Notes: a model not told the origin generated them from the letters alone. Shown: positions 1-64,000, counted from the first letter of the stretch. The stretch: DNA of 64,000 nucleotides from Methanomicrobiales archaeon (GCA_037137755.1 JBAXJR010000008.1:1-64000); one strand, 5' to 3'. Program-made: numbers and translations.

Positions 1-37
1 TCATTGCGGTCGTACCATGGTCGATCCCGATATACAT
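1..37 (-). CDS. 5' fragment of methanogenesis marker protein 12 (UPF0285 family); runs off the window edge
   Basis: Reverse complement of 1-37 translates to MYIGIDHGTTAM, matching the recalled N-terminus of this family (M-x-IGIDHGTTAMRF). Confidence 0.7.
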   Translation of the reverse strand, partial: MYIGIDHGTTAM

Positions 38-74
38 AGCAGTAATCCTATAGCATTAGGCTCCCTATTATGTT

Positions 75-1019
75 ATGATGTTGTGTGTCGTTACGGGCGG
101 GGCCGGATTCATCGGTTCACACCTCGTGGACGCGCTGGTCGCCAGGGGCGATCGCGTGGTTGTTATCGATTCGCTGGTGAACGGTGAGCGCCGGAATATT
201 GCAGGCCATATTGACGATGGCGGGGTAACACTTGTCCAGGCAGACCTCCTGCGTGATGGATGGCAGGACGCACTGACCGGGGTGAAACGAGTGTACCACC
301 TCGCTGCAGACCCGGATGTACGGCAGGGATCGCTGACACCCGACAGCCAGATACACAATAATATCCTTGGCACCTATCGTATACTCGAAGCGATGCGTGC
401 ACACAAGGTGCCTGAGATCGTATTCACTTCCACCTCAACGGTGTATGGCGATGCCACGGTTATACCAACGCCGGAGTCCTATAACCCGCTTGAACCGGTC
501 TCTGTGTACGGGGCAAGTAAGCTCGCGTGCGAGGCCCTGATCTCGTCATATTGCCATGGGTTTGGCATGAAAGGATGGGTCTACCGGTTTGCAAATATCA
601 TTGGGGAGCGGAGCAACCACGGGGTAATCACGGATTTTATTAAAAAACTGAAAGACAAGCCCGGGGAACTCGAGATCCTCGGGGATGGCAGGCAGACCAA
701 GTCATACCTGGAAGTGAAGGCTTGTGTCAGGGCGATGTTGTTTGCCGCTGAAAAATCTGATGATGTGCTAAATATTTTCAATATCGGTTCCGAGGACTGG
801 GTAGATGTTACGACAATTGCGGACATCATCGTGCGTGAGATGGGCCTCACCCACGTGAAATATCACTTCACCGGCGGTGAACGTGGCTGGGTTGGTGATG
901 TCCCCCGGATGCAACTCGCGGTAACGAAACTAAAGGCGCTCGGCTGGAAGCCGGACACAGGGTCTCTTGAAAGCGTAGAGGTTGCTGTACAGGCAATGCT
1001 GGGAAAAACAGGGAAATAG
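75..1019 (+). CDS. NAD-dependent nucleotide-sugar epimerase/dehydratase (extended SDR, GalE-like)
   Basis: TGGAGFIG Rossmann motif, STSTVYG and YGASK catalytic motif. Confidence 0.9.
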   Translation: MMLCVVTGGAGFIGSHLVDALVARGDRVVVIDSLVNGERRNIAGHIDDGGVTLVQADLLRDGWQDALTGVKRVYHLAADPDVRQGSLTPDSQIHNNILGTYRILEAMRAHKVPEIVFTSTSTVYGDATVIPTPESYNPLEPVSVYGASKLACEALISSYCHGFGMKGWVYRFANIIGERSNHGVITDFIKKLKDKPGELEILGDGRQTKSYLEVKACVRAMLFAAEKSDDVLNIFNIGSEDWVDVTTIADIIVREMGLTHVKYHFTGGERGWVGDVPRMQLAVTKLKALGWKPDTGSLESVEVAVQAMLGKTGK

Positions 1020-1037
1020 AGCGGGAGATTTTACGAT

Positions 1038-2189
1038 ATGAAGTATTTACTCGTCCTCGGGGATGGCATGGCCGATGAGCCTTTGGCCGAACTCGGCGGT
1101 ATGACACCGCTTGAATATGCAAAAACACCTAATATGGACAGGATCGCACGGGAAGGTGCATGTGGCATGCTCCGTACCATACCCGAAGGTTTTGAACCCG
1201 GCAGCGATATCGCGAACCTTTCCGTGCTTGGCTATGATCCAAGGCTTTACTATACCGGTCGTGGCCCGCTCGAATCAATGAGCATGGGGATCCCGCTCAG
1301 GGACGATGATGTTGCGTACCGTTGCAATATTTCAACCGTGGTTGATGGGCGGATGGACGATTTTTCAGCCGGACATATCTCAACAAGAGAGAGCCGCGAC
1401 CTGCTGGAGTCGTTGGCGGAAAAGGTACCGTATGTGTTCCTCAAAGAAGGGATCAGCTACAGGAACCTCCTCGTGATCAGTCATGGAAAAGGATCAGAAA
1501 CCACACCACCTCACGATATTGTCGGGCAGGATATCGCCCCGTACCTCCCTTCCGGCGGGGATGCAGATATCCTCAGGCGCTGTATCGACGAGAGCACCCG
1601 GGTTTTTTTAAACCACCCCGTTAATAAGGCCCGAATTACCACAGGAAAAACGCCGGCGACCCAGGTATGGCCATGGAGCGGGGGAAAACGACCAGCCCTG
1701 CCATTATTCAAGGATAAATACGGAAAAAAAGGCGGGATGATCTCGGCAGTGGACCTCCTTAACGGGATTGCCCGGTGTGCCGGGATGGAGGTGGTCAGGG
1801 TACCAGGGGCGACCGGGTACCTAGACACGGATTACCATGCAAAGGCCCGATACGCAATTGAAGCGCTCAAACACCTTGATTTTCTCTATCTCCATGTGGA
1901 GGCACCTGACGAGGCAGGTCACCTTGGTAGTGTCGATGAAAAAGTAAGAGCAATCGAAAGGGTTGATGAAATGCTCGGGATAATTATGGAAGAGTTTTCC
2001 GGGGTTATTGCCATATTACCCGACCACCCGACCCCAATCAGGTTAAAAACCCATACAAGTGACCCTGTACCGTTTGCTGTCAGGGGACTGAAAAAAGACG
2101 ATACGAAGCGATATTCAGAGCGGGAAGCACAATCCGGCACATATGGCACAATCAATGCCATTGATCTTCTATCCCTGCTCTTTTCATAA
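1038..2189 (+). CDS. apgM: Cofactor-independent phosphoglycerate mutase, archaeal type
   Basis: LGDGMAD, PGSDIANL (catalytic Ser), EAPDEAGH and PDHPTP metal-binding motifs. Confidence 0.88.
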   Translation: MKYLLVLGDGMADEPLAELGGMTPLEYAKTPNMDRIAREGACGMLRTIPEGFEPGSDIANLSVLGYDPRLYYTGRGPLESMSMGIPLRDDDVAYRCNISTVVDGRMDDFSAGHISTRESRDLLESLAEKVPYVFLKEGISYRNLLVISHGKGSETTPPHDIVGQDIAPYLPSGGDADILRRCIDESTRVFLNHPVNKARITTGKTPATQVWPWSGGKRPALPLFKDKYGKKGGMISAVDLLNGIARCAGMEVVRVPGATGYLDTDYHAKARYAIEALKHLDFLYLHVEAPDEAGHLGSVDEKVRAIERVDEMLGIIMEEFSGVIAILPDHPTPIRLKTHTSDPVPFAVRGLKKDDTKRYSEREAQSGTYGTINAIDLLSLLFS

Positions 2190-2342
2190 TTTTTTGTTGA
2201 ATACGGCATCAGGCCCCTGCATCATCACGAATCAGTGGGGGTAACTTTCATCATCTGCCGGGAAATGTTTAAATACATCTGATTTAGTTTTGATTAAATT
2301 TGCTGTAAACATTCCAGCTTATTATGAATTAAAATTGAATAC

Positions 2343-4925
2343 TTATTTACTTATCACAACAATGAGATTTTTCTGAATGGAGGCATTACCCACAATTGTA
2401 CCATTTGAAACATCGTTTTTCATTACCGATAGAATAACCGTATAATTACCAGGATAGCGGTAGGTATGGACTGGATTTGGCCCTGTCATGTTGACCCCGT
2501 CACCGAAATCATAATTGTAAAAAGTCGGGTTTCCTGCGGACTGATCGGTGAAAAAGACCGTTAATGGTGCTGATCCGTTCACCGGGCCAGCAGTGAAATT
2601 CGCGACCGGCAGCACGAAGGGGGCCTGCCCAACCGTGACGATATTCGCCATCTTAGTGTTATTGGCGATAACCGAATGGGATGAACTACTATATTTCGTG
2701 ATAGTCAGGGTGATGTTGTAGGTGCCCGGGAAACGGTAGATATGCACCGGGTTGGGTCCTGCCTCACTGATACCGTCCCCAAAGTCGTATATGTACCGTG
2801 TGGGATTGCCGACGGATTTATCAGTGCATTTCACGGTCAGTGGAGCGGTCCCGGTAACCGGAGAGACAATGAAATTCGCAAGGAATGTAGGTTTGAGAGA
2901 GGCATTGACCCTGATAGGCGCGGATCTGGAAGCCGAGCCTGAATCATTTGACACAGTAAGAGTGATATTGAATGTCTGATTCGTGCTGGTGGTGAATACA
3001 TGAACCGGGTTGGTCTCGGTGCTGTTGACACTCCCATCCCCGAAATCCCACTGATATGCCAAGGGGGGAGGACCTGTGGATGAATCGGTAAACTGGACAG
3101 TCAATGGTGAGAAACCTGATGTGGAACTCGCAGAAAAATTAACCGTCAGATTGGCAGGCGGGATATATGATACTGCCCGTGACAGGTTCAGTCTTCCCCC
3201 GGTTGTGCATTTCCCCGCAAACCCGGGAATGGGATCAACGGTATTCAGGATCGCAGAGCGGAGTTCCTGGCAGGTATAATCAGGATGTTGCGATAGTACC
3301 AGGGCAGCTGCCCCGGCGACACAGGGCGTGGCCATCGATGTCCCGGATTTGTAGACATAGGACTCTTGTGCGGTACCTGTATCCCCAATCATGAGATTAT
3401 CGATCCAGAACCCGTCATGGTTGGTATCTTTGTAGACCATATCCAGAGATACCCGGATGTATATGGGTTTATCACAAAATTCCTCAGGAATTGTCCCATA
3501 AATCCAGGTGAACGTTGGATAACTGGTCACTGTAATGTCAGGTATGACGGATACCCAGTGCTCCTCATCTGCAGATACCATCAAATCCAGGATCGCTCCC
3601 CTGACCGGGTTGTAATCTTCCACCAAATACATCCCTATAATAGGGCTTGTACAATTCGAAAATGATACAGGCTCCTTTAACGTCAGATTCAATTTTTTAC
3701 CCTGAATGAAAGGACCGGAATAGAGACTGTACGGCGGACTTACCCACCTGGATGAATTGAGTTCCCAGGGCCCTTCAATGGTCCAGTTATCAAGTGATGT
3801 AAAGGGTTCATAATATACAGGCCGATCAATAGGTGTAACCGGCCTGATAGAGCAGCTGAGGATATTTTCCCCCGGGGCGGCCAGTTGAACCGTCTTATTC
3901 CCGTAATTGCTATTAGGCCATCTGTCATCGGTGAGGGATGATGCCGCCACGGATATAATATTTAATGAAGGATATGAAGCCGGATAGAGAGGGTGGATAT
4001 CATTATCCTCATCTTCATTTCCTGCAGCACAAACGTTCAATACCCCGGTGATTTCTATTGCTTCCCGTAAGGGGGGGCTGTTGTCATAATCACCCCACGA
4101 ATTGCTGATAATATCTGCACCATGATTTTTTGCCCAGAGAATACCCTTGACGCAATCTGACGTGGGTCCACGCATCTTGTTGTCCAATACTTTTATCCCC
4201 ATGACCCGGGCATTCCAGGAGACTCCCGCGATACCCCGCGAATTGTTTCCTACTGCTGCAATAATCCCTGCGCAGTGTGTTCCGTGTCCGTTGTCATCCA
4301 TTGGATCACCTGAGTCATTGATAACGTTGTATCCATGAGCACCTGTTTCCGGATCGGTCCACATATTCGGTGCCAGATCAGGATGGTCATACTGTACGCC
4401 GGTATCTACAACTGCGACTATTACCTCACTGCTTCCCGTTCCGGAATCCCAGGCAGACGGTGCTGAAATATCTGCACCTGGCGTCCCTTTAAACTGCCCC
4501 CGGTTCTGTAATCCCCACTGATTTGAAAACAACGGGTCATCCGGGATTGTGAGTCCTTTCTGGATATAATTCAGTGATGTATACCTGATCAAAGGCTCGT
4601 TTGCAAGTCCCGCCTGCAGTTCCGGAAGTCCCTGGTCAGGGCTGGCCCGTACCAATTGTAAACCCGTAAGACCCCATTCTGAATAATCTGTAACCAGGAG
4701 AAGGTTGTAGCGGGTATTGATCCGGTTACTTAACACGTCCAGGTCGGAGATATTTTGATCACCAAACCCTGTAGCACCGGTATTATACCGGATGAATAGT
4801 TCTCCGGGAACAAATTCACCATTCATGGTGTCGGGAGGAACAGGTACTGCTTCAACTGTTAAAATACATAATATTCCGAATAAAATTATCAAAAGAAGCA
4901 ATTCCGCGTATCCTAATCGTTTCAA
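2343..4925 (-). CDS. Secreted S8 subtilisin-like serine protease with an inserted beta-sandwich domain and three C-terminal PKD domains
   Basis: Signal peptide; triad motifs VVDTG, HGTHCAG and GTSMATP; about 160 aa inserted before the Ser motif; three W/YDFGDG PKD repeats. Confidence 0.92.
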   Translation of the reverse strand: MKRLGYAELLLLIILFGILCILTVEAVPVPPDTMNGEFVPGELFIRYNTGATGFGDQNISDLDVLSNRINTRYNLLLVTDYSEWGLTGLQLVRASPDQGLPELQAGLANEPLIRYTSLNYIQKGLTIPDDPLFSNQWGLQNRGQFKGTPGADISAPSAWDSGTGSSEVIVAVVDTGVQYDHPDLAPNMWTDPETGAHGYNVINDSGDPMDDNGHGTHCAGIIAAVGNNSRGIAGVSWNARVMGIKVLDNKMRGPTSDCVKGILWAKNHGADIISNSWGDYDNSPPLREAIEITGVLNVCAAGNEDEDNDIHPLYPASYPSLNIISVAASSLTDDRWPNSNYGNKTVQLAAPGENILSCSIRPVTPIDRPVYYEPFTSLDNWTIEGPWELNSSRWVSPPYSLYSGPFIQGKKLNLTLKEPVSFSNCTSPIIGMYLVEDYNPVRGAILDLMVSADEEHWVSVIPDITVTSYPTFTWIYGTIPEEFCDKPIYIRVSLDMVYKDTNHDGFWIDNLMIGDTGTAQESYVYKSGTSMATPCVAGAAALVLSQHPDYTCQELRSAILNTVDPIPGFAGKCTTGGRLNLSRAVSYIPPANLTVNFSASSTSGFSPLTVQFTDSSTGPPPLAYQWDFGDGSVNSTETNPVHVFTTSTNQTFNITLTVSNDSGSASRSAPIRVNASLKPTFLANFIVSPVTGTAPLTVKCTDKSVGNPTRYIYDFGDGISEAGPNPVHIYRFPGTYNITLTITKYSSSSHSVIANNTKMANIVTVGQAPFVLPVANFTAGPVNGSAPLTVFFTDQSAGNPTFYNYDFGDGVNMTGPNPVHTYRYPGNYTVILSVMKNDVSNGTIVGNASIQKNLIVVISK

Positions 4926-5471
4926 ATGGACCCTACCTCGACAATCGTGTATTTACGCACTTGAGGTTATCCTGCAATAAGTATTTCGTTTTAACCGGAT
5001 TAATGAGGATTCAAGTGTGTAACAAGGATTTTTTACTCCGAAACTGTTAGTTATTGCGTTCTTGTGTTGGTGCAGGAAAAAAACTTATAGTGATAGAATA
5101 CTGGGAGGGGGATCGATTCCATCTATATCTTTGCCGGGGCGATCTTGCTCCTCACATTTCTTCCTTCCTGGTTGCTGGTGCTCCGGGGCAGGTGGCTGGT
5201 ACCTCCGCCGGGAACAGAAAAGACGTAAAACTATCCTGAAAGAACGGGGAATAACACGTTGGCGACCTGGAACAGGTAACATTTCGGTTCTGTATCCCTC
5301 TGCTTGTCCCCCAAAATCTAAGTTTCCTAAAAAAAGCCCGGGATCCCAGGCTTCCCCGCTGCCATTGTTAGACCTTATAGATTAAACAGCCTGAATTGGT
5401 TAAAAACAGGTGATTTAGTTACATTAATCTAACCCGGACTCTTATTAAATTAAAAGAGAGATGGGCTGGAA

Positions 5472-6776
5472 ATGCGGTATTTGGATCTGCACCGAAATTT
5501 GGTAATTTTTGTAATCCTTTGTATAACCATGGGATTCTGCATCAACCCCTGCCTGGCAGGGGAGCGGTATATGTCAGGCGGGCCTGAGCTTTTTGTTTCC
5601 CTTGATTCGAGCGACGAACTGGTCCCCGGGAACACCGTGGAACTACCGCTTGTCATCGGGAACAAGGGTAAAGACACGATGGAGCTCTACAATTATTACA
5701 CTATCCAGCCGGAATATCTCCCAACAACGGCAAAATTTGCGACGGTGATGCTCCTGCCAGGCAATGCACCGGTGAAGGTACGATCAAATCCCCAGATTAT
5801 CGGGGATGTCCCGTCCGGTGCCGTCGTCCCTGCAGAATTTATGGTGGAGATCCCCGAGGACGCAAAGGCAGGCCTTTACACGATGCAGGCCAGGATTACC
5901 TACCAGTATGTCCCGATGGCAGAACAACAAAGTACCACAGAGATCGAGTATTATTTCAAGGACGATGTAACGGTCCTTCCGGTGCCGGTCGTTGTCAGGA
6001 AAATGGTAATTTTATCGGTGGACCATGTTGAAAGTGACAACTTATTTGCCGGCAGTGACGGGTATGTCAGGTTCACCATCAGGAATACCGGCCAGGACAG
6101 GGGGAACCAGACATCGGTCTACCTTACACCAGAAGGTGCAAGCCCGCTCGTGCCGTACAGCAATGGTGTATTTATCGGCGAACTTCCCCCCGGTGGAAAG
6201 GCAAACCCAGGTTTTAAAATTGCAGTCTCTGCTGACGCAGACCCGTCACAGATCTACCCTGTTTCCCTGTATGCAGTCTACCGTGACTTCGAAGGAAATA
6301 CCGTCACATCACCCCCGGTGAGCACCGGCGTGACCTTTGGCGGAAAGGTAACGTTTGGGCGGACCAGTGTGCCCTCCATTATCAACCCGGGAAAGACCGA
6401 CATTGTGAGTGTTACCTATAAAAATACAGGGAATTTTACGGTCTATAATGCCCAGGCCCGCATCAGCGTTGTCGACCCGTTTTCAAGTGATGATGACACG
6501 GCATACCTTGGCGACATGGGCCCGGGGCAGTCAGCCACGGCATTATTCAGTGTGAAAGCTGATCCAGGGACAACAATCAAGACCTACTCAGCGGATTCCG
6601 AAGTGCAGTATACCGACGCATCAAACAACGCCTATACCTCTGACAACATCCCGGTACTTATCGATGTCCAGCCGGATTCGGGTACCGGGATAATTGTAAT
6701 TGGCCTGCTCATTCTGATCATCGCCGTTGGGGCGTACCTCTGGCACCGAAAGAAAAAGGCGCCAGGTATGAAGTGA
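5472..6776 (+). CDS. COG1361 S-layer-domain (Ig-like repeat) membrane-anchored protein
   Basis: Signal peptide, repeated N-x-G...G-(D/E)-L-x-PG Ig-like units, C-terminal TM helix plus basic tail. Confidence 0.8.
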   Translation: MRYLDLHRNLVIFVILCITMGFCINPCLAGERYMSGGPELFVSLDSSDELVPGNTVELPLVIGNKGKDTMELYNYYTIQPEYLPTTAKFATVMLLPGNAPVKVRSNPQIIGDVPSGAVVPAEFMVEIPEDAKAGLYTMQARITYQYVPMAEQQSTTEIEYYFKDDVTVLPVPVVVRKMVILSVDHVESDNLFAGSDGYVRFTIRNTGQDRGNQTSVYLTPEGASPLVPYSNGVFIGELPPGGKANPGFKIAVSADADPSQIYPVSLYAVYRDFEGNTVTSPPVSTGVTFGGKVTFGRTSVPSIINPGKTDIVSVTYKNTGNFTVYNAQARISVVDPFSSDDDTAYLGDMGPGQSATALFSVKADPGTTIKTYSADSEVQYTDASNNAYTSDNIPVLIDVQPDSGTGIIVIGLLILIIAVGAYLWHRKKKAPGMK

Positions 6777-8134
6777 GGAGACCCATGACTCTTACCCTCC
6801 AGGTTCCAAGGGTACATCAACCAGGTATACCCTTGGTTGTGGTCTCCTGCCTTTTCCTCGCTCTTCTCATCTGTTGTACCCCGGTCCATGCAGTCGGGTA
6901 CATCTATCTCGATACCGGTGAACAACCGGCACTTGCTGCCCATGCAGAGGGGGAGACCCGGTATTTCCCGGGAGACCAGTTTGAGATGACCGTTATCCTG
7001 ACGAATAAAGGCAGGGATACGGCAATGGAGGTAGCACCGCTCCTGGCACAGGGGGCCTACGACCCGAGTACCGCACTTGGGGTCACGGTCTCGCCCCGTA
7101 TCACAGAAGCCCCGGTCACGCTGAAAAGTCTGCCCGTGATGGCAGGAGACATTGGTTCCTGGGACCAGGTGCCGGTCACATTACAGGGCGTCGTTCGGCA
7201 GGATGCATTGCCGGGCATTTATGTGATCCTTCTCGATACGGCCTACAATTACGTATATGCAATACCCATGGTAGGCGCGGATTTTACCACAATCACCCCG
7301 CTCTACCATCAGAAGGTGCAGGTCCTTCCCGTTCCATTCCGTGTCCTCGGGGAGGTCCGACCGGTAGTGATCAGTGACAAATCAGAGAATATAGTGCCCG
7401 GTACCCAGGGGTACCTGACGGCAGAGATCATAAATATCGGCCATGCTACTGGAAACGAGGTCATGTTCAGCATCGTACCATCCGATAACGTTACATTCCA
7501 GGTCGTGGACGAGAGTGTGTTCCTAGGGAAGTTCGGCCCCGGGGATGTAGCACCGGTAAGGGCGAGGATAGCCGTAAAAGATCATACCGCAGCCGGATCA
7601 TACCCTGCCACCCTGGAAGGCCAGTACCGTGATGCCGATGGAGTGGTCCGGACAACCCCGCCGGTCCCCATCGGCATCACCGTTTCAAAGGGTGCGGTTA
7701 TCGAATCGGTGACGAAAAACATTACAATCGGACCTGGCGAAACAGAGACGATAACAGTAACCTACAAAAACAGCGGTGACACCCCGGCAGTAAATGCAGA
7801 GGCAAGGATTATAGGTAACCAGGTGCTTGTACCGAAGTCGGATACCGCATCTCTCGGTCTTTTCCTTCCCGGTGAAACAAAAAGCGTGCAGTTCGTTATT
7901 TCCGCAAAAGAATCCGCTATTCAGGGAAAACAGTATGTCATCAATACCGAAGTAAAATACCGTGACAACCTTGGTGCCCTAATGTTGTCGGACGAGATGA
8001 GTTTCGGGGCAGATATCCAATCCCCTACAGGGACCAGGGCAATAACGCAGAACCCGGTGGCACTGGTCATAATAATCGGGACACTCGCAATTGTCGTTTA
8101 TGTTGCCTGGAAATTACGGAGAAGGAAAGCATAG
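6773..8134 (+). CDS. COG1361 S-layer-domain membrane-anchored protein, paralogue of the upstream gene
   Basis: Same architecture and motifs (NKGRDT, PTTA/PSTA, YKN-x-G, AxARI); overlaps the upstream stop; the true start may be ATG 6785. Confidence 0.8.
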   Translation: MRRPMTLTLQVPRVHQPGIPLVVVSCLFLALLICCTPVHAVGYIYLDTGEQPALAAHAEGETRYFPGDQFEMTVILTNKGRDTAMEVAPLLAQGAYDPSTALGVTVSPRITEAPVTLKSLPVMAGDIGSWDQVPVTLQGVVRQDALPGIYVILLDTAYNYVYAIPMVGADFTTITPLYHQKVQVLPVPFRVLGEVRPVVISDKSENIVPGTQGYLTAEIINIGHATGNEVMFSIVPSDNVTFQVVDESVFLGKFGPGDVAPVRARIAVKDHTAAGSYPATLEGQYRDADGVVRTTPPVPIGITVSKGAVIESVTKNITIGPGETETITVTYKNSGDTPAVNAEARIIGNQVLVPKSDTASLGLFLPGETKSVQFVISAKESAIQGKQYVINTEVKYRDNLGALMLSDEMSFGADIQSPTGTRAITQNPVALVIIIGTLAIVVYVAWKLRRRKA

Positions 8135-8182
8135 GGGACGCTTTAATAGGGATGAAAGGATGAGAGCAGAACTACCAGTTCC

Positions 8183-8197
8183 TTTTTTTAAAAAAAA
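8183..8197. terminator. Bidirectional T-tract/A-tract terminator between convergent genes
   Basis: T7 followed by A8 between the convergent COG1361 and RND genes. Confidence 0.5.
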
Positions 8198-8215
8198 CCA
8201 CCATCCTACTCACAC

Positions 8216-10444
8216 TCACAGAGCAGATCGCCGTTCTCCGAGGCCCCCAACCAGGGTCAGGATGGCCGGCATGACGATGACAGCCCCAAGCAGCGAGAAA
8301 AGAACGACGATCACCGTGGCGAGCCCGAACCCGGAGATGATCGGGAACGATGACAACATGAGTGCTGAGAAACCTGCCGCGGTTACTAGGCCGGAAACAG
8401 TCACGGCGGTTCCGATCTTCCGTACTGCCAGTTGAATTGACCCAATACGGTCCCCTGACTTCCTGAACTCTTCCATGTACCGCTCCATGATGAGGATGGT
8501 GTATTCAGACCCAACACCGATGGTCATGGAACCGAGGACGGCAGTCAGGATACTGTACTCCTGCCCGAGTGCCACCATTGCCAGCGGGTTCCACCCGATT
8601 ACGCAGATGATCGGCACGAGCGGTGTCAGTGCCACACCTTTCCGGTAGACAAGCAGCAGGAAGACAAATATCAGGACAAAACCGAGGAACGTCATTTTAT
8701 CCTTGTTATCGATGATCTGTTCGGTCAGGATGGTATAGAGGGTAAAGTCCCCGGTCGGGGTGACCTCTGCGCCGGGCGGGGGTTCGAGCCATGCGATCTC
8801 CCGTACCACATTGTCCGAGAACGCACACTGTTCGTTGATCCCCATCGATATCGTGTTGATCGTGATCACCGACGTCGTATCATCGAGCTGGTATAGGTCA
8901 AGCTGGCCAGGGGGGATTGTTGCGAGGACCCGGTCAAGATCGGCCTGGTTGACAGGGAGCACCCCATTGTTGTACGACCGGACCAGAGTAGCCATACTGT
9001 CGATACTGGAGACCTGGTTATAGTTCGTAGCCAGGTCGTTACCCAGTCGGTCCGTCCACCAGATCCCACCCACGGTCTTCGCGTCGATTCCACAGACATA
9101 CAACGGGAGAGGAGTGAGCGACCCGGCCACCGACTGTACCTCGTCGGCGACCACCATTGCAGGCAGGTCCGGGGGCGCCATGGTATTTTCAGAGGCATCG
9201 ACCGGGATCCCCCTGTCCACGATGAGACCAACGGATGCGAGGATAATAGCGACCAGGATAATCGGGGCAGCAACTCTCACTACGCGGGAAGAAATCCACG
9301 TGAGCCCTACATCGTACCCCCTCATGATCAGGTCCGCGATGCCTTTCCCGGGAGGTTTTGGTTCGTACTTAAGCAAATGGGCAAACGCCCCGAAACCGAA
9401 CAGGGATGTAAGGTAACAACAGACAATCCCGAGAATGGAGACCATGGCAAACGTCCGGATCATCGGAATAGGGGTAATAAACATCGCGAAGAACCCGAGG
9501 GATGTCGCCCCGAGCGCGACGAGCACTGATGGCCCGGTCTTCGTGATAGTCTCGGTAAGGGCCGTTGCCCGGTCGCCGCTCAGCCTGCATTCATCGTCAA
9601 ACCGCGAGTGGAACTGGACGGCGTAATCGATGCCAAGCCCCAGCAGGATCGGGAATGCCACGAGTGCCCCGTCGTTTGCCGGGATCCCCATGAGACCCAT
9701 GATCCCGAACGTGTAAAAAAGGCCGAATATCAACAGGACAACAGGGAGGATCCAAAACCGTATCTTCGACCAGAGGAGATACTTGACGATGAGCATCAGT
9801 GCAATGGACCCGATGATCAGGATACTAAAATTCGTGACCATCGCGTCCTCCAGCTGGATGTTGAGCGGGGTATTCCCGGTCACTTCAATTGCTACTCCCG
9901 GGGGGAGCGTGGCTTCCCTGATCGCGGTCTCGACAAACGGTTCGATGTTCTGCGAGGCGTCGGTGGAAACGCCCTGGTCGATGAGGACATAGGCAAGTGC
10001 AGTCTGCCTGTCAGGGACGAACTCCTGCCGGGTCTCCGCTGGCAGGTTGTCGATAATTGCCTGGACCTGGGCACTGGTGCCCGGGATGTTTCCCCCGAAG
10101 TTCGCTGCAACGACATCTGCAATAGAAAGGGTGGAACTGACGCGGTTGATCCGCCCTATTTGTTTTTCAAGGATGAGGAGGTCGTTTAAAAGTTCAGGGT
10201 CGTTCGGGCTGGCTCCCTTGATGAGCAGGATGTAGGTATCCTGACCGTAGCGGTTGTTGTACAGGTTATAGATAATTCCATCGGGAGATTGCTTGTCCAT
10301 GTACTCGTCGGACATTGTCTGGGCCGGGATTGCCGTCATAAAGAACATGGCAATGACGGCAAGAACAAGCATCACGGACAATATCGCCTTTGGATGGCGG
10401 TTTACGATTCCCGCAATACCCCTAAACAGGTCCTCTACCTTCAT
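8216..10444 (-). CDS. RND superfamily (HAE3/MMPL-type) transporter
   Basis: Two internal repeats, each with one TM, an extracellular loop and five TMs; GLGIDYAVQF and GVGSEYTILI motifs. Confidence 0.9.
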   Translation of the reverse strand: MKVEDLFRGIAGIVNRHPKAILSVMLVLAVIAMFFMTAIPAQTMSDEYMDKQSPDGIIYNLYNNRYGQDTYILLIKGASPNDPELLNDLLILEKQIGRINRVSSTLSIADVVAANFGGNIPGTSAQVQAIIDNLPAETRQEFVPDRQTALAYVLIDQGVSTDASQNIEPFVETAIREATLPPGVAIEVTGNTPLNIQLEDAMVTNFSILIIGSIALMLIVKYLLWSKIRFWILPVVLLIFGLFYTFGIMGLMGIPANDGALVAFPILLGLGIDYAVQFHSRFDDECRLSGDRATALTETITKTGPSVLVALGATSLGFFAMFITPIPMIRTFAMVSILGIVCCYLTSLFGFGAFAHLLKYEPKPPGKGIADLIMRGYDVGLTWISSRVVRVAAPIILVAIILASVGLIVDRGIPVDASENTMAPPDLPAMVVADEVQSVAGSLTPLPLYVCGIDAKTVGGIWWTDRLGNDLATNYNQVSSIDSMATLVRSYNNGVLPVNQADLDRVLATIPPGQLDLYQLDDTTSVITINTISMGINEQCAFSDNVVREIAWLEPPPGAEVTPTGDFTLYTILTEQIIDNKDKMTFLGFVLIFVFLLLVYRKGVALTPLVPIICVIGWNPLAMVALGQEYSILTAVLGSMTIGVGSEYTILIMERYMEEFRKSGDRIGSIQLAVRKIGTAVTVSGLVTAAGFSALMLSSFPIISGFGLATVIVVLFSLLGAVIVMPAILTLVGGLGERRSAL

Positions 10445-10648
10445 ACCAGGTGATCCTCACACACTGTTTATCGTCTGGAAACCGCGTTAATTATTTGTTC
10501 TCATTTGTTCGGGTACAAGTAACCCCATAAGAAAACGAACATGTGAACTACTGTAAGGCAGGTGTGCGATAGGTGCTTTAAGCACGCCGGGTGCTGCATT
10601 GTGAATTATCGAAATATAAAAAAAAAATGTTTGCTTTTATTGACCTGA

Positions 10649-11734
10649 TTATTGTACGACGAAGGAGACATTATAGGTGTGGTCATTCGCAGATGAAGGC
10701 ATCCACCCCTGCTTGTATATTCCGGAAAATTCCTGGCTACCAGTCCCTGCCAGTTTCAGTAACCAGGTTGCAGTACCGCCTGCCCCTGGAAGACCCGGGT
10801 TCGAAGACTTGAACGAGTGGTCAATCACTTCGATTCCTGGTGTAGTGGTGATATTCCATGAGAAACCCGTGGACCCGTTTTCCGGCAGGTTAACCTGCAC
10901 GATATCGTATTGTGAGAGTGAATACGTTTTCCCGTTGTCACTTTCATTATATACATGGCCTGGCTTTGGTACTTTTTCCAGCATTGCATAGAGATACCTG
11001 GTTTCACCAGGCTTGATTATTATATTGGCTGAATATTCAAGGTACCCCGCCTTTTTGATCTTCACAGTGTGACTGCCGGATGTTACGGGCTTTATCAGGG
11101 CCGGGCTGGTACCTGCGGCATTTCCATCAAGGTATATTACTCCACCCTGCGGGTTGGAATTTACCTGGACCGAACCAAAATCCGGTTTCAGATTTGCATT
11201 CACCAACAGGGTTTTCCCACCAGTGACCGTAACCGATGACTCCCAGGAAATGTAACCGCTCTTTTTAACACTGACCTGGTGCACCCCTGAAGGGATATCC
11301 GGAATGATAACATTCGTGATCCCACTGCTAACATTATCGATGTAAACCGTTCCACCCGTGGGTGATGATTGCACCGAAATAATTCCGGTCAGGGGTTTTA
11401 AGGTTGCATATACGTAACTTTTCAGCCCTGATTTTACGTTGATGTTTCCTACCCAGCCCGCATATCCTGATTTAACAACCTGTACCGTGTGATTCCCGGG
11501 TGTTATTCCGTTGGCAGTAACCGGGGTATTTCCATTCACCGGCACGCCGTCTACCGAGACAGAAGCCCCCTGGGGCGATGACATTACCTGGATTGAGCCC
11601 GGTTTCTGGGTAAGCAACGGGTCCTGGATCACTGATGACGCATCCCCTGCCTGTTCAGCATATACGATACCGGTCAATGCAATTACTATTCCTATTAATA
11701 AGAGTGCAGTAACTCCTGATCTGATGTACTTCAA
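10649..11734 (-). CDS. Secreted protein with three PEGA repeats and a C-terminal chagasin-like (I42) protease inhibitor domain
   Basis: Three S-x-P-x-G..V..DG...G-x-H-x-V...K-x-GY repeats; C-terminal LPENGSTGFSW and GAGG motifs; TTG start at 11734 behind a GGAGGT RBS. Confidence 0.82.
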   Translation of the reverse strand: MKYIRSGVTALLLIGIVIALTGIVYAEQAGDASSVIQDPLLTQKPGSIQVMSSPQGASVSVDGVPVNGNTPVTANGITPGNHTVQVVKSGYAGWVGNINVKSGLKSYVYATLKPLTGIISVQSSPTGGTVYIDNVSSGITNVIIPDIPSGVHQVSVKKSGYISWESSVTVTGGKTLLVNANLKPDFGSVQVNSNPQGGVIYLDGNAAGTSPALIKPVTSGSHTVKIKKAGYLEYSANIIIKPGETRYLYAMLEKVPKPGHVYNESDNGKTYSLSQYDIVQVNLPENGSTGFSWNITTTPGIEVIDHSFKSSNPGLPGAGGTATWLLKLAGTGSQEFSGIYKQGWMPSSANDHTYNVSFVVQ

Positions 11735-12169
11735 ATCAATACCTCCAATACTAAAAGAGGAATCCGACAACCCCCCTTATGAAAATGATTCAAAGCGAGG
11801 TGTTGATAAAGTTTCCTGTTTTTTTTACCGGATAAATCACACCAAACCCGCATGTCTGAAAACACGGGTTGCTTGTTGTGAATTTCCTCAAAAAACGGGC
11901 AATGGAAGTATTTTTTGTCAGGCTCAAAGCGAATTTCCAGACAGGTAAGACAATAACCCTGCGAAAGGAGGGGATCGTCCCTTCACATACCCTACATAGG
12001 ATATCGCAGAATTTGAACAAAATATTTCGTTAGTTATAAATACATAATCCGCAGAACAAATCAAAATTTTTTTTAGCAGGGCGTCGAAATATGAACTACT
12101 GGCCGGGTGATCAGGTCATCATTATACTGCAAACGATACTGGTGGTTTGCAAAAAACTGGGGGAGTAAT

Positions 12170-12268
12170 ATGGGAAATCTGGAGGAGAAGGAACTTCCGC
12201 GTGCGCTGGAGGAGATTATAAAAGATGAGACTTTCGACGAGTTTTTACTCGTGCCTACCGGCAGCTGA
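12170..12268 (+). CDS. Putative 32-aa small protein
   Basis: ATG preceded by GGGGGAG; MGNLEEKELPRALEEIIKDETFDEFLLVPTGS; followed by a short hairpin. Confidence 0.35.
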   Translation: MGNLEEKELPRALEEIIKDETFDEFLLVPTGS

Positions 12269-12527
12269 CACCCGAAGAACAGACACGGGTCAGGCACAAA
12301 TCTTAGAATACTACTTTTTTACCCTTGAGGATATATTCAGCTATTCCATTTTGGATTCTGTGGTATGAGCGACCAGGAACCAGGTCAATGATAATTGGTT
12401 CCTCAAAATTGCCAGGGTAATGTTGATATTATCATGAAAAGCCACCACCCGATACCGTCAGGCGTATATGGTGTCCGGACTCATATGCAAAAAAGGAGTT
12501 ATATAACGTGCAGGAGAAGGTTGTAGG

Positions 12528-13661
12528 ATGAAAAAGGATCTGCTCATGTGGGATGAGACGCTCTTCCGGGACCCGGAGGTCTTTGAGATCGATTATGTGC
12601 CAGAGCAGTTTAATTACCGCGATGACCAGATTAAAGAACTGGCATTCCAGATCAGGCCCTCCCTCCGGGGTGGCCGGCCGCTTAACACCGTTTGCCGCGG
12701 ACTACCTGGCACGGGGAAAACGACCTGTGTAAAGAAACTCTTTGAAGAGATCACAACCACTACCAAAAAAGTCCTGCCTGTCTATATCAATTGCCAGATC
12801 GATAATACAAAATTTGCTATTTTTTCCCAGATCTACCGGAAACTTACCGGTCACCTGCCACCACCTTCAGGGACCTCCTTCAAGACAATTTTTGATGCAA
12901 TTGCCCGGATAATCATGAAGGACGAAATTGTCCTTCTTATCTGCCTGGACGATGCAAACTACCTCCTGTATGAAAACGAGATTAATAACGTCCTTTATCC
13001 GTTACTCCGCTCATACGAGTCCTTCGAGGGGACAAGGATCGGGGTAATCCTGATACTGTCCGATATGGCCGTCGACCTCTCACGGTCGATAGACGCCAGG
13101 GTATCGTCCGTACTCTGCCCGACGGATATCTATTTTCCACCATATTCAGAAGACGAAGTGCGCACAATCATCACCGAACGGGTAATGCAGGGGTTCTACC
13201 CGGGAGTCATCAGTGCCGAGATGGTGAGCCTGGTCGTTGCCCAGACACTGAAAGGCGGGGACCTCAGGGTTGGGATAGACCTCCTGAAGCGGGCCGCCCT
13301 CAGCGCCGAGCGGAAAGCAAAGCGCGCAATAGAGCGCGAAGATATATGCGGGGCTTACCTGATGTCCCAGTACCTTCACCTCTCATTTTCATTGAAATCC
13401 TTAAAGTCAGAGGAGAGGGAAATCATAAAAAAACTCGCAGAATTTGCAAATGACAAAAAAGACATGAACGCAGGGGATGTTTACAAAACAATCAGGGAAT
13501 CGACCGAGATCAGTTATACCAGGTTCTACGAAATGGTGAAAAAATTTGACCTGATGAGGTTGATTGACCTGGAGTATCGCAGCGGCACCGGGGAGAAGGG
13601 GAGGACTCGCGTGATCAGTCTCCGCTATGACCCGGTAAAAGTGATCGAATACATTGCCTGA
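12528..13661 (+). CDS. cdc6: ORC1/Cdc6 replication initiation protein
   Basis: Walker A GLPGTGKT, YINC, Walker B ICLDD, GDLRVGIDLL and a C-terminal winged helix (GRTR). Confidence 0.93.
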   Translation: MKKDLLMWDETLFRDPEVFEIDYVPEQFNYRDDQIKELAFQIRPSLRGGRPLNTVCRGLPGTGKTTCVKKLFEEITTTTKKVLPVYINCQIDNTKFAIFSQIYRKLTGHLPPPSGTSFKTIFDAIARIIMKDEIVLLICLDDANYLLYENEINNVLYPLLRSYESFEGTRIGVILILSDMAVDLSRSIDARVSSVLCPTDIYFPPYSEDEVRTIITERVMQGFYPGVISAEMVSLVVAQTLKGGDLRVGIDLLKRAALSAERKAKRAIEREDICGAYLMSQYLHLSFSLKSLKSEEREIIKKLAEFANDKKDMNAGDVYKTIRESTEISYTRFYEMVKKFDLMRLIDLEYRSGTGEKGRTRVISLRYDPVKVIEYIA

Positions 13662-13726
13662 ACCAGATCATTTTAACAAATCTTATCTATTACCCAACCA
13701 TTTTTTATGGTACAGGGGGACTTCAC

Positions 13727-14674
13727 GTGCTCAGTGTGAACGAATTTGCGCTCGAAATTTTTGATTATTTAGCAGACGAACCAGAACAATATAATGTTGC
13801 GTACCATGAACTCGATAATGGTGCGAGGATTGTAGATTGCGGGGTCAGTACCCGCGGTGGATACGCCGCAGGCCGTGCATTTACCGAGATCTGCATGGGA
13901 GGTCTTGGAGAGGTCAATTTCAGGATGGGAAAAGTCAATGAATTCCCTATCCCGTTTATCGATGTTTTCACAGATTTCCCCTCGATTGCATGCCTCGGGT
14001 CACAAAAAGCGGGATGGACCATCAAGCACAACAACTACTTTGCCATGGGCAGTGGTCCGGCGCGTGCCCTTGCATTAAAACCCAAACACACATTTGAGGT
14101 GATTGATTACCAGGACGAATACGAAGCGGCAGTCATTGCACTTGAAAGTGATCACCTCCCGAACGGGGCAGTGATGGAGAAGATTGCAGAGGAATGCGGC
14201 GTCGATGTGGCAAACGTAAGCGCGGTAGTTGCACCAACCGCATCACTCGTCGGATCAGTCCAGGTCGCGGGGCGTTGTGTTGAGACCGCAATATACAAAC
14301 TCAACGAACTTGGTTTTGATACAAGGAAAATTACAGCCGGAATGGGTTCGGCCCCCCTCCCGCCAGTCAAGAAGGATGCAACCCAGGCGATGGGTACCAC
14401 GAACGATGCAACAATCTACCACGGGCAGATCATGCTCACCATGAAGGCACCTGAAATCAAGGACTATCTCGAGAAGATCCCGTCCAACAAGTCGAAGGGT
14501 TATGGTAAGCCGTTCTATGAGACATTCAAAGAAGCAAAGTTCGACTTCTACCAGATTGATACATCATTGTTCTCACCCGCAGAGGTTATCATTAACGAGC
14601 TTACCGATGGTATCATGTACCATGTCGGCAAGGTAAATCCAGAGGTCACCCTGAAATCCTTCGGGCTTCTCTGA
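13727..14674 (+). CDS. mch: Methenyltetrahydromethanopterin cyclohydrolase
   Basis: ACLGSQKAGW, FAMGSGPARAL, PTASLVGSVQVAGR and MGTTND motifs. Confidence 0.96.
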   Translation: MLSVNEFALEIFDYLADEPEQYNVAYHELDNGARIVDCGVSTRGGYAAGRAFTEICMGGLGEVNFRMGKVNEFPIPFIDVFTDFPSIACLGSQKAGWTIKHNNYFAMGSGPARALALKPKHTFEVIDYQDEYEAAVIALESDHLPNGAVMEKIAEECGVDVANVSAVVAPTASLVGSVQVAGRCVETAIYKLNELGFDTRKITAGMGSAPLPPVKKDATQAMGTTNDATIYHGQIMLTMKAPEIKDYLEKIPSNKSKGYGKPFYETFKEAKFDFYQIDTSLFSPAEVIINELTDGIMYHVGKVNPEVTLKSFGLL

Positions 14675-14742
14675 TCTATCACGTTTCTTTTTTTCACTGT
14701 TCAGGTAGTATTTATTGTACCAGGAGCGAAATTGTTCCCATA

Positions 14743-15378
14743 ATGTCCCCTGACAACCGGCAACTCGAGGTGTGGGACTCTGATTATCGTACGAGGGGCC
14801 TTTTGTGGGGGGGCAACCCTGCACCCCTGCCGATACTTCCCGAGGGCTCAAGAGTCCTTGAACTCGGTTGCGGGAATGGGAAAAATCTCCCGGGGATGAT
14901 TGAGAAAGGATGGGACATTAACGCACTGGATTGCTCCATAAGGGCCCTTCAACTCTGCAGGCCGGTTGTCCGTGAGGCAGGACGGGTGCATTTCGTTGCA
15001 GGAGATGTAATTTATCTTCCTTTCAGGGATTCAGTAATAGATATAGTATTTTCCCTGCATGTGGCAGGGCACCTGACAGAATGTGAACGGTATGAGTTTG
15101 CAAGCGAAATATTGCGGGTTCTGAAACCAGGTGGACAGATAATATTCAGGGATTTCGGAGTAGATGATTTCCGGTGCGGTAAGGGTGAAATGACTGAACC
15201 GGGTACCTTCCGCAGGGGCACCGGCTCATCCACCCATTATTTCACAGACGAGGAGGTTACCAGGCTGTTCAGAGCCTTCAACCCTGTTTTCCTTGACGAT
15301 CATCGCTGGTCAATGAGAATTAAAGGGCAGGAATACCCACGGTGTGAAATTATCGCAGTATTCGAAAAAGCAACCTGA
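14743..15378 (+). CDS. Class I SAM-dependent methyltransferase
   Basis: VLELGCGNG motif I and RVLKPGG motif. Confidence 0.88.
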   Translation: MSPDNRQLEVWDSDYRTRGLLWGGNPAPLPILPEGSRVLELGCGNGKNLPGMIEKGWDINALDCSIRALQLCRPVVREAGRVHFVAGDVIYLPFRDSVIDIVFSLHVAGHLTECERYEFASEILRVLKPGGQIIFRDFGVDDFRCGKGEMTEPGTFRRGTGSSTHYFTDEEVTRLFRAFNPVFLDDHRWSMRIKGQEYPRCEIIAVFEKAT

Positions 15379-15522
15379 ATTTTAAAGGTCTCTGGTAGGA
15401 TAGAAATTTCTAATGGAAAAATTGCCTGATAGATCGGGCAGAATACAGCAAGGTTCATTATTTTTCCTAAAACCAATCAACAATCTTAATATCAGATGGG
15501 TCAAAACTAGTAAGTCAGTTCC

Positions 15523-15596
15523 GGGCCCGTGGTCTAGTCGGTTATGACGTCGCCCTTACACGGCGGAGGTCGCCGGTTCGAATCCGGCCGAGCCCA
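15523..15596 (+). tRNA. tRNA-Val (anticodon TAC)
   Basis: Cloverleaf: GGGCCCG..., D-arm, anticodon stem TCGCC/GGCGG with loop CTTACAC, T-loop GGTTCGAATCC, 3' GAGCCCA; one C-A mismatch in the acceptor stem. Confidence 0.93.
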
Positions 15597-15608
15597 TTGT
15601 CAAACGCT

Positions 15609-15896
15609 GCTCCTGACGAAGCAACGTCCAATTTTAACATTATTGAGTTTTCAAGTTGTGCAATTCTGTTTCCAGGGGTCTAATTTGATAATATTATGAA
15701 ATTTATTGGCGCTCCCTCGGATCAGCCTCGCCTCTTTGGCAGCCGTGGTTCGAATTAGGAAGGCTCATTCCACCTCCGAAACTTCTGATGAGCCCTGCCC
15801 TGGAATATCTTTCAGGGGGAGGGGCCGAGAGGGGTAAAACCCCTCCTGTCTCAGTTACTTCGCTTTTTAACGATAACACAGAATATCAACAGGAGC
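15609..15896. mobile_element. Degenerate MITE-like repeat, copy A
   Basis: Collinear similarity over about 200 bp to 45546-45800; imperfect terminal inverted repeats GCTCCTGACGA / TCAACAGGAGC; internal hairpin GAGGGGT-AAA-ACCCCTC. Confidence 0.55.
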
Positions 15897-15926
15897 GAAA
15901 AATGATAATGATTACGCATATTTCGA

Positions 15927-17069
15927 TCACTGCCCATTTTGTTTTCGATAGAAATATAGCCCTATTGAGGCAATGACCACGACGGTCAAGATTAGAGCAA
16001 TACCTTGGACGACAATAAGCCTGTCAAAACCACCAGGAGCTCCCTGCACCGGACCAGGCGGAGGTGTCTTCGTTGTTGAGGTTGTCATTGCAGATGGAGA
16101 CACCGGGGAGGCAGGGCGGATGAAAAGACCATAGTCGCTGGAATGGGCAATCATCGTGGTCACGGTATGCGTTAGCGGGTCGGTTGTGGTTGACAATGCC
16201 TCCCAAAGGCCGGAAACCGGGTTGTAATACTGGATCAAAAGTTCCTGCCCGGAGATCTGCTTCCATTCCTCTGGTGTCGTTGTAATTTTCAATGCGATCG
16301 GAGGGGAGAACGTCGCTCCTGATGGTTCGATCTGGTAAGCATACCCGGTGAAGACAAACATCGATCCCTTCGGTACGGCGGGAACATCCGTTGTTGCAAT
16401 CCTGTTGAGATCAATATTGTTGACCGGCTGTCCATCCCGGTCGAGAATCCGGGTGTTGGTATCTATTGATAGTGCCGCAGACCTGTCATTTGAGACGAGG
16501 ACAACCGGTTCAGCAACGAGGTTATCGGGTGTTAACGGAATTGGACTGCCTGAAACGATAGTAACTACCGGAGGGCTTAACGGTAGTTCTAATTCCGGCA
16601 TTCCGACGATGTTTCCAAGGGGTGAAGCACCCCCGCCACCTCCGGAGGAACCAATTAAACTCTTTTCGCCCACTGCAAGGGTCTTGAAATTAAAATCAGG
16701 ACTTTCATACGTGTTACCTGCGGAATCGGATGAATTAACCACATAATAGTACGTTGTATCGTCAGATAATCCTCCCAGAGGTATCCTATGACTAAGGACC
16801 GAGTCACCGGGTATAGTTACATTAGACCCATAAGAGGTGTCCGTACCATAATAAACCGTGCTGTTTGTCAAACCGTTTGTCATCCAGGTAATATTCGCAG
16901 AGTTGGTTGTGATATCGATGGCCTCGATATTATATGCAGCAAGCAACACCCGGGCGGTTATCTCAACGGTTGCGGTTGCACCCCCCACATTAGTACATAA
17001 TATCCCGGGTGCGATAAGGAGACAGCAGCAGACAGCAATAAAAATAAAATGCTTTTTTCCTGCACTCAT
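15927..17069 (-). CDS. Membrane-anchored surface protein: short N-terminal strand, FN3 domain, Gly linker, ZU5/PGF-pre-PGF-like domain, TM anchor
   Basis: ATG at 17069 overlaps the upstream TGA (ATGA); signal peptide; FN3 motifs (ANITWMTN, STVYYG, GLSDDTTYYYVV); C-terminal TM plus RK. Confidence 0.8.
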   Translation of the reverse strand: MSAGKKHFIFIAVCCCLLIAPGILCTNVGGATATVEITARVLLAAYNIEAIDITTNSANITWMTNGLTNSTVYYGTDTSYGSNVTIPGDSVLSHRIPLGGLSDDTTYYYVVNSSDSAGNTYESPDFNFKTLAVGEKSLIGSSGGGGGASPLGNIVGMPELELPLSPPVVTIVSGSPIPLTPDNLVAEPVVLVSNDRSAALSIDTNTRILDRDGQPVNNIDLNRIATTDVPAVPKGSMFVFTGYAYQIEPSGATFSPPIALKITTTPEEWKQISGQELLIQYYNPVSGLWEALSTTTDPLTHTVTTMIAHSSDYGLFIRPASPVSPSAMTTSTTKTPPPGPVQGAPGGFDRLIVVQGIALILTVVVIASIGLYFYRKQNGQ

Positions 17070-18427
17070 TTCCGGTGCCTGGTAAAACAGCAGGAAACAA
17101 TAGCAGCAGCTATAAGAGCTCCAACACTTACAACGACCGGTAATGGTGCCTTTGTAGGAACCGCGGTGGCCGCTGAAGACGGGATCATAACCGCCCAGAC
17201 ACTCAGGTGATTCGTGGTAGTGGTGAGGGTCATGTCCTGGGTATTCACCTGCGTGGGTAGCATCGTCCACTCATTCTTTGCGGTATCATAGTAGGAGAGT
17301 TTCATTTTTGAAGGGTCACCACCTGCTGCCGCAAGGTCATCCGCTGAATAGGTAACCCGAACCGTGGCGTCCTTAGATAGAAGCCCGGATAGCCCGGATA
17401 TTTCAAAACTGGTGGCACCAGTTGTTGCACCAGCGGGTGCCGGTTGCAATTTATCGCGTGAATACGGTTTCAGTGTCACCACTACATCGCCAAGAACTGA
17501 ACCCTGTGGAAATAAAACTGTGTACCGCCCATCCGGGGATACGAGGGTACCTGCACTACCGGGAGTCAGCTTGATACTCGATTCGGTAACTGGGGGTATG
17601 TAAACCGTCTTCACGGCGAATGTCGTGGTCTTGTTGTCAAGGACCCGTCCGTCTTCGAGGAGTACCTTTGAATTCACCGTATACGTGCCGAGCGGCAGGT
17701 TTTTTATATCGGGCTGGATGATGAAACCCACCGTGTTGCCGGGGATGATGGCATATACTGACGGGGGCGTTGAATTGGTTGCGATAGTATTGCCACTCGC
17801 ATCCGTCACGAGGACCTCGTTCACGGTACGGTAATAGTGATAATTCCCGGTATTTTGGAGGGTGGTGGTGACCGTAATCGGCTGGCCGATAGTCACATCA
17901 CTTACATCCAGATTTGTAATGCTGCCGGTTTCAACCAAGGCGGTCCCTGAGTCTGTAATCAATACCGGGACTATGACCGCAGTCGTAAATGATTTTCCTG
18001 CTCCAGGCAGGGCGTGGATGTAAATAATTGCATACCTCCCACCCGCACCGACATTCTTCGGGAGGGTGATATTTGCATTGATATTTTGTGTTGTCCCGGG
18101 TTCAAGGTGGAGAGTGTTCTTGTCAAGCGTGATAAATGGTCTGGCTGTGTACGAGCTTAGATCATTTGCCGGGTCAAGCGTCGTATACCCTTTGTCCATA
18201 CTCTGGCCAAATCCCATCACTTCTACCTGCACATCAGTGGGATCCTCACCAGGGCCAATGCCCACGGTCATGGTATGTACAGCAACTTCACCAGGAGAAA
18301 TATTACCCATGTATTTTGCTCCCGAAACACTAATGGCCAAAACAGGTACCGCCGACAGCATCAGCACGATTACCAGTGCCGGCAGGAGGATTTTCGCAAG
18401 ATTGTATGTCTGACTATATTTTTTCAT
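17066..18427 (-). CDS. Membrane-anchored two-Ig-domain protein resembling DUF916/WxL-interacting (PapD-like) proteins, plus a ZU5-like domain
   Basis: Signal peptide; LEPGTTQNINANITLP...GGRYAIIY and LQNTGNYHY...IIPG patterns; C-terminal TKAPLP-TM-basic tail. Confidence 0.6.
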   Translation of the reverse strand: MKKYSQTYNLAKILLPALVIVLMLSAVPVLAISVSGAKYMGNISPGEVAVHTMTVGIGPGEDPTDVQVEVMGFGQSMDKGYTTLDPANDLSSYTARPFITLDKNTLHLEPGTTQNINANITLPKNVGAGGRYAIIYIHALPGAGKSFTTAVIVPVLITDSGTALVETGSITNLDVSDVTIGQPITVTTTLQNTGNYHYYRTVNEVLVTDASGNTIATNSTPPSVYAIIPGNTVGFIIQPDIKNLPLGTYTVNSKVLLEDGRVLDNKTTTFAVKTVYIPPVTESSIKLTPGSAGTLVSPDGRYTVLFPQGSVLGDVVVTLKPYSRDKLQPAPAGATTGATSFEISGLSGLLSKDATVRVTYSADDLAAAGGDPSKMKLSYYDTAKNEWTMLPTQVNTQDMTLTTTTNHLSVWAVMIPSSAATAVPTKAPLPVVVSVGALIAAAIVSCCFTRHRK

Positions 18428-18558
18428 CTGCTACCCCTTGTTGAAACACTTGATAAGCAAAAATAAAAAGGTTTTGGAAAAATCGAGGGGTTTTACGGTT
18501 TATCCCCCTGCACGTTCGTCCAAGTGATATTACGAAAAATATTTTGATGATGCTTTTT

Positions 18559-19527
18559 TCAGACCGGGCGAATACCTGACTGGTACCGCATGTCCTTGGT
18601 GAAGGTGTGGATTAACCCACTTGCCGTAGATGTTTCAGAATATGAAAGGCCTTCAACCTTCACCGGGATATAGCCGATGGGATCAGTTACATACCGTCGT
18701 GGCACTTCCTGTTCGATGGCTTCCTGCAGGTTGACCTTCATGAACGCACCCACGGTACCGCTTGCACCGGTACCACCGGACCCCGTAACCCCTTTAACAT
18801 TGACGCGGTAGGTCTCTGCTACCGGGATATCAACGGATGCGGAAATAAACCTCACGCCAGCCGTCGTCGAAATGGACCCGGTGGAAATATCTGCGCTGCT
18901 GCCTGACATCACGATGTTACAAAACGGCGGGAAGAAAGGACCTGCAGTACCCGTAAACGGGCAACATACCTGGTTTGCGGCAACAGTCTGGGCCCCCGCA
19001 CCGTCAAGGAGGAGATCCTCGCGGGTGGTCATCCGGCCACCATCCCCCCCGGTGAACGTGACGACCCTGTCTGCCCCGATGTTTTCTTCACCAGCGCTTT
19101 TATTCCCGGTGCTGATGCTCATCGTTTTCTGGTAGGTAAGGCTGCCGGATACGGCGGTCACGTCCTCATTATATCCGGCAGTATACTGGACTTCCCCGGG
19201 TGGGACGGGTGCACCTTTGTATCGTGAAATTACATAGGGATCCACAGAATAGCCATCTATACGTGGACCTGATGGACCAAGTGGGAACCATGCCCAAAGG
19301 AAGCCCCCGTTCTCCAACGGAGGGTCATTAAGCGTATGCGATCCCAGTTGCAGGCCTACCGAAGTACTGGTTGTAACGATTCCCTGCACATCCATCGAGG
19401 TAACGGTGGAAATTCCAACCAGTCCCGGGACTTCAGGTAACGGGAAGTCAGCATACACCGGTCCCGCGAATGAGATAACGAGGACTGCGACGATGATTAC
19501 CATAATAACACGAGGAGGGTTATTCAT
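18559..19527 (-). CDS. Paralogue of the Methanospirillum-type major sheath (amyloid) protein MspA
   Basis: Signal peptide, then GISTVTS, PGEVQYT, K-T-M-x-I-x-TGNK, EDLLLDGAG, CPF...PPFCNIV, QEA, LSYSETSTASG and a YQSG terminus, matching recalled hallmarks of the MspA family. Confidence 0.72.
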   Translation of the reverse strand: MNNPPRVIMVIIVAVLVISFAGPVYADFPLPEVPGLVGISTVTSMDVQGIVTTSTSVGLQLGSHTLNDPPLENGGFLWAWFPLGPSGPRIDGYSVDPYVISRYKGAPVPPGEVQYTAGYNEDVTAVSGSLTYQKTMSISTGNKSAGEENIGADRVVTFTGGDGGRMTTREDLLLDGAGAQTVAANQVCCPFTGTAGPFFPPFCNIVMSGSSADISTGSISTTAGVRFISASVDIPVAETYRVNVKGVTGSGGTGASGTVGAFMKVNLQEAIEQEVPRRYVTDPIGYIPVKVEGLSYSETSTASGLIHTFTKDMRYQSGIRPV

Positions 19528-19543
19528 TTTTGTCACCATTCCA

Positions 19544-20647
19544 CTATTGCACCGTGAACGCGCCATTAATTTTTTCAAATTGCCCATCGTTGTTTGTGAC
19601 AGTTAGATCCCATAAACCCGTCGGGGCACCTGAAGGGATTGTTATCGTGCCATCAATGGTTGTCGACGTTACATGTGTTACCGTTACCGGAATGACCGAA
19701 GCGCCTTTGGTTAGTTTTACTGCAACACCACTCCGGAAACCTTGCCCGGTTACCCCGACATCCATTGTTGACCCTCGCCCACCACTAAATGGTGGTCCGA
19801 AGGATCCGATCCCCGGTGCACTAGGGTACTTTACCCAGAATAGCAATGGTTTCGTGCCTGTTCCACCGTCAGGGTTCGTTACGGTGACATCCCACTTGCC
19901 TACCCCGGCACCCGCAAGGTTGAGGGTCCCGGTCATCCTGGTTGGTGTGGTGACACCTGTCACCGTCAAATTAATATTCGTGGAGCCGGTCCTGTTGAGG
20001 ACCGCCGTAGAATGCGGCAAAAAATTGAGACCTGACAGATCCGTAACCGTGACCGTGGAACCGGTAATACCTTCAGCCGGAACAATCCCGTTAACGACCG
20101 GTGCGGGACCCCCCTCCGCGAAGGCGATATACGTCACGATGACCTGGTACCGATGGCCCCCTTTCAATACAGGGTCACTAATGGCAACGGGTTGACGGAT
20201 TGTAAGGTGAATCTTTTCAGAATTAACTGCCGCAAGCCCGGACTCAATGAGCTGGTTGGAACCGCTTAGCACTACTGATGCCCCGGTATATTTTGAGAGA
20301 GAAGACGGCCCCGTAATATTCACTGCTGCCCCAAGGACATTAGTCCCGGTATATGCACCACCAGCGTCAGACTCCGCCATTCTTCCCACCGTGCCGGAAG
20401 TTTTTGCGAAATCCATAGCATCCTTGACTGAAACTGTCCACGTGGAAGAGATGGATGAGACGTTTAGAATAATGGAAGTCGAATTGATATTGGTTGTTCC
20501 CGGCGTAAATATCCAGTTGGAAATACCGGGCCCCTCAACCGAGATATCAATATCCGCTGCAATTACAGGTATTGTGGACAACAGTACAACTAGTAGTGCA
20601 CAAATAACTACTATTTTCACCTGGGACTTGTGAAAATGGTTTCTCAT
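19544..20647 (-). CDS. Secreted protein with a pilin/WxL-like N-terminal domain and two IPT/TIG-like Ig domains
   Basis: N-domain aligns with the 20900-21472 product (WTV-x-V-x-D, VG-K/R-MA, GASV-x-L, SDPVL, Y-x-(I/V)IVT); two repeats ending WDVTVTNPDG and WDLTVTNNDG. Confidence 0.7.
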   Translation of the reverse strand: MRNHFHKSQVKIVVICALLVVLLSTIPVIAADIDISVEGPGISNWIFTPGTTNINSTSIILNVSSISSTWTVSVKDAMDFAKTSGTVGRMAESDAGGAYTGTNVLGAAVNITGPSSLSKYTGASVVLSGSNQLIESGLAAVNSEKIHLTIRQPVAISDPVLKGGHRYQVIVTYIAFAEGGPAPVVNGIVPAEGITGSTVTVTDLSGLNFLPHSTAVLNRTGSTNINLTVTGVTTPTRMTGTLNLAGAGVGKWDVTVTNPDGGTGTKPLLFWVKYPSAPGIGSFGPPFSGGRGSTMDVGVTGQGFRSGVAVKLTKGASVIPVTVTHVTSTTIDGTITIPSGAPTGLWDLTVTNNDGQFEKINGAFTVQ

Positions 20648-20899
20648 TCCAGTTACCACTTGTAGAAAACTGGACATAGATGTAATAAAAATGTATTTGT
20701 CCCTTTTCGATGATTGGTGGGTAATGTTATCGTAGCAGCATCGAATTCTATATTCGCATCTGAATCCTTCGCCATCTAAACTGTTAGTAATAAGGGGCAC
20801 TTTCGGCATTTTTCAAGGATAAAGTTTATCGACTAGAGGCTTTTTATTTTTAGGATTGGAATTCAATAAAAAATAGGTATAGTATCACAATCGGCCAGA

Positions 20900-21472
20900 C
20901 TAAGATAGTCCTCCCGTGAATGTAACAATTATCCGGTATACATTGGGAGCGGTCAACACGGGATCGCTAGAGAGAATTTGCTGGGTATTCGTTATATGAA
21001 TCCCATTAAAGGTGCCGGCCCCAGATGCGTCGCTATTTCCTGTTTCAATCGTTTGTCCTCCACCATTCAAATTTACCGATGCCCCCGTGGCATGACTGGT
21101 TACACTTGCGGCTCCGACATTCAACGCAGTTGCCAAGTAACCGCTGTCTCCCCAAGTAACAGTAGTCCAATTCGCCATTTTCCCCACACTAGCTGGAAGT
21201 TTTCCACCATCAAGTTCGTCACTTACCTTGACAGTCCACCCTGGTTGATTAGATAGAACATCAAGGGTAACATTAGTCGAATCGACATTCGAATTGAGCA
21301 CTAATGGCCAGTCAGTAATGCTACCCGTCACTACTATAGCTATTGTTGCACCCGGATTTCCGGTGATTGTAGTAGATCCTGTGTTAGCCGCCGTCACAGG
21401 TCCAACCATAGCGACTACAACTATGACTAAAACACCTAATATAAGAAGTAATTTCGTTTTCATTTTTCCCAT
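20900..21472 (-). CDS. Small secreted beta-rich protein; putative major pilin/WxL-like subunit
   Basis: Sec signal peptide ending PVTA; Thr/Gly/Val/Asn-rich mature domain of about 162 aa with GWTVKVSD and terminal YRIIVTFTG strand; start at 21472 or 21463. Confidence 0.7.
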   Translation of the reverse strand: MGKMKTKLLLILGVLVIVVVAMVGPVTAANTGSTTITGNPGATIAIVVTGSITDWPLVLNSNVDSTNVTLDVLSNQPGWTVKVSDELDGGKLPASVGKMANWTTVTWGDSGYLATALNVGAASVTSHATGASVNLNGGGQTIETGNSDASGAGTFNGIHITNTQQILSSDPVLTAPNVYRIIVTFTGGLS

Positions 21473-22083
21473 CCGCCACCCATATATAAATAGGTAACAG
21501 TCCCTATTGCAATCAAGGTATATAATACTAATTATCAAGCAAATGTTCCAGACAAGCGGACTTTTATTATATGCCCGATAACTTCCGATGAGCGCGTGGA
21601 TCAGGTCATTCACACAATTTGGACTTTACAAGCCCTATTATGACTTAAAATTGAACTGCAAATTTCTAAAAAATCTTCGGACAATCGAATCTTTATTGGC
21701 AGTTATCTGCTGAGCTAATTTCTGTCCCTTCAACAACAACAAAAACTATACTTTCCAAAGATGTAGATCATCATCAGACCTTTTCAAGCATAAATCCGCC
21801 ATAAATAAGTCATATTTAAATATAGTGGGATAAATCATTAATTTCCTTTTTTTATTTGACGCATAGTCGCCAATAAAAGCATAGTAATTAATTTCTGCGC
21901 GTTGACCTAAAAACCTTTTGAGAGCTACATTCAACGATTTATACTTAAAACAGGGATAATTTAGATTATCAACACCCAATAGTGTGCGAGCCTGCTGGTC
22001 CTGATCGACCAAAGACAGATTCTCATACCCAAGCATGTGCTAATATGCCCATTATAGTTCTCATTTTAAAATCAGAAACTTTT

Positions 22084-22323
22084 TCACCGGTACCCTTTTG
22101 CAAGACTAAGCGCTTCCTGGATTTCGATATCTTTTTCCACGAGGTAAATGATATGGCGTTTTGTCCTCTCGATACCCCTCGTAGGGTTCAGGTGTTCCCG
22201 GATAGCCTCCCTGACAAATGCGCTGATATCTTCATACTCCCCGCTTTCAACGAGACTCTGGATCTTCTGCTTCAGTTCTTCACCAACCCTTACACGGATG
22301 GTATCATTCGGGGATTCAACCAA
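22084..22323 (-). CDS. Ribbon-helix-helix (CopG/Arc/MetJ) DNA-binding protein
   Basis: TIRVRVGEELKQKIQSLVESGEYEDISAFVREAIRE pattern; TTG start behind GGAGTGA. Confidence 0.8.
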   Translation of the reverse strand: MVESPNDTIRVRVGEELKQKIQSLVESGEYEDISAFVREAIREHLNPTRGIERTKRHIIYLVEKDIEIQEALSLAKGYR

Positions 22324-22373
22324 CGCCTACATCACTCCTACATTGTGTTCCATCTCATCCTATATATTACTAT

Positions 22374-22424
22374 GTTGTAGCACAACTTACTACAAAAGAG
22401 TAAGGTATCTCATTAGTTGTAGCA
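22374..22424. promoter_or_regulatory. Candidate operator upstream of the RHH gene
   Basis: Inverted repeat TTGTAG-N9-CTACAA (22375-22395) and direct repeat GTTGTAGCA (22374 and 22416) next to the TATA-like region. Confidence 0.45.
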
Positions 22425-22510
22425 AAAAATCAGGTTCACACCATCCGGGTGATCCAGGAAAGGGAATATAACAAGACTGTTTGAAAATCCAATAAACGAC
22501 TGAAAAATGG

Positions 22511-23299
22511 TTACTTTGGCTCGCCAACGGGCCGAATAACAAATTTGCAGTGGTCATCACCCATCGCATAACAACGGAGTTCTGTCGCCATGTGATCTGC
22601 CTTGAAATGCCCGGAAAAAACAGCTTCAAGAATGCCAGCGTCAAATGCACATGCCGGACGGCCCAGCAGGGGCAGGTCGTCGCACTCAAAACAATCATAC
22701 ACGATGAGCGTAATGGGAGAATTGTTTTCCACGACGATCTGGCCCAGGTTGTGCTCTTTCCAGAACTTCACCGTTTTATCGAGCAGTACAGAAAGGTCGG
22801 GGCTTGCGATGGCGGCATATAACCCCTGCCCCATGCGGAACCCGGCTTCCCTGAGGATCGGGTCGATATTGATCCCCTTGGACATCAGGGAGACCCTGAT
22901 CGTCCGGAACATCATCTTATAAAAGATGGAGGGATCACCGCCCTGGAGGAATGCGGCGACCATCTGGTCCGATTCATCATCGTTACATTCTGTTTCCGGC
23001 GATATTTCCCCGAGAAACCGGGACCGGATGTAAAAAATCTTCCTCCTTGAGTCCGCGAGGTCTGGTTTCTCACCAATAATCCCCTCCTTCAATAAAGACC
23101 TCAGGTGTGCAGAGACCGTCGACTTGGCTTTTTGTGTCAACCCGACGATCTCCTGGAACGATAACTCCCTGCCCCGGAGTACTGCGAGGATCTTTACACG
23201 GACAGGCGACCCAACTGTCCGGATACCATCTTCAGTAGCGAACAGTCCGATAGTCGGGGGTGATCCCGTTCGCGCAGAAATCTCCACTTCAGCCTTCAT
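22511..23299 (-). CDS. ArsR-type HTH plus V4R-domain transcriptional regulator
   Basis: N-terminal HTH (KAKSTVSAHL); V4R motifs CFEC, PACAFDAG and ELRCYAMGDDHC. Confidence 0.88.
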   Translation of the reverse strand: MKAEVEISARTGSPPTIGLFATEDGIRTVGSPVRVKILAVLRGRELSFQEIVGLTQKAKSTVSAHLRSLLKEGIIGEKPDLADSRRKIFYIRSRFLGEISPETECNDDESDQMVAAFLQGGDPSIFYKMMFRTIRVSLMSKGINIDPILREAGFRMGQGLYAAIASPDLSVLLDKTVKFWKEHNLGQIVVENNSPITLIVYDCFECDDLPLLGRPACAFDAGILEAVFSGHFKADHMATELRCYAMGDDHCKFVIRPVGEPK

Positions 23300-23456
23300 T
23301 CAGAGCCTCTAACGATAATTCTTCTTATTAAGATATCAGATGGTTACTACTAAAGCATTCGGCAGGTAATGAGAGAACATATATTATAGTGATAATAACC
23401 ACTATCATTGTAAGCCAATAAAACATTATACTAGTTGGTTATGCAGGTGACAAGTA

Positions 23457-24767
23457 TTGATCCAGATGGAAGATGAAGTCGCTCGTATACGGGATATCCT
23501 GAAGGAGCACCCAAAAGGGATGACAATCGAAGAGATCTCCCGCCTTTTACCGTTAAATCGGACCTCAACAGCTAAATACTTAAATACCCTCCTTATATCA
23601 GGGCAGGCTGATATGAGAACATATGGCCGGGCCAAAGTATTCTCACTAATCCAGAGAGTCCCGTTATCCAACCTGATGAGCCTGTCATCAGAACTTATCC
23701 TGATCCTGGACCGGGAACATACCATTAGCTATATGAACAGCCAGTTTTTACAGGTCTTTCACCTGACAAAACCGGAGATCGCCGGAAAAAAGATTGAACA
23801 TACACCCCTCTCATACTACCTCCCTCCCCAGTTCCTTGACATGATTGGAGGTGCATTTGAAGGGAAAGAGAGTGTTGGAGAGCAACATATCAAGATCCGG
23901 GACCTGGACTATTATTTCATTTCCAAACTGGTCCCCATGGTCTTTGACAACGGAAATGGCGGTCTTGCGATAATCCTTGAAGATATTACTCAGTTAAAAG
24001 AATATCAGCTGCACCTTGAAAACATTGTAGAAGAACGCACACGGGAGATTATAAAAACAAATGAAAACCTCGAGCAGGAGATCGCCGACCACGAGGTCGC
24101 TAGGAAAGCCCTGGGTGTCGTAAACAACAAGCTCAACCTCCTGGCCAGCGTCACCCGGCACGACATCCTCAACCAGATCACAGCAATATCGGGATACCTT
24201 CAGCTCCTTGACAATGAATGTCCCACCAATCCAAAGGTGCCCCCTTATATCCAGGGCATCGAAAAGGCCATCAGCACAATTCAGCGGCAGATCACATTTA
24301 CCCGGGACTACAAAGACCTCGGATTGAAATCACCGGAATGGCAGCGCGTAGAGGACGTAATCCAGCGGGCCGCTTTGCTACACCCGCTCCCGCGTGTCAA
24401 TCTTCTTGTAGAAACCGGGAAGATCGAGATTTTAGCAGATCCGTTCCTTGAAAAGGTTTTTATCAATATCTTCGATTACTCGTTACACCATGGAGAGAAC
24501 GTAACCGGGATCACGGTCACCTTCCATGAACAGGGGGAGAACGGGGTCATCCTGATTACTGATAACGGCATGGGAATCCCGGTATCAGGAAAAGAAAGTA
24601 TATTCGAATATTCAGGTAAAGAAGCAGGTTTTAACCTTTTCCTTTCCCGTGAAATCCTCTCGATAACCGGGATTTCAATCAGGGAAAATGGTGAGGAAGG
24701 AAAAGGCTCAAGGTTTGAGATCCTGGTACCGGGTAGCATCTGGCGCACGGGAAACAATTCTGAATAA
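23457..24767 (+). CDS. HTH-PAS-histidine kinase-like protein with a degenerate ATPase domain
   Basis: N-terminal HTH (LNRTSTAKYL), PAS, H-box TRHDILN, and HATPase with altered N and G2 boxes. Confidence 0.85.
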   Translation: MIQMEDEVARIRDILKEHPKGMTIEEISRLLPLNRTSTAKYLNTLLISGQADMRTYGRAKVFSLIQRVPLSNLMSLSSELILILDREHTISYMNSQFLQVFHLTKPEIAGKKIEHTPLSYYLPPQFLDMIGGAFEGKESVGEQHIKIRDLDYYFISKLVPMVFDNGNGGLAIILEDITQLKEYQLHLENIVEERTREIIKTNENLEQEIADHEVARKALGVVNNKLNLLASVTRHDILNQITAISGYLQLLDNECPTNPKVPPYIQGIEKAISTIQRQITFTRDYKDLGLKSPEWQRVEDVIQRAALLHPLPRVNLLVETGKIEILADPFLEKVFINIFDYSLHHGENVTGITVTFHEQGENGVILITDNGMGIPVSGKESIFEYSGKEAGFNLFLSREILSITGISIRENGEEGKGSRFEILVPGSIWRTGNNSE

Positions 24768-24792
24768 TTACCACGCTGCAATACGTTTGTCG

Positions 24793-24814
24793 AATCTTTT
24801 TAAAAAAAAAGATT
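24793..24814. terminator. Bidirectional T/A-tract terminator between convergent genes
   Basis: Near-palindrome AATCTTTTTAAAAAAAAAGATT. Confidence 0.45.
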
Positions 24815-24831
24815 TCCCAGGTGATCCTACC

Positions 24832-25389
24832 TTACTTTTTTACAATATCCACCATCTGGATTGTGAATACAAGGTCCTGGCCTGCAAGAGGATGGTTCAT
24901 ATCAACCGTTACCGTGGTTTCATTTGAAGCAATAATCGGGAATCGCCCGACGCTTCCATCAGGGAGGGTTACAGTGATATACGTAATTTTCCCTGGTTTG
25001 GGCTGGTAGTCTGCAAGTGCTCCGGTTTTATCAGTAGTGATAATAAGTTCCTGCCGCTTGAGGCCGTATGCCTGGTCTGCCGGGACCTTTACAGTCTTAT
25101 TCTGCCCGACGCTCATCCCGATCACGGCGTTATCAAAACCTTGAATGACCCTTCCTGATCCAGCCACAAATTCTATCGGAGTCCCATTCAGCGAGGACTC
25201 GAACTGTGTTCCGTCTGAGGCCAGAGATGCTGTATAATGGACCTTCACGGTATCATTTGGCGCTACGACTACTGGCTTCTGCGAGGTGCACCCTGCCATA
25301 AGAAGGGCTGCAAATAGGAAAATAATTGTCATCCCGAGAAAAAAACGGCCGTATTGGCCTTTTCTCCCGTTCCTGCTGTTGCCTGACAT
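24832..25389 (-). CDS. FKBP-type peptidyl-prolyl isomerase (SlyD-like) with a lipoprotein-like signal
   Basis: VKVHYT, VIQGFDNA, AYG and DMNHPLAGQDL motifs; LMAGC lipobox. Confidence 0.88.
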   Translation of the reverse strand: MSGNSRNGRKGQYGRFFLGMTIIFLFAALLMAGCTSQKPVVVAPNDTVKVHYTASLASDGTQFESSLNGTPIEFVAGSGRVIQGFDNAVIGMSVGQNKTVKVPADQAYGLKRQELIITTDKTGALADYQPKPGKITYITVTLPDGSVGRFPIIASNETTVTVDMNHPLAGQDLVFTIQMVDIVKK

Positions 25390-25631
25390 AGTACTACATT
25401 GTATTGATCGGATAAGAGATCTGTGCTCCACGATTCATACATTCCTTATGATCCAACAAAAGACCAGACTTTGGACCCGTGGAGAAATGCAGGTTAGGCA
25501 GAAAATCGAGTGAAGGAAAACAAACACTAGGGGAATTTGCACCGGAATGTTGTCGAAGTACCCCATACACCGGGCTAGGGTCACGTCTCGAATTTTATAT
25601 AGCCGGAGGAAGAACTATACTACTGTTTATC

Positions 25632-26531
25632 ATGGCCGAAGAAGGGTACCGGGAATCGGTAGTACAGGGAAAGAAGGTCCAGTGGGACCCTGAACAGCTC
25701 CGTAAAATACAGGAACACCCGTGCTTTTCCGAGAAGGCATGCCACGGATTTGGACGCTGCCATGTACCGGTCGCTCCGAAATGCAATATCCAGTGCAACT
25801 ACTGTATCAGGGACTTTGATTGTGTCAATGAAAGCAGGCCGGGGGTAACAACGAAAGTCCTGGACTCGGGCGAAGCAATGGACCTTGTAAAAAAGGTAGT
25901 CGAGAAATATAATTACATCAAGGTTGTCGGCATAGCGGGACCTGGTGAACCGCTTGCAAACGAGGAGACCTTTGAGACGCTCCGCAAGCTCCATGCTGAA
26001 TTTCCGAATGTTATCAAATGTATCTCGACAAACGGGCTCCTTCTTCCCGAAAAAATAGATCTGCTCCAGAAATATGACGTGGGAAATATTACTGTCACCC
26101 TGAATGCAATTGATCCTGAGATCGGGGCAAAGATCTACCAGTTTATCGAATGGAAAGGCAAGCGCTATACCGGTATCGAAGGTGCGAAAATTCTCCTCGA
26201 AAACCAGTTGAAAGGAATTGAAGAGGCTGTGAAGAGGAAAATGATCGTAAAAATCAATACAGTCTATATCCCGGGGATTAATGATACCCATATTGTCGAT
26301 ATCGCAAAGAAGGTCGGTGAAATGGGGGTTTACAATTTCAATGTAATCCCACTCATTGCCCAGTATAAATTTGCCGATATCGCTCCGCCGACCCCTGAAA
26401 TGAAAAAGAAAATGCAGGACTCCTGTGCACCGTATGTGCGCCAGATGAGGCACTGTCAGCGTTGCAGGGCAGACGCCATCGGAAAGCTCGGGCACGATGT
26501 ACAGAGTTGCATGTACACCGAACCGAAGTAA
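25632..26531 (+). CDS. nifB: NifB-type radical SAM protein (short methanogen form without NifX domain)
   Basis: HPCF, CNIQCNYC, ESRPG, GIAGPGEPL and C-terminal CQRCRAD motifs. Confidence 0.9.
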   Translation: MAEEGYRESVVQGKKVQWDPEQLRKIQEHPCFSEKACHGFGRCHVPVAPKCNIQCNYCIRDFDCVNESRPGVTTKVLDSGEAMDLVKKVVEKYNYIKVVGIAGPGEPLANEETFETLRKLHAEFPNVIKCISTNGLLLPEKIDLLQKYDVGNITVTLNAIDPEIGAKIYQFIEWKGKRYTGIEGAKILLENQLKGIEEAVKRKMIVKINTVYIPGINDTHIVDIAKKVGEMGVYNFNVIPLIAQYKFADIAPPTPEMKKKMQDSCAPYVRQMRHCQRCRADAIGKLGHDVQSCMYTEPK

Positions 26532-26631
26532 AAACCTTTATCCCTGCTTTTTTTGAGATTCTGTCTTTTTAAGAAGATTTCTGATTAATCAAGGCGCTTG
26601 TGGGCAAACTTGCATTATCCGGGTAATGTAA

Positions 26632-27570
26632 TCATTCGCTCCGGCAACCAGGGCATTCACCCGGTAACGTGTCCTTTTCAAACATGTCGATTAATGCCCG
26701 CGAGAGGCTTAAGGGCCCTGGAAGCCCGGGAAGTTCACCTCTTTTAAACCATCCTGCATCCACTATCTCGGTTTTATCCGGCTTAATCGCCCCACCTGCA
26801 TAGGATGCCACAAATCCGATCATCAGCGAGTCAGGGAAGGGCCATGGCTGGCTTCCGATATACTGGAGATTACCTATCGATATCCCGGTCTCTTCCATTA
26901 CCTCGCGGTGAACAGCATGTTCAATTGTCTCACCGGGCTCCACGAAACCGGCAACCACGCTATACATTCCGGGTGGAAAATGTGGTGAACGGGCAAGAAG
27001 GACTTCGTCGCCCCGCCGGACCAGCACGATAATTGCAGGGGATAATCGGGGATAGGTAATCTGACCACATTCAGGGCATTGTTTGGCTAGTTCCGACTTC
27101 ATCATCTGGTTACCTGCACCACAACCACCACAGAACTTTGTTGTCCGGTCAAACAACAGGAGATGAGATGCCCGTGCCGCAACACCAAGAAATTCATCAC
27201 TGGTCCGACCAAAAAGTCCCCGGATATCAGAGAACCTGAAACCCTTCGGGGGTTCAGCAGAAAGGTCCAGGGCAACCGCATAGCAGGGGACACCCCCTGA
27301 TATGCCGATGAACAGTGTAACCAGGGGGGTCAGCCCGGACAACCGGTGTATGTCCTGGAACAGGATAATTCCATCCGTTTCGGGCACGAGAATTTCATTT
27401 CCACGAAAAATAAACCAGTAGCGGGTTTCGCTACCGGCAGGCGGGGCCGGGTAACGGGTATCCAGTTGCCAGGAGTCAAAAAATGGCACATATCCCGGTA
27501 TGCTGCTTCGGGCAGGGTCCCACTGTCCTGATGGCCGGTGACCGGGGGGTATTGGTGGGCATGATTTCAT
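26632..27570 (-). CDS. nudC: NAD(+)/NADH diphosphatase
   Basis: Zinc ribbon FCGGCG...CPECG, Nudix box GETIEHAVHREVMEETG and SQPWPFPDS signature. Confidence 0.93.
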   Translation of the reverse strand: MKSCPPIPPGHRPSGQWDPARSSIPGYVPFFDSWQLDTRYPAPPAGSETRYWFIFRGNEILVPETDGIILFQDIHRLSGLTPLVTLFIGISGGVPCYAVALDLSAEPPKGFRFSDIRGLFGRTSDEFLGVAARASHLLLFDRTTKFCGGCGAGNQMMKSELAKQCPECGQITYPRLSPAIIVLVRRGDEVLLARSPHFPPGMYSVVAGFVEPGETIEHAVHREVMEETGISIGNLQYIGSQPWPFPDSLMIGFVASYAGGAIKPDKTEIVDAGWFKRGELPGLPGPLSLSRALIDMFEKDTLPGECPGCRSE

Positions 27571-27642
27571 CAGATCACCATACAGTTACAATGTCGATCA
27601 GTACCAGATACATAGTATTCAAGGTTGCCCTACCGGGAAAAA

Positions 27643-28113
27643 TTATGAGCGTATCGAGCTGTTGGCTTTCACCGAAATGAGGTCATTGAGACTATCTACC
27701 ACCGGCTGGAGAGCTAATGGGACACCGGTGTCCTCTGCCTTCACCGTATAATTATGGTAGGTGATCGTGTAGGTGAAATAATCAGCGCCGGGTGACGATG
27801 CAGGATATGAGGCATTCATCCGGGCGAACCCGATAGAGTAAAAAGAGTCCCTCATAGAGTCCAGCGTGTTCTGGTTCACCATAAATACGCCACGCCCACC
27901 CTGCCCTGAATACACCGCTGCACCGTTCTCAAAAATGACGAGGTGGTCATCGAACCCCCCGATGCCACCTGTACGGTAATAATCAACCAGGATTGCCGGA
28001 CCGGGTTCCGGCGTAGTATTCTTCACCGGCTGATCCATGCATCCTGCCATCCATACAAGGGCCACAACAAAAAGGAATGCGGCTGACGTAAACAGGTGGA
28101 CAGATCTTCCCAT
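27643..28113 (-). CDS. Lipoprotein with an emfourin-like (M4 protease inhibitor-like) motif pattern
   Basis: MAGC lipobox; RTGGIGGFD...GADYFTYTITY pattern. Confidence 0.55.
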   Translation of the reverse strand: MGRSVHLFTSAAFLFVVALVWMAGCMDQPVKNTTPEPGPAILVDYYRTGGIGGFDDHLVIFENGAAVYSGQGGRGVFMVNQNTLDSMRDSFYSIGFARMNASYPASSPGADYFTYTITYHNYTVKAEDTGVPLALQPVVDSLNDLISVKANSSIRS

Positions 28114-28215
28114 AATAACAATTATTCTCCCGCAGATTAAGATGCTTTTGTTCACGCCACAGAAGTGGAGGAATCCCGCCGGCAATGCTGCTTCAGGTGC
28201 CTGAGGATTTTCACC

Positions 28216-28542
28216 CTAGATCTCCAGTATCTCACCACTGCTTTTCTTCGCACCCTTTTTTTCAGGCAGGACTGTTTCAACTGCGTTTAGCAGTTGTTCC
28301 AGTTTTTCATTCCCGAAAATCTGCCGGAACGCCAGCAGTTCAACCCTGCTCATCACCATAATCCCCTTTTTCTTCATCGGCCGCCCATTCTCATCAACCG
28401 GGTTTACCTCCATGGCAAGCGATGCAGGTCGGCTCCGTGTTGCGGGAAGCCTGATTATCGATACACCGGGTAATGACGTGTTCTTTCGCTCCCAGTCCTC
28501 ACCAGTGTCAAGGAAGACGCGCAGGTTTTCTGTAATTTCCAT
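28216..28542 (-). CDS. Conserved hypothetical protein
   Basis: Clean ORF behind a GGAGTGA RBS; DWER, EVNPVD and KKKG motifs recalled from a methanogen hypothetical family. Confidence 0.7.
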   Translation of the reverse strand: MEITENLRVFLDTGEDWERKNTSLPGVSIIRLPATRSRPASLAMEVNPVDENGRPMKKKGIMVMSRVELLAFRQIFGNEKLEQLLNAVETVLPEKKGAKKSSGEILEI

Positions 28543-28767
28543 GACATTCACTCCGGTTACCACCATAAAAATTTATGCCACGCGGGGTGAAAGAGGAAGG
28601 CTCATTCCAAATTCACTGTTCAACCAGATCTGGCAGTGGATCAGCCTGTATGGATTATTCCGGCAACATATTTTTTCCGGGCGTAACTAACCGTCAGCTC
28701 ACTTTAACCCCGCATACTCCAGCTTTATTCCCGCTGGACCAAAAAGAGCCGATCCAGAAAAAAAAAG

Positions 28768-29311
28768 ATGGCCCTCGAATGGCACCCGGATATCATTGTC
28801 CCGGAACGCATGATCACCGTACTCATCGGCCCACCGCAGGTTATGGCGGACGGTATGGACCACTCTGCGGCAGAATGATACGCCACTTCCCATTCCTTTA
28901 TGCCTGCAGTACCTGTTCACTAGTCCTCCCGCTCCTTCACAGGAAAAACTTTGAATTTTCAGTGCGCCGCGGTTTCACCTCCACCAGGTATCAACAATTA
29001 TTGTCGAATGCGATGCCACGTACCTGATCATCGAACACGACCACTCACTCTACGAAGACGACAGGCGGCTGGTACTGTTTGTGGTGAACAAGATCAGGGG
29101 ATTTGCCCGCGATGACGGCACGGTGATCGTGTACGCCCAACGGGTAGACCCCTTCAATCATCATTTCGTCCGGTTAGCTCACCGGGTATGCCTGTGTGCC
29201 ACCTGGGAAACTGCCATCCGCCTCCACCAGTTGAAACAACGGAAAAATATGCATAGAGACGTTGGAAAGGTCCTCTCCCGCCTGGTGCACATCGATGCGT
29301 TCGGGGTATGA
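28768..29311 (+). pseudogene. Frameshifted remnant of an inactive RecA/RadA-like protein of the type found with archaeal PolB2
   Basis: Three successive frames give MALEWHPDIIV..VLIGPP / FLYACSTCSLVL..SVRRGFT / LIIEHDHSLYED..VYAQRVDP..AHRV, which join into one recognisable family sequence. Confidence 0.55.
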
Positions 29312-29441
29312 AACAGGAACCCGCTTGCGTGAGGGATCCGAATAACGAGACGCCGGGGACCACGGGTGCAGGGGGGTTGGGGAGGAGATAAAAAAATACC
29401 CGGGCATCCTTTTATCAGGCGGGCTGATAACGGGATCTGGT

Positions 29442-29873
29442 ATGACAGGGCTCCCGGAAACCACTTACAAAGGTATTCTGCTGCCGTTAGACCTGGTATT
29501 TTACCTGGGGAGCTATCCAGGAGGTGCATTTTCTGTCCGGTGGAACGGTGACGCCCTCCTTGTCGAAGAAACAAGGGGTGGGAACTTTAACTGCACACCA
29601 AGGAGCATTACACCCGGACCGGAACGCTGGGAGACATTCTGGAATGAGATTGAAGATATCGGGGTCTGGACGTGGGATGAGGATTATACAAATCCACACG
29701 GGTGTTGCGGGGTCACCTACTGGAAGCTGGCACTCGTGACAGTGGACCGTGCCGTTACCTGTTCAGGGGAAGACCGGTTTCCTGGCGGGGAGTCTCCGGA
29801 GCTGACACCCGATTTCCGGGCGTTCGTAAGCGCAATAAAAACGCTTTGCGGGAATGCTCCCTTAAAAAATTGA
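29442..29873 (+). CDS. Conserved hypothetical protein
   Basis: 143-aa ORF with a W..FW....GVW.W...Y.....W.L......G...FP pattern. Confidence 0.65.
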   Translation: MTGLPETTYKGILLPLDLVFYLGSYPGGAFSVRWNGDALLVEETRGGNFNCTPRSITPGPERWETFWNEIEDIGVWTWDEDYTNPHGCCGVTYWKLALVTVDRAVTCSGEDRFPGGESPELTPDFRAFVSAIKTLCGNAPLKN

Positions 29874-30029
29874 CGAGGCACTGGTAGCGCCCCGGAAAGA
29901 GGCTAAAACGTGAAAAGTGTCTGCATGGGCTGATTCTTTTTTTCAGCGTTGAATGTACCGTGTACCGTACGGTGTGCCCGTTTCCAAGCGATTAATGCCA
30001 ACACCCACACATAGTACAGGTACTACACC

Positions 30030-30878
30030 ATGTTGTCCCTCACCCTTTCAGCCGATCAACCCTTCAACCTTGATAAAACACTCTCATGCGGGCAGGTTTT
30101 CCGCTGGGTAAATGCAGGCGAATGGTGGATTGGGATAGTAGGGAACCGGTTAATCAGGATTCGGCAGGACGGGGAAAAACTCACCTGGGATGGCACGGAT
30201 GAGCCCTTCATCCGCCATTATTTTTCGCTCGACCTCGACCTTCCACGGATCCTGTCTGAAATTGATCGTGACCCGGTCATTCACCAGGCAATCGATGAGT
30301 GCAGGGGTCTTCGGATTATCAGGCAGCCACCATGGGAGTGCCTGGTCTCCTATATCATCGCCACGTTCACGAACATTCCCTCAATCAAGCGCCGTATCAG
30401 CCTGCTGTGCCGGGAATTCGGCTATGAGATAAGTGCCGACGGTGAGCCTTGTTTCTCTTTTCCAACTCCGGATGCCCTTTCCAGGGCAGAGGAGTGCGAG
30501 GTCAGGGCATGCAGCCTCGGCTACAGGGCCCCGTTCCTCTGCCATGTGGCACAGGAAATTGAAGGGAATCCGGGGTGGGAAGATACCGTCCGTAACCTGC
30601 CTTTCGAGGAGGCACGGACAGAACTTATGCATTACCACGGGGTTGGCCGGAAAGTGGCAGACTGTGTCCTTCTTTTTGGCTTTGAAAGGCTGGAGGCAGT
30701 GCCGGTAGATGTCTGGATTGAGAGGATCCTCAGGCAGCACTACCTGAAACCCGGAGAGAAAGCGAATTACGAATATATCAGGCGATATGCACAGGGTTAT
30801 TTTGGACCTAATGCGGGGTATGCACAGGAATATCTCTTCTGTGTGAGAGACACTATCACAAAAAAGAATGATAACTGA
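30030..30878 (+). CDS. ogg: 8-oxoguanine DNA glycosylase (OGG1-like, HhH-GPD family)
   Basis: TLSCGQVFRW N-domain, GLRIIRQ, LGYRA, GVGRKVADC, PVDVW and AGYAQEYLF. Confidence 0.9.
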   Translation: MLSLTLSADQPFNLDKTLSCGQVFRWVNAGEWWIGIVGNRLIRIRQDGEKLTWDGTDEPFIRHYFSLDLDLPRILSEIDRDPVIHQAIDECRGLRIIRQPPWECLVSYIIATFTNIPSIKRRISLLCREFGYEISADGEPCFSFPTPDALSRAEECEVRACSLGYRAPFLCHVAQEIEGNPGWEDTVRNLPFEEARTELMHYHGVGRKVADCVLLFGFERLEAVPVDVWIERILRQHYLKPGEKANYEYIRRYAQGYFGPNAGYAQEYLFCVRDTITKKNDN

Positions 30879-30922
30879 TTCCCGGATTTCCCTGTTGTCC
30901 AGGGTTACCAGTACCTGGTGGA

Positions 30923-32149
30923 TTATGTTCCGATATCCCAGCTGGACATGTAGGTGCGCTGGTCTGGGGTGAGTGAATCGATCTGGAACCCCAGTGCATC
31001 GAGTTTCATCCTGGCGACCTGTTCGTCAATCTCCTGCGGGACATCGAATACGCCTGCCCCCATCGCTTTGCCATGGGTTACAACATGATTTGCACAAAGC
31101 GCCTGGAGTGCGAATGACAGGTCCATCACCTCAACCGGGTGACCCATGCCCTTTGGAGTCGCGAGGTTGACGAGCCGGCCCTCTGCGAGTACATGAAGAG
31201 TCTTTCCGCCAATGCGGTACGAATCAATACCGTCCCGACGCACAACACCACTATTATGGTGCTCAAGCCAGTCTACATCAATTTCAACATTGAAGTGGCC
31301 GGCATTTGCAAGAATTGCCCCGTCTTTCATGACATTAAAGTGTCGTTCAACAATGATGTGGGTGTTTCCCGTCGTCGTGATGAAGATCTCCCCGGTAGCG
31401 GCTGCCTTGTCCATCGGCATGACGGTGAACCCGTCCATGTATGCTTCCAGTGCCCTTCTCGGGTCAATTTCAGTAACGATTACCCGTGCACCGAGCCCGT
31501 GAAGTTTCCCTGCAAGCCCGCGCCCGCAAAACCCGTATCCTGCGACCACCACGTGCTTACCGGCAACCAGTATATTGGTCGTGACCATGATTGCGGTAAG
31601 GGCACTTTCCCCGGTCCCGTGAACATTGTCAAAATAGTGTTTCATCGGGGTATCATTGACCGCGATAACCGGGAATTGTAATGCACCTTCACGTGCCATA
31701 GCCCGGAGGCGGTGAATACCCGTTGTAGTCTCCTCGCATCCTCCTATAGTTGTATCGAGGAGCTCCTGCCGCTTGGTATGGATCTGGTAGATGAGGTCCA
31801 TACCGTCATCGATGGTGATCTGGGGTTTCGCGTCGAGTACCTTGTCAATTGCTTCGTAATATTCGGTATTATTGGCGCCGCGGCGTGCGTAGCAGTACAC
31901 ATTCTTTACCCGGTTTAGCGCAACCGCCACATCGTCCTGCGTCGAGAGAGGGTTGCAGCCAGTGATGAACACTTCGGCGCCACCTGCTGCCAGTGCTGAT
32001 ACCAGGTTTGCGGTCTTTGCTTCCACGTGAAGGGCCATGCCGATCCTCATGCCGCGGAACGGCTGGGACTTCACAAATTCTTCCTTAATGATTGAAAGCA
32101 CCGGCATATACTGCCGTGCCCATTCAATTTTCAAATCTCCGGAATCCAT
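30923..32149 (-). CDS. ahcY: Adenosylhomocysteinase
   Basis: LHVEAKTA, CNPLSTQD, EETTTG, NAGHF, GRLVNL and GHPVEVMDLSF. Confidence 0.96.
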   Translation of the reverse strand: MDSGDLKIEWARQYMPVLSIIKEEFVKSQPFRGMRIGMALHVEAKTANLVSALAAGGAEVFITGCNPLSTQDDVAVALNRVKNVYCYARRGANNTEYYEAIDKVLDAKPQITIDDGMDLIYQIHTKRQELLDTTIGGCEETTTGIHRLRAMAREGALQFPVIAVNDTPMKHYFDNVHGTGESALTAIMVTTNILVAGKHVVVAGYGFCGRGLAGKLHGLGARVIVTEIDPRRALEAYMDGFTVMPMDKAAATGEIFITTTGNTHIIVERHFNVMKDGAILANAGHFNVEIDVDWLEHHNSGVVRRDGIDSYRIGGKTLHVLAEGRLVNLATPKGMGHPVEVMDLSFALQALCANHVVTHGKAMGAGVFDVPQEIDEQVARMKLDALGFQIDSLTPDQRTYMSSWDIGT

Positions 32150-32382
32150 TCTTCACCAACGTTTTCCTGCAGGGTCCGAAAAAGCCGGGGGCCCCGTGTA
32201 TTGCATCTGGTACAACCCAGTTTATGGAACGGCGCGAACCACCGTTTTTCGAAACGGGGGACCTCCTGCAGGCCATCCCTTATCTGATTGACCTGCAAAT
32301 TACTTAATAGCACTACTGCCGGCACAGATACCTGTTCCGGGAGGCATAACCATGATATACTCTTCTCCGGGAAAGGTACTCC

Positions 32383-33189
32383 ATGGTTCTGACCAGGCGG
32401 ATCATCCCCTGTCTCGATATTAAAGACGGCAGAGTGGTAAAAGGGACTCATTTTGTAGAACTCCGGGACGCGGGTGACCCGGTGGAGCTGGCCCAGCGGT
32501 ACAATGACCAGGGTGCAGACGAGGTAGTATTTCTTGACATCACTGCCTCAAAAGAAAACAGGGGCACCCTTATTGACGTTATCCGGCGGGCATCAGACAT
32601 GTTATTCCTGCCGCTCACGGTAGGCGGGGGTATCAGGAGCATTGATGACATCCATGCAATCCTCCGTGCCGGTGCGGACAAGGTAAGCATCAATACGAGT
32701 GCAGTCCATGACCCTGACCTCATCAGGCGTGGTGCAGAGCGGTTCGGTACGCAGTGCATTGTGCTTGCAATGGACGTCCGGCGAAATTTTACTCCAAACC
32801 CGGAAGGGACGCCCGTCGTGCTCTCTGACGGAAGTACCTGCTGGTATGAAGTGGTAATTTACGGTGGGAGCAGGCCTACCGGGATCGATGCAATTGCCTG
32901 GGCAAAATCCGGAGAAGAACGGGGTGCAGGAGAGATCCTGCTCACCAGCATGGAAACAGACGGCGTAAAAGGGGGTTTTGATATTCCCATAACGGCCGCC
33001 ATTTCAGACGCGGCCGGTATCCCGGTCATTGCAAGTGGCGGTGTCGGGACCTACGAACACTTCTACGACGGGTTTACACGGGGAAAGGCAGACGCCTGCC
33101 TCGCTGCAAGCGTGTTCCACTACGGTGAAATGACAGTCCAGTCGGTCAAGGAATATCTTGCGTCCCGGCAGATCCCCATACGCATCTGA
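32383..33189 (+). CDS. hisF: Imidazole glycerol phosphate synthase cyclase subunit
   Basis: [33 protein letters not shown] and IASGG. Confidence 0.96.
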
Positions 33190-34786
33190 GGTCGATCTCG
33201 AACGCAGCAACAGAGTGTTCAAGATCAAACGCGTTCAGCACGGCAGGATGGATTTCCCCAAATACCCCGGCATTTTTACCGGCCACAATGATATCGGCCC
33301 GGCGCCCTTCTATGAAAGCCGGGTCAGCTGATTCCTTCACCGAATAGTCTATCGAGAGCTCGTGGAGCACCGCATCGGCTGATGCATAGGCCTCCGAGAA
33401 ATCAGCGTTACCATGAATGCTGACGCCTGCTGCCTGCTGGTAGGTAAGGCAGGAGTCAACCACGTCCCCTACCGTGAAAAGGCGTTGCGGGAGCTCCCGG
33501 TGCCGGTTCATGGTCAGGAATTCAAGGAGGAGGGGAAGGAGCTCGGTCCTGACCACTGTGTTCTCGATGCTGATCGGGTGCATGACGTGAAGGACTCCCG
33601 GGCGATCCATCCGCTGCATTTTCTGATAGAGGACATCCTCACTCGTCAGCGTAAACGGCATCACTTCGAGGTAACCAAGGCCGCAGAAGGCCTCGCGGGC
33701 AAGGGCCGCCCTGACCTGGACAGGGTGGGGTTTGCCCACCGTGAAGGTATCAGGTGGCAGGTCCTGGATCTTATCGTAACCGTATGCAATTGCGACGTCC
33801 TCAAAAAGGTCCCAGTCATGCATGATATCCGCCCGGTAACAGGGTACCTGCACGTTCACCCGATCGTCACCCGAAGGCCTTGCACCGAACCGCATCTTCT
33901 CAAGGAGCAATGCCATTGTAACCGGGGTCAGGTCGATACCGAGAAGGCGGGAGCATTCCTGAACGCTGACATTACGCTCTACAGGAGCAAGGGTAGGGGT
34001 CTGCACACCACCTATCGCGACGCTTTCAATACTCGCTCCTGCTTCAGCCATTGCCGTGCAGATAATGTTGACTGCGACACTGACAGCCCGCTGATCGGTC
34101 CCGGTTGTATCAAGGAGGATATTCTTCGTATCAATGGTCACGCGTGTCCGCTCACCGTTAATAATTGGAGGGAACGAGAGGACATGATCGTGTGAATCCA
34201 CAATCAACGGAAAAAGTTTAAAATCTTTGACGATTTTCGCGTAATCCCTGCCCTTCGGGTGCGTTTCGAGGATCTCATCCATTGTCATCTCCTCAGTATA
34301 ATCGAGCGGGATAAACTTCCTGCTCCTTTGTGAAGCGACATAATGGAACGGCTGCGTTACGGTGTCCATATCGTGAATACCGATCGCCACCTTGCTCCTG
34401 CCCCTGCCGACTGCCCAATGGAGCGACTCCTGGAGGGACATGATGCTCTGGATTGACTCGTCATCGAATTCGACCCCCCGTATGACGGCTGCACCAAGAA
34501 CAGGACGGATATCTGCAAGTTTTGGGTCAACGGTGAATGAGATCCCCGAAGGCTTTACCGAGTAAACAGGCAATCCGATCTCGATCCCGAGATAGCCCCG
34601 CATGGCCCGCGCAACACCCTCGGGTGAGAAGAGGTCCGGGCGGTCCGGGAAGAACTCCACGTCAGCGTGGTCCTCTTCGATCCGCTCGACATCCGAACCG
34701 ATGAATGCGACCTTATCAAGGATCGTCTTCCTGTCGGCCCGGGTGAGCCGCTCGAGGTACTTGTAAGGGAGGGTAATAACAGCCAT
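33146..34786 (-). CDS. pheT: Phenylalanine--tRNA ligase beta subunit
   Basis: [46 protein letters not shown] and GEIHP. Confidence 0.95.
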
Positions 34787-34788
34787 TT

Positions 34789-36231
34789 TCAGACACCATC
34801 CTTTGTATTGCGAAGTATCGGCTTCTCGCGCAGGAACGCAATATCACTCTGGTGGAGGTAGCGGAGATCTTTTAAGCCGAGCCTTAGCATCGCGATCCGG
34901 CTTACTCCGAGGCCCCATGCAAGCACCGGGTAATTAATGCCGAGCGGGGCGGTGACTTCCTCGCGGAATACACCAGCGCCGCCCATCTCGATCCAGCCGA
35001 GACCCTCGACATAGACTTCTGCATCAAGACTCGGCTCGGTGTAGGGGTAATAGGAGGGCTTGAACCGCACGCCGGTAAAACCCATGCGGTGGTAGAACTC
35101 GCGGAGGATCCCGAGCAGGTTTCCGAACGTGACACCTTCGTCCATGACGACCCCCTCGAGCTGCTCGAACTCGGCCAGGTGGGTGGTATCGATGGTTTCA
35201 CGCCGGTAGACCCTGCCAATGCAGAACGCCTTAACAGGGGGATTCGGGTTATTTGCAAGGTGCTGGATCGACACGCTTGTCGTGTGGGTACGCAACACGC
35301 ATTGCTCGGCCTTCTCTTCCTTCCATATCCCTCCCCAGCCGGTCGAGGATGTGTTTCCACCGGAAATATGCATGGCTTTTACCTTCTCATACCCGTCAGG
35401 AAGCGGGATTGTTTCTTTGAGGTAGAAGGTGTCCTGCATCTCACGGGCAGGGTGGTCCTGCGGCTGGAAGAGGGCATCGAAATTCCAGAAGGACTGCTGA
35501 ACGATCCCACCATAGAGCTCCTCGAACCCCATCTCGAGAAGGATCTCCCTCATCTCGGCGATGATCCGCTGGTAGGGGTGAACTTTGCCGGGATACGCCT
35601 TCTTCGGGAGCTTGGTCACGTCGTACCGGCGGAGATTTAAGCTCTTCCATTCACCGGACAGTATTTGATCGGTGGTGAGAGTCCCGGTCTCCTCGCGGAG
35701 ATCGAGACCTTTTTGTGCAAACGTGAGCCCATCTGGTGTGATGCCAATTATGTAGCGGACGGTCTCGGTCTCCAAAAGGAGGCCACGCTTGACGATCTCT
35801 GTTGTCGCCGTGTCAGTGGCAGAGGGATTTTTTAAGGCAAGTTCATACGCTTCAGTGGAGGCACCAGTCGCCTTGACAATGGAGGTACCTTCAACCTTCA
35901 CGAGGCCTTTCTTTCTCAACTGACCGAACCCGATCCTGAACGCCTCATGATTCTGAAGATCGGCAAGGGTTGTTCCCGGCAGGATGTCCTGTAATAGTTG
36001 CGTCTCTGGGAGCCCTTTCTGTAAGTAGACTTTTCCCTCCTCCGTGTATACGAACTCCTTGGCAACAATCCGCTCAACCGTAACAAGCCCCCTGTCCTGA
36101 GCGAGGTGGGCCCACTGCACCACTGCCTCCGGGGTAGCATCCAGCAGGCCGGCAAGATGCGGGGCATCCGCCTTCTTCTCTTTTTCCAGGGTTGCAAGCA
36201 ACCGCTTCTCGTTCTGCGTCAGTTCTGCCAT
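34789..36231 (-). CDS. pheS: Phenylalanine--tRNA ligase alpha subunit
   Basis: [28 protein letters not shown] and YPYTEPS. Confidence 0.96.
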
Positions 36232-36232
36232 G

Positions 36233-37486
36233 TCACACCCTAATCATATCTGTACATGCGTCCATTTTCTCCCGGAAATCTTTCAGGAACGCCACGACCC
36301 GCTCCGCGGTGTCTTTCTTGCACTGACCGCAGGTGATCTCCCCGGCCGTGCATTTCCGCCGTATCTCCGCCAGCTCTGCGTCGTCTGTTACCATGTGGAA
36401 GAGGTTGAGGAGGAAGATCGAACATTTGTCCGGCTCGCCACCGAGGCGTTTCTGCTCTTCAAGGGTCATTCTCCCACCGGTGATCCCGCTCATCACCTTC
36501 TTTCTCACTGTTACCCCGGGCTCATAGAAAGAGATGATGCTCTCCGGGATGCTCGATGACATCTTCCCGCCGGTAAGACCGGGCATGAAAATGTGGTATG
36601 TCGATGAGGGGGTATAGAAGGCAAACCCGCCGTGTGCCCGCTCGATCTCCCTCACGGTCGAAGCAACATCGGTACATTGCGCTCCCTTGATATCGACATG
36701 CCCCGCGTACTTCTTTGCATGCGGGAAAGCGTTCCTTACCGCCTCGAGCGCTTCCTCGGGTGCATTTTTAGAGCGGACACTGATATATCCGTCCCGCTCC
36801 TCAATGGTGAACATCCTCATCTTGTGGGCGATCCCCCGGGTGAGCCGGATATGCGGGTCCTGGTCAATCCCGACGGGCACCAGCGTTGGCGCCGGTTCGC
36901 GGTCGATTTGCGGGTAGAGGATGTCGGCCACCTGCGTGATCACGCTGTCAGCATGGGCGAGATCGGTATCGGCTCCAAACCCGTAAATTGCGGTGAGTTC
37001 CGAGAAGTTCACCTTGGTCGCCGCCTCGAAGGCAAGGTCCTTGAGCCGGTCATTCCTGCTCTGGAAATAGGTCTGCCCTTCAAACCCGAGCGCGTAGAGG
37101 CAGGAAAGATATTCCTTCCCAAACTCGTCGCATTTATCCCATGAGAGGCCGCGGACCGCATGGGCTTCACGGTCAGCAATGGTAATGTAACCATTTCCAC
37201 CCTGAAAAACGTGCCAGACGACCTCCTTCATCACCATCAGGTGGCCGAGATGCGGGTGGCCGGATGGCATGAACCCGGTCAGGATATGGAACTGGCGCCG
37301 GTTGCGTATTGCATCTGCGATCACCTGGTAATCGCGATGCCCGAGGACTATTCCCCGGCGGATAAAATACGGGACTTCGGGCAGGTTGCCGATTGCATTC
37401 GCAATCGGTGAAATGCCGAATTCAGAGAATGTTTTCTCGATCTCAAGCGACGGCTGACTCGACCATGGGTTGATCTCCGGTGACAT
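36233..37486 (-). CDS. trpS: Tryptophan--tRNA ligase
   Basis: GFMPSGHPHLGH (HIGH), QVADIL, PVGIDQDPH and KMSSS. Confidence 0.95.
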   Translation of the reverse strand: MSPEINPWSSQPSLEIEKTFSEFGISPIANAIGNLPEVPYFIRRGIVLGHRDYQVIADAIRNRRQFHILTGFMPSGHPHLGHLMVMKEVVWHVFQGGNGYITIADREAHAVRGLSWDKCDEFGKEYLSCLYALGFEGQTYFQSRNDRLKDLAFEAATKVNFSELTAIYGFGADTDLAHADSVITQVADILYPQIDREPAPTLVPVGIDQDPHIRLTRGIAHKMRMFTIEERDGYISVRSKNAPEEALEAVRNAFPHAKKYAGHVDIKGAQCTDVASTVREIERAHGGFAFYTPSSTYHIFMPGLTGGKMSSSIPESIISFYEPGVTVRKKVMSGITGGRMTLEEQKRLGGEPDKCSIFLLNLFHMVTDDAELAEIRRKCTAGEITCGQCKKDTAERVVAFLKDFREKMDACTDMIRV

Positions 37487-37543
37487 AAGGTGGGCACGGT
37501 TCCTGTGAAGTTTTATGATGCGTAGCGGATCATATGCATTGTA

Positions 37544-38698
37544 TCAGAGTTTTATCCGGGCAAATTCGGTATAATGAATGCCTGCAGTATGTACGCAGCC
37601 AAACAACATCTTCTTTTTCACGCTGTGAGAGAGGCGGACTGACCGGGAAATGGTACTCATCGGCATTGCCCCCCCGGTAGCCACGGCATGGACGAGCATC
37701 TCCGAGTGGACCTTTGTCCCTGTATACACCCGAAAATGGTGACCGAACTTGTACCCGGTCTTCGGGGTATAGCCATGCGCCCGCAGATCGCTGTACACCA
37801 GCACTTTTTCCCCCATCTCCAGGTCTGAAATTGTTGCAATTTCCAGGTATTCATCCCGGGTCACGGGTTTTCCCTCAGAGAGAAGTGCCAGGCATCCTGC
37901 CTGCATCAGGTAAAGGGTTTCAAGCGACGACAGCACTAACCGTGTATGGTCAAATCGCATACCGAATGAGCCGACCAGGGAGCCTGATGACCCCGGGATT
38001 GTGGATTCGGGAGAGAGAGAGGGTTTTTCCCGCAATGTCATCTCTGTTGTGCCCTGGCGCAATAGTGCCGGGGTGTTCACGGGTTGTTTGCCGGCCTGCA
38101 ATTCTTCCGTTACGGGGACGCACTTTTTATCATCCGGGACATCCAGGACAGCAGATCTTCCGAATAACGTGCCTTTCAACGGGCCGGGGGTTACGGGAGG
38201 TCCAATCTCCGGGAGAGACGGCACCTTGATCTCGTAGTAGGTGAGCTCATTTTCGTCATCAACCACCGCGAGGACGTGCTGTTTTCTCATATGGGCTGAT
38301 GCTGAAAACTCACGTACCAGAACACCGAAATCGATCATATCACGTTCTGAAAGGACACGGACCATGTACTTTGACTGACCTGTACCAGGCCGTTCACCGC
38401 GGCGAAAAACCCTGAAGTCGTGTGGCCCGGTCTGTACTGCATACCCCCTCTCACGGAGGTCCCGGTACACAAGATAACTCCGCAGAAAGTTAGGTTCTGT
38501 TGTAAACGCAGACAATAACCGTTCAAAATTAAACCCCGGGATTTCAATACGGTTCCGGTGGATGAGATAGAGCGCCTCAACCGGGGCAAGACGGAGCACT
38601 GAGCCATCCTTCTCAGGCCTCCCATACCCGCTCTGCTCGTAGAGCACCCTTGCGTCTTTTCCAAGCCGGACTTCCTTACCGTCGAACTGTGCTTTCAC
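37544..38698 (-). CDS. endA: tRNA-intron endonuclease (alpha2 type)
   Basis: Two repeated halves (VYRDLRERGY / VYSDLRAHGY); catalytic GYKFGHHFRVY and SVKK; probable GTG start at 38698. Confidence 0.9.
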   Translation of the reverse strand: MKAQFDGKEVRLGKDARVLYEQSGYGRPEKDGSVLRLAPVEALYLIHRNRIEIPGFNFERLLSAFTTEPNFLRSYLVYRDLRERGYAVQTGPHDFRVFRRGERPGTGQSKYMVRVLSERDMIDFGVLVREFSASAHMRKQHVLAVVDDENELTYYEIKVPSLPEIGPPVTPGPLKGTLFGRSAVLDVPDDKKCVPVTEELQAGKQPVNTPALLRQGTTEMTLREKPSLSPESTIPGSSGSLVGSFGMRFDHTRLVLSSLETLYLMQAGCLALLSEGKPVTRDEYLEIATISDLEMGEKVLVYSDLRAHGYTPKTGYKFGHHFRVYTGTKVHSEMLVHAVATGGAMPMSTISRSVRLSHSVKKKMLFGCVHTAGIHYTEFARIKL

Positions 38699-38932
38699 GT
38701 TCTGTATAATTACGTTGTATTCCTTTATAAGTGACAACACCGCCGGACGAAGGGTTTCCCTCTGCCTGGAATGCAGACCTCCCTGTTTTTCCGGGGCAGT
38801 TTAAATAATCATTTTTATTCCTGCCTGTTTCCGGACTACTAAATTAAACCCTGCTGTTTTGCAGGCCTTCATCTGCGTAATACAATCCCAGGGCATCCAT
38901 TCCGCAACAGGCTTGCATCCCTCGCGTGAGCT

Positions 38933-39553
38933 CTATGATTCCCGGGTTGCATGAAGATACCCGAGGAGCCCGAGCGGGGCCTGGCTCGGCACATAATCGA
39001 TCTGGAAATTGTAATTATGGCTGATATAATCAAGGAACAGGGGGCTGGGAGGCCCGCTGATAGGGGGGAGATGGAGTTCCATTTCTATCCTGCGAATACC
39101 CGCAAGGTCATGCGGGTCTATCAGCCACTCTGCCCCTTCACAATCACACTTAAGAAAATCGCAGCCACCCGTCATTCCGATAAGCGTTTTCAATGAAACG
39201 GTCTGCATGTTCCTGCTTGCGCCGTCCCAGCTGATGCTTTCAACATTCCCGTTCCCTAACGCACTATGCAGCACGGTGACAGAAACCCCGTTCAAACTGA
39301 TATTTTTCTGAAGGATTTCCTGGGTAAGGGGTTCAACCGCGAAAACAAAATCAGAATAATATGCCGCCCTGATGCAGAAGGCCCCGACATTTGCACCGAT
39401 ATCAACAACGATATCATCTTGTTTTATATCAGAAAATCGGTACTCAGGGACTTCTAAAATCTGGCGGTACCCGGCAGGTGCGTTCGTAAACCTGATGTTA
39501 TCCCGTGTAACGGTAACGGGCGGTTCAGGCCCTGCCTCACAAAGATCTTTCAT
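38933..39553 (-). CDS. FkbM-family methyltransferase
   Basis: VDIGANVG, AVEP and LKCDCEGAE. Confidence 0.85.
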   Translation of the reverse strand: MKDLCEAGPEPPVTVTRDNIRFTNAPAGYRQILEVPEYRFSDIKQDDIVVDIGANVGAFCIRAAYYSDFVFAVEPLTQEILQKNISLNGVSVTVLHSALGNGNVESISWDGASRNMQTVSLKTLIGMTGGCDFLKCDCEGAEWLIDPHDLAGIRRIEMELHLPPISGPPSPLFLDYISHNYNFQIDYVPSQAPLGLLGYLHATRES

Positions 39554-39635
39554 TCTTCCGGTATTCGAACAAGTCGGGGTATCGTCTGCCCTTTTATTAC
39601 GGATAGAAATATTTTCCTGACCGGGAAGCACAGTT

Positions 39636-40517
39636 TTAATCTCCTTCCGGTTTTGTTGCCTTTTTTTCCTTAATAAAGGTCCCATTGCGATATTCGAGAA
39701 ATGCCTGCCGGAGCTCTTCCTGCGTATTCATTACAATCGGACCGCCCCAGGCAACAGGCTCCCGGAGGGGCTTCCCGGTGAAAAGCAGGAATCTGAATGG
39801 TCCTTTATGACAAACAGCTTCCACCTGGTCACCATCACCGAAGAGAATGAGATCACGGTTTTCTACGGGAGTCCCGGGAAAACCCCCGAAAATACCTGCC
39901 CCGCCGATCACGTAGGCTGCCACGGTATCTCCATATCGTACCGGGCAGGCGAACTCAGCCCCGTTTTCCATGCTGATATCAAAATAGGAAGGGGACGTGA
40001 TGATATCCTGCACGGGTCCTTTCACCCCATCAAGTTCACCGCAGATGACCTTTACTGACACCCCGGGTGAAGGGGTTGCTGTTGGGACCTTTCGGTCTTT
40101 GACCTCCTGGTAACGGGGCCCCATCATTTTATGGGACTTTGGAAGGTTTACCCAGAGCTGGAATCCCCCCATCCGACCATATACCGGCTTTGGCATTTCC
40201 TGGTGAATAATCCCCGACCCGGCAGTCATCCATTGGATATCCCCGGCCCCTACAACCCCTGAATTCCCCATGCTATCACCATGTTCAACTTTTCCCTCGA
40301 GCATATAGGTAACGGTCTCGATACCACGGTGCGGATGCCAGGGGAACCCCAAAAGATAATCGTCAGGATCGTCGCCGGCACGGAAATCATCAAGCATCAG
40401 GAACGGGTCAAAACGTGGGACTTCCCCATAACCGAATGCACGGTGAAGATGTACGCCCGCCCCTTCAATAGTTGCATATGCCCGCAATACCTGTTCCACA
40501 TGCCTCACCTGTACCAT
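39636..40517 (-). CDS. Pirin family protein
   Basis: DPFLMLD, FPWHPHRGIETVTY, WMTAGSGIIHQE and GPIVMNT. Confidence 0.93.
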   Translation of the reverse strand: MVQVRHVEQVLRAYATIEGAGVHLHRAFGYGEVPRFDPFLMLDDFRAGDDPDDYLLGFPWHPHRGIETVTYMLEGKVEHGDSMGNSGVVGAGDIQWMTAGSGIIHQEMPKPVYGRMGGFQLWVNLPKSHKMMGPRYQEVKDRKVPTATPSPGVSVKVICGELDGVKGPVQDIITSPSYFDISMENGAEFACPVRYGDTVAAYVIGGAGIFGGFPGTPVENRDLILFGDGDQVEAVCHKGPFRFLLFTGKPLREPVAWGGPIVMNTQEELRQAFLEYRNGTFIKEKKATKPEGD

Positions 40518-40620
40518 ACAGGACAAGGGGATTATTATCCCATGAATTTATGTATTGGGAGAACCGCTGTGGTTTTACCTGAAGGATAATCAGAAAAATG
40601 TCCATGATTCCGGGACCTGT

Positions 40621-41688
40621 TTATTCCCCTCTCCCGTAATGCATCGTGAAAAGCGCAATGTATTCATCGGCATAACAGGTTGAATCGCACCGAATAGTAA
40701 ATTCAGGGCCGAGTTGTGAATTAAAGAGGTCATTCCACTGGGATCTCAGCATATGGTAATCCGTGCGTACCCCTCTCTTCCGGGTCATAATAGAGACCAG
40801 TTCCGTCATCAGAAACGAGTCTACGCAGTCAGTAACCACGTCAACAGGAGCGTCATGGGCATAGACAAAGTCAATGATTCTCCCGTAGGACTGGTACACT
40901 GACAACGCAAGTTCCGGTGAAAACAGTTCAGGAATATCGTTGTTTGCGTCGAGTTCAAAGAGCAGGAAATGGTCGATCCGTGGTTTTAACTGGGAAATAT
41001 TGGCTTTTTTATCTTCAGCCGGCATGTGGTGATAGGCCAGCGAGCTGAGTGCAATATCATAACGGTGGTCTATACGACATGAAAAGTCCTGGATCCTGCA
41101 GTTTTCGGTCCTGATAACGGTGTCGGGAAAGGCATCAGTAACAGTTTTTGTTGCAAGGTCTACCATGGCTTCTGAAGGGTCAATCAACAATACTTCCCGT
41201 AATTCGTCTATCCTTCCGCTATCCATCAGGTGGGAGAGAAGCCTGACCGTCAGTGAACCATCCCCGCACCCGATATCCATGAATGAGACGGGTGCCGTAA
41301 ACCTGGGCAGCGTGTGGCCAGCCTGCCGGATAAAGTTCGCACGTGCCTTCATCATGACAGGGACATTTGCAAAGTGAATAAACGGCAGGGGGTCTTCAAA
41401 TGCCAGGGCAGGCATGATAAGCTGGCCATTGTGTCGTTCCAGGAACCCCAGGAGAAACGTGGAGGAAAACAACCCGTCCTCTTCATTCAATGCCCCTTCC
41501 CGAAGCCATTCAACGGCCTGAATAGTATTGCCCATGGCTGCAAGAAAGGTACCGATATAAAAATTAAAGGCGGATTCGAGGTTTTCCCGGATAGTCCCCT
41601 CGAAAGAACCCGGGGGGATATTCTCTTTCAAAATGTCGCTGGCATATGCAGCCCATTGTTTTTTTTCGTTTTCTGATAGAAACAGCAT
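40621..41688 (-). CDS. Class I SAM-dependent methyltransferase with a helical N-terminal extension
   Basis: MDIGCGDG, IDPSEAM and SSLAYHH. Confidence 0.8.
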   Translation of the reverse strand: MLFLSENEKKQWAAYASDILKENIPPGSFEGTIRENLESAFNFYIGTFLAAMGNTIQAVEWLREGALNEEDGLFSSTFLLGFLERHNGQLIMPALAFEDPLPFIHFANVPVMMKARANFIRQAGHTLPRFTAPVSFMDIGCGDGSLTVRLLSHLMDSGRIDELREVLLIDPSEAMVDLATKTVTDAFPDTVIRTENCRIQDFSCRIDHRYDIALSSLAYHHMPAEDKKANISQLKPRIDHFLLFELDANNDIPELFSPELALSVYQSYGRIIDFVYAHDAPVDVVTDCVDSFLMTELVSIMTRKRGVRTDYHMLRSQWNDLFNSQLGPEFTIRCDSTCYADEYIALFTMHYGRGE

Positions 41689-41870
41689 AGTTTACACTTG
41701 TCCCACGAGATATAGCCCATGTCGCCTGGTATTTTAAACTGCTTTGTCAGGATTCATAAGGATTTGGAAGTGTCACCAGAATTCCGCTCAAACCCGAGAC
41801 CCTGGGTAATAAAACCGTACCATTTTAAAATACAGGCCGAGAAATAATACAACGAATTCAGGTAACCGGC

Positions 41871-42797
41871 GTGAAAATACTAATTCTCGGGGCAGGGGCA
41901 GTGGGTCTTGGAATCGCTGCAAAACTATCGGACGTGGTTGATGTCACCGCAATAACCAGGGAAGGCCCCGCGAGGACTATTTCAGAACATGGCCTGTCAC
42001 TGGAGGGAGCACTGGGTACCGGGACATTCCGGTTTCCCTGCTGCAGCAGCCTGCCATCCGGGGAGCATTTTGACTATATCCTGATCGCTACGAAGGCCTA
42101 TAGTACAAAGGAGTTGTGCGAGTGTTACGACGGGTTGCTCCGGGACACTGAGGTGGTCAGCCTGCAGAACGGACTCGGGTCTGAGGAAATAATTTCCGGT
42201 TTCACGAACCGCGTGATTGGTGGTGTCGTGATGACGGGGTTCATACGCACGGGTGAACACGGAGTGCATGTGACGGCCAACGCTGGTGAGACCCTGTTTG
42301 GAAGATTTCCGGATGGGACAGACAGCTCAGTTGCAACACTTGCAGAGATTTTTTCAAAGGCAGGGATCCCGGCGAGGAGTGTCGGGAATATTAAAAGCCG
42401 CCTGTGGTCAAAGAACCTTATCAGCTGCACATTAAACCCGATTAGTGCGGTGCTCGGGGTCAGGTATGGTAAGCTTACCGTAGATCCAGGCTGGCAGATC
42501 ATATCAGGGATTACGCGTGAAGTGTTCCAGGTTGCGGGAGCTGAAGGCGTGACCCTCCAGTGGGGAAGCCCGGAGGAGTACCTGGCGTACTTAAAAAATG
42601 ACCTTATCCCCGTAATGGCCACGCATACGTCATCGATGCTGCAGGATATCTCATGCGGGAGAAGGACAGAGGTCGGTTTCATAAACGGGGCCATCACCAT
42701 GTTTGGGAAAAAACACGGGATTTCAACCCCTTACAATGAATGCCTGACAAACATGGTGCAATTCCGGGAGCTGGAGCATAAGGATATCCTGGTTTGA
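41871..42797 (+). CDS. panE: Ketopantoate reductase family protein
   Basis: GAGAVG, TKAY, SLQNGLG, SSMLQD, RRTE and INGAI. Confidence 0.88.
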   Translation: MKILILGAGAVGLGIAAKLSDVVDVTAITREGPARTISEHGLSLEGALGTGTFRFPCCSSLPSGEHFDYILIATKAYSTKELCECYDGLLRDTEVVSLQNGLGSEEIISGFTNRVIGGVVMTGFIRTGEHGVHVTANAGETLFGRFPDGTDSSVATLAEIFSKAGIPARSVGNIKSRLWSKNLISCTLNPISAVLGVRYGKLTVDPGWQIISGITREVFQVAGAEGVTLQWGSPEEYLAYLKNDLIPVMATHTSSMLQDISCGRRTEVGFINGAITMFGKKHGISTPYNECLTNMVQFRELEHKDILV

Positions 42798-42876
42798 ATT
42801 GCCATCTTTTACAGGAAAAAAAGGATACGCCATTTCCATGAAAGGTCATGCGAACATTTTAGCAGTCATTCCGTTT

Positions 42877-43908
42877 TTAAAATTTTAACACGGTAGCCGC
42901 CCATGTAAATCCTATAGCACTCCCGGCGAGGACCACGAGATTCCCCGGCCTCACCCACATCTCTTCCCGTGCCCTGGCAAGCGAAAAGAGGGTATCGACC
43001 GACCCCATGTGCCCATATTCCTTCATGGTAATCATAGTCCTGGAAAGGTCAAGACCGAGGCCTGCCATGATATTCCGGGTCAGGCTCTTTTTTACCTGGT
43101 TCATGAAAAGGTAATCAATATCCCCGGAAGAGTACCCGCTTTTCCGCAGGGCTTCGTTGATGATATACAGGTAATTTTTCAGGTAAATATGTGAAAAGAT
43201 CTGGTCAAGACCTTCCGGGTCATCCACGCATAAACAATAGTCCTTCTCATCATGCGGGTTTTTCGTCGGAGGACTCCTGGTCCCACCATGGGGGATTTTA
43301 ACATGATCAACAAGCGAACCATCGGTGACACTGGCATACGCAAGGAGCCGGTTGCACCCATTGTTTTTTTCGAGCACCGCTGCCGCTGCACCATCCGCAA
43401 ATGAGAAACCTGAAAGCGAACCGGGATTCTTGTAATTAATGTTCATGGAGAGCTTTTCGCTGCATACAACAAGTGCGTACTCTTTCTCAGGATCACCAAG
43501 GAGCAACTCTTTACAGGTATGCAAACCGAGGTTTCCACCATTGCAGCCGTTCCTGATCTCAAAAGAATACGCTTTTTTTGCCCCGATTTTATCCTGTATT
43601 TTCGCAGCAGGCGACCAGAACCGGTAATCATAGTAACCAAGACCGCAATATACCAGGATATCGAGCTCCCCTGGATCGATCCCGGCATCATCGATTGCAT
43701 TATTGGCAGCCCGCACCCCCATATCCGCCGGATGAAGATCAGGCCCCGCGATATGTTTCCTCTCTATCCCGATCTTCTCCAGGAATACAGGTTCCGGGAT
43801 CCCGGACCGGTGGGCCATTTCATGGCTCGTAAGGATACCATCGGGTATGTAATATCCCATTCCCGAAATGCCGACACTATCACCATGGGACATACCTGGT
43901 ACAGACAC
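42877..43908 (-). CDS. FabH/KAS III-like condensing enzyme
   Basis: GIERKHIA, catalytic NGCNGG, FADGAAAAVL, YGHMGSVD and GFTWAA. Confidence 0.85.
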   Translation of the reverse strand: MSVPGMSHGDSVGISGMGYYIPDGILTSHEMAHRSGIPEPVFLEKIGIERKHIAGPDLHPADMGVRAANNAIDDAGIDPGELDILVYCGLGYYDYRFWSPAAKIQDKIGAKKAYSFEIRNGCNGGNLGLHTCKELLLGDPEKEYALVVCSEKLSMNINYKNPGSLSGFSFADGAAAAVLEKNNGCNRLLAYASVTDGSLVDHVKIPHGGTRSPPTKNPHDEKDYCLCVDDPEGLDQIFSHIYLKNYLYIINEALRKSGYSSGDIDYLFMNQVKKSLTRNIMAGLGLDLSRTMITMKEYGHMGSVDTLFSLARAREEMWVRPGNLVVLAGSAIGFTWAATVLKF

Positions 43909-44125
43909 GTATAACCAATTCCTGCAAACACATTATTTTCCGGTGTTAATTATGAGTATTTCCGGGATGCTTCATAATACAACGGGTCCACTACGTTTTC
44001 CGGACTTTGGTATTTGAATGAACCAGGGTCCTGCTTGTTTCATGCAGGATTTAATACATCCGGATATTCCTGTGAATCGATCTTCAGATCGCCGAATTTT
44101 TATCATGAACAGTTCAGATGTGTTC

Positions 44126-45505
44126 ATGGAAATCAATATCCTCCAGAGTCTGATCACGCTCTTCCAGATGATCTGCGTGATCATCGTTTTTGCATACCTT
44201 TTCACCCGGAGCAGGTATTTTCTTGAAGTCCTCGAACACCATCCACATCTCTCAACCCAGCTCCTCCTTATTGTTGTATTCGGGGCCCTGTCGGTGTACG
44301 GGACCATCAGCGGGGTTGTCTTATACGGTGCAGTGCTCAATGTCCGTGACCTGGGACCCATTATTGCAGGGCTTACCTGTGGACCCGTTGTAGGGGTTGG
44401 AGCAGGGCTTATCGGGGGTATATACCGGATGGCGCAGGGCGGGCCCTACATGTATACGGGATTCGTTGCCCCGGTCCTTGCAGGATTTCTCAGCGGGATA
44501 GTCTATGTCGTGAATAAAAAGGAGCTGATTTCCAGCAAATATGCCGTTATTTTTACTATCCTCGTTGAATCGTTAATATCCCTTATTGCGATCGTTGTCG
44601 CTACCCCGGCATCACAGGTCGTAATGATCATCACCGTCGTGGCAATCCCGATGATCGCCATTAATGCGGTCGGAGTGTTCATTTTCACGACCATCATCCA
44701 CAACCTGCTGAACGAGCGGAAGACCCGGCGCGAGAAGGAAAAACTTGAACACGAAATTGCAAGAAAGAACGCTGAACTTGAAATTGCAGCCGACATACAG
44801 CGCAGTTTTCTGCCAGAAACAATTCCCCAGATAAAAGGGTATGATATTGCTGCGACCAGTCTTCCTGCAAAAGAGGTGGGAGGGGACTTTTTTGATGTGG
44901 TCCCCCTTGAAGTGATCCCGCTTTCCGAAAGCCGTATGGGCATACTTATTGCGGATGTTTCCGGGAAAGGGGTCCCTGCTGCCCTGTTCATGGCACTTTC
45001 CAGGGTTATTGTGAGGGTATCATCTACCTGGTTTAAAATTCCTTCAGAAATAATTGCCCATGCCAATGTAATTATTTCAGCTGATTCCAAGACAGGGATG
45101 TTTGTCACCTTATTTTACGGGGTCCTCGATGAAAAAGAGAGGAAACTGACTTATGTAAATGCCGGTCACAACCCCCCGATCATTTTCCGGGGCAGCAGCG
45201 GAAAGACAGAGGAACTCGAAGCGACAGGTGTCGCGATCGGGATCATGGATGATGCGGAGTATTCACAGGCAGAAGTAGGACTGGAGTCGGGAGATATTAT
45301 CCTTCTTTACACGGACGGGGTAACAGAGGCAATCAACGAGAAGGAGGAGATGTTTGAAGTTGAACGCCTGATGGATACGATCAAAGGTGTATCTTCAGGT
45401 CCGGCAAGTGAGATTATGGAGAATATTATCAGGGCAGTCTTTGCATTCAGCGGGAAGGCACCCCAGTATGACGATATTACCCTGATGGTTGTGAAAGTGC
45501 TTTGA
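44126..45505 (+). CDS. 5TM-5TMR_LYT membrane sensor fused to a SpoIIE/PP2C phosphatase
   Basis: NVRDLGPIIAGL..GP..G LYT motif; VGGDFFD, ADVSGKGVPAA, NAGHNPP, YTDGVTE and DDIT. Confidence 0.9.
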   Translation: MEINILQSLITLFQMICVIIVFAYLFTRSRYFLEVLEHHPHLSTQLLLIVVFGALSVYGTISGVVLYGAVLNVRDLGPIIAGLTCGPVVGVGAGLIGGIYRMAQGGPYMYTGFVAPVLAGFLSGIVYVVNKKELISSKYAVIFTILVESLISLIAIVVATPASQVVMIITVVAIPMIAINAVGVFIFTTIIHNLLNERKTRREKEKLEHEIARKNAELEIAADIQRSFLPETIPQIKGYDIAATSLPAKEVGGDFFDVVPLEVIPLSESRMGILIADVSGKGVPAALFMALSRVIVRVSSTWFKIPSEIIAHANVIISADSKTGMFVTLFYGVLDEKERKLTYVNAGHNPPIIFRGSSGKTEELEATGVAIGIMDDAEYSQAEVGLESGDIILLYTDGVTEAINEKEEMFEVERLMDTIKGVSSGPASEIMENIIRAVFAFSGKAPQYDDITLMVVKVL

Positions 45506-45545
45506 AGGCCTGGTGAGTGCCATTTCAGGCGATTACTAATTTTTT

Positions 45546-45800
45546 GGCTTTACGGATACCCTGGTAAAACCCATCTTAACGGATGTGGGGCGTCCTGAAA
45601 TTTACTCACGCTCCCGTTGCTCTGCGCCAACTCTATGGTGGTCCCGGTCGGGATAGGGACATTCAACCCATATATTCAGAAACCGTTCAGGGGAACCTTA
45701 GCCCATAGAATATCTTACGGTGGCTGGGTAGTGAGGGGGTTTCACCCCCTGAATAAGCAACACCGCTTTTTATACTATAATGCAGGATATCAGCAGAGCC
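45546..45800. mobile_element. Degenerate MITE-like repeat, copy B
   Basis: Imperfect TIRs GGCTTTACGGATACCCTG / CAGGATATCAGCAGAGCC (14/18 match); ATTTTTT on both flanks; internal hairpin AGGGGG-TTTCA-CCCCCT; collinear with 15609-15896. Confidence 0.6.
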
Positions 45801-45952
45801 ATTTTTTCGTCACATATTGGGAAAACGGGTCCGGTCCCTTTGAATGTATTCCTAAATCCCCTTTCCCATGTCCAGGCGGCATTCGCAATTGTTCCACGAT
45901 TCAGACTGGCAGCTTTTTCACAGACCCTTTTTATCGATGAACCTCAGGACTG

Positions 45953-46795
45953 CTACCCGGCGAGTTCCCTGACTTTCGCGATATTTCCCGCATCATCCCG
46001 CCGGGCATCAACCGGGGTCTCGCACACAAGGGGAAGACGGGAAAACGGTTCGTGCCGGAGTATCCTCTGGAACCCGTCTTCCCCGATGCTTCCCATCCCT
46101 ATATGCTCGTGCCGGTCAAGGCCGCTTCCCAGCTCTCCCTTCGAGTCGTTACAGTGGATTACCCGGATTTCCCCGAGCCCGATTATCTCGTCAAACCTCG
46201 CCGTTGTCTCTTCAATCGCATCATCGGTCCGGAGGTCATAGCCCGCACCGAAGGCGTGGCAGGTGTCAAAGCAGACCCCGGTACGGCGCCGGTCCACAAC
46301 ACCATCCAGGACGGCACTGATGTCTTCGAAGGTATTACCCACCCCGTTCTTTTCACCTGCCGTATTCTCAAGGAGCAGCATCACGTCATTGGGAGTTTCA
46401 CCAAGAGCCTGGTTAATTGCCCTCATGACATTCTTCCTGCCTTCCCCTATTGTCATTCCAGGGTGATGACCAAGGTGGGTGACGAGGTACGGGATCCCGA
46501 GCTGTCCGCAACGACTGAGTTCTGAGGTAAGTGTTGCAATGGATTTTTCGTAGTGTTCCGGGTTTGGCCCGGCAAGGTTCGGGAGATAGGGCATGTGATC
46601 AACCGGGGGAAAAATTGAGGCCTTCTTCAGGGCTCCCCTGAACGCCTGTACATCTTCTTCTGCGAGGTCTTTCCAGGCCCATCCCCGTGGGTTCCTTGAA
46701 AAAATCTGGAATGTATCGCAGGAGACCAGCCCAGCCCGCTCTACCGCTTTTGCAATCGATCCTGCGATTGATACGTGTACGCCTACCTTCACCAT
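45953..46795 (-). CDS. nfo: Endonuclease IV
   Basis: GVHVSIAG, HMPYLPNL, LLENTAG, CFDTCH, HCNDSK, DRHEHIG and ETP. Confidence 0.95.
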   Translation of the reverse strand: MVKVGVHVSIAGSIAKAVERAGLVSCDTFQIFSRNPRGWAWKDLAEEDVQAFRGALKKASIFPPVDHMPYLPNLAGPNPEHYEKSIATLTSELSRCGQLGIPYLVTHLGHHPGMTIGEGRKNVMRAINQALGETPNDVMLLLENTAGEKNGVGNTFEDISAVLDGVVDRRRTGVCFDTCHAFGAGYDLRTDDAIEETTARFDEIIGLGEIRVIHCNDSKGELGSGLDRHEHIGMGSIGEDGFQRILRHEPFSRLPLVCETPVDARRDDAGNIAKVRELAG

Positions 46796-46846
46796 GTTGT
46801 GACTCTCCTCGATGTTTTAAATTATATTCTTGCCGGTTTTTGGTAT

Positions 46847-47356
46847 CTACTCTGCATTCCATGCCCCAAATAGTCCTGGAAGGCTCTTTGCCCACACCTT
46901 GATCAGGTCCCAGTCCCGGAAATCTCCGGTGGGGGCTTTCATAAGGGAAATCATGGTTTTCGTCATAAACGAGTGTTGTGCGGGGTCCAGTTTCCCGGCA
47001 AACACCTTCATCGCCACCAGGTTAACCGGTACGGCGATTCCTTTGAGCTGTTCCACGAGAGCTGAAGAGGACCCGATCTTCGGGTTCACCGGCGCTAATC
47101 CTACCGCAAATGCGGCTACGGGAATATTTTTCAACCCGTTTTTATTCCGTTCGACAAATTTCCGGAGTTCCTCGTCAATATGACCTGTATATACCGGGGC
47201 CCCCATAACTGCTGCATCATAACCTTCAAGCGAAGAGATCTCCTTTAATGGGGAAACCCTGACCTGGTGTCCTTCCCCTTCCAGTTCTTTCCCGATAGCC
47301 AGCGCAATTTCCCCTGTTGAACCCTTCCTTGTCGCATAGGCAACCAGTATCTGCAT
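46847..47356 (-). CDS. Flavodoxin-domain protein (HemG-like)
   Basis: YATRKGSTGEIA, GAPVY, FAGKLD and GDFRDW. Confidence 0.85.
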   Translation of the reverse strand: MQILVAYATRKGSTGEIALAIGKELEGEGHQVRVSPLKEISSLEGYDAAVMGAPVYTGHIDEELRKFVERNKNGLKNIPVAAFAVGLAPVNPKIGSSSALVEQLKGIAVPVNLVAMKVFAGKLDPAQHSFMTKTMISLMKAPTGDFRDWDLIKVWAKSLPGLFGAWNAE

Positions 47357-47440
47357 AGACAATGTGGTACTCCCGTGGAAAATTAAAAGGTGTCCTTGTT
47401 AGAAAAAAACGGATTGTGGGAACCACTTCCCATTTGGGAT

Positions 47441-48445
47441 TTAGTAGTTCCCGCCACCCATCCCGAGCGTCTTCAGCACCGTTGCGGTCCCGGAGGACTC
47501 TGTTGGAGTGGCCGGGGAACTGGTGTCGCCAAAACCACCGATAATGTTCACAACACTCTGGCCTGACGGAACGATAATCTTCGTATTCCTTTCAAGACAG
47601 GCCTGGGTCACTTCCAGTTGCTTTAATTTCTGTGCATTTTCTATGAAATATTTATTCGCAGCCTCGTTTACGAGCCGGATTGACTCTGCTTTACCTTCCG
47701 CTTCCAGGATTGTCGCCTGCCTGATACCTTCAGCCTGCTTGATAGCGGCACGCCGCTGGCCATCGGCATTGGTCTCAGTTGCTGTTGCAAAATCAATTGC
47801 GGCAACTTTCTCATTGAGTGCTTTTACCACCTTGTTCATGGTTTCCTGCACGTCGGCTGGCGGCTGGATCTCCTTTAATTCTGCACGGACAATGTCGATA
47901 CCCCACAATGCCGTCTCTTTTTTAAGCGCTTCTGCGAGGTTATTATTGATGGTGTTTCGTTCACTGTTGGCAGTTTTTAAGGTCATGCCACCGATGATGT
48001 TACGGAGCGTTGTACGTGCGAGCGATACTATCTGGTACTCGTAGTTGAACACGTAATACTGGGACGCCTTCACATGCACCTCGTCTTCCTTTACTTTAAA
48101 GTAAATCTGTGCATCAACGAATGCGTTCAGGTTATCGCTGGTGATGATCTCCTGCCGGTCAACATTAACGAGCTTTTCTGTGATGTTCACCGAATACAAT
48201 TTCTGGATACCAGGGATAATCCAGTACAGGCCAGGCCCGCCATACCGCTGGTACTTACCAAGGAACTCGATAAGGACCCGGTGGGTCGGCCGCACGATCC
48301 TTACGCCGATAAGGATATATCCAACGATCAATCCCAGAACTACTGCCCATAACCACGAAGTTGTTGTGAGATATACAAGAATTGCCACTACAATTGCACC
48401 GGTTATAGCCATTGCGCTGTTACCGGTCAGAGTTTCATTTGCCAT
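47441..48445 (-). CDS. SPFH/Band 7 (stomatin-like) membrane protein
   Basis: N-terminal TMs; IITSDN, TTLRNIIG, WGIDI and AEG repeats. Confidence 0.92.
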   Translation of the reverse strand: MANETLTGNSAMAITGAIVVAILVYLTTTSWLWAVVLGLIVGYILIGVRIVRPTHRVLIEFLGKYQRYGGPGLYWIIPGIQKLYSVNITEKLVNVDRQEIITSDNLNAFVDAQIYFKVKEDEVHVKASQYYVFNYEYQIVSLARTTLRNIIGGMTLKTANSERNTINNNLAEALKKETALWGIDIVRAELKEIQPPADVQETMNKVVKALNEKVAAIDFATATETNADGQRRAAIKQAEGIRQATILEAEGKAESIRLVNEAANKYFIENAQKLKQLEVTQACLERNTKIIVPSGQSVVNIIGGFGDTSSPATPTESSGTATVLKTLGMGGGNY

Positions 48446-48649
48446 GATTATCAGACGAACTATCTGACATCATACTATACTAACTTCCCTGCCACCCGGT
48501 CAGGCATGTCCCGGGCAATAGGGTGTACTCATCTTTTTCATGGACGAAATTTCATTCCCGGTCGCAGGATCAGGTATCATGAACACTGGCCGGATTATTT
48601 CTTCAAAGAAGATATTATACATTAAGGAACAGACAAAAAAGGAGATAAT

Positions 48650-49249
48650 ATGAGACAATTGACAGGCAAAATGAGCGGGTATACCGCATGTATCGTACTT
48701 GCCCTCCTCCTGGTAGCAACGATACCGGTATCCGCTGCAGAGAATGGTACACCCGTGATGATGTCCAACCAGAATATGGAGGCCATCAAGGCCTATAACA
48801 ACGGTTCCGATCTTGCTTCGCAGGGAAAATTCCAGGATGCCCTTGTTGAAACTGAAAACGCACTGGCGATACAGCCGAATTTTACCCTGGCTCTGACACA
48901 AAAAGCAGGAATACTCAATGTCATGGGAAAATACCAGGACGCCCTTGATGCAACCAATTCTGCGATTGCAGGAAACCCCGCAATCAGTGAGGCGTGGGCC
49001 AACCGGGCAGACGCCCAGGTCCACCTTGGGAAGTACAAGGACGCGATAGATTCTGCGGACCGTGCACTTGCGATTGACCCCACCCTCGAAGGGGCGAAGA
49101 CCACCAGGCTGGTGGCGACAAAAATGCTCGAGAACAGCGCAACAGCAACACCTGTACCAACAACAAAAGCTCCTGCATCCCTGGTACCGGTGATTGGTGC
49201 TCTTGCCGTTGCCGGTTGTGTTGCAGGTTATCGGAAATTCAGAAATTAA
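48650..49249 (+). CDS. Secreted TPR protein with a C-terminal membrane anchor
   Basis: Signal peptide, three TPRs (G.FQDAL..ALAIQP and similar), Thr-rich linker, TKAP-TM-basic tail. Confidence 0.82.
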   Translation: MRQLTGKMSGYTACIVLALLLVATIPVSAAENGTPVMMSNQNMEAIKAYNNGSDLASQGKFQDALVETENALAIQPNFTLALTQKAGILNVMGKYQDALDATNSAIAGNPAISEAWANRADAQVHLGKYKDAIDSADRALAIDPTLEGAKTTRLVATKMLENSATATPVPTTKAPASLVPVIGALAVAGCVAGYRKFRN

Positions 49250-49264
49250 ACCTGAATTAAACTC

Positions 49265-49302
49265 TTTTTTTTAAAAAAAAAGATAATCGATATCCGGATA
49301 TC
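49265..49302. terminator. Bidirectional T8-A9 terminator plus a 14-bp palindrome
   Basis: T8A9 between convergent genes, followed by the perfect palindrome GATATCCGGATATC (49289-49302). Confidence 0.5.
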
Positions 49303-49314
49303 CCGGACACAGGT

Positions 49315-49542
49315 TTACAATAGCTTGATCTTTTTTACCAGGTCTTCCGCTTTATCCTTCCCTATCAGCAACCCGGCCGAAATCCCGACCCATTTCGCGA
49401 GCTCGTCGATATGCTGCTTCTCCAGGTTGTCAAACTGGAGACTATTAAGGTGTGCCTGTGTCTGCCGCTCCAGAAATTTCTTTGAGGCCGGTCCGAGGTA
49501 CACAGTTGTTTCTTTTAATACGTTTTCTGACAGCTGGCTCAT
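49315..49542 (-). CDS. Small helical hypothetical protein co-transcribed with the HAMP sensor
   Basis: 75 aa; YLGPA..FLERQ...HL pattern; starts 8 bp after the upstream stop. Confidence 0.7.
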   Translation of the reverse strand: MSQLSENVLKETTVYLGPASKKFLERQTQAHLNSLQFDNLEKQHIDELAKWVGISAGLLIGKDKAEDLVKKIKLL

Positions 49543-49550
49543 ACCAACCC

Positions 49551-50369
49551 TCACGGCTTGTTTTCGTCATCTGACATCAATATTTTCAGGCTGGTAACCA
49601 TTCTCGAGAATGAATTAGCGAGTTCCCCAATTTCATCGTCCCTCTGAACATCCACCATCGCTGTCATATCGCCCATGCTGATCTTTTCGGCTGTATTATT
49701 CAGCTTCCTGATATCCCGGATCATTGTCCTTGAGAAATAAAAGATAATGAGTCCGGCAATAAGTGCTGAAAGGCCCATTATCAGGTAAATTGTGTAACCA
49801 ATGAAATCCTGCTTTGCTATTACCTTGTCTGCGGTCATATCGACACCAAGCACTGCCACCGTCTCACCGGCAGAGTTGCGGATTGGTGCATATCCGGACA
49901 TGAATGTACCCCACTTGTCCGTGTAGAAGTCTTTTGAGGCCACCGGGCTTTTCATCGCCTCAAAAATGGTGCTGGTCTCCCCTGTTGTGTAACTCTCCCC
50001 TATATGTGCAGCATCTGGATCTGTTCCATAGATATCATCCACGACAAAAACAATGCCGTTTCCGGTGTCTTTCATGATATAGGCATTCGTAATTTCATTA
50101 CTATTCGCCCGCATCGCCACCAGCTGGTCCCTTATCGCGATAAAGTGGGTAGTGTTTTCCTCCCCGGGCTTAAGTATAATGACCGTGTCCCCGTTGACCT
50201 GTGTCGCCATTATGCCGGCAACTTGTGAAAGTTCATCCTGGACAGATTCCTTTAAGGCAGACTTCGTTGCCCCGTACGTATAAAAAAACGTGAGACCCGA
50301 AATCAGGAGGATCAGGATGACAAACGATGCTGTTAATTTTGTCTGGAGGCTGTGACGTGCCGAAACCAA
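49551..50369 (-). CDS. Membrane sensor (TM, Cache-like domain, TM, HAMP) with no output domain
   Basis: TM1, extracellular YTDKWGTFMSGYAPI..VLGVD Cache-like motif, TM2, HAMP DEIGELANSFSRM, then stop. Confidence 0.85.
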   Translation of the reverse strand: MVSARHSLQTKLTASFVILILLISGLTFFYTYGATKSALKESVQDELSQVAGIMATQVNGDTVIILKPGEENTTHFIAIRDQLVAMRANSNEITNAYIMKDTGNGIVFVVDDIYGTDPDAAHIGESYTTGETSTIFEAMKSPVASKDFYTDKWGTFMSGYAPIRNSAGETVAVLGVDMTADKVIAKQDFIGYTIYLIMGLSALIAGLIIFYFSRTMIRDIRKLNNTAEKISMGDMTAMVDVQRDDEIGELANSFSRMVTSLKILMSDDENKP

Positions 50370-50822
50370 TTCAATTCACCTTCCCTGGTAGGGAGTTATA
50401 CCCATGTAGCCCGGTATTCCTGGGATATGAACACTGCGATCTTTCCTTTTAAGAACTGATCGAAAAGGATCAGGGCACCTAAACTGTCACCATTTCTACC
50501 CGGATTATTATACATATGATGCACCAGAACTCAATCAGGCCTTAAAAAATTACCTGAAATTTGATCTGTGCAAAATAGCAACGTATCATGCCGGGGAATT
50601 GATAACAACCAACTTACGCTGAACATGTATGAGGACCAATAGTTTGTCCTACTCCAGCACAATTTCAATCCTCTTTACCGTTAATAACGATGGATACTAT
50701 CCCTTTGTCATTCACTGCACAAAAAGTAATTACTTTAGGTGAGTAGTCAGTAAACGCAACACAATTTATTCAAACTTAAAATTCAAATAAAAGATAAGGC
50801 CTTAATTAAGAAATCAAGGACG

Positions 50823-50865
50823 CTCTTGGGGGCTTTGCCCCGCCGCTAAGGCAACCCCCAATGAG
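50823..50865. repeat. GC-rich intergenic hairpin
   Basis: CTC-TTGGGGG..TTGCC..GGCAA-CCCCCAA-TGAG pairing. Confidence 0.5.
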
Positions 50866-50981
50866 ATAGTTCCCAGACGGGTAAATTTTCTGAAATGAAC
50901 GTATTATTAGTAACTGAATGGATTCCTCTGTTTCTTGGATCAACCGAACTGTATCCGGATGGTTCCAGATGATGAATCATC

Positions 50982-53900
50982 TTAACCATTTTTGCGATAC
51001 ATTCCCTTTGGCACGCTAATCTCGAAACATGCACCTTTTCCTGGTTCCCCTCTCTCCAAAATGGTAATACCTGTAAGAGAGAGGATCTCACGAACAAGGA
51101 ACAGCCCGAGACCGGTATTTTTTCCAAAACCTCTTTCAAAGATCTCCTCTTTCTCTTCAGGAGGAATACCGATCCCGTTGTCCTCCCACGTGATTTTCAG
51201 GCCCTGGTCTGAGTGACTGGACGATACCCTGATTTTTGTGACATGTTCCCCATGTCGCATCGAATTGTCGAGAAGATTGAAAAACACTTTTCCGAGCATC
51301 GGGTCTGCGTACACTTCAATTCCATGCACGAATGAATCCAGTATAATCGTTGCCGGTATCTCTGTACGGGGTAATATCTGATCCAGATCCTGCCACCCCG
51401 GTTCCTGGCTGCCAAGGGCCTGGTAGACTTTCGTGAACGCTATCTGGGATTGGATCGCCTTAATTGCAGATTCTATTTTTCCGAGGTACTCTTTCAAGGA
51501 AGGATCGTTGTATTTCTTTTGTACGATTGCAAGATACCCGAGGATTACTGAAGCCTTGTTATTGATATCGTGCCTGGTGATGCTGCCGAGAAGACCAAGC
51601 TGCTGGTTTGCCTTCCGGAGGGCATCCTCCGCATGTTTTCGTTCCGTGATCTCGCGGCTTACACCACGGAATCCAGAAAGTGAACCCTCGGGACCAATAA
51701 TCGGACTCGCACTGATCTCCAGCCAGACCATGGTCCCGTCCTTCCTCTGCATTTCAACTTCAAAAAAAGTCACATTACCAATTGTCCCCGATTTTGCTTC
51801 CTCAAAACGTTGTGCAAGCCTTTTCTTCACCATCGCTGCGGACTCTTCGGTAATGATTTCCAGGAGGGACCGGCCGAGAATCTCGTTATTGGAAAAACCG
51901 GTGATTTTTTCCTGTGTAGGGCTGACATAGGTGAAACGGAGATCAACCGTGGTCTGCCAGACAATATCATGGATATTATGAAGAAGGTCACGGTATTTCG
52001 CCTCGCTTTCCCGTAGTGCCTCCTCTGCCTGCATGCGTTCGGTCATGTCATGTGCACGGGTGAGGAGGAATTCCCCACTCCCGATGGTTATGAACTTCAT
52101 CGTGAAAAGGACCGTCCGATGCTCACCGTTCCGTAACCGGAATAGCAAATCTTTCTCAAAAATGTCCCGGCGTAATGTAAGAGCTGACACAATCTCGTCC
52201 CGTTGTGCAGGGTCCACCCACAAATTCAGTTCCTTCGTCGTCCTTCCAATCAGCTCTTCCGGTGTATACCCGGACCAGCTCGAAAAGGCGGGGTTTGCAT
52301 TGAGGATTTTTCCGGTTTCAATGTCCGTTATCGCAACAGGATCCGGGTTGAAGTTGAATGCAGCAGAGAACCGCTCCTCGGACTGGATTAACCGCTCCTC
52401 AGCCCGCTTACGGTCAGTGATATCTATGCAGACGCCCTCATAATTGAGTACGTTCACGTTCTCATCATGAACCGCACGGGCTGATACTGTCACCCAGAAC
52501 GGGGTTTTATCCCATTTTTGCACAGGAAATTCCCGGAATTCCATGATACCTGTCTCCTTGAGGGTTTCAACCACGTTCCTACGGTCTACCTGGTTCGAGT
52601 ACAGGTCCCGCCCGACATTTACACCGGTATGGATCATGGTTTCGGCATCGGCAAACCCATACATCCGGGCAAAAGTGTTGTTTGCATTAATCAATGTACC
52701 ATCGCGGGCAGTCTCAAAAATACCGACCAGGGCATTCTCAACGAGATTACGGTGCTTTAATTCGGATTGCCTGAGCGCTTCTTCCATCTGCTTCCATTCA
52801 GTAATATCCCGGCCGACAGACTGGTATTCCTTCAGGCGGCCATCCGGATGAAATAGAGCACGGTCAACCCAGCGCTGCCACCGGGTTGTGCCATCAGGCA
52901 TGATTATCCGTTGATCGATGGTTACCAGGGGATGATCAGGTGAGAGGGAGGCAATGCATAGGGACACCCGTTTCTGGTCATCAGGATGTATCGCAGGCCG
53001 GAACCGTGAGCCTATAACGTTCTTCCGGTTTAAGCCAAAGTACTGGCAATATGCCTCATTTACAAAAATGTGGGTACCGTCCGGGAGGAACCGGCAGATG
53101 AACTCAGTCTGGTCCTCGACAACATGCCGGTACCGTAACTCACTCTCTGCAAGCGCCTCCTCAGCTCTCTTTCGGTGAGTAATATCAAGCGCGGTAAATG
53201 TGACACCAACGGAAAAGTTGGACGGTTCGATCGGTGTCGATGAAAGAAGAACATTAATGATCGTTCCGTCCTTCTTCCGGAACCTGGTCTCGACCGAGCC
53301 ATGTCCTTTCGATGCTATCTGGTCATATTTCTCCTGCCCGACATAATCATAGTCCTCCTGTGCCGGGTAGAGGAAACGTGCCGGTTTGCCGATGAGTTCT
53401 TCCGTAGTATACCCGGTTATCTGGCAGAACTGATCATTGACATTCTGCATCACCCTGTTGATGGCGACACCGATACCGACCGGTGCAACGTGTATAATGC
53501 TGCTGAGGTACGATTCACTCTCCGCAAGCGCCTTTTCAGCCTGTTTTAATTTTGTGATGTCACGGGAAACACCAAGGACTGATCGTACCGACCCGTCACC
53601 CGCATATTCAGGGGTGAGTTTCAGGTCAAGGAAGACAGTCCCTTCAGCACTCTCCCAGGCAAACTGGAACTGGACACCCTTCCCGGTTTCAAAGACCTGC
53701 AGAATCCTTTCTTCCCAGATGCGTGAGAGAGACTCGTCATATCCCGCTTCTTTGTGGGTTTTCCCGATAACGTCCTGTTCAGTCAGTCCGGATACCCGCA
53801 ATGCAGCCGGGTTCATATAGAGGTGGCGGCACGCCCGGTCGTACCGCATGATGTAGTCCTCGCTGTCTTCGGCAAGTGTCCGGTATTTCTCCTCGCTTTC

Positions 53901-54656
53901 CCTCAGGGCCTGTTCTGTCGTCCTGCGATGGGTGATGTCACTGATTATGCCGATTGCACCGGAAATATTTCCGGCAGCATCATAGTGGGGCGAATAGATG
54001 CCTTTTACCCAGCCACTCTTCCCTGTTTCGGGGAATTGGAAGGGGAAGTCCAGGGATTCACCTGAAATTCCGGATAATGCCTGCTCCAGCAGGCGGGCAA
54101 CGCCGGTCTCTATAAGAAACGGAAATTGTTCGAGGGTATTCCTGCCGAGAACTGTCGCTGCAGGAATACCGGTCAGATCCTCCATGAATTTGTTCCAGAG
54201 GACGATATGCAGTTCCTGGTCATAGACGACGATCCCTTCCCTGGCATAGGATATCACCTCACGGCTGAATTTTTCAGCTTCCCGCTTTCCGATTGCCTGC
54301 CTGATTTTATGCACAAGTTCCGCGAACTGGGCATCCGGTTCTCCGCCTTTCTGGAGATAGAAATCAGCTCCCTCGTTTAATGCCTGGATAACGACCTCTT
54401 CCCGGCCGCGGCCGGTAAAGATAATAAATGGTATCGTATTGCCTGATGCACGGACACGTTTTAAGAATTCGATTCCATTCATTCCCGGCATCTCGTAATC
54501 TGAAACGATTGCCTGGTACTGTTCATGCTGGAGGTGGTCCAGCGCTTCAGATGCTGAACCAATAGGTATAACATAAAAATCTCCGGTCTCCTCCAGGAAC
54601 AGTTTACCGATATCAAGAAGGCTCTGCTCGTCATCGACATACATTACCCGGAGCAT
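50982..54656 (-). CDS. Receiver, multi-PAS/PAC, histidine kinase (hybrid sensor)
   Basis: REC (YVDD, SDYEMP, FTG, QKG), about seven PAS/PAC units ending DIT.RK, H-box TRHDINN, NLLDNS and GLGL. Confidence 0.93.
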   Translation of the reverse strand: MLRVMYVDDEQSLLDIGKLFLEETGDFYVIPIGSASEALDHLQHEQYQAIVSDYEMPGMNGIEFLKRVRASGNTIPFIIFTGRGREEVVIQALNEGADFYLQKGGEPDAQFAELVHKIRQAIGKREAEKFSREVISYAREGIVVYDQELHIVLWNKFMEDLTGIPAATVLGRNTLEQFPFLIETGVARLLEQALSGISGESLDFPFQFPETGKSGWVKGIYSPHYDAAGNISGAIGIISDITHRRTTEQALRESEEKYRTLAEDSEDYIMRYDRACRHLYMNPAALRVSGLTEQDVIGKTHKEAGYDESLSRIWEERILQVFETGKGVQFQFAWESAEGTVFLDLKLTPEYAGDGSVRSVLGVSRDITKLKQAEKALAESESYLSSIIHVAPVGIGVAINRVMQNVNDQFCQITGYTTEELIGKPARFLYPAQEDYDYVGQEKYDQIASKGHGSVETRFRKKDGTIINVLLSSTPIEPSNFSVGVTFTALDITHRKRAEEALAESELRYRHVVEDQTEFICRFLPDGTHIFVNEAYCQYFGLNRKNVIGSRFRPAIHPDDQKRVSLCIASLSPDHPLVTIDQRIIMPDGTTRWQRWVDRALFHPDGRLKEYQSVGRDITEWKQMEEALRQSELKHRNLVENALVGIFETARDGTLINANNTFARMYGFADAETMIHTGVNVGRDLYSNQVDRRNVVETLKETGIMEFREFPVQKWDKTPFWVTVSARAVHDENVNVLNYEGVCIDITDRKRAEERLIQSEERFSAAFNFNPDPVAITDIETGKILNANPAFSSWSGYTPEELIGRTTKELNLWVDPAQRDEIVSALTLRRDIFEKDLLFRLRNGEHRTVLFTMKFITIGSGEFLLTRAHDMTERMQAEEALRESEAKYRDLLHNIHDIVWQTTVDLRFTYVSPTQEKITGFSNNEILGRSLLEIITEESAAMVKKRLAQRFEEAKSGTIGNVTFFEVEMQRKDGTMVWLEISASPIIGPEGSLSGFRGVSREITERKHAEDALRKANQQLGLLGSITRHDINNKASVILGYLAIVQKKYNDPSLKEYLGKIESAIKAIQSQIAFTKVYQALGSQEPGWQDLDQILPRTEIPATIILDSFVHGIEVYADPMLGKVFFNLLDNSMRHGEHVTKIRVSSSHSDQGLKITWEDNGIGIPPEEKEEIFERGFGKNTGLGLFLVREILSLTGITILERGEPGKGACFEISVPKGMYRKNG

Positions 54657-54988
54657 ACGTGACCCGACCGCCTTCCTATACTGAAAATATTCGGTCAGGT
54701 ATTATTAATAACGCATTGATATAGTTGGCAGATTGATCTGGTAGTTCCAACCAGGTCAATATTCAGATGTACCCAAAAAAACCAGATATCGATATTAAAT
54801 CTGGGATTTTTTACATCGGCTTATCAGAGTGCTATTTAAAAAAGAAATTAACCAGAAAATAATGGAGTAGAATCTATATTACTTATCAGCAACGCCCCGG
54901 CCGGGATTTAGCTATTCTGGGTTTCCTTGCAATTGTTCAATGTTCATCAATCAAATGGCTTATCGTATGGAGCACAAACGGTTTAATG

Positions 54989-55546
54989 TCAACGAGAGCG
55001 TCGCAGCAATAAAATCAACACCACTGCAAATACAGGGATCCAAAACGGAATCGGCACATCAAGGGACTTATCTCTATTGCGCTCTACGATCTCTTTCCAT
55101 CTCTGCCAATCTTGGTATTTTTTTTCCGTTTCCTTTATTTCTGCATCATGCCCGGGCCAACTTGTGTAAACGAGTAGCTTCTCGCTCTCAATATTTGGCA
55201 GTTCTTCTATCGCTAGATCTCTCTTTTTTCCCTGTTCCATATTTGCTGGATCCGAGGAGTGCGGGTCGACACTCAGCATGGCCAAAGGACTATCAATCTC
55301 TTCAGCCTTGTTGAAACATTGGATGGCCACCTCATAATTACCTGCTTTAGAGGCTGCTTTGCCCTCGTTCACCCAATCAGCAGCAGTATACTGTGATTTT
55401 GGTTTTTCCTGAAGGATATTCGGGAAATTCACCGCGGTAATTGGCGTAAAGGAAGATAATTCCAACATTGAAGCGGAAACCGCTGGCATGATGAACAGTA
55501 GTATGCAGATAAGTAAAAAAATGAATCCTATCCGTCGAGTTTCCAT
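54989..55546 (-). CDS. Secreted single-TPR protein with a PIP-type C-terminal sorting signal
   Basis: Signal peptide, WVNEG..GNYEVAIQCFNKA TPR, and VPIPFW-TM-RRSR terminus. Confidence 0.7.
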   Translation of the reverse strand: METRRIGFIFLLICILLFIMPAVSASMLELSSFTPITAVNFPNILQEKPKSQYTAADWVNEGKAASKAGNYEVAIQCFNKAEEIDSPLAMLSVDPHSSDPANMEQGKKRDLAIEELPNIESEKLLVYTSWPGHDAEIKETEKKYQDWQRWKEIVERNRDKSLDVPIPFWIPVFAVVLILLLRRSR

Positions 55547-55889
55547 AATTATACTTTTTTCATCTAGGCCTTATACTTTTTGCAATCACGACGGCCTATC
55601 GATGTTCATTGTGGATCGCCTGTCAATCTGCTACGATAGACCATTTCGGAATGAGAAACCATACCAATTGGGCTATTGAGAGAACCCTCAAATATAGTTG
55701 AAAAATAAATTGGTTGCAGAGATCGCTCGGTATTTACAATTTATCCAAAAACGAATCTACCAGAATATAAGGGCATCCAATAAGATCCAGGAACCACCAG
55801 TATTCAGAAATCCGGATGACTGCACAGTTCATCGGCAAAGCCTGACATAATTAGCTTAAAAAACGGGCTGATGGGGAAGTAAAAGTTAA

Positions 55890-56469
55890 TGTGTTATTGC
55901 AACAGCAACATCTGGCATCCCTCTGATGAACCAGGTCCTGCAGCTTCGCGAATTCCGGGATAACTATCTGCTCCACGGAATCAGGGAATCAGTTCATGAC
56001 TGCGTTAATGTATGCAATTACACATTCGATCCTGCAGTGGCAATATTTATTGACCCACCTCCTCCGACAAAACCTCCAATGCAGGTTATTCTGACGCCAC
56101 TTCCAGGGATACTCACTCCATAAAGGAGGAGTTTTTGCCAAATCTTCATATCCTGATATTATCAGTGATATTAGCCGATCTTATCGTAATCACGCTCATT
56201 GTAATGGCCTATGTATTTCCCTGTTTTATGAACTGCTGGTAATTATTCGAAGAGTTTAGACCTTCAGGTAGACGACCGGCGTCTTGAGTGCTGTAGGTTG
56301 TTATTACCGTAACCCTCTCGCCCTTATTGTTGCCGGGGGCATGGTACCTACAAAACTGGCCTTCCGGGCCGGAAGCGTCCTGTTTATTGTCAGCCAGGTC
56401 CACTTACCGGTCATTTACTGCCATGGGAATGCCCGAACCACCGAATTCCCGGTCAGTATACGCCAATAA
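55890..56469 (+). pseudogene. Decayed CFI-box-CTERM domain gene fragment
   Basis: CVIATATSG.PL..QV.QLREFRDNYL...Y.F.PAVA.FI....ILTPL.GIL, preceded by an in-frame TAA; hydrophobic segments continue in shifted frames. Confidence 0.65.
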
Positions 56470-56634
56470 TTGATAATCCCCTGATTTTTTGGGTTCTAAA
56501 AGCCATATTATGTAGAAGCAGAAATCATGTTGTCAGAAACAGAGGTGTACTGATACAAATATTTTTACTGAGTAATCAATGTCTTCACTATAATGATAAC
56601 AAAGGTATTTCCTTTCATACAGGTATTCCGTTCC

Positions 56635-57090
56635 CTAGGGGAAGAACGAAAGATAGAACAGGTCTACAATAATCGATGCTAGACCAATAATGATCCCGAT
56701 AACCCCGATGATTGCCGCCTTGGTTTTTTTGTTCTCGGACTTATAAAGGACAATCACCCCAAAGACAATGGCAAGTGCCCCGCAGATATAGGGGTACCGG
56801 AACCAGGCTATAGCCCCTAAAAGTATACTCCCGATACCCAGAGCTAACAGCTGATTGTTAAGAGAAGCTATTGTCGTGGCCGCCGCGGCCGGCTGCATAA
56901 TGGCTGGTTGTCGTGAATCATACTCAACTTGAGCAGGTGATGTAGACGCAACAGTTTTTAATGGAACCTCCGTGGGTGGTTGATTTTGTGCCTGTTGGGC
57001 TTTCCGGAGAGGTTTCCCGCATTCTCTGCAGAAATTATTCGTATCTGGATTTTGGGTCCCACATTTGCCGCAAAACATATCATTTCTCAA
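56635..57090 (-). CDS. Zinc-ribbon membrane protein (DUF4190-like C-terminus)
   Basis: FCGKCG...FCRECG, Gln/Pro linker, two to three TMs with GALAIVFG and AIIGVIG. Confidence 0.78.
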   Translation of the reverse strand: MRNDMFCGKCGTQNPDTNNFCRECGKPLRKAQQAQNQPPTEVPLKTVASTSPAQVEYDSRQPAIMQPAAAATTIASLNNQLLALGIGSILLGAIAWFRYPYICGALAIVFGVIVLYKSENKKTKAAIIGVIGIIIGLASIIVDLFYLSFFP

Positions 57091-57311
57091 ATGTCTGATA
57101 GTATTTGAGTTAATATAAATTTAGTGATCCCCCGGGGATATCTATTGTTTTCATTTATTAAGTCAAAATGGGTAAGTGCACACCGCAGCAAACTGTGGGG
57201 TATTCGGATAAAATAAACAATTAATCCACTTCCAATCTTGACATTAGCGAGTTCGGGTCTGGGTAGTTCCTGATAATCGACAAATCCAATACCTAGGCTT
57301 TTATACAGCGA

Positions 57312-58982
57312 ATGGCTAATTTTCATCATATCCCTATAAAGGAGATGACTGTCTTGCCATTCTGTGGGAAATGTGGAAATGAATTATTACCAGATGAAAA
57401 ATTCTGTGGAGTTTGTGGCACAAGTATTTCGGAGAGTGGAGGGACACTTGTTTCACCTCCTACTGGAGTCACTCAGCCTCCTGTGATCGGGACTGCAACA
57501 TCGGTTGAATCTGTTATTAACCGTCAATCAGCAGGTACACCGGGACCCGGTAAAAGGTCACGAAATTTTTTAATTCCGATCATTATTGCGATTATTATTA
57601 TTGGGGTTATCGCGGCAGTTTTACTTGTAGGTATTCCCGGCATGTCAAAAACCAGCGCCGGAAAACCTGGAAATACTCCAACAGGTGGATCTGTAATTTC
57701 TCACGCATTTGAAGGTGACTGGCAGGTCATGAATGCCGCAGAATCTGGGTCTGTTCAGGCATTCAGGATCACTATTCTTCCGGATAACACTGTTACAGCA
57801 TCATTCCCTATGTTGCAGAGTGAAAAAATTTCAGGTTCACTGTCAGATGGCGGATCAACTTTGAAAGGCACGTATTCTGATAATGTCTCAGGGGAAACAG
57901 GAACGTTCACAATCGTCCTGTCAGATAACAACCATTTCAGCGGGACCTGGCAGTCACATGGACATAGTTATTCAATAACAGGGGAGAAAGGTCCCCAGGT
58001 TTTACAAACAGGGATCTCTACTTTGGGAACTACACCTATTTCCCAAACGTCCGCAACCCAAGCAACCGGAACCCGGACCACAACTATCAAGGCAGACTTC
58101 ACTGTTGATACAAATTCTGGATCCATTCCCCTTACCGTATCCTTCACTGATTTATCAACAGGCTCACCCGACCAGTGGTTTTGGGATTTCGGCGATGGTA
58201 CGCACTCAACAGAGAAGAGCCCGGTACATACGTTTAAAACAGAGGGTAGCTTTACCGTGACCCTAAACATTGACAAGAATGGTCAGACCTCATCAAAGTC
58301 ACAGGGGATTACGGCGTCATCACTTCCGCTTACGGCAAATTTCGTTGCCGATCAAACGTCAGGGACTGCACCACTTACGGTTACATTTACTGATACATCC
58401 AGAGGGTCCCCGACAACATGGATATGGCAGTTTGGAAACGGTCAGATTTCGTATGAAAGAAACCCTGAAATGACATACCAGGGATCTGGTACCTACACGG
58501 TCCAGTTGACCGTGGAAAAAAGCGGAATCCAGAGTAAAAAGAGCGAGATCGTTAATGTGTATTCCCCATCTCCAATCACAACCATTGTGACAACTACAGC
58601 TCTAATAACCTCGGCTGTCACATCAGAATTCTACAATGGGAACATCTACGCTGTTTACAACAACCCGACAAAACCAACAGTTGTCACCTTCGGGACACCC
58701 GTTAAAATCATCTCCATAACGAATTACCATTGGAATAATGGTAAGGGGGCCTCACCTGGTAAAATCGCCCTGAAGCATTCTGATGGAACGCTCTATGGTT
58801 GGTGGTCAGCTTCCGGTCAACCGGGATCGGGAGGAGTCTCAAATGCCTACTGGTTAGTGAACCCTTCTGTAACTGCTAAGGCAGGAACTTACACAGTCCT
58901 TGACTCTGATCCATCCACATGGGCACAAAATTCCCAGTCTGGCAACGCCGGAATGACGAGGATTGTCTATCAGCAAGTTTGA
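57312..58982 (+). CDS. Zinc ribbon, TM, extracellular domains including two PKD repeats
   Basis: FCGKCG...FCGVCG, one TM helix, WFWDFGDG and WIWQFGNG PKD repeats, C-terminal YHWNNG..WAQN domain; true start probably near 57346-57355. Confidence 0.82.
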   Translation: MANFHHIPIKEMTVLPFCGKCGNELLPDEKFCGVCGTSISESGGTLVSPPTGVTQPPVIGTATSVESVINRQSAGTPGPGKRSRNFLIPIIIAIIIIGVIAAVLLVGIPGMSKTSAGKPGNTPTGGSVISHAFEGDWQVMNAAESGSVQAFRITILPDNTVTASFPMLQSEKISGSLSDGGSTLKGTYSDNVSGETGTFTIVLSDNNHFSGTWQSHGHSYSITGEKGPQVLQTGISTLGTTPISQTSATQATGTRTTTIKADFTVDTNSGSIPLTVSFTDLSTGSPDQWFWDFGDGTHSTEKSPVHTFKTEGSFTVTLNIDKNGQTSSKSQGITASSLPLTANFVADQTSGTAPLTVTFTDTSRGSPTTWIWQFGNGQISYERNPEMTYQGSGTYTVQLTVEKSGIQSKKSEIVNVYSPSPITTIVTTTALITSAVTSEFYNGNIYAVYNNPTKPTVVTFGTPVKIISITNYHWNNGKGASPGKIALKHSDGTLYGWWSASGQPGSGGVSNAYWLVNPSVTAKAGTYTVLDSDPSTWAQNSQSGNAGMTRIVYQQV

Positions 58983-59360
58983 AGGTCGTGACGATTAAAA
59001 TAATCACACAGATTTGGCGCCAGAAACAACCGGTACTATAAGGATCGCCAACTTGGAGTGGCCGGTTCTTTCTAAATTTTTCTTGACTGCTGTAATCATT
59101 CTTAGACACCCTGGCGATCCAGAAGTAATTAAGAAAAGGCCAATCTCGAAGCGACCAATTCCAAATTTTTCACTCATGGGAGGAAATTAATAAAGTTATA
59201 GAGTCTTCTATCGGTATCCCTCGTTTTTTTTCTGTCCTTTGACAACTGACTGCTGTCTTGATTATGTGCAAGTTCTGTGAACTGTGCCTTGAGTTCACGA
59301 CCTTTCTGGAGATAAAAGTCTGCATCGTTGTCGATCGCTACAGTGTATTATTTAAAAAAA

Positions 59361-60338
59361 TTACACCGCCATCACAAGTCCGAGCTCGTGAAGTACCGCC
59401 TCTCCAAATTCCTTTGTACCGGCAGATCCTCCAAGGTCCCGGGTCTTTATCCCCCTTGAAAATACCGTTTGGATCGCACACTCAATAGCATCCGACCCTG
59501 GAATATCCCCGGCATGCCGGAGCAGGAGCGCTGCACTCCGCAATGCTGCAACGGGGTTTGCCAGATTCCGGCCCGCAATATCAGGAGCACTTCCGTGGAC
59601 CGGTTCAAAAAATGCGTGGCGTTCCCCGATGTTGGCACTCGGCAGCATACCAAGGCCGCCAACGAGGTACGCAGCAACATCCGACAGGATGTCCCCGAAC
59701 ATGTTCGTCGTCACGATAACATGGTACGATGTCGGGTGGATAAGCACATCCAGGCATAACGCATCAATGAGCCGGTCATTGCAATTCACCCCGGCAACCG
59801 ACGCTTCGTGGAGGCATATGTCCCTGAAGAATACGTCCGATTTCATCACGTTGGCCTTGTGGCCGATGGTCAGGGTCCTGCTCCCCGCAAGGTTGCAGGC
59901 AAACCGGGCGATACGCTCACATTCATGGCGGGTCAGGACCCGGAGCGTCGTCGCACTGTCTACCCCTACCTCTTCGATCCCCGAGTAAAGACCTTCGATG
60001 TTCTCCCGCACAATGGTGATGTCAAAGCCGTTGCCCTTCACCGGACGAACATTGGCAAAGAGGTCGAGATCTTTTCGTATCCGAAGCAGCACGCTGCGGT
60101 AATCGGGAACAGAAGGTGTTGTTATCGCACCAAACAGGATGGCATCTGCCGATTTGAGCAATTCAAAGTCATCATCACTCATCGCCTCGCCCGTCCGCTC
60201 CCACCGTTCGTACCCGACTTCCACCGGGAATAATTCATACTCGGGGTGGAGCAGGGATAGCACATCCCTTGCAACGGGAATTACTTCCTTCCCGATACCA
60301 TCCCCGCATACGATTGCAACACTTCTGACCTTCGCCAT
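59361..60338 (-). CDS. aksF: Isocitrate/isopropylmalate dehydrogenase family; probable homoisocitrate dehydrogenase AksF
   Basis: [34 protein letters not shown] and [13 protein letters not shown]; AksF call rests on operon context. Confidence 0.75.
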
Positions 60339-61138
60339 TATTCAGACCTCCAGCCGGTTACGAGGCCGTCGATAGCCTTAAGAATATCACGCGGCGTTGC
60401 ACCCCAGTGGACAACCGCCCCGAATTTTCCATTGTACCTTCCAATCCCGCCCCGTTCCTTCTGGCAGCACCGGGTGATGAACGGTTCTTCCGTGACGGTC
60501 CCGATTGGACAGATGTCGATCAGGGTAAAATCATCCCCGTAACATTCCTGGTATATCCCGGAACTGGCCCTGCAGCCTGCAATCGTTTCACCACCAACCA
60601 TCGGGTCTGCATCAAGAGTCCTCGGGAAACCTGCCGCCCTGCAGGGGTGGACCTCGGCACCGGTCTGTGAAATATCTGTGACATGGTGCACGAACAGGAT
60701 ATCCAGTTCCCCGAACAGCCCGATTGCCTCCATTTCCTTTACCCGGTCTGACAGGACAGGGAGCGGGGGTTTCACATCGTAGACATGAACGGTCAGCAGT
60801 ATTGCAGGGTCAGGATCAAGCACGAATGTCACGTGCTCGTCATGTCCGGAGAAGATAGTACAGCGTCGCCCTGATTCCATCCCAAGCCGGATGAGCCCGG
60901 CCCGGTTGGCGATATTGACCCGTTCCGGGTACCAGGTAACATCATCCGCGGACGCTATCACTTCCTCGGCGATCACCTTCCTCATCAGCCCTTTTTCGGC
61001 GGGATCGGTTGTCACCCGGACGATCTCATGGCCGGTACCGGTCTTGTGGATAAGGTACTGCGAGAGAAAATACACACACCTCCCGCAGGGTTCCGTATCC
61101 GCATAGCCAATGTCTTTGTATTCCCGTGGGAAGATCAT
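60338..61138 (-). CDS. Cys-rich hypothetical protein within the aks operon
   Basis: 266 aa; overlaps both neighbours; nine Cys; no recognised family. Confidence 0.75.
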   Translation of the reverse strand: MIFPREYKDIGYADTEPCGRCVYFLSQYLIHKTGTGHEIVRVTTDPAEKGLMRKVIAEEVIASADDVTWYPERVNIANRAGLIRLGMESGRRCTIFSGHDEHVTFVLDPDPAILLTVHVYDVKPPLPVLSDRVKEMEAIGLFGELDILFVHHVTDISQTGAEVHPCRAAGFPRTLDADPMVGGETIAGCRASSGIYQECYGDDFTLIDICPIGTVTEEPFITRCCQKERGGIGRYNGKFGAVVHWGATPRDILKAIDGLVTGWRSE

Positions 61139-61608
61139 GGCTTCTTTGACCTCCAGAGGGGAACAAGCCCCCCTGCAAGAAGGATCTCCTTCATCCTTGC
61201 AGACAGGGGCCGGATTGGAGCACTTGAGCCACCGCAGGAAACAACCCCCTTGTCAAGGTCAATTATCACCTCGTCGCCTTCGGCACACTGGCATTCCCCT
61301 TCAACAACCGGGAGTCCCACGTTTATGGCGTTACGGAAGAATATCCGGGAGAAGGAGGGAGCGACAACAGCCTGCAGCCCTGCTTCTTTCAGGGCAACGG
61401 CGGCCTGTTCGCGTGAAGACCCGCACCCAAAATTCCTGCCTGCAACAATGACCGATCCTTTGAGCCTGGCCCCGAGCGCCGGATCGAGGTCTTCGAATAC
61501 GTGTTCGACCCAGACCGTCCGGTCTTTTGTCCGGAGATACCGGCCTGCGATGATGACGTCGGTGTCGATATCGGGCCCAAGGCAGATTGCCTTCCCTTCA
61601 ATGTGCAT
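61135..61608 (-). CDS. aksE: Homoaconitase small subunit
   Basis: DTDVII, YLRT loop (homoaconitase-type rather than the YLVY isopropylmalate isomerase type), NFGCGSSREQA. Confidence 0.82.
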   Translation of the reverse strand: MHIEGKAICLGPDIDTDVIIAGRYLRTKDRTVWVEHVFEDLDPALGARLKGSVIVAGRNFGCGSSREQAAVALKEAGLQAVVAPSFSRIFFRNAINVGLPVVEGECQCAEGDEVIIDLDKGVVSCGGSSAPIRPLSARMKEILLAGGLVPLWRSKKP

Positions 61609-62818
61609 GATGCACCTCCGGGACTGTCAGGACGCCGGTAAGGGCGCTCGCTGCCGCCGTTGCAACCGAGGCGAGATACACGCTGCCACCAATACCCATC
61701 CGGTTCGTAAAATTACGGTTTGCCGTCGAGAGGCAGACTTCACCTTCCCCGATGACCCCCATGTGTGCCCCGAGGCAGGGACCGCAACCGGGTGTGCCGA
61801 TCGTGCAGCCTGACGCAATAATGGTCGAGAGGACGCCCGTATCGGCTGCTTTGCGGAGGACTTCTGCCGAGGATGGGATTACGATGGTCCTCACGTTTAC
61901 CTTCTTACCCCGGACGATTGACGCAAAACGCTGCAAGTCTTCAAAACGCCCGTTTGTACAGGTACCTACGAAGACCTGGTCAAGGGGCAGGCCTTCAAGC
62001 GATTCAACGGGTCTTGCCGAATCGACCCGTGGCGGCACGGCGACCACGGGGACAAGGTCTGACAAGTCAATCGTAAGCTCTTTTCCATACGAGCAGTCCT
62101 CAGGTACCTGGCTTTCCACCGGGTGGCCGAACTGCAGGAGGTACTGGCAGGTCACGTCATCGGCGTAAAAGAGGCCGGTTTTTGCACCGGCTTCCGTAGA
62201 AAGATTTGAAATGGTGAGCCTGCCTTCCATGGAGAGCGATTTCGTCCCGTCGCCGACATACTCTAATGCCTGGTAGGACGCTCCCTCCATGCCGAGCTGG
62301 GAAATAACTGTAAGGGCCAGGTCCTTCGCCTCAACCGGATAGCTCAATGTCCCTGACAGGCGGATACCGATTGTTTCGGGAACACGGAACCACGTAGAAC
62401 CCGACGCCCAGATGGCAGCCATATCGGTCGCTCCTACACCCGTTGCAAACGCACCGAATGCACCAAGGGTGCAGGTGTGGGAATCGGCCCCGACCACGAC
62501 CTCCCCGGGAATTACCTCTCCTTCACCCATCAGCTGGTGACAGACACCGCCCCCGATATCGGAGAAATGGATCCCGTGTGACCTGGCAAAATCCCGTAAC
62601 TCTTTCTGGAGAAATGCAGTAGTGCTGTTGTTTGCCGGGACGATGTGGTCGAAGAGGATATACAGTCGTTCCGGGAACGCCGGGCCGGGGCAACCCATCT
62701 CCTTCCAGGCTTCGAGGGTGAGTACACCGGTACCGTCATGCACGTATGCCCGGTCAACCTGTACATCGACATAGTCCCCGGCCGCTGCGCCGAGGATCCG
62801 TTCGGAAAGCGTCCTCAT
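61598..62818 (-). CDS. aksD: Homoaconitase large subunit
   Basis: FDHIVP, GVCHQ, DSHTCT, GTCTNGR, CGPCLG and TANRNF; operon context. Confidence 0.82.
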   Translation of the reverse strand: MRTLSERILGAAAGDYVDVQVDRAYVHDGTGVLTLEAWKEMGCPGPAFPERLYILFDHIVPANNSTTAFLQKELRDFARSHGIHFSDIGGGVCHQLMGEGEVIPGEVVVGADSHTCTLGAFGAFATGVGATDMAAIWASGSTWFRVPETIGIRLSGTLSYPVEAKDLALTVISQLGMEGASYQALEYVGDGTKSLSMEGRLTISNLSTEAGAKTGLFYADDVTCQYLLQFGHPVESQVPEDCSYGKELTIDLSDLVPVVAVPPRVDSARPVESLEGLPLDQVFVGTCTNGRFEDLQRFASIVRGKKVNVRTIVIPSSAEVLRKAADTGVLSTIIASGCTIGTPGCGPCLGAHMGVIGEGEVCLSTANRNFTNRMGIGGSVYLASVATAAASALTGVLTVPEVHHAH

Positions 62819-63948
62819 GCCAGTGACCCCTCTCCCTGGACCCTCGTTATCAGTTCAAGAAGGCGTTCGGGAGTGACCACCGTTTTGTGCTCCCCTTCAG
62901 TTTTCACGAGTTCAAGAACACGGCATACCTGGCCTTTCGAAAGCTTGAACCCGAGTGCGGACACCACGTATTCGAGCGCTTTCGACCCGGTATGTTTCCC
63001 GAGAATGAATTTTCGCTCGCCGCCGACCATTTCCGGGGAGAAATATTCGTACGTCTGTGGGTCCTGGAGAATTGCAGCGATGTGGATGCCACTCTCGTGG
63101 GAAAATGCATGGGCACCCACGACCGGCTGGGTCCTTGCTACGGGAATATTAGATGCCTTTTCAACCAGTTTAGAGAGCTTTTGCAGGTGGGTCAGGTCAT
63201 ATCGTTCTACCCCTGCTTTCATGCGGAGGGCCACGAGGACAGACTCAAGGGGAGCGTTCCCCGCCCGTTCGCCAATGCCATTGACCGTTGTATGGAGCTG
63301 GAACGCCCCGGCCTCTGCTGCGGTAATCGTGTTCGCCGCAGCGAAACCCATGTCATTATGGCAGTGTGCACAGACCGGGACACGCACGGTTGATACGAGG
63401 TCCCCCATTACTTCGTACATCTCAAGCGGGGTGAGGCACCCGACCGTATCCGCAAAAGACAGGAGGTGGGCACCGTGGTCTTCACCCTGGCGGAATACTT
63501 CCTTTAAGAAACCACGGTCAGTACGGGAGGCATCTTCAGCAGCAAACCGTACTGCAATCCCATGATCGTGGACGAATTCAACGATACCAAGTGCCGCCGC
63601 AAGGACTTCCTCCCTGGGTTTTTTGTATTTATGCCTGATATGGAGGTCAGATGTCGCGATAAATATGCTGACCAGGTCAACACCGCAATCTATCGCACAC
63701 TCGGCGTCCTCTTTTCGTGCCCTTGCAAGGCAACAGACCCGTGCATCAAGGCCCATTGCGGCGATCTCGGTCACGCACTTTTTCTCATCCGCCGACACGA
63801 TGGGAAACCCGGCCTCGATTACTTCGACCCCGACATCATCGAGAACGCGGGCAATCGACTTCTTTTCATCGCAGGTGAACGACACACCCGGCGTCTGTTC
63901 TCCATCCCGGAGCGTCACATCGCAGATTTCAACATTCCACGGTTTCAT
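62815..63948 (-). CDS. aksA: Homocitrate synthase family protein AksA
   Basis: DVTLRDGEQ, HCHND, GIGERAGN and HESGIH; lacks the LeuA regulatory domain; heads the aksD-aksE operon. Confidence 0.82.
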   Translation of the reverse strand: MKPWNVEICDVTLRDGEQTPGVSFTCDEKKSIARVLDDVGVEVIEAGFPIVSADEKKCVTEIAAMGLDARVCCLARARKEDAECAIDCGVDLVSIFIATSDLHIRHKYKKPREEVLAAALGIVEFVHDHGIAVRFAAEDASRTDRGFLKEVFRQGEDHGAHLLSFADTVGCLTPLEMYEVMGDLVSTVRVPVCAHCHNDMGFAAANTITAAEAGAFQLHTTVNGIGERAGNAPLESVLVALRMKAGVERYDLTHLQKLSKLVEKASNIPVARTQPVVGAHAFSHESGIHIAAILQDPQTYEYFSPEMVGGERKFILGKHTGSKALEYVVSALGFKLSKGQVCRVLELVKTEGEHKTVVTPERLLELITRVQGEGSLA

Positions 63949-64000
63949 GGTGTCTCCCTTCCGGACAGTTTCCTTCAATAATCACAACTATCGGCGATTC

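Follow-up and report, generated by a model that had tools for sequence, protein, structure and literature searches.

A cluster of five genes in the genome of a freshwater methanogen, a Methanomicrobiales archaeon, probably encodes a chaperone-and-pilin surface assembly system that works like the WxL/Elr system and Pam pili of bacteria, suggesting that archaea too build surface fibres by chaperone-assisted strand donation. The window analysed is a stretch of 64,000 nucleotides (GCA_037137755.1 JBAXJR010000008.1:1-64000) and all positions given below are counted from its first letter. Within the locus, conservation and linkage are both strongest for g4, which encodes a chaperone-like membrane protein. 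Donor-strand exchange with the help of a chaperone has been regarded as a bacterial process, first known from the chaperone-usher pili of Gram-negative cells, and to our knowledge no filament has been seen so far in this lineage. An earlier note on this DNA had stated that no such system was described in Methanomicrobiales, and our literature searches agree.

Organization and Conservation of the Locus

The five open reading frames that the earlier note had called are real and all lie on the minus strand. A small secreted β-sandwich subunit of 187 amino acids, g1 (20900-21463), is the candidate major pilin; it is followed by a spacer (20648-20899) and by g2 (19544-20647), in which a g1-type domain precedes two Ig-like repeats. 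The remaining genes are g3 (18559-19539), a secreted member of a multi-copy lineage-specific family, g4 (17066-18427), a membrane-anchored, WxLIP-like protein with two Ig domains, and g5 (15927-17069), which joins an FN3 domain to a C-terminal membrane helix. An alternative start at 21472 would extend g1 to 190 residues (20900-21472), as compared with 187 from the second ATG at 21463; the shorter form is the more likely because database copies begin at residue 4. Upstream of g1 (21464-21530, minus strand) two TATA-like stretches, at 21490-21483 and 21527-21518, mark a candidate promoter. The stop of g4 and the start of g5 overlap as ATGA, in keeping with the translational coupling that had been proposed.

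By inspection, each of the five proteins begins in a Sec-like manner, charged residues leading into a hydrophobic segment and a small-x-small site ahead of the mature part. On the same inspection the class III signal of type IV pilins is absent from all of them, as had been claimed, the hydrophobic segment preceding the small-x-small site, and conservation in the g1 family begins only after this site, against a class III cleavage pattern. At the C-termini of g4 and g5 a hydrophobic helix runs into basic residues, in agreement with the membrane anchors assigned to them previously. No LPxTG motif occurs in the five products of the locus and no usher-sized gene in the cluster.

The spacer between g1 and g2 has the length and composition ascribed to it (252 bp, with a GC content of 0.37-0.40 as against about 0.46-0.59 within the genes). 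It is AT-rich, with a T6 tract at 20873-20868, ∼27 nt past the g1 stop, and a TATA-like stretch before g2, and from these elements it is possible that a terminator is combined here with an internal promoter for g2. Two metatranscriptome libraries from a single sample contain contigs that match g1 and g4 exactly, covering 20876-21475 (g1) and 17005-18426 (g4), with ends upstream of g1 at 21469 and 21475. Within the spacer the RNA-library contigs (two runs, one sample) stop at 20876 and 20884, a place where DNA contigs of the same sample also break, and their ends are a weak hint of a terminator after g1.

The synteny survey for which the earlier note had asked, extended over 151 genomes of the order, establishes a tight linkage between g1 and g4 that spans genera. 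A match to the g1 profile lies no more than 3 kb from 22 of the 28 g4-type places, with a g1-type neighbour undetected at the remaining 6, and 32 of 34 strong g1-profile matches (E ≤ 1e-9) fall within 5 kb of a g4-type match. Both g1 and g2 lie 1.1-2.5 kb from g4, inside the 10 kb that serve as a clustering criterion for chaperone and pilin genes.

In contrast to these genes g3 is probably a lineage-specific passenger outside the conserved module. It occupies the place between g2 and g4 in genomes of the same genus alone (G001 and G005), its family has 12 matches within the host's own genome, and its profile finds 14 of the 29 genomes in the family to which the host belongs as compared with 1 of 121, a fragmentary match, across the other five families of the order; Pfam, the PDB and the Atlas provide no lead. 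The reading of g3 as an MspA-like sheath protein is unsupported, such likeness as there is being to the published description of MspA: in the portion of the source available, MspA paralogues are multi-copy and the three longest M. hungatei homologues have 275-370 residues, a signal peptide and at least one Cys (PMC6242892). The idea that the host is a sheathed methanogen is likewise unsupported; its nearest named relatives are Methanoregula sp. or Methanoregulaceae and not Methanospirillum.

Structural Relatives of g4

The AF2 model of g4 (pLDDT 86.8) includes a candidate donor strand at residues 145-154, a third (stalk) domain at about 280-420 and a C-terminal helix at 431-452. Comparison of the model with the PDB bears out the WxLIP and chaperone likeness that had been noticed previously, the best three matches all being E. 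faecium WxLIP (Foldseek E 1.2e-12 to 4.2e-12; 9i1y_B 1.2e-12, 9i25_C 1.7e-12), and the target TM is 0.59-0.63 over 235-258 columns. Some four orders of magnitude behind these entries comes the pilus chaperone CsuC (5d6h, 9.8e-9), and then CfaA, FaeE, CupB2, SfaE and EcpB (E 1e-8 to 1e-6). The list overlaps largely with that for the enterococcal chaperone ElrE, for which matches to CsuC, CfaA, Caf1M and EcpB are reported in the accessible part of a recent preprint (Sleutel et al., bioRxiv 10.64898/2026.10.17.759780). The Foldseek list of g4 further includes C5a peptidase as well as complement proteins and proteins of cilia.

At the level of sequence profiles the relationship is fainter. PF06030 (WxLIP_PGBD) scores 13.6 bits against g4 (E 0.1), below its cut-off of 27.3, and is the commonest, if sub-threshold, Pfam match of the g4 homologues, 22 of the 41 matching it at E ≤ 0.1 (the best at 1.9e-4), while PF11797 (DUF3324) matches one of the 41 and nothing in the genome at E ≤ 10, g4 included. 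A g4 profile could be aligned to EfmWxLIP1 across the whole DUF916 region, at E 0.4 only, and PapD-type Pfam families (PF00345) gave no match to g4 at E ≤ 1. Some of the homologues carry a PGF-CTERM-like signal at the end. A structural relationship of g4 to WxLIP and to the chaperones of chaperone-usher pili is, on the strength of the predicted fold, well supported.

The Candidate Subunits g1 and g2 and the Anchored Protein g5

The g1 family (182 representatives) has no Pfam model. The AF2 model of g1 (pLDDT 93.5) has 43 Foldseek matches listed, mostly donor-strand subunits (Csu, Saf, Caf1, Fim, CFA/I, CupE, CanA and bundling pilus), and all are weak, with E values of 2e-3 to 7e-2 and none at E ≤ 0.001. 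The chaperone-usher subunits CsuA/B, SafA, Caf1, Fim and CfaB span this same range, 2e-3 to 7e-2, and the archaeal filaments are represented by the cannula protein CanA (9h8b, 1.1e-2) and the Pyrobaculum bundling pilus (7ueg, 2e-2); 7uii is a further weak match (3.6e-2). The WxL chain of 9i25 is absent among the matches listed. The WxL profile PF13731 finds nothing anywhere in the genome at E ≤ 10, g1 included, and no member of the g1 alignment at E ≤ 0.01. In the Atlas the nearest Pfam-bearing cluster to g1 is WxL (score 0.94, 180 shared features), and, of 94 sequences of the family, 42 have the W and 73 the L of a W-x-L at positions 55-57 and 67 the W of a W-x-V at 79-81.

An N-terminal extension of 13 residues in g1 closes with the motif I-T-G-N-P, which in the family takes the form [IV]-[TS]-G-N-[P/I/V] (78, 66, 69, 66 and 72 of 94 sequences by position). 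The extension is threonine-rich and has one large hydrophobic residue only, an unusual composition for a donor strand that counts against donor-strand exchange, and it is missing from some g1 homologues that adjoin g4 (L017, for example). In larger proteins of the family (10 scanned) the g1-type domain comes last and is preceded by variable N-terminal domains, namely PKD, MAM, Gly_rich_2 with TIG, Ice_binding, NosD/Kelch and propellers.

The proposed paralogy of g1 and g2 is clear, with 33% identity over the N-terminal 175 residues of g2 (pairwise E 4e-19) and an E value of 5.1e-40 for g2 against the g1-family profile. The g1 extension has no counterpart in g2, the alignment showing a gap opposite g1 residues about 26-38. 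The C-terminal part of g2 consists of two Ig-like repeats of ∼85 residues each. These had been called IPT/TIG domains, an assignment that is not sustained by Pfam, which gives only sub-threshold MG2 and DUF7498; the NCBIfam CoaZ repeat scores 26.6 bits, below its cut-off of 30. As judged from its sequence g2 is a candidate acceptor-only subunit, forming a tip or a cap.

The FN3-type domain that had been seen in g5 is recovered by Pfam as Pur_ac_phosph_N (E 6.4e-9). It is preceded by an N-terminal β-strand-like segment and followed by a stalk domain and the C-terminal membrane helix. Of 25 loci fetched, 12 have the first 130 residues of g5 conserved immediately next to g4, and the mature N-termini of its homologues read [IVL]-[ST]-[GA]-x-[VIL], echoing the motif of the g1 extension. 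We consider g5 to be a candidate membrane-anchored base or terminator. Strand exchange through the N-terminus of g1 has its indirect pointers in the conservation of the g1 extension, the lack of one in g2 and the similar motif in g5.

Modelling of a g4-g1 Complex

A complex of g4 (residues 30-280) with two copies of g1 (residues 29-190) was modelled along with 3 controls. The resulting ipSAE value for g4 and g1 is 0.82 (0.80-0.84 over the runs), as compared with 0.00-0.10 for the controls, and is to be read in the light of a calibration in which 58 of the 80 solved complexes, and 2 of the 110 mismatched pairs, attained the mark, custom alignments such as those used here lying outside it. The runs share at least 96% of contacts, and the partner pLDDT is at least 87. 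Residues 149-154 of g4 are placed in register with residues 184-189 of g1, both rising and hence parallel to the last strand of g1, and g4 33-38 contacts g1 43-45; as modelled, then, g4 donates a strand to g1. Parallel pairing is likewise described for ElrE, in its complex with ElrD, and for chaperone-usher chaperones in what is accessible of Sleutel et al. (bioRxiv 10.64898/2026.10.17.759780). The second g1 copy contributes no residue to the interface list of the model, and g1-g1 strand exchange is unsupported by any of the computations. The score of the complex may in part be a memory of solved chaperone-subunit complexes, 9i25 among them.

A Proposed Assembly Mechanism and Alternatives

The reading put forward in the earlier note was that of a WxL-like, usher-less donor-strand system comprising a small major subunit, a larger paralogue of it, and a chaperone and a base both anchored in the membrane. 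Its account of g4 as a chaperone is strengthened by the fold and by the modelled strand donation, and its operon logic by the g1-g4 linkage, whereas the polymerisation of g1 by strand exchange stays conjectural. In the mechanism that we envisage all five proteins would be exported by Sec, as their N-termini suggest, and g4, held by its C-terminal helix, would bind fresh g1-type domains, with strand 145-154 predicted to lie parallel to the last strand of the subunit. The N-terminal extension of an incoming g1 would subsequently displace the chaperone strand by donor-strand exchange, leading to a linear g1 fibre. Because a g1-type domain that lacks the extension can only accept a strand, g2 would be found at the distal end, where its two Ig-like domains would be displayed, and g5, in the position of ElrB or PamR, would form a cap at the base and fasten the fibre to the membrane.

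A static form of display, in which g4 permanently holds g1, g2 and, in other genomes, the large proteins ending in g1-type domains at the membrane surface and no polymer is made, is a possibility that we consider rather unlikely, even though the sole interaction supported here is the modelled one of g4 with one g1 copy. Many members of the family are large and multidomain with the g1-type domain last, which fits a display anchor, and such is the older role of WxLIP as a "WxL interacting protein" in the accessible part of Hassan et al. 2023 (PMC10599100). For the bacterial system, however, this model has been revised on the basis of ElrD filaments, observed by cryo-EM, and of ElrE-dependent ladders, according to the accessible text of Sleutel et al. 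(bioRxiv 10.64898/2026.10.17.759780), and a locus with g1 first and a T-tract after it, a separate extension-less paralogue and an anchored protein bearing a putative donor strand fits sequential assembly better.

It is very unlikely that g1 self-assembles by strand donation into a matrix fibre like those of TasA, bundling pili, threads or cannulae, no chaperone taking part and g4 being an unrelated membrane adhesin nearby. The linkage of g1 and g4 across genera, the confident strand insertion in the g4-g1 model (controls 0.00-0.10) and the predicted pilus-chaperone fold of g4 all argue against this, as does the lack of a match to TasA/camelysin Pfam families at E ≤ 0.01 among members of the g1 alignment, despite the resemblance of the g1 model to the cannula subunit (9h8b, 1.1e-2) and bundling pilus (7ueg, 2e-2) and the description, in the portions of the literature available, of archaeal donor-strand filaments without a chaperone. 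Least probable is a set of unrelated secreted or anchored envelope proteins, S-layer accessories or adhesins, that share regulation only and give generic Ig-like matches. Ig-like and FN3 folds are no doubt common, with many Foldseek matches (to C5a peptidase, complement and ciliary proteins), and g3 is an example of an unrelated surface gene inside the cluster. Yet the WxLIP matches stand about four orders of magnitude above the next, the linkage is a specific one, a g4-type gene lying beside 32 of the 34 strong g1-type matches, and the controls of the complex model fail.

The chances seem evenly balanced that methanogenic archaea make a chaperone-dependent donor-strand surface fibre and that its membrane-anchored chaperone, g4 in this locus, shares ancestry with WxLIP/ElrE of Bacillota, perhaps also with PamC/D of CPR bacteria. 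Were this so, the chaperone-pilin module would extend beyond bacteria and be either ancient or transferred between domains, and it would be adapted to an envelope without peptidoglycan or outer membrane, with a membrane-anchored FN3 base replacing the sortase and PGF-CTERM-type anchors in some homologues. Work from 2026 has, in the parts accessible, extended chaperone-assisted donor-strand exchange to the Gram-positive WxL/Elr system (bioRxiv 10.64898/2026.10.17.759780) and the Pam pili of CPR bacteria (bioRxiv 10.64898/2026.03.03.709456); the mechanism would become common to both domains, archaea included. A function would emerge for many "hypothetical" methanogen surface proteins, including modular PKD, ice-binding-like, beta-helix and propeller ones, and with it a route to understanding the attachment of uncultured freshwater methanogens to particles or syntrophic partners.

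Comparison with Known Systems

In the Elr system (ElrA-E) of Enterococcus faecalis, now published as that of a pilus, the chaperone ElrE is a WxLIP of the form DUF916-DUF3324-TM, and WxL tip adhesins place variable domains first and the subunit domain last; a survey of one proteome per genus over 4,698 genera found WxL/Elr only in Bacillota, as far as the accessible text of Sleutel et al. goes (bioRxiv 10.64898/2026.10.17.759780). Our locus shares with it a membrane-anchored two-Ig-domain chaperone (g4) with a C-terminal helix and with a domain-boundary strand that our model sets parallel to the last strand of the subunit, the combination of small subunits with large modular proteins that have a terminal subunit domain, a separate anchored protein whose N-terminal strand is donor-like (g5 here, ElrB there) and the tight clustering of chaperone and pilin genes. 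It differs in its archaeal host, in a g1 that has no WxL Pfam match and a g4 that is under Pfam thresholds, in an anchor that is the membrane helix of an FN3 protein (g5) as opposed to an LPxTG-sortase link to peptidoglycan, and in the additional stalk domain of g4, with a PGF-CTERM-like end in some homologues.

The Pam pilus of Candidatus Mycosynbacter amalyticus is built from the pilins PamA/B with the chaperones PamC/D and with PamR (Troman et al., bioRxiv 10.64898/2026.03.03.709456). In the accessible part of that preprint the pilins are reported to be exclusive to CPR bacteria, the chaperones are membrane-anchored via a C-terminal helix, and PamR is an anchored FnIII protein with an extra N-terminal β-strand, proposed to tether pilus to membrane. 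The layout of g5 is that of PamR, and the Pam cell, so far as it is described there, also has neither outer membrane nor usher; the likeness is one of architecture only. Classical and archaic chaperone-usher pili (Csu, CFA/I, Caf1, Fim/Pap) are similar in the fold matches of g4 and g1 and in the parallel chaperone strand that our model predicts. They differ from the locus described here, which has no usher, no outer membrane and no PapD-type Pfam family, and whose putative chaperone is membrane-anchored.

Among archaeal surface structures, type IV pili are set apart by the class III signal peptide that, by inspection, the products of the locus do not have. The archaeal donor-strand filaments, comprising Sulfolobus threads, Pyrobaculum bundling pili, Pyrodictium cannulae and the Tat-dependent pili of haloarchaea, are described as chaperone-free in the portions of the reports available. 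The present putative system is like them in being non-type-IV and in having a β-sandwich subunit, g1, that weakly resembles the CanA and bundling pilin folds; it is distinguished by export that appears to be of the Sec type, as opposed to Tat in haloarchaeal pili, and by the tight linkage of a chaperone-like gene, g4.

Gene Organization and Genomic Setting

The locus consists of five open reading frames, g1 to g5, all on the minus strand between positions 15927 and 21472. The gene for the small subunit, g1, extends over 20900-21472, although translation more likely starts from the second ATG (21463), residue 4 being the first residue of the database copies. It is followed by its paralogue g2 (19544-20647), the probable passenger gene g3 (18559-19539), the chaperone-like g4 (17066-18427) and g5 (15927-17069), which encodes an FN3 domain and a membrane anchor. 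Co-orientation had been described in the earlier note, and several other features of the layout that were proposed there are borne out as well: the g5 ATG overlaps the g4 stop codon as ATGA, consistent with translational coupling, Sec-like signal sequences can be recognized by inspection at the N terminus of all five products, and the C termini of g4 and g5 are membrane helices. The paralogy of g1 and g2 amounts to 33% identity over the first 175 residues of g2 (pairwise E 4e-19), with an N-terminal extension of g1 (residues about 26-38 in the alignment) facing a gap in g2. The AT-rich spacer 3' of g1 measures 252 bp, with a GC content of 0.37-0.40 and a T6 tract ∼27 nt past the g1 stop.

Neighboring genes are those of a methanogen chromosome and include methenyl-H4MPT cyclohydrolase, Orc1/Cdc6, tRNA-Val and an ArsR-V4R regulator. 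The products have their closest named relatives in Methanoregula sp. or Methanoregulaceae; the host is therefore not Methanospirillum, and the sheathed methanogen assumed initially is not established. Just upstream of g1 (22084-23299, minus strand, and 23457-24767, plus strand) are encoded a small ribbon-helix-helix protein, the regulator with its ArsR-HTH and V4R domains, and an HTH-PAS-histidine kinase. The presence of the ArsR-V4R gene beside the locus also in two same-genus genomes (G001 and G005) makes it a possible regulator of the cluster. At 24832-25431 (minus strand) lies a gene for an FKBP-type peptidyl-prolyl isomerase whose N-terminal hydrophobic stretch precedes a cysteine; the enzyme may be an extracytoplasmic folding factor close to the surface-protein locus.

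Conservation, Linkage and Expression

The synteny survey of the Methanomicrobiales suggested in the earlier note finds g1 and g4 tightly linked. The two N-terminal domains of g4 are matched at 28 places in 151 genomes of the order, and at 22 of these the g1 profile finds a match no more than 3 kb away; the remaining six are either second copies or divergent forms that are short (314-334 aa). Starting from g1, 32 of the 34 profile matches at E≤1e-9 in these 151 genomes have a g4-type match within 5 kb. A g5-like gene stands beside g4 in 12 of 25 fetched loci, usually directly after it, and is seen at a 13th by tblastn only; the similarity covers the first 130 residues of g5. Only in the two same-genus genomes does g3 form part of the cluster. 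Outside the order, four genomes from three other families of the phylum have g4-type matches of full length, and 15 of the 54 genomes of one further family have partial ones. Within the genus g4 is 79-80% identical as compared with 43% for g1, and such sequence divergence would fit the pattern of a conserved assembly factor acting on an exposed, fast-evolving subunit. In G005 (contig C4, 2489-7746 of the fetched locus) the homologues of g5, g3 and g2 are all broken up or shorter when set against the genes studied here, reflecting either a decaying locus or assembly frameshift errors.

In one freshwater sample, metatranscriptome contigs from two libraries agree letter for letter with g1 (20876-21475) and with almost the whole of g4 (17005-18426), the exception being one X11 contig with 11 differing letters, and contigs of the same two libraries also match parts of g3 and g2. 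Past 17005 in g5, over most of g2 and between the genes there is no contig in this one sample, where a missing contig does not prove absence. Contig cover is uneven across the stretch and tracks gene borders, which argues against plain DNA carry-over. The contigs give no expression levels, transcript ends or strand, and depth was not used for ranking genes. We claim no terminator at the T-tract 3' of g1, because DNA contigs also break there and the RNA contig ends derive from one sample.

The Chaperone-like Protein g4

In its predicted structure g4 is the most informative gene of the locus, clearer than in the sequence libraries, which give sub-threshold hints. PF06030 (WxLIP_PGBD/DUF916) matches g4 below threshold (E 0.14; 13.6 bits in the genome search) and is the commonest Pfam match among g4 homologues, 22 of the 41 having it at E≤0.1 and the best at 1.9e-4; the alignment of a g4-family profile with EfmWxLIP1 spans the entire DUF916 region, yet with E 0.4. 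For PF11797 (DUF3324) the host genome has no match at E≤10. An AlphaFold2 model built on 41 homologues (mean pLDDT 86.8) has Ig-like domains at about 30-140 and 165-272, a third beta domain at about 280-415 and a terminal helix at 431-452. Its top three Foldseek matches in the PDB are all E. faecium WxLIP (9i1y_B, 1.2e-12; 9i25_C, 1.7e-12; 9i1y_A, 4.2e-12; target TM 0.59-0.63), followed by CsuC (9.8e-9) and then CfaA, FaeE, CupB2, SfaE and EcpB, with unrelated multi-Ig proteins interleaved among these chaperone-usher chaperones. The matches reported for ElrE, the chaperone of the WxL/Elr pilus, in the accessible text of the preprint by Sleutel et al. are CsuC, CfaA, Caf1M and EcpB (bioRxiv 10.64898/2026.10.17.759780), so that the two lists largely overlap.

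The third domain of g4 (about 280-420; 17066-17590 in the window) is weakly similar to the C-terminal domain of g5 (15927-16400; pairwise E 0.008). Many large surface proteins (at least 1000 aa) of the order have this domain ahead of their membrane anchor, and it may be a common stalk module. Short g4 homologues of 314-334 aa in three genomes (L036, L038 and L021 from G020, G146 and G047, respectively) are without it and end in P-G-F, hydrophobic and basic segments resembling a PGF-CTERM archaeosortase signal, for which PF18204 gives a match in 1 of 41 g4 homologues (E 0.018). In some lineages, then, a lipid anchor may be what attaches the chaperone-like protein.

Modeling of g4(30-280) with two copies of mature g1 yields an ipSAE of 0.82 (three runs, 0.80-0.84), the best of three controls reaching 0.10. 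The ipSAE mark is attained by 58 of 80 solved complexes and by 2 of 110 mismatched pairs, in a calibration that excluded both our own alignments and the three-chain set-up as used for g4-g1. The runs share at least 96% of contacts with partner pLDDT values of at least 87. The least uncertain contacts pair g4 149-154 with g1 184-189; since both sets of numbers rise, the pairing is parallel. In addition, g4 33-38 lies against g1 43-45. In this predicted model the arrangement is that of ElrE with the pilin ElrD and of chaperone-usher chaperones, as described in the available preprint text (bioRxiv 10.64898/2026.10.17.759780). Because 9i25 and many chaperone-usher complexes have already been solved, the score may in part be memory of likeness. 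We regard the chaperone-subunit reading of g4-g1 as well supported. The confident interface names only g1 copy 1 against g4, so that the model speaks neither for nor against subunit-to-subunit exchange.

The Candidate Pilin g1 and Proposed Roles

The g1 family comprises 182 representatives at 50% identity, 60 of them at E≤1e-10. It has no Pfam model; Pfam, NCBIfam and PHROGs gave nothing usable, and the g1 profile retrieved chance matches only from PDB sequences, antibody light chains for example. The AF2 model is confident (pLDDT 93.5), and donor-strand subunits make up most of its 43 listed Foldseek matches, among them CsuA/B, SafA, Caf1, Fim, Pap, CFA/I and CupE as well as TLP-1a of an environmental fibril, CanA of the archaeal cannula and the Pyrobaculum bundling pilin. 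These scores are weak, with a best E of 2e-3 and none at 1e-3 among the matches listed. As to a WxL domain, the nearest Pfam-bearing cluster to g1 in the Atlas is WxL (score 0.94, 180 shared features), a lead only; the WxL chain of 9i25 is absent among the Foldseek matches listed and PF13731 (WxL) has no match in the host genome at E≤10, so that g1 cannot be filed as a WxL domain.

In ten larger g1-family proteins that were scanned the g1-type domain comes last, behind payloads that include PKD repeats, MAM, Gly_rich_2 with IPT/TIG, ice-binding-like, NosD/Kelch and beta-propeller domains. The design of variable payload and constant attachment module is like that of WxL tip adhesins, as they are described in the accessible preprint text (bioRxiv 10.64898/2026.10.17.759780). 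The ice-binding-like domain (PF11999), fused to a C-terminal g1-type domain in large neighbors of g4-type genes in two genomes (L015, 7474-8727, and L026, 4872-6059, both minus strand), would be an uncommon cargo if these proteins are pilus-tip-like.

The conserved N-terminal extension of g1 ends in [IV]-[TS]-G-N-[P/I/V], and in g5 homologues a strand with [IVL]-[ST]-[GA]-x-[VIL] lies between the signal peptide and the FN3 domain. We infer that g2, without the extension, would be an acceptor-only subunit, g1 a donor-and-acceptor and g5 a donor-only anchored protein. These are the three roles needed by a base-growing donor-strand fiber. In the available texts the last is proposed for the anchored proteins ElrB (bioRxiv 10.64898/2026.10.17.759780) and PamR, the FnIII protein of the Pam pilus (Troman et al., bioRxiv 10.64898/2026.03.03.709456).

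The Probable Passenger g3

The g3 family is secreted, cysteine-bearing and multi-copy, with 12 profile matches in the host genome (in the window, on contigs C5, C24, C33 and C57, and on others) and at least 15 copies, often in tandem arrays, in some relatives of related genera. Several residues are invariant, including two cysteines and a C-P-F motif. The family is lineage-specific: of 29 genomes from the host's family 14 have it, as against 1 of 121 from the other five families, the latter a fragment. Searches with g3 gave no usable match in the Atlas and chance matches only among PDB sequences. In the accessible text of Christensen et al. (2018, PMC6242892) the MspA paralogues of M. hungatei are likewise multi-copy, with two homologues in Methanolinea, and the three longest M. 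hungatei homologues have 275-370 aa, signal peptides and at least one Cys. By that description alone the resemblance of g3 to MspA, the sheath protein to which it had been likened, is suggestive; what the initial interpretation said about a sheath is unsupported.

Comparison with Known Systems

We conclude that the gene module is real, that it is conserved and expressed, and that its reading as a fiber is plausible but unproven. A full-text search of the accessible literature found no description of an archaeal chaperone of the WxLIP type, and published archaeal donor-strand filaments are described, in the texts available, as chaperone-free. [quoted passage not shown] The Elr/WxL pilus is the closest known system, and its wider circle of kin takes in chaperone-usher pili and, from CPR bacteria, the Pam pilus. 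The locus differs from Elr/WxL in the features that are defined by sequence, namely matches at Pfam thresholds, a WxL domain and LPxTG, and is like it in the structure and architecture of its chaperone.
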